DNA of 20,000 nt from IMG/VR virus record IMGVR_UViG_3300031998_000082; one strand, 5' to 3'. How positions within the stretch are numbered: the stretch's first letter is position 1; every line of letters starts with the position of its first letter. The position numbers and the translations under genes were made by a program. The notes beneath the pieces are model-generated. The model made no database searches. It saw only the letters and a list, made by a program, of their open reading frames with translations, and had not been told where the DNA came from. This document shows, one piece after another, positions 1 through 20,000 of this stretch. Source of the DNA: an uncultured virus (IMG/VR IMGVR_UViG_3300031998_000082) (taxonomy: Duplodnaviria > Heunggongvirae > Uroviricota > Caudoviricetes).

Positions 1-303
1 AAAGCTGATTCCAGCGAAAAGCCGAGCAAAGAGGTAGCGATTGAGATAATCAAGAAGTCTGGTTTTGACTTCAAGGTAAAGGGTAGAAGCGATGATTTGC
101 TGATTATCGACCCGGTAGCTAAGATAGCTGTTGTTTACATCGGTGCAAAGCTGTTTACAGTCTACTTCAATGGCGAAGCAGTCAAGACCATTGTAGAGAC
201 CGCAGGTTTCAAAGTAGTTGATTCAAAAGAGAAGTTTGAATACTTCAGTAAGGTAGATATCAATACGCTGGAAAGTGTGATTAAAGCACTTTCCCAGGCG
301 TAA
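1..303 (+). CDS. Hypothetical phage protein, 5'-truncated by the window edge
   Basis: Frame 1 is open from base 1 (KADSSEKPSKEVAIEII...) to TAA at 301-303, so the track's start at 97 is probably internal. Confidence 0.75.
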   Translation, partial: KADSSEKPSKEVAIEIIKKSGFDFKVKGRSDDLLIIDPVAKIAVVYIGAKLFTVYFNGEAVKTIVETAGFKVVDSKEKFEYFSKVDINTLESVIKALSQA

Positions 304-341
304 GATATAAAATTCAAAAGCATCATGAGAGGAGAAAACTT

Positions 342-1097
342 ATGGCACGATTTAATGCGAGTGAGTCCGCAAATTATGGCGGACAGGGAGGCGGAGGCTT
401 CTTCAGTATTTCAGAACACAAAGGCGTAAAGAGAGTCAGATTTCTTTATAACAACGAGGACGATATTGAGGGCTTCAGTGTTCATGAAGTAGATGTTGGT
501 GATAAGAAGAGGTACGTAAACTGTTTACGTACTTACAGAGACCCGGTTGATATGTGTCCGTTCTGTCGTGAACAGATGAAAACACAGGTCAAGCTTTTAA
601 TTCCTGTCTACAATGTAGATGAGGACCAAGTACAGGTTTGGGACAGAGGCAAGAAGATGTTTGAAAAGATGTCCAGTTTGTGTAGCAGATACGCGAACAA
701 GGATAATCTTGTACAGCATATCTTTGAAGTCGAGAGAAACGGAAAGCCCAAAGACACAAACACGACCTATGAGATTTACGAGGTCGAGAAAGATGATACA
801 CAGCTTGAAGATTTTGAAGATGATATGCCGAAGCTTCTTGGAGGTCTTGTTCTTGATAAGTCAGCTGATGACATGGAGTATTATCTTGAAGAAAAAGAGT
901 TTCCGCCCGATGACGATGAGGAAGAAGAGAGACCGCGCAGACGTTCAAGCAGAGAAGAGACAACTACGCGCAGACGTTCAAGTAAGCGCGATGAGGAAGA
1001 AGATGCGGACGATGATGAGGAAGAAGATGAGAAGCCCACAAGACGTAGTTCCGCACGTTCTGAAAGACGTACACCGTCAAGAAGAGGAGATAAATAA
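342..1097 (+). CDS. Phage single-stranded DNA-binding protein (gp32-like, probably Zn-binding) with a long charged low-complexity tail
   Basis: RBS GAGGAG. Motifs include GGGGFFSI..K..RVRFL, VHEV, YVNCL...CPFC, V.VWDRGK and FEVERNG...TTY, then a D/E/R-rich tail. It lies directly upstream of the polymerase (TAATG coupling). Confidence 0.75.
   Translation: MARFNASESANYGGQGGGGFFSISEHKGVKRVRFLYNNEDDIEGFSVHEVDVGDKKRYVNCLRTYRDPVDMCPFCREQMKTQVKLLIPVYNVDEDQVQVWDRGKKMFEKMSSLCSRYANKDNLVQHIFEVERNGKPKDTNTTYEIYEVEKDDTQLEDFEDDMPKLLGGLVLDKSADDMEYYLEEKEFPPDDDEEEERPRRRSSREETTTRRRSSKRDEEEDADDDEEEDEKPTRRSSARSERRTPSRRGDK
934..982 (+). repeat. 16-bp direct repeat CGCGCAGACGTTCAAG (934-949, 967-982) encoding RRRSS twice
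   Basis: Both copies read directly from the sequence, within the SSB tail. Confidence 0.85.
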
Positions 1098-3412
1098 TGC
1101 CGTTGTTTACGTTGCCTAAGACAAAGACAAATAGAGCTTTAGATAAGTCAATCGCAGGCAAGACAGCTACAGCAAAACAAGTGGTCCCGTCATTAAAGGG
1201 CGGGACCAGTTTAATCGGTAGAATTGAACAGATTAAGCAGATGGTCGAAAAGAATCTTGGAAAGTATCGTGATGAGTATTTATGTATCACAGATAAGGAA
1301 GTGCTTCATGATTACATCACAGAATGTATAGGCAATGGATACTTTTCGCTTGATACTGAGACTGATGGTCTTGACCCGATGCGTAATAAGATTGCGGGAC
1401 CATGTATTTACACATATGGTCAAAAGAGTGCATACATTCCAATCAATCATATTAGCTATATCACACAACAGAAAGCTGTTGGACAGCTTGATGCTGATTT
1501 TGTGCGTGAGGAGTTCAAGCGATTACTGAAGAAAAAGCCAGATATTGACATGTTCAATGCTGATTTTGATATCAGAGTCATGCGACACTTTGGTGTTCCA
1601 GATATCTACTGTACATGGGATGCTTATTTAGGCGCGCGTATTCTTAACGAAAACGAGCCTACAAACAAGCTGAAGCCATTACATCAAAAGTATGTAATGA
1701 ATGGACAGGGTGATGCGTTCACATTTGATGAGCTGTTTAAAGGTATACCGTTTACATTGATACCATACAATATTGGATATCTGTACGCCGCACACGACCC
1801 TATAATTACAACAGAGTTTTCTGATTATCAGAGACAGTATTTGAGACCTGACCATGAGCGTGAAGATATGCGACAGCTTTATTGGGTGTTCAAGAATATT
1901 GAGATGGCTTGTGTTCCTGTTGTAGCAGATATGGAAGATACTGGTGTTTTGATTAATACAGAGTATAGCAAGAGTTTGTCGGAAAAGTATAATGCACTCC
2001 TTGACGAAAAGGTGCAAGCTTTTTACGAGACTTTGAAGCCATATAAAGCTGAGATAGATAAAGCACGAAAGAATGGAGCAAAGCTTGACAATCCAATCAA
2101 TATAGGCAGTTCCGCACAGCTTGCGATATTATTTTACGATATCATGGGTATAGAGCCTGTAAACAAGAAGTCTCCGAGAAGTACAGATGAGGAGACGCTT
2201 ACAAAGATAGATAATGATGTATCAAAAGCAGTATTAGAGCATAGAAGCTTGGCAACACTTGTTTCCACGTTCATAGATAAGCTTCCTGAGTGTGTCAATC
2301 CCGATGATGGAAAGATACATTGTAAGTTCAATCAATATGGGGCAAAGACAGGTAGAATGTCAAGCAGTGAGCCAAATCTTCAGAATATACCAAGTCATAA
2401 TAAAGACATCAGAAAGATGTTTATAGCATCACCCGGATACTTGCTGATGAGTAGCGACTTTTCACAGCAGGAACCTAAATGTCTTGCCGCACTTTGTAAA
2501 GAAGCAGGAGACCCACAGATGTATAACACATTTATGGCAGGTAAGGATTTGTATTCTGAGATTGCTTCCAAAGCTTTTAACAAGCCTTATGATGAGTGCA
2601 GAGAGTTCAATGCAGACGGAAGCAAAAACAAAGAAGGTAAGGAGCGTAGAACGCAGGCAAAGAGCATTCTGTTGGGAGTTTTGTATGGCAGAGGTGAAGC
2701 AAGTATAGCGGAGCAATTAGGCTGTACAGAGGAAAAAGCTAAAGCAATAAAAAGCAGTGTATTCAGAGGATTTCCAGCGATTGAGAAATTTGAGCAAGAT
2801 TCACTTGATATGGCATATGATTTAGGTTATGTCACAACAGTATGTGGAAGAAAGCGTAGATTGCCAGAGCTTCAGCTTGAGGAATATGAGTTTAAATATA
2901 TCAATGGTGTTCCTGTAGATGATGACGTTTTAGACTTCAGCAGTGATTTACCTTTTGATGAGAATGGGAAGCCCGTACAGTTAGAGCAGGAAGTACCCGC
3001 CAAAACGCAGGATTTGCTCAGGAAGCGTCTTAAACGAGCTTGGTTTAAGGATAAGCTTAAAATCAAAAAAGAAGCGCAGGAAAAGGGAATCCTGATAATT
3101 GACAACGGTGGTAAAATCGCAGATGCTACACGACAGGTTGTAAATTCGAGAATACAAGGTAGCGCCGCTGATTTGACAAAGCTTGCCATGATAAAGCTAA
3201 GTAAAAGTGAAAGATTAAAAGAGCTTGGATTCAGATTGCTTATACCCGTACATGATGAGGTCATAGCAGAGTGTCCTGAGGAAAACATCAAAGAATGTTC
3301 CGAGCTGTTGGCAAAAACGATGTCAGAGGCCGCTGAGGAAATTTTGAAGATGCCAATCAAGTGCGATGTCGAGATAACAAAAGAATGGTATGGACAGACA
3401 GTCGAAATCTAA
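1097..3412 (+). CDS. polA: Family A DNA polymerase with a 3'-5' proofreading domain and no 5'-3' exonuclease domain
   Basis: ExoI SLDTETDGL, ExoII FNADFD, ExoIII YAAHD; TGRMSSSEPNLQNIP; motif A SSDFSQQE; motif B RTQAKSILLGVLYG; NSRIQGSAAD; motif C VHDEV. Confidence 0.97.
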   Translation: MPLFTLPKTKTNRALDKSIAGKTATAKQVVPSLKGGTSLIGRIEQIKQMVEKNLGKYRDEYLCITDKEVLHDYITECIGNGYFSLDTETDGLDPMRNKIAGPCIYTYGQKSAYIPINHISYITQQKAVGQLDADFVREEFKRLLKKKPDIDMFNADFDIRVMRHFGVPDIYCTWDAYLGARILNENEPTNKLKPLHQKYVMNGQGDAFTFDELFKGIPFTLIPYNIGYLYAAHDPIITTEFSDYQRQYLRPDHEREDMRQLYWVFKNIEMACVPVVADMEDTGVLINTEYSKSLSEKYNALLDEKVQAFYETLKPYKAEIDKARKNGAKLDNPINIGSSAQLAILFYDIMGIEPVNKKSPRSTDEETLTKIDNDVSKAVLEHRSLATLVSTFIDKLPECVNPDDGKIHCKFNQYGAKTGRMSSSEPNLQNIPSHNKDIRKMFIASPGYLLMSSDFSQQEPKCLAALCKEAGDPQMYNTFMAGKDLYSEIASKAFNKPYDECREFNADGSKNKEGKERRTQAKSILLGVLYGRGEASIAEQLGCTEEKAKAIKSSVFRGFPAIEKFEQDSLDMAYDLGYVTTVCGRKRRLPELQLEEYEFKYINGVPVDDDVLDFSSDLPFDENGKPVQLEQEVPAKTQDLLRKRLKRAWFKDKLKIKKEAQEKGILIIDNGGKIADATRQVVNSRIQGSAADLTKLAMIKLSKSERLKELGFRLLIPVHDEVIAECPEENIKECSELLAKTMSEAAEEILKMPIKCDVEITKEWYGQTVEI

Positions 3413-3427
3413 GAGGAGATAAATTTT

Positions 3428-3784
3428 ATGGCACTATTTGAAGTTAAACCTAAGTTTTATTACGAGCCACATCTTGATATGACTGATAAAAACAAGTGTG
3501 TGGATTTAACTGAGTATTTAGAGCTTGTTAAAGCTATTGATGGAGATAGTAGCTTGACAACAAATGATAAGAACTTTTTTAAGATTCTTGCCACGCGATT
3601 TATCGTGTTTAAGTATGAGAAGTTAGCAGATTTATACGCAAGCACAAAAGACGCTAATATTAAGCGTTGGCTTGAAGCCTTAAAGAGCGTGATAGTAGAT
3701 ACAGATAAAGCTATAGAGTCAGGTTATTTCAAGTATCTTAATGACTATTCAATGTTATTGGAGGATATTGTAGATGAAAAATAA
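3428..3784 (+). CDS. Small glycosyltransferase-associated protein, copy 1 (paralog of 4592-4987)
   Basis: RBS GAGGAG. Aligns by eye with 4592-4987 (ATRFIVFKYEKLADLYA / ATRHIVFNYAKIADFYA; VIVDTDKAIESGYFK / VIIDIDDAIVNGYVK). Overlaps the downstream GT gene by 11 nt. Confidence 0.8.
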   Translation: MALFEVKPKFYYEPHLDMTDKNKCVDLTEYLELVKAIDGDSSLTTNDKNFFKILATRFIVFKYEKLADLYASTKDANIKRWLEALKSVIVDTDKAIESGYFKYLNDYSMLLEDIVDEK

Positions 3785-4592
3785 CTTTGCTTATTTCATA
3801 GCAAGCTATGGTAAGCCTGATAACATTATGACGTTACAACAGCTTAAAGAGCATGATGTAAAATATCCTATCTACATAGTTGTAGGTACTGATGACCCTA
3901 AGCTTGAAGAGTATAAGACTACATACAAAGATAACCTTTTGGTGTTTGATAAAGCTGATTATATCGACAAAATAGATGATATTGGTGTTTATGCTAAAAC
4001 TCATAAAGTGTGTACATATTCGAGATTAGCAGTTCAGGACTTTGCACTTCAGCTTGGTGTGAAATACGTTTGTTATCTTTTTGATGATATACAGTATTTT
4101 CAGATTCGATATGTAAGTGCTGAGAACAAGGTTAAATCAACAAGAAAATTTGACTTTGATAGAATGATGGACATGTATGTTAATCTGTTAAATTCGAGTG
4201 ATGATTTGGTTCTTGTTGGACCACCAAATTCAAGCTTTTATATTGGGGTTAACAGCACTTGTGCGGATAAGTATTCTACAAGATATGGAAATATGTTTAT
4301 CTATGATGTTGAAAGAATGCCAGACGTTTTGAGAACAAGCATACTTGAAGATATGGACATTATATTGCAGAACAACAAAATTGGTAAGATGTCGATATGT
4401 CCATTTGGATTACAAGTATGTTGCCGAGACCCTCACACCACAACAGATTGTTATGGTAATATGAGTAAGTCAGAGTATTACCAGCATCTTGTTCTATTAG
4501 GTCAGAGACCTGTTGCATTGGACAGACCTACAATACCTTATGCAAGTTTTACACCTAAGATAATCAGTCCAGAATACAGGAGGATAGTTTAA
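3774..4592 (+). CDS. Putative GT-A-fold glycosyltransferase (TAGT/GREB1-like), divergent copy 1
   Basis: FAYFIASYGKPD N-terminal strand, SR...A..LG..Y....FDD (degenerate DxD), ILEDMD, C-terminal PKIIS. Clear paralog of 4977-5828. Confidence 0.65.
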   Translation: MKNNFAYFIASYGKPDNIMTLQQLKEHDVKYPIYIVVGTDDPKLEEYKTTYKDNLLVFDKADYIDKIDDIGVYAKTHKVCTYSRLAVQDFALQLGVKYVCYLFDDIQYFQIRYVSAENKVKSTRKFDFDRMMDMYVNLLNSSDDLVLVGPPNSSFYIGVNSTCADKYSTRYGNMFIYDVERMPDVLRTSILEDMDIILQNNKIGKMSICPFGLQVCCRDPHTTTDCYGNMSKSEYYQHLVLLGQRPVALDRPTIPYASFTPKIISPEYRRIV

Positions 4593-4987
4593 TGCCATTG
4601 TTTAAAATCAAAAAAGAAGTTGATACCAAATACACAGCAAAAGTATTACCACCTCAGTATTTACCAAGTGCAATAGCTCCTAAGATGCATGAGCTTTGTG
4701 ATTTAGCGCAGTATAAAAAGCTTATGCAGAATATCAACAAGTCCGATATTCCAGACGAAATTAAAGACTTTCTGAAGCTTGGAGCAACAAGGCATATAGT
4801 GTTTAACTACGCAAAGATAGCAGACTTTTATGCCCATGCAGAACCTGAAGTGCAGAGATTGATGGAAGAATCAGCGTTGGTAATAATTGATATCGATGAT
4901 GCCATTGTGAATGGATATGTAAAGCTGAGTAAAAATATTAAGCAGATTATGGACCAGACAGGAAGAAGGACAAAAGATGAGAGCTGA
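4592..4987 (+). CDS. Small glycosyltransferase-associated protein, copy 2
   Basis: TAATG coupling and RBS GGAGG. Paralog of 3428-3784. Overlaps the downstream GT gene by 11 nt. Confidence 0.82.
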   Translation: MPLFKIKKEVDTKYTAKVLPPQYLPSAIAPKMHELCDLAQYKKLMQNINKSDIPDEIKDFLKLGATRHIVFNYAKIADFYAHAEPEVQRLMEESALVIIDIDDAIVNGYVKLSKNIKQIMDQTGRRTKDES

Positions 4988-5828
4988 TTTTGCCATTTTT
5001 ATACTGACACATGGAAGAGCTGATAATGTGATAACTACAGATACATTAAAGCGATGCGGAAATACAAATAGAATCTATTATATCATCGATAATGAGGATA
5101 AGCAGGCAGATTTATATCGACAGCGATTCGGTGCTGAAAATGTCATTATGTTTGACAAAAAGAAGAAAGCCAAGAGCTGTGATACAATGGATTTAGTTGA
5201 TAATCGAAATATTGTATTGTTTGCACGTAACAGCTGTTTTGAGATAGCTAAGAAGCTTGGCCTGACATATTTTTTAGAGCTTGATGATGATTATACAATC
5301 TTTAGAAGTCGAATGTGGGACGGAGATAAGCTTGCTACAGTCTATTGTACAGATTTAGATTCGGTGATAGATGAGACAATAGATTTCCTTGAAACGAGTG
5401 GAGCAACAACAGTGGCATTTGGACAGACAGGAGATTTTATTGGTGGTAGTGGTTGTAAGCTGTTTAAGGAAAAGATTCTGAGAAAAGCAATGAATAGCTT
5501 TTTCTGTAAAGTTGACAGACCTTTTGATTTTTATGGTAGAATCAATGAAGATGTCAACGCTTATGTATCATTGGGAAGTAGAGGTAAGCTGTTTTTTACA
5601 ATTTCAGATATGACACTAAACCAGCACGACACACAGCAGAACAGCGGTGGTTTAACAGATGCCTACTTACAGATGGGCACATATGTGAAGTCTTTTTACA
5701 CTGTTATGGGAAATCCCTCATGTGTTAAAATATCAGAGATGGGTTGTGGACATAAAAGAATACATCATCTCATAGATTGGGACCATGCAGTGCCAAAAAT
5801 AATAAGCGATAAATTCAAGAAAGGATAA
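4977..5828 (+). CDS. Putative GT-A-fold glycosyltransferase (TET/JBP-associated TAGT/GREB1-like family), copy 2
   Basis: FAIFILTHGRA, FARN, YFLELDDDY (DxD), RKAMNSFF, GRINEDVN (ED motif), QQNSGGL, RIHH, PKIIS. This pattern is recalled for phage nucleic-acid glycosyltransferases. Confidence 0.75.
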   Translation: MRADFAIFILTHGRADNVITTDTLKRCGNTNRIYYIIDNEDKQADLYRQRFGAENVIMFDKKKKAKSCDTMDLVDNRNIVLFARNSCFEIAKKLGLTYFLELDDDYTIFRSRMWDGDKLATVYCTDLDSVIDETIDFLETSGATTVAFGQTGDFIGGSGCKLFKEKILRKAMNSFFCKVDRPFDFYGRINEDVNAYVSLGSRGKLFFTISDMTLNQHDTQQNSGGLTDAYLQMGTYVKSFYTVMGNPSCVKISEMGCGHKRIHHLIDWDHAVPKIISDKFKKG

Positions 5829-5833
5829 TAGCT

Positions 5834-6004
5834 ATGGGAGGAAGAACAAGAAAAGCACCATCAAGAAGGATTCACACAAGAAAGATTGACAGAATGGTTG
5901 CAAAAAACAATATGCGCATTTTAGGCATTTCAGTGCATGATTGCATCAAACATGGAAGATTTTCTGATGCATGGAAAGAGTATTCAAAAGAAGTTAAAGC
6001 GTAA
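5834..6004 (+). CDS. Small basic hypothetical protein (56 aa, MGGRTRKAPSRRIHTRKIDR...), not in the ORF track
   Basis: Manual translation. It fills the gap between the GT and the clamp, has an AAGGA RBS upstream, and its stop abuts the clamp RBS. Confidence 0.7.
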   Translation: MGGRTRKAPSRRIHTRKIDRMVAKNNMRILGISVHDCIKHGRFSDAWKEYSKEVKA

Positions 6005-6016
6005 AGGAGAGACAAC

Positions 6017-7156
6017 ATGGCAGGAAAGAAAAAGACAGAGACAAAGACAGAAGCAGTAAAAGCAAATGTGTTGACGATTTCAGCGGAGACATTCAAGACA
6101 TTGGTAAGCAAAGCTTACAAGGGAGTAGGTAATAACAAGCTTTTACCACTTACACAGTTGATGTGCATCAGAGTAAAGGATGGAGAGCTTACGCTGATTG
6201 TATCAGATGAGACAGGAACCAATTATCTGTATGTGAGACAGAAGAACATTGAAGGAGAGTTTTATGCCACAGTTCTTGCTGACCAATTTGCAAAGCTGAT
6301 AGAGAAACAGACCTGTGAGAAAATCACGATGGAAGCTGATGCTGATAAGCTTAATGTTACAGGTAATGGAAAGTACACTATAGCTTTACAGTATGATGAA
6401 ATGGGTAATTCCATACAGTATCCTGACCCGATTAGTGACTTAGTGATGCCTGAAGCAGGAGCGGGTAATATCAAACTTTCAGTGGTATCAAAGATGCTTA
6501 ATTCTGTAAAGCCTGCGCTTGCTGTTTCGATGGATGCGCCGTATCTTACAGGCTATTATGCAGGAGACATCATTGCCGCGACAAACGGAGATGAGATGAG
6601 CATATACAGTACAGAGCTTATGGAAGAGCCTGTAATACTGTCTCCGACAGTTATAGAGCTGTTATCATTGTCGGCCGATGATAAGTTTTCAGTTGAGCGA
6701 TATGATGAGGGAGTGCTTTTGTTCTATGCTTCAGATATTCAGATTTATACACATGCGATGGAAGGCATTGACGATTATCCTGTAGAAGCACTGAAGCAGT
6801 TTAAAGAAGCAGATATGCCTTACAGTTGTAAGCTGTCAAAGAATGCACTGATGCAGGCGCTTGATAGAATATCATTGTTTATAGGTGCATATGATGACAA
6901 CGCAATCAAGCTGACATTTGATGGTAAAGCTGTCAAGATATCATCACTTGCAAGCACAGGCGTGGAAGACATTACGTATATGTCAGGAAGTAAGGATAAG
7001 TTTGAATGTACTGTTGATTCTGTAGCATTTACAAAGCATGTAAAAGCGCAGTCCACAGATACTGTAGAACTTCAGTTTGGCGATGAGTCAGCAATCAAGC
7101 TTATTGATGGTGATATCGTGCAGATTTTGAGCTTGTTTGAGGAAGATAATGCGTAA
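6017..7156 (+). CDS. dnaN: DNA polymerase sliding clamp (DnaN/beta-clamp-like)
   Basis: 379 aa, acidic, with three repeated beta-clamp-like domains (LPLTQLMCIRVKDGELTL; YLTGYY...ATNG; DYP; LMQALDRISLF; VELQFGDESAIKL). A clamp loader is encoded nearby. Confidence 0.85.
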   Translation: MAGKKKTETKTEAVKANVLTISAETFKTLVSKAYKGVGNNKLLPLTQLMCIRVKDGELTLIVSDETGTNYLYVRQKNIEGEFYATVLADQFAKLIEKQTCEKITMEADADKLNVTGNGKYTIALQYDEMGNSIQYPDPISDLVMPEAGAGNIKLSVVSKMLNSVKPALAVSMDAPYLTGYYAGDIIAATNGDEMSIYSTELMEEPVILSPTVIELLSLSADDKFSVERYDEGVLLFYASDIQIYTHAMEGIDDYPVEALKQFKEADMPYSCKLSKNALMQALDRISLFIGAYDDNAIKLTFDGKAVKISSLASTGVEDITYMSGSKDKFECTVDSVAFTKHVKAQSTDTVELQFGDESAIKLIDGDIVQILSLFEEDNA

Positions 7157-7170
7157 GCTTAAAGCTTGAT

Positions 7171-7205
7171 AAAATAAGAGGTCCGAGAGGGTCTCTTATT
7201 TTTTT
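7171..7205 (+). terminator. Intrinsic (possibly bidirectional) terminator after dnaN
   Basis: AAAATAAGAGGTCC-GAGA-GGGTCTCTTATTTT stem with two G:U pairs and a GNRA loop, followed by a T-run. Confidence 0.9.
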
Positions 7206-7210
7206 GAAAA

Positions 7211-7265
7211 AAAATTTAAAAAAAGTGTTGACAAATGGCTAAACGTGTTATATAATGTTCTTGTG
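7211..7265 (+). promoter_or_regulatory. Consensus sigma-A/70 promoter P1 (repeat copy 1)
   Basis: TTGACA 7228-7233, 17-bp spacer containing AAACGTGTT, TATAAT 7251-7256, upstream A/T tracts. Confidence 0.93.
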
Positions 7266-7303
7266 ATTGAGAGAGACAGCGACAGAAAAGTGAGGTACGA
7301 GAT

Positions 7304-7509
7304 ATGAAGAAAACAAACAAAGTTAATGTGTACATCGAGTTCTTTAATTATTGCGGATTAATGTGTACATCGAGTTCTTTAATTATTGCGGAGAGGTTCA
7401 GAGCAAAGATTTGATAGCAACATTTAATTCAGTTAATTGGGCAAATAAGTTTGTTGATGCTTGCAAAGATGATATTGATGATAGATTTTCAAGATTTGTA
7501 ATAGAGTGA
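7304..7509 (+). pseudogene. Small gene (56 aa if intact) frameshifted by a 35-bp tandem duplication
   Basis: RBS GAGGT and ATG at 7304. As written it stops at 7412-7414 (36 aa). Removing one repeat unit gives MKKTNKVNVYIEFFNYCGEVQSKDLIATFNSVNWANKFVDACKDDIDDRFSRFVIE, ending at TGA 7507-7509 on the next gene's RBS. Confidence 0.8.
7323..7392 (+). repeat. Perfect 2 x 35-bp tandem duplication TTAATGTGTACATCGAGTTCTTTAATTATTGCGGA
   Basis: Units 7323-7357 and 7358-7392 are identical. Confidence 0.97.
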
Positions 7510-7519
7510 GGTACGAGAT

Positions 7520-7771
7520 ATGACAAAATACAGAGGCTACTACATTGACCACGTTGTTTTCAATAGCAAGAAAGATATTGATGAGCATATTAAGAACGAG
7601 CTTATATCTGGTGTTAAAAAGCTTATGAAGATGTTTCTTAGTGCAAGATACAGCGCAGAGGAAAAGATGATTATTTCAGCTTCAATCACCGATAAAGAGC
7701 GAATACTTCAGAAAGAGTGTGGACTTACTGGTGCAGAGATTGAAGAAATCGAGGACAGCTGTTATTGCTGA
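7520..7771 (+). CDS. Hypothetical small early protein (83 aa)
   Basis: RBS GAGGT in the motif GTGAGGTACGAGATATG, shared with the gene at 7304. Confidence 0.85.
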   Translation: MTKYRGYYIDHVVFNSKKDIDEHIKNELISGVKKLMKMFLSARYSAEEKMIISASITDKERILQKECGLTGAEIEEIEDSCYC

Positions 7772-7788
7772 AAAAGGAGGTATGAGAT

Positions 7789-7980
7789 ATGACAAAGACA
7801 CAGAAGAAAAGATTGGCACAAGATTTGATAATGGAGCAAATAGCAATTATTGGTTATGGAGATAGATATAAAGAGTTTGTTGAGCAAATAGGAAGTTCTG
7901 AAGAAGCAGATAAAATTTTGATGGAGCAGATGGATAGAGTTGCTAAAATGTTCGGATTCAACAGTGCTTGGTTTGCGTGA
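7789..7980 (+). CDS. Hypothetical small early protein (63 aa)
   Basis: RBS AAGGAGGT; tightly packed with its neighbours. Confidence 0.85.
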   Translation: MTKTQKKRLAQDLIMEQIAIIGYGDRYKEFVEQIGSSEEADKILMEQMDRVAKMFGFNSAWFA

Positions 7981-7993
7981 AAGGAGAGACAAT

Positions 7994-8182
7994 ATGAAAG
8001 CTTTTGGAAAATGGTTAGTTATGGCGACAGTAAATGGTAAGTCAAGAATTGCACATCCGGGTTTCAAGACAAAGAAAGAAGCAGAGATAACGCTTGCATC
8101 AGCAGGATTTAAGAAAGTAGATGAGAATCTGTGGGAAGATAGCTTAGGACAGCAGTTTTACATCGAGAAAAATAAAAAATAA
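7994..8182 (+). CDS. Hypothetical small early protein (62 aa, MKAFGKW...)
   Basis: RBS GAAAGGAG precedes ATG 7994; start revised from the track's 7940. Confidence 0.8.
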   Translation: MKAFGKWLVMATVNGKSRIAHPGFKTKKEAEITLASAGFKKVDENLWEDSLGQQFYIEKNKK

Positions 8183-8261
8183 AATTTTTTCAAAAAAGTT
8201 GTTGACAAATACAAAAACGTGTTGTATAATGTTCTTGTCAGTTGAGATGAGACACTTGAAA
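8181..8261 (+). promoter_or_regulatory. Consensus promoter P2 (repeat copy 2)
   Basis: TTGACA 8202-8207, 17-bp spacer with AAACGTGTT, TATAAT 8225-8230. The leader TTGTCAG.TGAGATGAGACACTTGAAA is shared with P4. Confidence 0.93.
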
Positions 8262-8285
8262 AATTCGTAAGCATCGAAAGGAGAA

Positions 8286-8507
8286 ATGATTATGGTATTA
8301 ACAAACATTCTTTCAGTTATTGTTGGTTGGGAGCAGATTCGCATTGAAGATACAAATGGCAATTTGATTTATGAAGGAGCTTGTGCAAACTTCAGAGCTA
8401 CAACAGACCCCGATGAGCTTTACAAGACCCTTACCCGCACAGTTGAGCGTGTAATCAGTTTTACAGATGACAATGACAATTCATACATCAGCATCACCAT
8501 CGCGTGA
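8286..8507 (+). CDS. Hypothetical small acidic protein (~71-73 aa)
   Basis: RBS GAAAGGAG; first gene after P2. The start may be 8286 or 8292. Confidence 0.8.
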   Translation: MIMVLTNILSVIVGWEQIRIEDTNGNLIYEGACANFRATTDPDELYKTLTRTVERVISFTDDNDNSYISITIA

Positions 8508-8521
8508 AAGGAGGAAAGCTT

Positions 8522-9130
8522 ATGAATAAAGAAATCAGAGATTTTGAAGATGTAAGGCGTTCACTTCTTGACAGCATTGAGACAGCAAAGCTTGAGAAAG
8601 AGCTTTGGTCAAAAGTCAAGGTTCTGAAGAAGAAAGATGGTTCAGATTTTGCTTCAAGAGCAAAGAGTTTCAAGAATGCGAATTATGGGTGTGAGAGATA
8701 TTCAGATGACCACCATCCGGTACTTACTGTGAGTGGTAGAAACAGTCGTGGTGTGAATTGTAGTTATACGATTTGGGCTTACATCAATGTTACTGATTTA
8801 CCGAAAGATGACCCGCGCAGAGAGAAAGCAGATAAACCCTATTACAGTTGTACGATTCCCACTTATCTATACACGCCTGATGAGCTTTTTGAACAGATAA
8901 AGAAGCGTATTAGCCAGCTTGATTATCTGATTGTATCACTTGAAAAACAGCTTGAAATGAGTAAAACACTTTATAATGAGCTTGTTGATGCAGTTAAGAA
9001 GTCGCTGGAATGTATCAAGAATCAATGCAAAGAATTTAGGGAAGATGATAAAAAATACCCGTGTTCTTTAGAGTACAATCTTGGATATGTACTTGAAAAC
9101 AATATACTACAGTGGTTAATTTGGAGATGA
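8522..9130 (+). CDS. Hypothetical protein (202 aa)
   Basis: RBS AAGGAGG before ATG 8522 (MNKEIRD); the C-terminal part looks helical or coiled-coil. Confidence 0.85.
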   Translation: MNKEIRDFEDVRRSLLDSIETAKLEKELWSKVKVLKKKDGSDFASRAKSFKNANYGCERYSDDHHPVLTVSGRNSRGVNCSYTIWAYINVTDLPKDDPRREKADKPYYSCTIPTYLYTPDELFEQIKKRISQLDYLIVSLEKQLEMSKTLYNELVDAVKKSLECIKNQCKEFREDDKKYPCSLEYNLGYVLENNILQWLIWR

Positions 9131-9131
9131 C

Positions 9132-9467
9132 ATGAACAAAAGACCTACGAGATTTTATAGCAACCGTCAAGAAAAGGCGGTTGCTAAAGTTATCAAAGGA
9201 AAGCAGACAGCAAACAGCGGAGCTACAGAGTTTAAAAAGGGCGATGTTACGACAGAAGATTGGCTGATAGAATGCAAGACAGCAACGACAGAAAAAGTAT
9301 CATTCAGCATCAAACGTGATTGGCTTGATAAGAACAAGGAAGAAGCATTCGCAATGAATAAAAGCTATAATGCTTTATGTTTTGACTTTGGTGATAATGG
9401 CAGTCGCTATTACATCATAGATGAAAAGACTTTTAAGGAGGTATTACAATGGACGCAACACAATTAA
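9132..9467 (+). CDS. PD-(D/E)XK nuclease, Holliday-junction-resolvase-like
   Basis: QEKAVAK...NSGA....KGDV....WLIECKT pattern typical of small phage Hjc-like resolvases. Confidence 0.75.
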   Translation: MNKRPTRFYSNRQEKAVAKVIKGKQTANSGATEFKKGDVTTEDWLIECKTATTEKVSFSIKRDWLDKNKEEAFAMNKSYNALCFDFGDNGSRYYIIDEKTFKEVLQWTQHN

Positions 9468-9673
9468 GCATCATTAAGCAGAAACTTGAAGATGGCGAGA
9501 GAGTCACAAGTATGGAAGCTTTTGACTTAGGCATCACAAGACTTTCGGCAATCATTCATGTGTTGAGACATCATCACGGAATGAATATTCTGACCAATAT
9601 GTGTACTACGATAAATCGTTATGGACATGTAACTAATTACGCTGAATACGCACTTGTAGGAAAGGGGAAATGA
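9449..9673 (+). CDS. Winged helix-turn-helix DNA-binding protein
   Basis: L..G..VTSMEAF.LGITRLSAII..LR..G..I.T...V..YA.Y.L pattern; RBS AAGGAGGT. Confidence 0.8.
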   Translation: MDATQLSIIKQKLEDGERVTSMEAFDLGITRLSAIIHVLRHHHGMNILTNMCTTINRYGHVTNYAEYALVGKGK

Positions 9674-9676
9674 TAC

Positions 9677-9880
9677 ATGTACAAAGTTATGAAAGCATGT
9701 TTATTGATTATCAAGATAGTGCTTGTTGTAGGATTTATATTCGGATTGATTTGTTTCTTTTCTGAGACATCTGAAGCGAGTGGACTTACATCACAGATTA
9801 AATTGTGGATTACTGGTATAGTCATCTGTTTAGGGTGTGGATTAGCTTTAGCATTTATCAAGTATGAGGAGGAAAAATGA
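9677..9880 (+). CDS. Small membrane protein (two predicted TM helices)
   Basis: Two hydrophobic runs: LLIIKIVLVVGFIFGLICFF and LWITGIVICLGCGLALAFI. Confidence 0.75.
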   Translation: MYKVMKACLLIIKIVLVVGFIFGLICFFSETSEASGLTSQIKLWITGIVICLGCGLALAFIKYEEEK

Positions 9881-11064
9881 TATCGTTAGCAGTAAAATAT
9901 AGACCTAAGTCATTTGATGACGTAACAGAGCAGGAGAGCACCAAAGTGATTTTGAAGCAACAGTTGGAGAGCAATGAAGTAGAACATGCATATTTATTTT
10001 GTGGTGGAGCTGGTACAGGTAAAACAACATGTGCGCGTATTTTTGCATCAGAGATAAATAAAGGCAAAGGCAATCCTATTGAGATGGATGCCGCGTCAAA
10101 TAGTAGCGTGGAAGATGTAAGAAACATCATTCAGCAAGCAAAGACAAAGAGTCTGGACAGTGAGTATAAAGTGTTTATTATAGATGAGTGCCACGCAATC
10201 AGTTTAATGGGCTGGCAAGCTTTTCTGAAGCTTCTTGAAGAGCCACCTGCTAAGAGCATTTTTATATTCTGTACAACAGACCCACAGAAAATACCCAAGA
10301 CGATTCTTTCAAGGGTGCAGAGATATGACTTTCAGAGAATAAGTCAGCACGGTATTGTATCACGCTTGGAATATATACTTAACTGTGAGATGGCAGATTT
10401 TGATAATTTTTCAGACTTTACATTTACAAAAGATTTTGCAAATAATTGGAAATCAGGAGATGTTGTCAAGTGTGAGAAGAAATCAGATGGCATATTGGTT
10501 GATAGTGTTGCATTGGTAGACAGCATTAAGTTATTGAAACATGGTCATTTCAATTTTAGTATTAAGTATGACTCCGATGCCCTTGAGTATATAGCCAAGA
10601 TAGCGGATGGTGGAATGCGTGATGCAATCACACTAATGGATAAAGCTTTATCATACAGTATGAATCTGACACTTGAAAATGTTGTGAAAGCACTTGGTGT
10701 TACAAACTATGATACTATGTTTCAGTTGACAGATAAGCTGGTGTATGGTGATACTATGGCGATGTGGTCAATCATAGACGATATACACGCAAAGGGCAAA
10801 GATTTAAAGCGATTTATCAAGAGCTATGTGCAGTTTTTACTTGATGTCAACAAATACGCGCTTGGCTGTGATTGGAAGCAGATGTCAATACCAAGACTTG
10901 GTGAGTATGAGAAGAGACTTGATAAGTGGTTAAAAGATAACGACATCTTTACGGATTTGCTGAATGAGATTGTAAAGATTGATAATGATATCAAGTATAG
11001 TTCCGCACCTAAATACGACATAGAAGCAAGATTACTGCTTTGGATAGAGGGAGGCAAAGAATGA
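9877..11064 (+). CDS. dnaX: Clamp loader ATPase, DNA Pol III gamma/tau-like
   Basis: LAVKYRPKSFDDV, HAYLFCG, Walker A GGAGTGKTT, EMDAAS, Walker B IIDECH, LLKLLEEPP-like FLKLLEEPP, TILSRVQ, GGMRDA. Confidence 0.95.
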   Translation: MISLAVKYRPKSFDDVTEQESTKVILKQQLESNEVEHAYLFCGGAGTGKTTCARIFASEINKGKGNPIEMDAASNSSVEDVRNIIQQAKTKSLDSEYKVFIIDECHAISLMGWQAFLKLLEEPPAKSIFIFCTTDPQKIPKTILSRVQRYDFQRISQHGIVSRLEYILNCEMADFDNFSDFTFTKDFANNWKSGDVVKCEKKSDGILVDSVALVDSIKLLKHGHFNFSIKYDSDALEYIAKIADGGMRDAITLMDKALSYSMNLTLENVVKALGVTNYDTMFQLTDKLVYGDTMAMWSIIDDIHAKGKDLKRFIKSYVQFLLDVNKYALGCDWKQMSIPRLGEYEKRLDKWLKDNDIFTDLLNEIVKIDNDIKYSSAPKYDIEARLLLWIEGGKE

Positions 11065-11894
11065 CAGGTCAGAAGAGATTACAAGATATATTTAAGATGC
11101 TTATACACAACAGCGATTTTCCAAGATTTTGCATCTTAACAGGACAGGTAGGAAGTGGTAAAAAGACAATGTGCGATTGGATAGTCGATGAGTTCAGAAA
11201 ATGCAATCCGTCAATCACATCATATAAGCTTCCTGATGTCAAGATAGATACTATACGAGAGATGATAGCTACGAGCTATCGCGCAGTGAATCCAATTATC
11301 TACATAATCGCAGATGCGGATACAATGTCAGTACAAGCTAAAAATTCACTATTGAAGATAACGGAAGAACCACCAAATAACGCTTATTTTGTTATGACGC
11401 TGGAAAGCACGGAAATGACTTTAGAGACAGTTAAGAGTCGAGCATCGATATTTCAGTTAGACCCATATACTTCCGACGAAATTAGAGCATATTCCAAGCG
11501 TTTGGGAGTATCTAAAGCAGATGAGCTTGGCATGATTTGTGATATATGCGATGTTCCGGGAGATGTCGAGCATATGCTGATATATGGAGTTAAGGATTTT
11601 TATGGGTATGTCAATAAGGTCATTGACAACATTGATACAGCTGATGGAGCAAATGTTTTTAAAGCATCTGTCAAGTTAGCTTTACGAGACGATGAAGGAT
11701 ATGATGTAAAACTGTTTTTACGAGCATTTATGGCAGTGTGTGCGGAGCGTATGAAGAAAGAGAATCCGCTTAAATATGCGACAGGTACATCAATCACAAG
11801 TAAGTACATGAGTCAGCTTGGCATTAGAGGTGTATCAAAGTCAATGTTGATTGATGCTTGGATAATCGAAATGCGAAGATATTGGACGAGGTGA
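11061..11894 (+). CDS. holB: Clamp loader delta'-like subunit
   Basis: Degenerate P-loop GQVGSGKKT, KIDTIRE, ADTMSVQAKNSLLKITEEPP, TVKSRA. ATGA overlap with dnaX and RBS GGAGG; start revised to 11061. Confidence 0.88.
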   Translation: MTGQKRLQDIFKMLIHNSDFPRFCILTGQVGSGKKTMCDWIVDEFRKCNPSITSYKLPDVKIDTIREMIATSYRAVNPIIYIIADADTMSVQAKNSLLKITEEPPNNAYFVMTLESTEMTLETVKSRASIFQLDPYTSDEIRAYSKRLGVSKADELGMICDICDVPGDVEHMLIYGVKDFYGYVNKVIDNIDTADGANVFKASVKLALRDDEGYDVKLFLRAFMAVCAERMKKENPLKYATGTSITSKYMSQLGIRGVSKSMLIDAWIIEMRRYWTR

Positions 11895-11899
11895 TGCAT

Positions 11900-12829
11900 A
11901 TGACACTTGCAGAGCTGAAAGCTGAAATGATGTCAGGTAGAATGCGTCAGATATACATTTTTACAGGCACCGAGATTGAAGTTAGAGGAATCTATCTAAA
12001 GCAGATAGCAAAGCTTGGCAAGTTTGAAATCAAATGGATTGATGAAGTTTCAGACATAATACAGTCAAGCAGAAAGAAATCCATGATAGCTTCAAAATCA
12101 TTATATGTTCTGTCTGAATCATCAGAGATTTTGAAAAATGATAAAGCACTTGAAGCAGTGCAGAGATGCATAGGAAAAAATATGCTTGTGTGCATGTTTA
12201 CAACGCTTGATAAGCGCGTTAAACTGTACAAGCAGTATAAAGATATCATCGTAGAATTTGAGACGCTTAAAAGCGAAATCCTGAAGAAATACATACAAAA
12301 GGAAATCGGTCTGTCAGATAAAAACTGTACGAGATTGATGGAGATATGTGAAAACGATTATGGTAGATGTCTTTTGGAGATTGATAAGATAAAGAGATTT
12401 CATATAGTCACAGAGCGATTATACGACCAGTCTTTTATATCATTACTTCAAGATGGAACGATATATCAGCCCGCCAAAGATGTTATCTTTGATTTTGTAG
12501 ATGCTGTAATGCAGAGAGATGCCTATACGGCATTTAAGCTGATGCAGGAAAGCTATGACAGCGGTGAAGCTACGTTGGTGATGATATCGAATCTATACAG
12601 CAACTTTAAAGCGACATTGCAGGTAAAATCGTGCAAAAGTCGAGACATCGCAAAGAGTACAGGATTAAACACTTGGCAGATAAACAACGCTAAAAAACAC
12701 ATAGGCAATTATTCTGTCAAAGAGCTAATCAATGCAATGCAGATTATACGCAATGCAGAGGTTGGTATAAAGTCAGGATTGATTGATGAAGAGGTAGCAG
12801 TACCACAGATTTTAGTAAATATTTTATGA
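11900..12829 (+). CDS. holA: Clamp loader delta-like subunit
   Basis: IYIFTGTE, LDKR.KLYK, LLEIDKI, IFDFVDAV, WQINNAKK, E..IKSG are HolA-like motifs. RBS GAGGTG; start revised to 11900. Confidence 0.85.
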   Translation: MTLAELKAEMMSGRMRQIYIFTGTEIEVRGIYLKQIAKLGKFEIKWIDEVSDIIQSSRKKSMIASKSLYVLSESSEILKNDKALEAVQRCIGKNMLVCMFTTLDKRVKLYKQYKDIIVEFETLKSEILKKYIQKEIGLSDKNCTRLMEICENDYGRCLLEIDKIKRFHIVTERLYDQSFISLLQDGTIYQPAKDVIFDFVDAVMQRDAYTAFKLMQESYDSGEATLVMISNLYSNFKATLQVKSCKSRDIAKSTGLNTWQINNAKKHIGNYSVKELINAMQIIRNAEVGIKSGLIDEEVAVPQILVNIL

Positions 12830-12837
12830 GGTGATAT

Positions 12838-13641
12838 ATGGCAAGAAATTTAAAAAATCTTGTAAAGCTTGTAAACAAAGCTACGGAGCAGATGCCAATA
12901 GAAAAAGCATTCTTGCAGGACTTAAAGCGTAGCATAGAGCTTACAGCAAGTAAAAACAGAGGTTCGGGCAGTAGAACATATAAGCCGAGCGCGATGCATT
13001 GCATACGACAGATGGCTTATATCATTTATGGAAAGCCTGTAGATGAAACACCTGAATCTTATATGAGTATAGGAATATGCAATTCTGGAACAGATACACA
13101 TCAAAGAATACAGCAGGCAGTGCTTGATATGAAAAGTAATGGCATGGACTGTGAGTATATCAATGTTGCCGACTTTGTGAAAAGCAGAAATCTTGATTAT
13201 TTGGAAATTAAACAGGAGCCGGATTTTGAGCATGGTTCATACGAGACAAAGCTTTATCACAAAGAGCTTAACATGAGCTTTTTATGTGATGGTATAATCA
13301 AGTATATGGGTAAGTATTATATACTTGAGCTGAAAACAGAGAACGCGAACAAGTTCTATAACCGCGAGAATGTGAATCCTGACCACTTCAATCAAGGAAT
13401 AGCTTATTCAATCGCGTTGGGAATCGATGATGTTGTCTTTGTTTATATCAACAGAGACACATCGGATATGAAGTCGTTTATGTTTACGCCAACTGATGAT
13501 ATGAAGCAGGACCTTGTTGGTTTAATATCAAACTGTGACAGCTATATCAAGAAGCTTAAAATACCGCCTAAGCCTTTGAATATCAGCAAGAAAGCTTGTG
13601 AGTATTGTGGATTTAAAACACAGTGCAGAAAGGACGGATAA
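12838..13641 (+). CDS. Cas4-like/RecB-family PD-(D/E)XK exonuclease with a probable Fe-S cluster
   Basis: PSAMHCIRQ, GTDTH, CDGII...ILELKT, QGIAY, C-terminal CEYCGFKTQC. Confidence 0.85.
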   Translation: MARNLKNLVKLVNKATEQMPIEKAFLQDLKRSIELTASKNRGSGSRTYKPSAMHCIRQMAYIIYGKPVDETPESYMSIGICNSGTDTHQRIQQAVLDMKSNGMDCEYINVADFVKSRNLDYLEIKQEPDFEHGSYETKLYHKELNMSFLCDGIIKYMGKYYILELKTENANKFYNRENVNPDHFNQGIAYSIALGIDDVVFVYINRDTSDMKSFMFTPTDDMKQDLVGLISNCDSYIKKLKIPPKPLNISKKACEYCGFKTQCRKDG

Positions 13642-14195
13642 TGGCAGTAAACAGGGGCAAGCAGTTTGAAAGCAAAATCAGAGAAGCATTTGAGAAAGTT
13701 GACGGAGTCAGCATTGACAGACTACATGACCAGACAAATGGTTACCTGGGAAGTTCAAATATCTGTGATTTTATCGTGTACCGAAAGCCGTTCGAGTATT
13801 ACTTTGAGTGTAAGAGTGTACATGGAAACACTTTGAGCATTCACAGTATTCCGAAAGCAGATAAACATGGTGTGTTGCATGGCTTTTATGGAAATATCAC
13901 AGATACACAGTGGGAAGGGTTGCTTGAGAAGTCAAAGATAGCGGGAGTTACAGCAGGAGTTATATGTTGGTGGGTTGACAAAGATGTTACAATGTTTTTG
14001 AGCATTCACTTGTTAAAGTATCTGTATGATTCTGGATTTAAGAGTATTCCATACAATCTCATTGAACAGGCACCAACGATTGACCTATACTTGAATCGAA
14101 GTGCCATTGAGATATCTGGGAAAAAGAAACGTGTATTTTTTGAGTATGATGTGGAACAATTTTTAAAGGAGGTGACTACTACATGTCAAAAATAA
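13641..14195 (+). CDS. recU: RecU-like Holliday junction resolvase
   Basis: NRGKQFE, CDFIVY, FECKS, ITDTQ...L motifs. TAATG coupling; start revised to 13641. Confidence 0.8.
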   Translation: MAVNRGKQFESKIREAFEKVDGVSIDRLHDQTNGYLGSSNICDFIVYRKPFEYYFECKSVHGNTLSIHSIPKADKHGVLHGFYGNITDTQWEGLLEKSKIAGVTAGVICWWVDKDVTMFLSIHLLKYLYDSGFKSIPYNLIEQAPTIDLYLNRSAIEISGKKKRVFFEYDVEQFLKEVTTTCQK

Positions 14196-14713
14196 ATCTC
14201 TATGATGAGATTAAATTGGACAAGTTGAAGGATATACAACTTCATGTTGAAAACAGTTCTAAGCAACTTAATGACATTGTAGACAGCATAATCAAGCCAT
14301 ATTGTAAGGATTTAGATGATTATGTGCTTTTTATCAAGGATTGTCTTGCAGATGGACAAAATCCACCTACAGATGCGGAGCTGGATGATTTTTGCATGAA
14401 TCTTTCAACATACATCTACTTTGCAGGAGGTATGGTAGAACAGCTTGGAATCAGAGATGATATCGCAAGAGCTGTATATAAGGAGATGTATCATGCCACA
14501 AGAGCATCGCAAGACAAAGGCACTGTAGCTGATAAAGACAGCATTGCCGAGCTTAACAGTCAGCAAGAGCTATTAACGAGCATATGCTATACAAGAGCGT
14601 GGAAAACAATGAAGTCGAAAGTGGAGAACGCGCAAGAGCTTTTACAGAGCTGTAAAAAGGTTCTTACAAGACGTATGACAGAGATGGAACTTACAAGAAT
14701 GGGAGGAAACTGA
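14183..14713 (+). CDS. Alpha-helical hypothetical protein (possible recombination mediator)
   Basis: RBS AAGGAGGT; coiled-coil character; located between recU and recA. Function inferred from context only. Confidence 0.7.
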   Translation: MSKINLYDEIKLDKLKDIQLHVENSSKQLNDIVDSIIKPYCKDLDDYVLFIKDCLADGQNPPTDAELDDFCMNLSTYIYFAGGMVEQLGIRDDIARAVYKEMYHATRASQDKGTVADKDSIAELNSQQELLTSICYTRAWKTMKSKVENAQELLQSCKKVLTRRMTEMELTRMGGN

Positions 14714-14916
14714 TGGTAAGTTATACACACGCAAAGGGCGGATATAGTTTTGTTCCTACAGATGTTGGAAATAAGATAGGTAGAATAAGGTCAAAATACT
14801 TACCTAATCATCCGATGTACAAAGAAAATTATCAATTCTGTGTTCCTACAGCATGGATTAAAAATGGCTGGGTTACAGAAAAATCACGGGAGGAAATCTA
14901 TGGGAAAAAAGCTTGA
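14713..14916 (+). CDS. Hypothetical protein (67 aa)
   Basis: TGATG coupling and RBS GGAGG. Confidence 0.75.
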   Translation: MVSYTHAKGGYSFVPTDVGNKIGRIRSKYLPNHPMYKENYQFCVPTAWIKNGWVTEKSREEIYGKKA

Positions 14917-15949
14917 TGAGCTTATAAAGAGTATTAACAAAGAGCAAAAAGAAGAAATCATGACCAAGGGACTCACTAATTATGAGCAGTTTAAGCGCAT
15001 TCCGTTTACGAGTCCAAGAATGAATTATTGCACATATGGTGGTATACCTGAAGGCAGACTTATTGAGTTTTACGGCGAAGAAAGCGGAGGCAAGACTACA
15101 TCAGCTTTGGACATTGTAGCAAACTTTCAGAACATGTATCCTGACAAAGATGTGCTGTGGGTAGATTCTGAGAACACATTTGATGTAGAGTGGGCAACAA
15201 AGCTTGGTGTTGATGTAGACCGATTGTATATCATACAGCCAAAGTCACAGTCAGCTGAGGAGATATTTCAGATAGTGCTTGCTATGATAGAGAGCGGAGA
15301 GGTAGGATTAGCTGTTATAGACAGCTTGGCCGCTTTGATGTCAAAGCAGGAAATCGAGAAGGAAATCGGAGATGCTACATATGCAGGTATCGCAGGACCG
15401 CTTACGAAATTCAGCAAGAAAGCAGAAGTGGCTTGTCATAAGTATCACTGTACGCTTATTGGAATCAATCAGGAGCGAGAAGATTTAAAGAGTCAGTGGG
15501 GTGGATTAAAGACTCCGGGTGGAAAGTGCTGGAAATTCATGTGTACTATGCGCCTGCACTTCAGCAAAGGCCAGTACATAGACGATAAAGGCAATCAGCT
15601 TACAAGAGGAGCAGAGAATCCATATGGAAATATCGTGCAGATGAGCATCACTAAGACAAAATCATGTCCACCGTCACGCAGAACAGGCTTCTATACGCTG
15701 ACTTACTCTGACGGAATCGATTACGTGCATGACCTCATAGATGTAGCGATAAAATACGGTATTGTCGAGAAGTCGGGAGCATGGTATAAGATTGTTGATA
15801 TCGAGAGTGGTGAAGTTATTAATGACAGTTTGCAGGGCATGAGCAAGGTAAAAGATGCTTTGAGCTGTGATGATAACTTGCTGAAGTATGTGGAAGAGCT
15901 TGTAGACCATGCAATGGATATTTCACTTGACAATGCAAGCATAAGTTGA
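14900..15949 (+). CDS. recA: RecA-family recombinase
   Basis: GGIPEGRLIEFYGEESGGKTT (Walker A), WVDSEN, VIDSLAAL (Walker B), INQERE, TPGG, IVEKSGAWY. RBS GGAGG; start revised to 14900. Confidence 0.95.
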   Translation: MGKKLDELIKSINKEQKEEIMTKGLTNYEQFKRIPFTSPRMNYCTYGGIPEGRLIEFYGEESGGKTTSALDIVANFQNMYPDKDVLWVDSENTFDVEWATKLGVDVDRLYIIQPKSQSAEEIFQIVLAMIESGEVGLAVIDSLAALMSKQEIEKEIGDATYAGIAGPLTKFSKKAEVACHKYHCTLIGINQEREDLKSQWGGLKTPGGKCWKFMCTMRLHFSKGQYIDDKGNQLTRGAENPYGNIVQMSITKTKSCPPSRRTGFYTLTYSDGIDYVHDLIDVAIKYGIVEKSGAWYKIVDIESGEVINDSLQGMSKVKDALSCDDNLLKYVEELVDHAMDISLDNASIS

Positions 15950-15955
15950 TATACT
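15927..15955 (+). promoter_or_regulatory. Sigma-A/70 promoter overlapping the recA 3' end
   Basis: TTGACA 15927-15932, 17-bp spacer, TATACT 15950-15955. Confidence 0.7.
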
Positions 15956-15961
15956 GTTAAT

Positions 15962-16061
15962 ACGTCAACAGACATTTTTACTTCATAGTGTAGCCCCATA
16001 CACATTTTTATCTTTACCCGGGAGAGGAAGTCGTTAGAAACAACGACTTCCTCTCTTTTTT
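15962..16061 (+). ncRNA. Candidate ~100-nt small RNA
   Basis: Bounded by the promoter at 15927-15955 and the terminator at 16022-16061. There is no ATG-initiated ORF or RBS. It contains a GTGTA-GCCCCA-TACAC hairpin and two ACATTTTTA repeats. Confidence 0.5.
16022..16061 (+). terminator. Intrinsic terminator
   Basis: Perfect 14-bp stem GAGAGGAAGTCGTT / AACGACTTCCTCTC with loop AGAAAC, followed by T6. Confidence 0.95.
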
Positions 16062-16082
16062 GTAAGAAATTTAAAATTCACC

Positions 16083-16140
16083 AAAAATTTTTTAAAAAAG
16101 TGTTGACAAATACAAAAACGTGTTATATAATGTTATTGTA
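16083..16140 (+). promoter_or_regulatory. Consensus promoter P3 (repeat copy 3)
   Basis: TTGACA 16103-16108, 17-bp spacer AATACAAAAACGTGTTA (nearly identical to P2), TATAAT 16126-16131. Confidence 0.93.
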
Positions 16141-16172
16141 AGCGAGAGAGATGAGAAAGCGAGGACAAAGAT

Positions 16173-16442
16173 ATGACGATTAAAGCGATTAAAGAGCAAT
16201 ACAAGAAATATCAAGTTTCTGGTGGTGAGTATAACAGTTTTGTTGTTTATGATTACAAAGATGGAAATGGCAAAATCGTGATAGTGGTAAACATGTGTAA
16301 GAGCTATGGAAAGTCAGTAACACAGGCAGTCAGAGTCAGCGATGGCAAAGAGATGATGAAGCGCGACAGATGCCGTCCTTGCGATAACTTAGATGATGCA
16401 ATCGATGTAGCTGGCGAGATGATGGAGAATTGGGAGGATTGA
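16173..16442 (+). CDS. Hypothetical small early protein (89 aa)
   Basis: RBS GAGGA; first gene after P3. Confidence 0.85.
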   Translation: MTIKAIKEQYKKYQVSGGEYNSFVVYDYKDGNGKIVIVVNMCKSYGKSVTQAVRVSDGKEMMKRDRCRPCDNLDDAIDVAGEMMENWED

Positions 16443-16445
16443 GAT

Positions 16446-16721
16446 ATGACAATTAAGATTAAAGATTGGATATACAAGAAGATTCAGAGCGATGCATTTA
16501 CAAAAGGTAAGACAATTATTTGGGAAAAGCTTCTTGATTACGATGATAAAGGTGAGGAAATCGAGCTTTTCAGCATTAAGGTTAATAGTGTTGTGAAAGA
16601 GACAGAAAAGGCAATTTGTTATGATTGCTGTTATTGGTATCACGGAACATACAGTCAGAGAGTCAATTTTACTGAGTACACTGGTTACAAAGTATGGATC
16701 CCTAAGTCAGCAATAGCTTGA
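16446..16721 (+). CDS. Hypothetical protein (91 aa)
   Basis: RBS GGAGG. KETEKAI...WIPKSAI is a motif recalled from small phage proteins of unknown function. Confidence 0.85.
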   Translation: MTIKIKDWIYKKIQSDAFTKGKTIIWEKLLDYDDKGEEIELFSIKVNSVVKETEKAICYDCCYWYHGTYSQRVNFTEYTGYKVWIPKSAIA

Positions 16722-16734
16722 AAGGAGAGCGCGT

Positions 16735-16938
16735 ATGATAGAGACAATCAAAGAGAAAAAAGTTGGAAAGAATTGTACAGTGGAGCTTACAGTTACAGAT
16801 GGTAGATATGCGGTGCGAGGATTCTATGGTGATTGCATCAATTACAACTTTGAGGTATTTAACAGCTACGAAAAAGCAGAAGCTTTTTATAACAAGCTTA
16901 ACAGCGTGAAGAAGTGCAAAGCATTTTACGGAATGTGA
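16735..16938 (+). CDS. Hypothetical protein (67 aa)
   Basis: RBS GAAAGGAG. Confidence 0.8.
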   Translation: MIETIKEKKVGKNCTVELTVTDGRYAVRGFYGDCINYNFEVFNSYEKAEAFYNKLNSVKKCKAFYGM

Positions 16939-16951
16939 GGAGGTATGAAAC

Positions 16952-17113
16952 ATGAGATGGTGCAGAGTTTGGTACGAGACTAAAGACGGTATTACACATT
17001 ACAAAGATTATATCGCATATGATGAAGATATAGCGCGGGAGCGTTTTGAAGCAAGTGAGGATAGTAAAGACTGTATAATACAGGGTTTTGAGACATGGAA
17101 AGATGAGGATTAA
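16952..17113 (+). CDS. Small acidic hypothetical protein (53 aa, MRWCRVWYETKDG...KDED), not in the ORF track
   Basis: Manual translation; RBS GAGGAGGT; fills the gap up to promoter P4. Confidence 0.8.
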   Translation: MRWCRVWYETKDGITHYKDYIAYDEDIARERFEASEDSKDCIIQGFETWKDED

Positions 17114-17120
17114 AAATTGT

Positions 17121-17198
17121 AAATTTTTTAAAAAGTGCTTGACATATCTTTAAACGTGTTGTATAATGTTATTGTCAGATGAGATGAGACACTTGAAA
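17121..17198 (+). promoter_or_regulatory. Consensus promoter P4 (repeat copy 4)
   Basis: TTGACA 17139-17144, 17-bp spacer with AAACGTGTT, TATAAT 17162-17167; leader shared with P2. Confidence 0.93.
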
Positions 17199-17209
17199 GG
17201 AGCGAGCCT

Positions 17210-17509
17210 ATGAACATCGAAAAAATCAAGAGCGCATTAGCCAAGAAGTTTAAAGACGAGCAAAGCGGTTTTACCAAGAAAGACATCATTATCGAGAAGG
17301 TCAATAACAATGAGATTTGGATAAAGATACGCGATTACGAAACAACGCCGATATCAATCAAGCAGGACAGAGATGAGTATTTTGGATATGTGCTTTTCAT
17401 TCGTGATGAGTTTACCGAGGAATATATTGAGATGTGTGAAAGCAAGATTGATTATCCGTGGGAAAACGCAGTAAAGATTGTTGGATACTACATAGCATCG
17501 AGATTCTAA
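17210..17509 (+). CDS. Hypothetical early protein (99 aa)
   Basis: RBS GAAAGGAG; first gene after P4. Confidence 0.85.
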   Translation: MNIEKIKSALAKKFKDEQSGFTKKDIIIEKVNNNEIWIKIRDYETTPISIKQDRDEYFGYVLFIRDEFTEEYIEMCESKIDYPWENAVKIVGYYIASRF

Positions 17510-17531
17510 GACATCGAAAGGAGAAAACACT

Positions 17532-17831
17532 ATGAGAGAGATTAAAAAATGGACAAAAGAAGCTGAGAGCATCAATGCGATTTTCAACGATAAGAAGTGG
17601 AGCAACAAAGGCAGTATTTACGATGCATACGGTAAGCCTTCAGCAAAGAAAGTCAGCATCTGGAAAGCGATTGAGAAAAGAGCAAAAGAGACAGCTGGCT
17701 ACAATGATGACTTACGAGTTGTCAGCAGAAACGGGTACTTATTCAGCACGATGTACAGTTTTACAGTAGATGGAACGACCTACATCGTGTACGATACAAA
17801 GAGCGATACAAAGATGACAGAGCTTGTTTGA
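17532..17831 (+). CDS. Hypothetical protein (99 aa)
   Basis: RBS GAAAGGAG. Confidence 0.85.
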   Translation: MREIKKWTKEAESINAIFNDKKWSNKGSIYDAYGKPSAKKVSIWKAIEKRAKETAGYNDDLRVVSRNGYLFSTMYSFTVDGTTYIVYDTKSDTKMTELV

Positions 17832-17846
17832 TGCGGAGGTGATTGC

Positions 17847-18413
17847 ATGATTACAGCATTAAAGAACTGGAAAGGGTCAGTAGCAGTCAACGGAGAAAGT
17901 TATGACAGCATACAAAGCGCAATTTCAGCTTTTAAGACGTTTAATGGTCCGATACATATAAAGTTATCACCGAAGAAGGAAACAGTGCTTAAAATCGATT
18001 CTGATGCATCACAGAGCATACAGAGCACCAGTCCAAAGCTTGGAGAGATTCAGATAACTGTTAAGAAGTACATGACAGAGACAGCAACCCCGCTTTTTGA
18101 CTTCATGGCTAAGTGGAACAATAATAATCCCATGCCCATGCGAATAATGACAGGTACAAAAGAGAAAGAGACGCGAGGTATGGTTTACATGAAACTTCAT
18201 GGATTAGCTAAGCCTACAATTACTTGTTGCTGTTGTGGCAAAGAGCTTACTAACCCAATATCAAGAAAGTACGGAATCGGTCCTATCTGTCTTAGCAAGA
18301 TAGGAATCAATCTTGATATAAATGATGTTGATGGCATCAGCGAAAAGCTTGTTGATGTAAAGTGGGAAGGTTGGATAATAAAGTCAGCGATTACAAAGGA
18401 GGAAGAGGTATGA
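17847..18413 (+). CDS. Zinc-finger protein with a DUF6011-like motif
   Basis: CCCCGKELTNPISRKYGIGPIC matches the CxxCGxxLTxPxSxxxGIGPxC pattern; RBS GGAGGT. Confidence 0.75.
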   Translation: MITALKNWKGSVAVNGESYDSIQSAISAFKTFNGPIHIKLSPKKETVLKIDSDASQSIQSTSPKLGEIQITVKKYMTETATPLFDFMAKWNNNNPMPMRIMTGTKEKETRGMVYMKLHGLAKPTITCCCCGKELTNPISRKYGIGPICLSKIGINLDINDVDGISEKLVDVKWEGWIIKSAITKEEEV

Positions 18414-18709
18414 TTAGTGCAGAGTTTGAGAGTAAGAGAGTTGGTGCAAAAAATTGGCTTGATAATGTAGTAAAGCACCAGAAAGCTTTACTACATTACG
18501 GAAACAAGAATTACAACGAGTTTGGAATAACGATTGCTGGATTAGAAAAGTCAATACACATTTACAACAACGGAAATAACAATCTTGAGACTTTAGCTTT
18601 TTATCTTGGCAAGACCATAACATATGAGCCTAACGTTTATGACGATATGGGACGTATGTCGTTTGAATACGATGGATTTACAGTATTTCAGCTTTGGGAG
18701 AAGTCATGA
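18410..18709 (+). CDS. Hypothetical protein (99 aa)
   Basis: ATGA overlap and RBS GGAGG; start revised to 18410. Confidence 0.8.
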   Translation: MISAEFESKRVGAKNWLDNVVKHQKALLHYGNKNYNEFGITIAGLEKSIHIYNNGNNNLETLAFYLGKTITYEPNVYDDMGRMSFEYDGFTVFQLWEKS

Positions 18710-18960
18710 TATATAAACTTGAAAAGAGAGGTAGCAGTCTGGTGATACCTACCAGACTGTACAACTTCTTGATGCAGAATAAGATACCAATCATTTATGA
18801 TTTTGAAAACAGCGGGATAAATCTTGATGAAGATATCATAGAACGCATCAGAACGCTTGGAAATGACGATTTCATATCTCAGACGATAAAATATACTACT
18901 GAGACACAAAAGACGCTTAAAACGCAAAATACGCGCTTACACAAGAGGAGGTTAATTTAA
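18706..18960 (+). CDS. Hypothetical protein (84 aa)
   Basis: ATGA overlap and RBS GGAG; start revised to 18706. Confidence 0.72.
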   Translation: MIYKLEKRGSSLVIPTRLYNFLMQNKIPIIYDFENSGINLDEDIIERIRTLGNDDFISQTIKYTTETQKTLKTQNTRLHKRRLI

Positions 18961-18961
18961 C

Positions 18962-19309
18962 ATGTTGAATATTAAAGCAGACAAAGATGGAGTAATGATT
19001 GAAGCAGAAGGAACAACCAAAGAGATGTTTGAAGCAGTAGCAACAGCAGTTGGTGGTGTTTATAAGCAGTCAATTAAGAATGCTAAAGCATCAATACCAT
19101 TTGTATCTTTACCTGTATTACAGGAGGCTATACAGAGCAGACTTATTAAGCTGTTGAGTTTTGCGCTTGCTGATGCTGACAGAGAACTTAATGAGGAGCA
19201 TGATAAAGAGAATATCAAGTCGGCAGATTTCACAAAGGATGAACCTATGAGTTTTTCAGAGTTCATGCAGAAGCTTATGGGTATGAAGGAGGACAACGAT
19301 GAAAGCTGA
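18962..19309 (+). CDS. Hypothetical protein (115 aa)
   Basis: RBS GAGGAGGT. Confidence 0.85.
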   Translation: MLNIKADKDGVMIEAEGTTKEMFEAVATAVGGVYKQSIKNAKASIPFVSLPVLQEAIQSRLIKLLSFALADADRELNEEHDKENIKSADFTKDEPMSFSEFMQKLMGMKEDNDES

Positions 19310-19541
19310 AGATATTATAACTAAGTGCAAAGCACTTGTAGCAGATTCAAAATTGTATGATGAGCTGGTACATCAGGAAGGTAACTACGAATGGGAAATG
19401 GGCAGAAGCGTTGTTGGAGCACTACTGCCCGAGAATCATAATATTTTAAGTGAGTTGTTAGAATTAGGATTTATGGGAATTCCAGTTAGAGGTAACTATG
19501 TGAATCCTGATTGTTTAAAACTATGGAGAGAGATAAAATGA
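19299..19541 (+). CDS. Hypothetical protein (80 aa)
   Basis: RBS AAGGAGG; overlaps the upstream stop. Confidence 0.8.
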   Translation: MKAEDIITKCKALVADSKLYDELVHQEGNYEWEMGRSVVGALLPENHNILSELLELGFMGIPVRGNYVNPDCLKLWREIK

Positions 19542-19696
19542 GAACACGTTTAGGACGCTGGGATAAATTAGTTATAAAAGATAAAATAGTATATAAATGT
19601 TCTGAATGTGGTAATATCGAGGATAAACCAAAGGAAAAATGCTGTATATGTCAAGCAATGATGTTGAAAACCGACGAAGCAGGTGATACAGAATGA
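19538..19696 (+). CDS. Small zinc-ribbon protein (52 aa)
   Basis: GRW...YKCSECG...CCICQAMM; ATGA overlap; start revised to 19538. Confidence 0.75.
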   Translation: MRTRLGRWDKLVIKDKIVYKCSECGNIEDKPKEKCCICQAMMLKTDEAGDTE

Positions 19697-19896
19697 CAGA
19701 CGAATCCATGAGTTATCTTGACGCATTAAAAGAGATTAAAAGGCTGAAAGAAGCATTGAATAAGATAAGGGCAGAGATAGAAGAACACGTAAAAATCAAT
19801 CAAAATTTAAACACAGATAGAGCAAGAGCATTATGTTGGTGTCTTGACGTAATTGACAAGTACAAGGCAGAAAGTGAGGTAAGGAATGAGCTTTGA
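19693..19896 (+). CDS. Hypothetical protein (67 aa)
   Basis: ATGA overlap and RBS AGGTG. LNKIRAEIE...LDVIDKYKAESE resembles small gut-phage proteins. Confidence 0.78.
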   Translation: MTDESMSYLDALKEIKRLKEALNKIRAEIEEHVKINQNLNTDRARALCWCLDVIDKYKAESEVRNEL

Positions 19897-20000
19897 TAAA
19901 GAATGGGAAGTTGAAGCAACTATAGAGATTAAAACATCATTTTTATGCGACACAAAGGAAGAAGCGGAGAAAATGGCTAATGAGTATTTAACAGAATTGT
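19886..20000 (+). CDS. Hypothetical protein, 3'-truncated (MSFDKEWEVEATIEIK...)
   Basis: RBS GAGGT; the frame is open to the window end. Confidence 0.7.
   Translation, partial: MSFDKEWEVEATIEIKTSFLCDTKEEAEKMANEYLTEL

Follow-up and report, generated by a model that had tools for sequence, protein, structure and literature searches.

The family A DNA polymerase (PolA) of an uncultured virus and a small protein encoded beside a glycosyltransferase gene both begin with a terminal Leu-Phe (LF) tag, and comparisons across relatives make it quite likely that these two tags dock on the phage's own sliding clamp. The full account, in which clamp docking is followed by partner-carried TAGT-family glycosyltransferases acting on new DNA, we consider reasonably likely. 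The window analysed here is a 20,000 nt stretch of the virus IMGVR_UViG_3300031998_000082, the full record of which is 64,159 bp and 93% complete.

All of the genes described are on the plus strand. The gene for the single-strand DNA-binding protein (SSB; 342..1097; PHROG 14578, E 2e-43) ends in a stop that overlaps the start of PolA (1097..3412), a 771 aa polymerase with a 3'-5' exonuclease domain (PF00476, E 2e-91; PF01612, E 7e-9). The PolA tag, MPLF (1097..1108), lies on an arm, some 60 residues long, ahead of the exonuclease domain, and the DNA_pol_A_exo1 match begins at residue 63. Partner 1 (3428..3784, 118 aa; tag MALF at 3428-3439) is a divergent paralog of partner 2, with 37% identity over 91 aa, and is followed by GT1 (3774..4592, 272 aa). 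Partner 2 (4592..4987, 131 aa) consists of the tag MPLF at 4592-4603 and then a helical domain, and it is followed by GT2 (4977..5828, 283 aa). A small basic ORF of 56 aa (5834..6004), kept directly ahead of the clamp gene in several relatives, separates GT2 from a beta-type sliding clamp of 379 aa (6017..7156). The clamp loader (9877..12829), recognised with Pfam and a delta profile, comprises DnaX-like (9877-11064), delta-prime-like (11061-11894) and delta-like (to 12829) genes.

The original prediction, that PolA (MPLFTLPK, 1097), partner 1 (MALFEVKPK, 3428) and partner 2 (MPLFKIKK, 4592) share a start found on no other ORF, describes the record correctly. All three ATGs are preceded, at a distance of about 7-8 nt, by a ribosome-binding site of the GGAG/AGGAGG type, those at 1097 and 4592 overlap the preceding stop (TAATG), and LF occupies positions 3-4 in just three of the 101 plus strand genes of the 64,159-bp record. 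Chance would give 0.28 (P for at least three = 0.003, the motif having been named beforehand), although, partners 1 and 2 being paralogs, the P for at least two, 0.03, is the more appropriate value. A count of three at these positions is also reached in this gene set by NI, KE, KY, IK and KI, five further dipeptides, and some dipeptide reaches three in 98% of 5000 shuffles; the window by itself is therefore not beyond chance.

Chance as the whole explanation is ruled out by counts among homologs, on which the tag is real. With homologs thinned at 90% identity and LF scored within the first 12 residues, a terminal LF is present in 58/70 PolA proteins and in 61/69 stand-alone partners from loci with a phage PolA or clamp, counts that treat kin sequences as independent and in which tag-containing queries may have ranked tagged matches first. 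The background is low both in named genes (SSB 0/67, clamp 0/57, GT 2/228, DnaX 0/16, delta-prime 0/14, delta 0/9 and RecA 0/41) and in other genes (15/740, with M-x-L-F in 0/740). L3 is invariant across the PolA alignment (32 rows), and of the 86 rows in the partner alignment at least 90% retain F4. The conserved unit is the terminal LF and not the strict M-[PA]-L-F that had been proposed: M-x-L-F is found in 44/70 PolA proteins but only 15/69 partners from own-clamp loci, and Q-x-x-L-F in 6/69 of the latter. Nor does the tag hold equally for all three proteins. It is conserved on PolA and on partners of the partner 2 type, whereas on partner 1 it is lineage-restricted, being present in one of six partner-1-type lineages in the loci (missing in L038/L048, L113, L117, L085/L165 and L221) and in five of eight close homologs, the window's own protein included. 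That the partner 1 tag is functional we regard as an even bet. Also against the docking account, Vibrio phage Va1 has, upstream of its TAGT, a stand-alone partner without an LF tag.

The bacterial beta-clamp-binding motif is Q-phi-x-L-F, with the consensus QL[S/D]LF, as given in PMC6511837, PMC9690074 and bioRxiv 10.64898/2026.05.27.728225. The likenesses are the LF pair at a flexible terminus, the presence of a beta-fold clamp, and the full consensus at the same position in relatives; the PolA of two loci (L005 and L155) reads QLSLF, and Q-x-x-L-F occurs in 6/70 PolA proteins and 21/105 stand-alone partner homologs. In contrast, the Gln three residues ahead of the Leu is missing from all three window tags, in which just M-P or M-A precedes the Leu; these tags also lie at the extreme N-terminus and are followed by basic residues (preceded by them in C-terminal versions), and the clamp that probably receives them, the phage's own, has a pocket that has diverged in sequence. 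LF occupies subsite I and Q subsite II, and a Q-to-A change weakens binding to the E. coli clamp (bioRxiv 10.64898/2026.05.27.728225), while E. coli MutL binds the clamp via Leu, with Gln dispensable (PMC6511837). The terminal LF would be a Gln-less version of the bacterial motif that docks on the phage's own beta-type clamp. This part of the original prediction gains from the conservation of LF, the Q-x-x-L-F of relatives, the beta-fold clamp and the LF-bearing enzymes described below, and is weakened by the missing Gln.

Gln-type tags prevail where the record has no clamp of its own. A tree group of 15 stand-alone partners from loci without phage PolA or clamp has Q-x-x-L-F in 11 (counted by eye), and no clamp gene was found in four of those clamp-less-locus records (92-100% complete) by searches that did find a clamp in G006 and in four of five other records. 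Among distant phage family A polymerases, 27/47 begin with a Gln-type motif. Tag styles of PolA and partner correlate for Gln (rho 0.75, 38 loci), but we do not use their co-evolution as evidence, only one independent contrast being left on the clamp tree.

The phage clamp matches a B. subtilis DnaN profile (E 1e-16) over 336 of 359 positions, and its model (pLDDT 93) aligns in Foldseek with DnaN structures at TM 0.76-0.82; by profile and model, it has a true beta fold. The two-subsite pocket involves His175, Asn320, Met362, Pro363 and Arg365 (PMC6511837). In a sequence alignment the phage clamps lack the His found in the ATDSHRL strand of B. subtilis, so the pocket is not callable as intact from sequence; the clamp's C-terminal strand is unaligned, as the match stops at profile position 336, and still has hydrophobic residues. 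Arg or Lys follows the T-D of the pocket strand in five Gln-tag loci, judged by eye, and also in three loci without Gln. A complex prediction with alignments of clamp residues 16-379 and partner 2 residues 1-30 scored 0.02, with no controls folded, and is evidence neither for nor against docking. The delta profile matches PDB 3zh9 DELTA (E 2.5e-8), and a phmmer search of the PDB with delta gave no match. Its internal RKKSMI (12071..12088), basic then hydrophobic and resembling the tails in style, presumably corresponds to the LF pair of E. coli delta and is a lead as a candidate clamp-opening site; the one alignment behind this placement is a weak match to RFC3 (E 0.5).

A phage clamp without the conserved bacterial His would also suit LF peptides whose common target is not the clamp but another hub, be it loader, helicase, SSB or polymerase. 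Some phage SSBs and helicases bind such a hub through Phe tails at the C-terminus, as in T7, and Phe-ending tails are common on the SSB, primase and helicase of these phages. We nevertheless find another hub unlikely, since relatives carry exact QLSLF or Q-x-x-L-F at this place, which is the known beta-clamp consensus, the Gln form prevails where the record lacks its own clamp, and PolA itself bears the tag.

With the clamp as receptor, the phage loader, to judge from homology, would set the ring on DNA, and PolA would grip it by the N-terminal LF on its flexible arm. The same pocket would serve partner 2 and, in this lineage, probably also partner 1, either at the other protomer of the ring or on clamps that stay behind once the fork has passed. 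The helical body of the partner would then bring the TAGT of the adjacent gene onto new DNA, the weakest step, and GT1 and GT2 would attach sugars to a putative acceptor, probably in succession. Given docking, the partner is quite probably a carrier or activator of its glycosyltransferase. We lean towards the predicted role of the small partners as adaptors for the glycosyltransferases, for which the evidence is gene adjacency: a TAGT gene lies downstream of the partner within 150 nt in 187/215 cases and within 3 kb in 13 more. None of 308 partner ORFs is a partner-GT fusion, and inspection of the termini of GT1 and GT2 revealed no LF. Two or three TAGTs accompany one partner in L005, L041 and L061, and the pairing is therefore not one to one.

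The model of partner 2 is consistent with a flexible tag on a folded body, with residues 1-20 at pLDDT 56-60 and without secondary structure and residues 31-90 at pLDDT 93-98. The partner domain has about 100 residues, mostly helical in the model, and no Pfam family or catalytic motif was recognised. Against 48,161 PDB representatives the best Z was 3.7, and just two unnamed homologs in BFVD and no usable ESM Atlas match were found, so that these model searches show neither a known nor a new fold. Twelve columns are invariant in the 86 partner rows, among them polar R67, Y73, Y80, E92 and D100. These polar residues could point to a tag that docks on the clamp while the partner serves as a subunit that acts on DNA or activates the glycosyltransferase, presenting, flipping or preparing its acceptor. 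Such a role would agree with the apparent want of a precursor enzyme in the record, with the retention of tag-less partners where they occur, and with the activation of a cognate dioxygenase by a ParB nucleotide-binding domain plus C-terminal domain (PMC13229309). The small, mostly helical domain with no Pfam family or recognised catalytic motif speaks against it, and we consider it fairly unlikely.

Elsewhere, the helical domain seen in partner 2 forms the C-terminal portion of ParB fusions (PHROG 620 positions 157-215, E 2e-6). The window partners match only this C-terminal part of PHROG 620 and lack the ParB N-terminal nucleotide-binding domain, whereas distant phages carry the partner domain joined to ParB, a ParB-like domain being present in 168/176 N-terminal extensions (profile seeded from Pfam ParB_N matches, 13/48 proteins scanned). 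LF occurs in 89/105 stand-alone partners as against 10/71 fused linkers, and Q-x-x-L-F in 21/105 as against 0/71, with 11 partner ORFs open at a contig end left out. The exchange recurs in an independent library, in which short representatives have [LM][FW] in 20/24 and Q-x-x-[LM][FW] in 8/24, and the matching linker of long representatives in 13/94 and 1/94. The widespread ParB-partner fusion would have its ParB-less counterpart in the stand-alone partner, in which the tag takes over from the ParB domain the task of providing a DNA-loading ring.

M-x-L-F-G-F is already present in some ParB linkers, and the linker may be the source of the tag. Taken further, the partner tag could be a leftover of the ParB domain end, truncated at the internal Met of D-M-x-L-F-G-F and having no docking role, with the PolA match coincidental. 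Several Firmicutes ParB fusions do read D-M-[ST]-L-F-G-F at a similar distance from the core, partner 1 freely loses its tag, and the data are compatible with every stand-alone form going back to a single origin (AU p 0.864; 67 rows comprising 22 own-clamp, 15 clamp-less and 30 fused, with L078 and L291 left out). A first tree had hinted that the stand-alone tagged partner arose twice independently, which that test did not uphold. A mere leftover is, however, very unlikely in view of the enrichment of LF and Q-x-x-L-F in stand-alone forms over linkers and the retention of LF while neighbouring residues vary, and it leaves unexplained both the PolA tag and the C-terminal LF of unrelated enzymes.

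Among these enzymes are methyltransferases and TGT-like proteins that end in K/R-x-LF, in relatives with a different cassette between PolA and clamp. In the phage group, 92/2129 genes end in LF as against 7.0 expected, mostly preceded by K/R, and L[FW] ends are found in 62/347 genes between PolA and clamp compared with 16/1126 outside. Those sampled include N6/N4 and C5 methyltransferases, TGT-like, GNAT-ABC, PAPS-reductase-like and radical SAM proteins and one TAGT; in L188, whose PolA is 98% identical, the same slot holds a C5 methyltransferase ending KRKSLF. Other ends are enriched as well (VF 65, 11.8-fold; IF 36, 7.1-fold).

Both glycosyltransferases are of the GT-A type and exceed the TAGT cut-off of 27.5 bits (PF20691; GT1 50.6 bits, GT2 132.5 bits), and GT2 also matches PHROG 842 (E 9e-67). 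TAGT active-site motifs are R...DDD...ED (bioRxiv 10.1101/2023.12.21.572611); in GT2 they are complete (R83, DDD at 103, ED at 191), and GT1 has R83, F-D-D in place of D-D-D at 103, and E-D at 192. In the 93% complete record we found no match at E 0.1 to Tet_JBP (PF12851), in a search without a true positive control, or to thymidylate synthase (ThyS; PF00303), for which the control was found in 10/14 genomes, and no precursor or alpha-GT-like first-step enzyme, a scan of 33 further proteins included. These negatives might suggest that the glycosyltransferases modify something other than DNA bases, such as a phage or host protein or the nucleotide pool, the clamp link merely placing them in the replication factory; about 65% of GT-bearing contigs have no neighbouring base-modification enzyme (bioRxiv 10.1101/2023.12.21.572611). 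A characterised family member puts glucose on phage DNA (PMC13216743), however, and the same slot in relatives has DNA methyltransferases and TGT-like enzymes, making a non-DNA target highly improbable.

Other near systems are the T2/T6 beta-glucosyl-HMC alpha-glucosyltransferase and the TET-associated GT-A enzymes (TAGT, PF20691); GT1 and GT2 resemble these in scoring above the Pfam cut-off, and GT2 in its R...DDD...ED, but no TET, ThyS or alpha-GT partner was found in the record, and an obligatory-looking small partner gene stands upstream. Coupling of a phage DNA glycosyltransferase to the phage's own sliding clamp, as proposed here, has a precedent in T4 alpha-glucosyltransferase, which co-purifies with gp45 in vitro (PMC13216743), where its preprint (10.64898/2025.12.06.692756) had found none. 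That enzyme is of the GT-B type, binds a T4-type clamp directly and acts on hmC, whereas here the GT-A enzymes are untagged, a separate small protein bears the tag, the clamp belongs to the beta type and the searches revealed no hmC pathway. Clamp-coupled glucosylation as such is already described; the literature searched, most subscription journals being outside it, yielded neither the adaptor layout, of which the original prediction knew no description, nor any paper on terminal LF tags on phage modification enzymes. ParB activators of phage T-dioxygenases are likewise ParB-linked helpers beside a DNA-modifying enzyme, and the fused relatives of the partner share their ParB N-terminal domain; the window partners lack it, and their enzyme is a glycosyltransferase (PMC13229309). 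Dnmt1 is also a DNA-modifying enzyme brought to new DNA by a clamp-binding peptide, as proposed here, but it is eukaryotic, binds PCNA and carries the motif itself (PMC9690074).

Beyond these precedents, the present analysis contributes the adaptor layout and the exchange between ParB and tag. As a tentative generalisation, a new adaptor family may load orphan TAGTs via two interchangeable rings, either its own ParB domain where the cassette adjoins terminase, or the replication clamp via an LF tag, Gln-type for the host clamp and Gln-less basic for the phage clamp; the PolA-clamp slot may be a plug-in socket whose DNA-modifying cassettes, whatever their kind, all bear one or more LF hooks, and the two GTs may glycosylate DNA without TET or hydroxymethylase. 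If true, this would explain how phages that modify DNA post-synthesis shield it before host nucleases act, and a terminal LF in the slot would become a sequence rule for spotting unrecognised DNA-modifying enzymes. The unnamed partner family, with 1,387 clusters at 50% identity, gains a testable role, and the question of solitary TAGTs, which occur in 288/753 genomes (PMC13216743), becomes testable in cultured phages whose partner is fused to ParB, Lactobacillus phage c5 among them.

The replication block of the window, which spans positions 43,141-63,140 of the 64,159-bp virus record (93% complete), begins with an SSB gene (342-1097), followed by genes for a family A polymerase (PolA; 1097-3412), the small protein partner 1 (3428-3784), the glycosyltransferase GT1 (3774-4592), partner 2 (4592-4987), GT2 (4977-5828) and the clamp (6017-7156), with DnaX, delta-prime, delta and RecA farther along. 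Stop/start codon overlaps join the cassette genes. Both glycosyltransferases score over the Pfam TAGT cut-off and share 24% identity, and the two partners are paralogs with 37% identity. A small basic ORF of 56 aa (5834-6004) precedes the clamp gene, as it also does in relatives with or without the GT cassette. PolA starts MPLFTLPK, partner 1 MALFEVKPK and partner 2 MPLFKIKK, each behind a ribosome-binding site. The original observation that these three starts are shared with no other gene is borne out, with LF at positions 3-4 in 3 of 101 genes, namely these. Five further dipeptides are likewise seen three times at these positions, however, and 98% of shuffles yield some such triple, so that the window alone is not above chance and the case depends on homologs.

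Homologous gene starts were chosen by a fixed, motif-blind rule (ribosome-binding site, ATG, overlap) and the sets thinned at 90% identity. LF lies within residues 1-12 of 58 of 70 PolA proteins (69/70 if L is followed by F, W or I) and of 61 of 69 stand-alone partners from loci with a phage PolA or clamp, although these are non-independent kin sequences and tag-bearing queries may have favoured tagged matches. The controls gave 0/67 for SSB, 0/57 for the clamp, 2/228 for GT, 0/16 for DnaX, 0/14 for delta-prime, 0/9 for delta, 0/41 for RecA and 15/740 for other genes. Among a wider, later set of 143 distinct PolA starts, 102 carry LF, 116 carry L[FWI] and 16 more have L-x-F. PolA also keeps the tag in phages lacking the GT cassette, and several relatives have the textbook motif, with QLSLF in the PolA of loci L005 and L155, which fits the beta-clamp-binding consensus given in the available text of PMC6511837 and bioRxiv 10.64898/2026.05.27.728225.

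Several polymerase variants were noted alongside. Distant family A polymerases (L326-L378; ~620 aa, ~25% identity), in loci without a clamp, start with a Gln-type clamp motif in 27 of 47 cases by a loose pattern, and may use the host clamp. A clade comprising L304, L306, L410, L414-L421, L427, L429 and L431 has L-x-F-spaced PolA starts (MALSF), combined with K/R-x-LF at the C-termini of its TGT-like proteins and methyltransferases. In L004, L221 and other relatives, PolA is split by inserted genes that appear by eye to be homing-endonuclease-like or methyltransferase-like.

Convergence in the slot between the PolA and clamp genes is the strongest independent evidence for clamp docking. Of 2129 genes in 224 loci of the phage group, 92 have a C-terminal LF, against 7.0 expected from the internal LF frequency, and the two preceding residues are mostly K or R. 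In the 90 loci that contain PolA as well as a clamp, L[FW] ends occur in 62 of 347 genes between them versus 16 of 1126 outside, and 72 of the 83 loci having genes in the slot include a tagged gene. The 32 LF-ending genes scanned encode N6/N4 and C5 DNA methyltransferases, other SAM enzymes, TGT-like (PHROG 887), GNAT-ABC, PAPS-reductase-like, radical SAM and TAGT proteins, an HNH nuclease and several proteins without a family. In L188, whose PolA is 98% identical to that of the window, a C5 methyltransferase ending KRKSLF takes the place of the GT cassette. Against this company of DNA-modifying enzymes, action of the glycosyltransferases on a non-DNA acceptor is the least likely of the alternatives weighed here. 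Neither Tet_JBP nor thymidylate synthase was matched in the virus record (93% complete).

Enrichment extends to genes ending in VF (11.8-fold) and IF (7.1-fold), largely, by eye, primase and helicase tails, so terminal Phe serves more than one use in these phages. Binding of the LF peptides to a hub other than the clamp is quite improbable. In a clamp tree, 84 of the 89 clamps have a tagged partner or an L[FW]-ending gene in their locus by loose patterns. The tag styles of PolA and partner are correlated over 38 loci, a relationship that falls to one independent contrast. Within other loci, a 175-aa family (L191:16775-17308 and L196, L203, L379 and L386) matches nothing in Pfam or PHROG and ends in LF in 5 of 6 members; it is a candidate unknown DNA-modifying protein. 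ABC-ATPase plus GNAT proteins with LF at each end directly follow PolA at L197:12308-13510 and L211:12391-13608.

The phage clamp is of the beta type: a profile of 51 phage clamps aligns with bacterial DnaN structures over 336 of 359 positions (E 1e-16), and the clamp model (pLDDT 93) has a TM of 0.76-0.82 to DnaN. The window's delta has an internal site of basic then hydrophobic residues, RKKSMI (KKSMF, KSFF and NSLF in relatives), a possible counterpart of the LF with which E. coli delta opens the clamp. The pocket-strand His is not conserved in phage clamps, and the C-terminal strand lies beyond the reach of the alignment; loss of Gln-binding clamp residues would fit a tag without Gln. Having no Gln, the window's tags are not classed as canonical motifs, and they most likely function like them. 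For E. coli MutL, the available text of PMC6511837 describes the Leu pocket alone as potentially enough for clamp binding.

The partners belong to a large, unnamed family of 1,387 clusters; in the structure model the helical core is confident and the arm, residues 1-20, is of low confidence (pLDDT 56-60). Among 215 distinct partners, from loci mostly chosen via the partner, a TAGT gene follows within 150 nt in 187 and within 3 kb in 13; another 12 leave no room for one, and 3 lack it. No partner-TAGT fusion ORF was seen among the partner ORFs examined. That the partner is an active or activating subunit of its enzyme is unlikely, if the most plausible of the alternatives, and an adaptor role is preferred.

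Many phages and prophages have the partner domain at the C-terminal end of a larger protein (250-300 aa), and 168 of 176 N-terminal extensions match a ParB-like profile seeded with Pfam ParB_N matches; the other 8 are not ParB-like, and L247 has a non-ParB N-terminal domain. The ParB-fused cassette occurs in cultured phages, Lactobacillus c5 and phiLdb among them; in c5 and others like it, the fusion and a TAGT adjoin the terminase. LF is found in 89 of 105 stand-alone N-termini versus 10 of 71 fused linkers, and Q-x-x-L-F in 21/105 versus 0/71; the QxxLF or MxLF starts originally sought among partner homologs are present, with LF at the rate noted earlier (61/69). Library representatives gave 20/24 versus 13/94 for [LM][FW] and 8/24 versus 1/94 for the Gln form. 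ParB domain and tag are thus broadly mutually exclusive; Vibrio phage Va1 has a stand-alone, untagged partner. An AU test did not reject a single origin of stand-alone forms (p 0.864), and supported branches offer only three independent fused-versus-alone contrasts. The linker of some ParB fusions contains D-M-x-L-F-G-F, from which the tag may derive; that the partner tag is simply a ParB relic is very improbable. In a tree group of 15 stand-alone partners from loci without phage PolA or clamp, Q-x-x-L-F is present in 11 (by eye). Four such records, 92-100% complete, contain no clamp gene by searches that are positive where clamps exist; a fifth, 44% complete, was left out as uninformative. 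The pattern is consistent with a tag of Gln type where the host clamp is used and one lacking Gln where the phage has its own clamp, although phylogeny, given the AU test and the few contrasts, does not prove it.

Partner 1 is less constant. Its tag occurs in 5 of 8 close homologs, the window's own counted (at least 68% identity), and is absent from the other three, which are more distant; of six partner-1-type lineages in the loci, solely the window's is tagged. Relatives with an untagged partner 1 retain the partner 2 tag, and a single hook per cassette may be enough. Partner 1 is untagged in L085, where GT1 ends in KKLI (L085:8129-8962); tag-like ends on the GT itself are also seen at L067:5474-6388 (SSLF) and L129:9377-10318 (KRLF), as if the hook shifted position within cassettes. 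In relatives, the place of partner 1 and GT1 is taken by a 400-aa protein that matches neither Pfam nor PHROG (L002:6791-7999), and a radical SAM or cytidylyltransferase-like enzyme is gained (L003:8401-9339, L002:9255-9977).

The original interpretation, MxLF as a clamp motif and the partners as adaptors, stands in part: the tag is conserved on PolA and stand-alone partners and the clamp is beta-type, but the partner 1 tag is mostly absent in relatives. From sequence comparisons, the tag probably docks on the clamp, and the whole adaptor model is somewhat favoured. The clamp loader would put the ring in place and PolA would grip it through its N-terminal LF; partner 2, perhaps also partner 1, would occupy the same clamp pocket, carrying its TAGT to new DNA, and GT1 then GT2 would attach sugars successively. 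A model for such successive action is second glucose addition by T2/T6 TAGT, as given in the available part of PMC13216743. T4 alpha-GT binding to gp45 is denied in the accessible text of preprint 10.64898/2025.12.06.692756 and confirmed in vitro in that of PMC13216743; as T4 alpha-GT binds gp45, clamp-coupled DNA modification is already known. The available text of 10.1101/2023.12.21.572611 notes glycosyltransferases near ParB, gp45 and clamp genes and makes no mention of an adaptor. Neither a tagged adaptor nor the ParB-tag exchange turned up in the limited literature covered, which included PMC13229309 and PMC9690074.

Downstream of the clamp gene, a 35-bp perfect tandem duplication (7323-7392) lies right behind a 12/12 sigma-70 promoter (7228-7256) and alters the reading frame within a small ORF; it is either a recent duplication or an assembly artefact. 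Outside the window, genome G000 encodes at C1 3802-4962 and 6333-7847 a P-loop kinase (Pfam Zeta_toxin match) and a family 2 glycosyltransferase with terminase genes between them, and several ORFs nearby have a W-I-T-x-N-G start motif in common.

Follow-up and report, generated by a model that had tools for sequence, protein, structure and literature searches.

The window analysed here, a stretch of 20,000 nucleotides from the genome of a cattle-gut phage, contains four genes on the + strand in the order A1-B1-A2-B2. The first, A1 (3428..3784, 118 aa), encodes a diverged copy of a putative TAGT-partner (adaptor) domain, identified from the ORF call and its comparison with A2, and is followed by B1 (3774..4592, 272 aa), a predicted accessory TAGT-family GT-A enzyme detected with the PF20691 profile. 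A2 (4592..4987, 131 aa), recognised by its match to phrog_620, encodes the putative core partner domain, and B2 (4977..5828, 283 aa) the predicted core TAGT-family GT-A enzyme, assigned with PF20691, phrog_842 and a structural model. Both A-B pairs overlap by 11 nt and the B1/A2 junction reads TAATG, in keeping with the four coupled genes described in a sequence-only reading of this DNA, which had also placed them correctly between a polymerase and a clamp. Upstream lies a family A DNA polymerase (PolA, PF00476 by profile search; 1097..3412, +) and downstream a phage beta-clamp-like protein (6017..7156, +), the presumed docking partner, which matches PF00712 in the profile search at E 1e-4, slightly below the cut-off; clamp-loader subunits were detected at 9877-12829 (profile search).

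A contig from another study (run X6) covers the cassette unbroken, indicating that it is not an assembly artefact. RNA run X17, analysed as contigs only, without a silent-stretch control and with 0.14 of words present, carries no expression claim; its contigs cover the end of PolA, A2, B2 and the clamp, lack A1-B1 and have other sequence at both edges. No promoter above chance was found within the cassette. Separate GT genes of this genome sit between terL and portal, and ORF C1:9448-10188, considered as a further TAGT, showed no TAGT likeness upon comparison.

Judged from their sequences, both B proteins are GT-A enzymes of the TAGT family, as had been proposed. Against a curated cut-off of 27.5, PF20691 scores 132.5 bits for B2 and 50.6 bits for B1. 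B2 also matches phrog_842 (E 9e-67), and its model (pLDDT 90.8) finds GT-A folds in the PDB, TarP (6h4m, E 5.8e-6) being the best match and COLGALT1 and RmlT likewise top matches, and TAGT models in BFVD at TM 0.85-0.89; a PDB sequence search with B2 returned designed barrels only. The assignment of B1 is based on the profile, its likeness to B2 (24% identity over 210 aa, E 2e-13) and TAGT clusters of the ESM Atlas (0.99). The GT-A hallmarks reported for B2 were recovered at residues 102 (LDDDY, D103-D105) and 190 (NEDVN, E191-D192), together with R84, SGG at 223 and RIHH at 261, and its R...DDD...ED active-site motif is complete. B1 departs from it as previously described, with an altered DxD (LFDDI at 102, Phe replacing the first Asp) and without SGG and RIHH, while R84 and ED (LEDMD at 191) are retained; FDD and the missing RxHH tail recur in 7/7 members of the B1 clade. 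Lacking the first Asp of DDD and RxHH, B1 may thus be inactive or act differently. An xDD variant of the motif works in some GT2 enzymes, such as SpsA.

Like B1 and B2, A1 and A2 (37% identity over 91 aa, E 6e-16) are diverged paralogs, as the sequence-only reading held, yet the tandem duplication that it proposed is not favoured. B1 sits in its own long-branch clade of 7 rows in the tree and branches outside the clade containing B2, although an AU test does not reject their joining (p 0.087), nor hence a local duplication of B2 into B1. The 11-nt overlap was rejected as proof of duplication because no other A-to-TAGT spacing is as frequent among family members (46/114 pairs).

What that reading had overlooked is the origin of A in a ParB-like protein family, whose C-terminal domain it represents. 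By sequence comparison, A1 and A2 are stand-alone versions of this unnamed domain, which elsewhere occurs in fusion with a ParB domain. A2 aligns to positions 157-215 of the 217 of phrog_620 and corresponds to the C-terminal domain of ParB-fused relatives; its model is helical, and A1 misses the first ~22 profile positions of the A family, which forms about 1,400 clusters when grouped at 50% identity. A ParB-like N-domain precedes A in 70/132 relatives. PF02195 (ParB N-terminal nucleotide-binding domain) was detected at E 0.01 in six of seven ParB-fused relatives tested, three of which exceed the cut-off, and was not found in this genome. None of the 70 ParB-fused A proteins lies in a polA/clamp locus, versus 45/62 of the stand-alone ones. 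A fold search with A (VIA) gave a best Z of 4.0 at rmsd 5; BFVD offered only two models, both of A's own family, PDB sequences helical noise only, and the ESM Atlas no usable match. These searches yielded no known relative, which speaks neither for a new fold nor against one. No relative of A occurred in the plasmid collection, no A motif was present as C-terminal domain of TET/5mYOX-linked ParBs in the published supplements searched, and gp1 of phage Nigel, which precedes Nigel's TET and which we take to be a ParB, showed no likeness to A (one example only).

A occurs beside this TAGT clade in 125/127 loci and in 77/79 loci picked with B2, both misses beginning at a contig end. A TAGT is present in all 80 viral loci picked with A, and a B2-like gene lies directly behind A in each of the 28 phage records with an A match. 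Complex predictions for A2-B2 scored 0.85, 0.83 and 0.85 versus 0.00 for the best control, the mark used being reached by 116/157 solved pairs and 2/215 mismatched pairs; the runs share at least 92% of contacts, with partner pLDDT of at least 83. On this modelling, which covered the A2-B2 pair only and bears out the suspected association, A2 very probably binds B2. Across 116 A-B pairs, A shows no variation at R67, Y80 and D100, and many conserved A residues fall in the predicted B interface of the A2-B2 model.

Whether each GT has a dedicated partner, as previously suggested, depends on the scale considered. The contact A112-B137 is L-F in 75/116 pairs and Y-L in 5/5 A1-B1 pairs, a change that represents a single evolutionary event, and the B1 orthologue of locus L013, which has no A1, retains F at B137. 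This reciprocal change speaks for dedicated pairing in the present lineage, but not for a rule of the family, 21/29 multi-TAGT loci having a single A. The core TAGT is present in 124/127 loci, and of the loci with a B1-type or other divergent TAGT the single one without it is cut by a contig end. A2-B2 represents the universal core, with A1-B1 as an accessory pair that is old and co-adapted.

Both A proteins begin with a candidate clamp-binding motif, M-A-L-F in A1 (3428..3439, +) and M-P-L-F in A2 (4592..4603, +), the latter outside the predicted A2-B2 interface. PolA also starts M-P-L-F, and among the 105 ORFs of this complete genome an M-x-LF start is confined to PolA, A1 and A2. N-terminal LF was counted in 43/52 stand-alone A proteins of the main clade and 25/32 PolA, versus 19/455 other ORFs, and is missing in 5/6 A1-clade proteins. 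The Gln at position 1 of the canonical Q-phi-x-LF motif is missing in A1 and A2; it occurs in 8/13 relatives without a phage polA/clamp in the locus and in 5/39 with one. The F-G linkers of ParB fusions contain LF in 13/70 cases and aromatic-G in 48/70, and the A tag may derive partly from such a linker. In the clamp, LF occupies subsite I (bioRxiv 10.64898/2026.05.27.728225), and the alpha-glucosyltransferase of T4 binds its own clamp (PMC13216743). Taken together, we infer that A2 likely uses its N-terminal LF tag to dock B2 on the sliding clamp.

Together the four genes form a cassette that can be swapped. An exchangeable slot (about 3395..5870) between polA and clamp was visible in 25 of 30 loci picked with polA, and holds A/TAGT in 12, DpdA/Que in seven, methylases in three, an ATPase-GNAT in two and a radical-SAM-like protein in one. 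In L205, a strain of the same phage (PolA and clamp both 98%), the four-gene stretch only is swapped, for a SAM methyltransferase and a C5 DNA methylase; a basic 56-aa ORF downstream (5834..6004, +) is retained there and therefore lies outside the cassette. No TAGT was found anywhere in the 13 relatives with other slot content. The dpd genes of Dp-1, whose DNA carries dPreQ1 (PMC6884629), occupy the same polA-to-clamp slot. C-terminal LF ends 6/6 DpdA, 4/4 methylases and 2/2 ATPase-GNAT proteins, that is, 12/12 DNA-acting slot enzymes from a list compiled after several tails had already been inspected, versus 0/18 precursor and transport proteins, 0/23 TAGTs and 13/377 in the background.

Since the slot is exchanged with methylases and DpdA, and the LF tag of those enzymes recurs in A1, A2 and PolA, DNA is the likely acceptor, as the sequence-only reading had supposed. 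Were the enzymes instead to glycosylate replisome or virion proteins, or a surface polymer of the host in the manner of the prophage enzyme TarP, the top PDB matches would be accounted for, TarP acting on teichoic acid rather than DNA; the pair also adjoins terminase genes in temperate-type phages, restriction sites are still avoided, and Pyle et al. judged GTs without TET or ThyS less likely to act on DNA. TarP is the top match for proven DNA GTs too. DNA methylases and DpdA are exchanged with the cassette and have in common with it the tag that it carries on A, the ParB fusions resemble phage ParB-methylase fusions, B2 relatives remain 42-52% identical among hosts whose envelopes are unrelated, and the genome has its separate GT genes near the portal gene; we regard a protein or polymer target as quite improbable.

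The acceptor group is less certain. TET and ThyS/hydroxymethylase gave 0 matches in the complete genome, extending what had been noted for the window, and no sugar-nucleotide genes were found there, so the acceptor may be an ordinary base. Genomes with the module contained TET in 0/49 cases and ThyS in 1/49, in a search that recovered the positive control, phage Nigel, at E 4e-8. Moreover, unrelated phages carry the two-gene core by itself, and it is gained and lost without a priming enzyme, making a group on ordinary DNA the most likely acceptor; our best guess, a tentative one, is an exocyclic amine (N6-dA, N4-dC or N2-dG) at limited sites. Donors would be host NDP-sugars. Against direct transfer stands the fact that every TAGT described in the literature consulted needs a hydroxylated base or a sugar already in place, of which this genome makes neither. 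Clamp-tethered but ordinary O-glycosylation, on a base that a host enzyme or some unrecognised enzyme of the phage, perhaps A itself, has primed, would agree with those hydroxyl acceptors. Many ORFs have no family match, which leaves room for such an enzyme, about 17% of phage dioxygenase contigs escape the TET profile (PMC13229309), and A has its three invariant residues. This reading appears fairly unlikely given the near absence of TET and ThyS beside a working control, the swap of just four genes in L205 and the two-gene form in Lactobacillus, E. coli, Nocardia and haloarchaeon phages, every host of which would need a primed base; A is moreover small and helical, with many of its conserved residues at the predicted B interface.

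GATC and CTAG are completely absent from the genome, suggesting that protection is not blanket and agreeing poorly with the broad restriction protection proposed earlier. GATC is avoided in 9/9 TAGT loci tested (obs/exp <=0.10) and relaxed in 3/6 dpd loci. A k-mer comparison by slot content, a weak test on 21 loci of related lineages, singled out no word as relaxed in TAGT carriers alone.

Overall we lean, with modest confidence, towards a cassette by which the phage glycosylates its own DNA as it is newly made, through clamp-tethered A2-B2, with A1-B1 as accessory. A2 would bind B2 and dock the pair on the phage sliding clamp by its LF tag, B2 would put a sugar from a host NDP-sugar on newly made DNA, and A1-B1 would add a second sugar. 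That B1 extends the product of B2, in line with the sequential action suggested by the sequence-only reading, is possible. FDD and the absence of RxHH throughout its clade, its own co-adapted partner, the reversed gene order in L094 and the parallel action of the two T4 GTs (PMC13216743) could instead mean that A2-B2 marks DNA while A1-B1 marks another base or site, or that B1 is a non-catalytic helper. We consider this alternative unlikely, as loci with B1-type or divergent TAGTs retain a core TAGT, as expected for an extender, and B1 keeps R84, DD and ED and is under purifying selection (pN far below pS), the xDD variant being functional elsewhere.

Decay of the cassette, or of its A1-B1 half, into a relic without current function could be suspected from the replaceable slot and from the broken or partial TAGT of the dairy phages phiLdb, LL-Ku, Ld17 and Ld25A. 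It is very improbable, being largely refuted by selection: all four frames are intact, pN is 0.01-0.33 versus pS 0.32-0.90 for the cassette genes, with A1 pN far below pS against L006, L009 and L010, and B1 and B2 are better conserved than PolA between the phage and L006 or L010.

The proposed system resembles several known ones in part. The TAGT family, which includes the T2/T6 beta-glucosyl-HMC-alpha-glucosyltransferase, the trypanosome JGT and TET-linked phage GT-A enzymes (bioRxiv 10.1101/2023.12.21.572611), shares the profile, the GT-A fold and, with B2, R...DDD...ED, and tandem GTs adding successive sugars are already known; the cassette differs in its near-obligatory small partner and in the FDD of B1. 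Unlike in the T2/T6 pathway, no hmC/hmU source and no alpha-GT (GT-B) matched among the ORFs scanned, with profiles that may miss divergent GT-B, and a search with B2 at E 1e-5 brought up no T-even record. ParB-dependent phage thymine dioxygenases likewise use a ParB-derived protein that serves an adjacent DNA-modifying enzyme with cognate-pair specificity; there the partner activates the oxygenase and needs NBD and CTD, no stable complex having been trapped (PMC13229309), whereas here, with the NBD lost, it would serve a GT. The T4 alpha-glucosyltransferase and gp45 (PMC13216743) also join a DNA glycosyltransferase to a replication clamp, an association presumed in our case, but through direct binding by a GT-B enzyme with an hmC acceptor, as opposed to a GT-A enzyme, an adaptor of its own and a beta-type clamp. 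DpdA cassettes of the Dp-1 type and those with orphan methylases share slot and terminal LF and are mutually exclusive with the cassette; they exchange or methylate bases and carry the tag on the enzyme itself, in place of the predicted sugar transfer.

Lactobacillus phage c5, phi jlb1, HHTV-2, NTR1 and lambdoid prophages have the same A domain and TAGT clade, directly coupled and annotated as 'ParB-like protein + beta-glucosyl-HMC-alpha-glucosyltransferase'. In c5-type pairs A is fused to ParB, beside terminase genes, and only one pair is present. In such temperate-type relatives the ParB would act as a self-loading clamp, an equivalent tether. It is possible that A and an orphan TAGT make up a widespread two-protein machine that, held by a fused ParB or by the replication clamp, transfers sugar straight to unmodified DNA, with accessory pairs such as A1-B1 building a glycan on the first sugar. 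The TAGT family was reportedly defined by Iyer et al. 2013 (NAR), where ParB-TAGT pairs may also be treated. No functional study of an A+TAGT pair was found in the literature searched, which did not extend to that article or the Pyle supplements.

A TAGT stands alone in 288/753 GT-bearing phage genomes (PMC13216743), and the Pyle preprint sets aside, as less probably DNA-acting, the ~65% of GT contigs that lack TET or ThyS. Solitary TAGTs are thus a stated open question, for which this locus gives independent reasons to suspect that a large part act on DNA; it names the partner, A, that reconstitution would need, and the LF tag offers a rule for recognising DNA-acting enzymes in this phage group. 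If correct, direct glycosylation of ordinary DNA would be a new chemistry that might serve as a tool for labelling DNA. It would give phages of anaerobes a new way round restriction and add to the viruses of bacteria and archaea a new class of DNA modification that needs no oxygen. The core is intact in the cultured, harmless phages c5, phi jlb1, HHTV-2 and NTR1, where a modified base could be sought.

The stretch makes up the final 20 kb of a circular phage genome that is complete at 64,635 bp (78-nt terminal repeat). Besides a siphovirus-like structural module, the genome encodes a primase, a helicase, PolA, a beta-clamp-like protein and a clamp loader of its own. Among cultured phages, the closest PolA is that of Clostridium phage phiCTP1 (43.5%), with that of Streptococcus phage Dp-1 among the next best (41%). 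Six sequencing runs contain over 50% of the words of the stretch, and all are metagenomes of the bovine gut (four studies; one may be the source). Polymerase-clamp loci of this phage type also occur in contigs binned with Bacteroidota (L176, L177) and Lachnospiraceae (L182) MAGs, assignments that may be wrong.

The interval between polA and the clamp gene holds four plus-strand genes, A1 (3428-3784), B1 (3774-4592), A2 (4592-4987) and B2 (4977-5828), A being a small putative partner and B a glycosyltransferase of the TAGT family (PF20691). ORF calling and sequence comparison reproduced the four ORFs, overlaps, A1/A2 and B1/B2 paralogy and motifs described in the sequence-only reading, and all four genes are under purifying selection (pN 0.01-0.33 versus pS 0.32-0.90 in five pairwise sets). 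The cassette is real, and it appears to have been transferred as one unit: in comparisons of this phage with the loci L006 and L010, B2 (76-78% identity) and B1 (66-67%) are closer than PolA (57-58%) and the clamp (39-40%).

The A family, unnamed and about 110 residues long, has 1,395 representatives at 50% clustering, and structure searches found no fold match for it. A and TAGT co-occur in 80 of 80 viral loci picked by A and in 77 of 79 picked by B2, and a TAGT is present in each of the 28 phage records matched by A, their hosts including Lactobacillus, E. coli, Nocardia, Vibrio and Haloarcula. Among 132 non-redundant A domains, 70 form the C-terminal part of a ParB-like protein, encoded directly 5' of terminase genes in the records and loci inspected, and 62 stand alone; 45 of these 62 adjoin a polA or clamp gene, against none of the 70 fused forms. 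Complex models of A2 with B2 scored 0.85, 0.83 and 0.85 (best control, 0.00), at a mark reached by 116 of 157 solved pairs and 2 of 215 mismatched pairs, with at least 92% contact agreement among runs and a partner pLDDT of at least 83. The modelling thus predicts that A2 binds B2; the sequence-only reading had each enzyme working with its own partner. In the model, the conserved LVIID..DAI..GY helix of A2 lies against the C-terminal tail and residues 120-142 of B2, whereas no confident contact involves A2 residues 1-12.

Both B proteins score above the TAGT profile cut-off. B2 was modelled with the expected GT-A fold (pLDDT 90.8), its top PDB match being TarP, which is also the top structural match of the proven phage DNA glycosyltransferases of Pyle et al.; the R...DDD...ED motif of those enzymes is likewise present in B2. 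B1 retains R, DD and ED, carries Phe in place of the first Asp and lacks RxHH, changes common to all seven members of its clade, and may be inactive. The suggested tandem duplication of B1 and B2 is not favoured by the trees, in which B1 has a long branch and falls outside the core clade; a grouping of B1 with B2 is not rejected by the AU test (p 0.087).

A core TAGT with the RxHH tail is found in 124 of 127 non-redundant loci, and 84 of the 127 consist of a bare A-B pair. Two or more TAGTs occur in 29, only 8 of which have two A genes, so that a dedicated partner for each enzyme is not the general rule, although it apparently holds in this lineage. The predicted contact A112-B137 is L-F in 75 of 116 pairs and Y-L in all five A1-B1 pairs, and a B1 orthologue lacking A1 (L013) retains F at B137. 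This pattern, which represents a single evolutionary event, is suggestive of co-adaptation of A1 and B1 as a dedicated pair. In L094, A1-B1 lies behind A2-B2. Other relatives carry instead an extra gene for a P-loop kinase, radical SAM protein, cytidylyltransferase, CofD-like protein or UDP-galactopyranose mutase, which would be consistent with a conserved first sugar and variable decoration. CofD-like transferase and NTP-transferase genes lie between A and TAGT in L112 (3107-6388) and L116 (2845-6140). A P-loop kinase-like domain is fused N-terminally to the core TAGT in L057 (5446-6867), L078 and L187 (5449-6852), and is separate in L011 and L046.

The interval after polA proved exchangeable. 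Among 30 loci picked by polA (two being this same phage), the region was visible in 25, with A/TAGT in 12 (one ending after A), DpdA/Que genes in 7 (two identical), methylases in 3, an ATPase-GNAT in 2 and a radical-SAM-like gene in 1. No TAGT was found anywhere in the 13 relatives with alternative content. In L205, a strain of the same phage with PolA and clamp each 98% identical, a SAM methyltransferase and a C5 DNA methylase replace positions 3395-5870, homology resuming at a 56-aa ORF. The dpd genes of Dp-1, whose DNA contains dPreQ1 at about 1.7% of G (PMC6884629), lie between polA and dnaN, and phiCTP1 has an N6/N4 methylase in the same slot. The ABC-type ATPase-GNAT fusion (phrog_11143, unknown function; L214:12308-13510, L230:12391-13608) ends in LF and is a candidate undescribed DNA-acylating enzyme. 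Unannotated ORFs within DpdA cassettes, most with a C-terminal LF (L208:13118-15099 and 16775-17308, L213:13577-14281 and 16252-16776, L220:12147-12692), are candidates for decorating 7-deazaguanine on DNA. The radical-SAM-like gene, in two pieces (L229:14832-15993), is a sole occupant ending in LF. The basic 56-aa ORF (5834-6004), polymorphic at its 5' end among runs, has look-alikes behind the slot in L205, L207, L220, L232 and L233 regardless of slot content.

Of 52 stand-alone main-clade A proteins (leaving out 4 truncated or open-ended ones), 43 have an LF dipeptide within residues 1-16, compared with 25 of 32 PolA and 19 of 455 other ORFs. Among the 105 plus-strand ORFs of this genome, an M-x-LF start is restricted to PolA, A1 and A2. 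C-terminal LF was found in the alternative slot enzymes DpdA (6/6), methylases (4/4) and ATPase-GNAT (2/2), a list compiled after several tails had been inspected, versus 0 of 18 soluble-precursor enzymes and transporters, 0 of 23 TAGTs and 13 of 377 background proteins. The L112 TAGT carries its own C-terminal QSSLF. Through its N-terminal LF, A would probably dock on the clamp. In the clamp-binding motif, LF is the portion occupying subsite I (bioRxiv 10.64898/2026.05.27.728225), and T4 alpha-GT sets a precedent by binding the clamp gp45 (PMC13216743). The tag of A1 and A2 is without the Q of the canonical form, and 5 of 6 A1-clade proteins have no tag; Q-x-x-LF is seen in A at 8 of 13 loci without a visible phage polA or clamp versus 5 of 39 with one. 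Two further precedents are phage ParB domains, reported to be frequently fused to DNA methylases, and the ParB partner by which phage thymine dioxygenases are activated (PMC13229309); the tag of A may partly descend from a ParB linker. Exchange with DNA-acting enzymes and the shared tag argue, by context, for DNA as the target, as first suggested. Against DNA glycosylation counts a TAGT broken or partial in four dairy Lactobacillus phage records (phiLdb, LL-Ku, Ld17, Ld25A). The gene is whole in c5 and PMBT4, which with these dairy relatives offer natural controls for LC-MS.

The absence of TET or hydroxymethylase genes noted in the window extends to the complete genome, where profile searches (many ORFs being unannotated) found no TET, ThyS, ParB N-domain, methylase or sugar-nucleotide genes. 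Across 49 module-bearing genomes or records (L043 outside the search), TET was found in none and ThyS in one, the 195-kb Vibrio phage Va1; the positive control was detected, and divergent enzymes can escape profiles. Small unrelated phages carry the two genes alone, and L205 exchanges the cassette cleanly; both observations suggest that the pair would need only a host NDP-sugar and a group already on DNA. We infer exocyclic amines as the favoured acceptor, since a substituent there would be tolerated without breaking pairing and N6/N4 types are among the slot methylases; the acceptor may also be a backbone phosphate or a host-made base. GATC and CTAG have zero occurrences in the genome and GATC is avoided in 9 of 9 TAGT loci tested, so any mark would be sparse or leave such sites unshielded, which tells against a broad form of the proposed protection from restriction. 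By contrast, GATC is not avoided in 3 of 6 dpd loci. Frequent slot swapping could also keep the avoidance in place. Several 6-mer palindromes are likewise absent from the genome: AGCGCT, CTGCAG, GCATGC, CTCGAG and GTGCAC.

The TAGT family, clamp association of a DNA glycosyltransferase and ParB+TAGT pairs annotated in RefSeq are already known, and solitary TAGTs have been called unexplained (PMC13216743). No functional study of the A-TAGT pair or A domain was found in the literature searched, the family-defining 2013 paper and bioRxiv supplements lying outside its coverage. This locus adds a same-phage swap with a methylase cassette, an LF rule that holds across the slot and has its own negative set, and a predicted A2-B2 complex with a possibly co-adapted second pair; there is a fair chance that its chemistry is new.

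Elsewhere in the genome, a perfect sigma-70 consensus promoter (7228-7256) lies directly 3' of the clamp gene, before a series of small ORFs. The terL-portal interval encodes a 504-aa protein (L001:7828-9342) whose C-terminal domain is of the GT2 type and whose N-terminal half is unassigned. After it comes a 246-aa ORF containing a QDD motif (9448-10188); their position suggests virion or surface glycosylation apart from the cassette. Four unrelated packaging-region proteins (L001:2626-3174, 3358-4158, 5297-6457, 10142-11038), one with a Zeta_toxin-like P-loop domain, share a W-I-T-x-x-G-x-H/R-x-P-I start, possibly a tag that targets proteins for packaging into the head or for injection.
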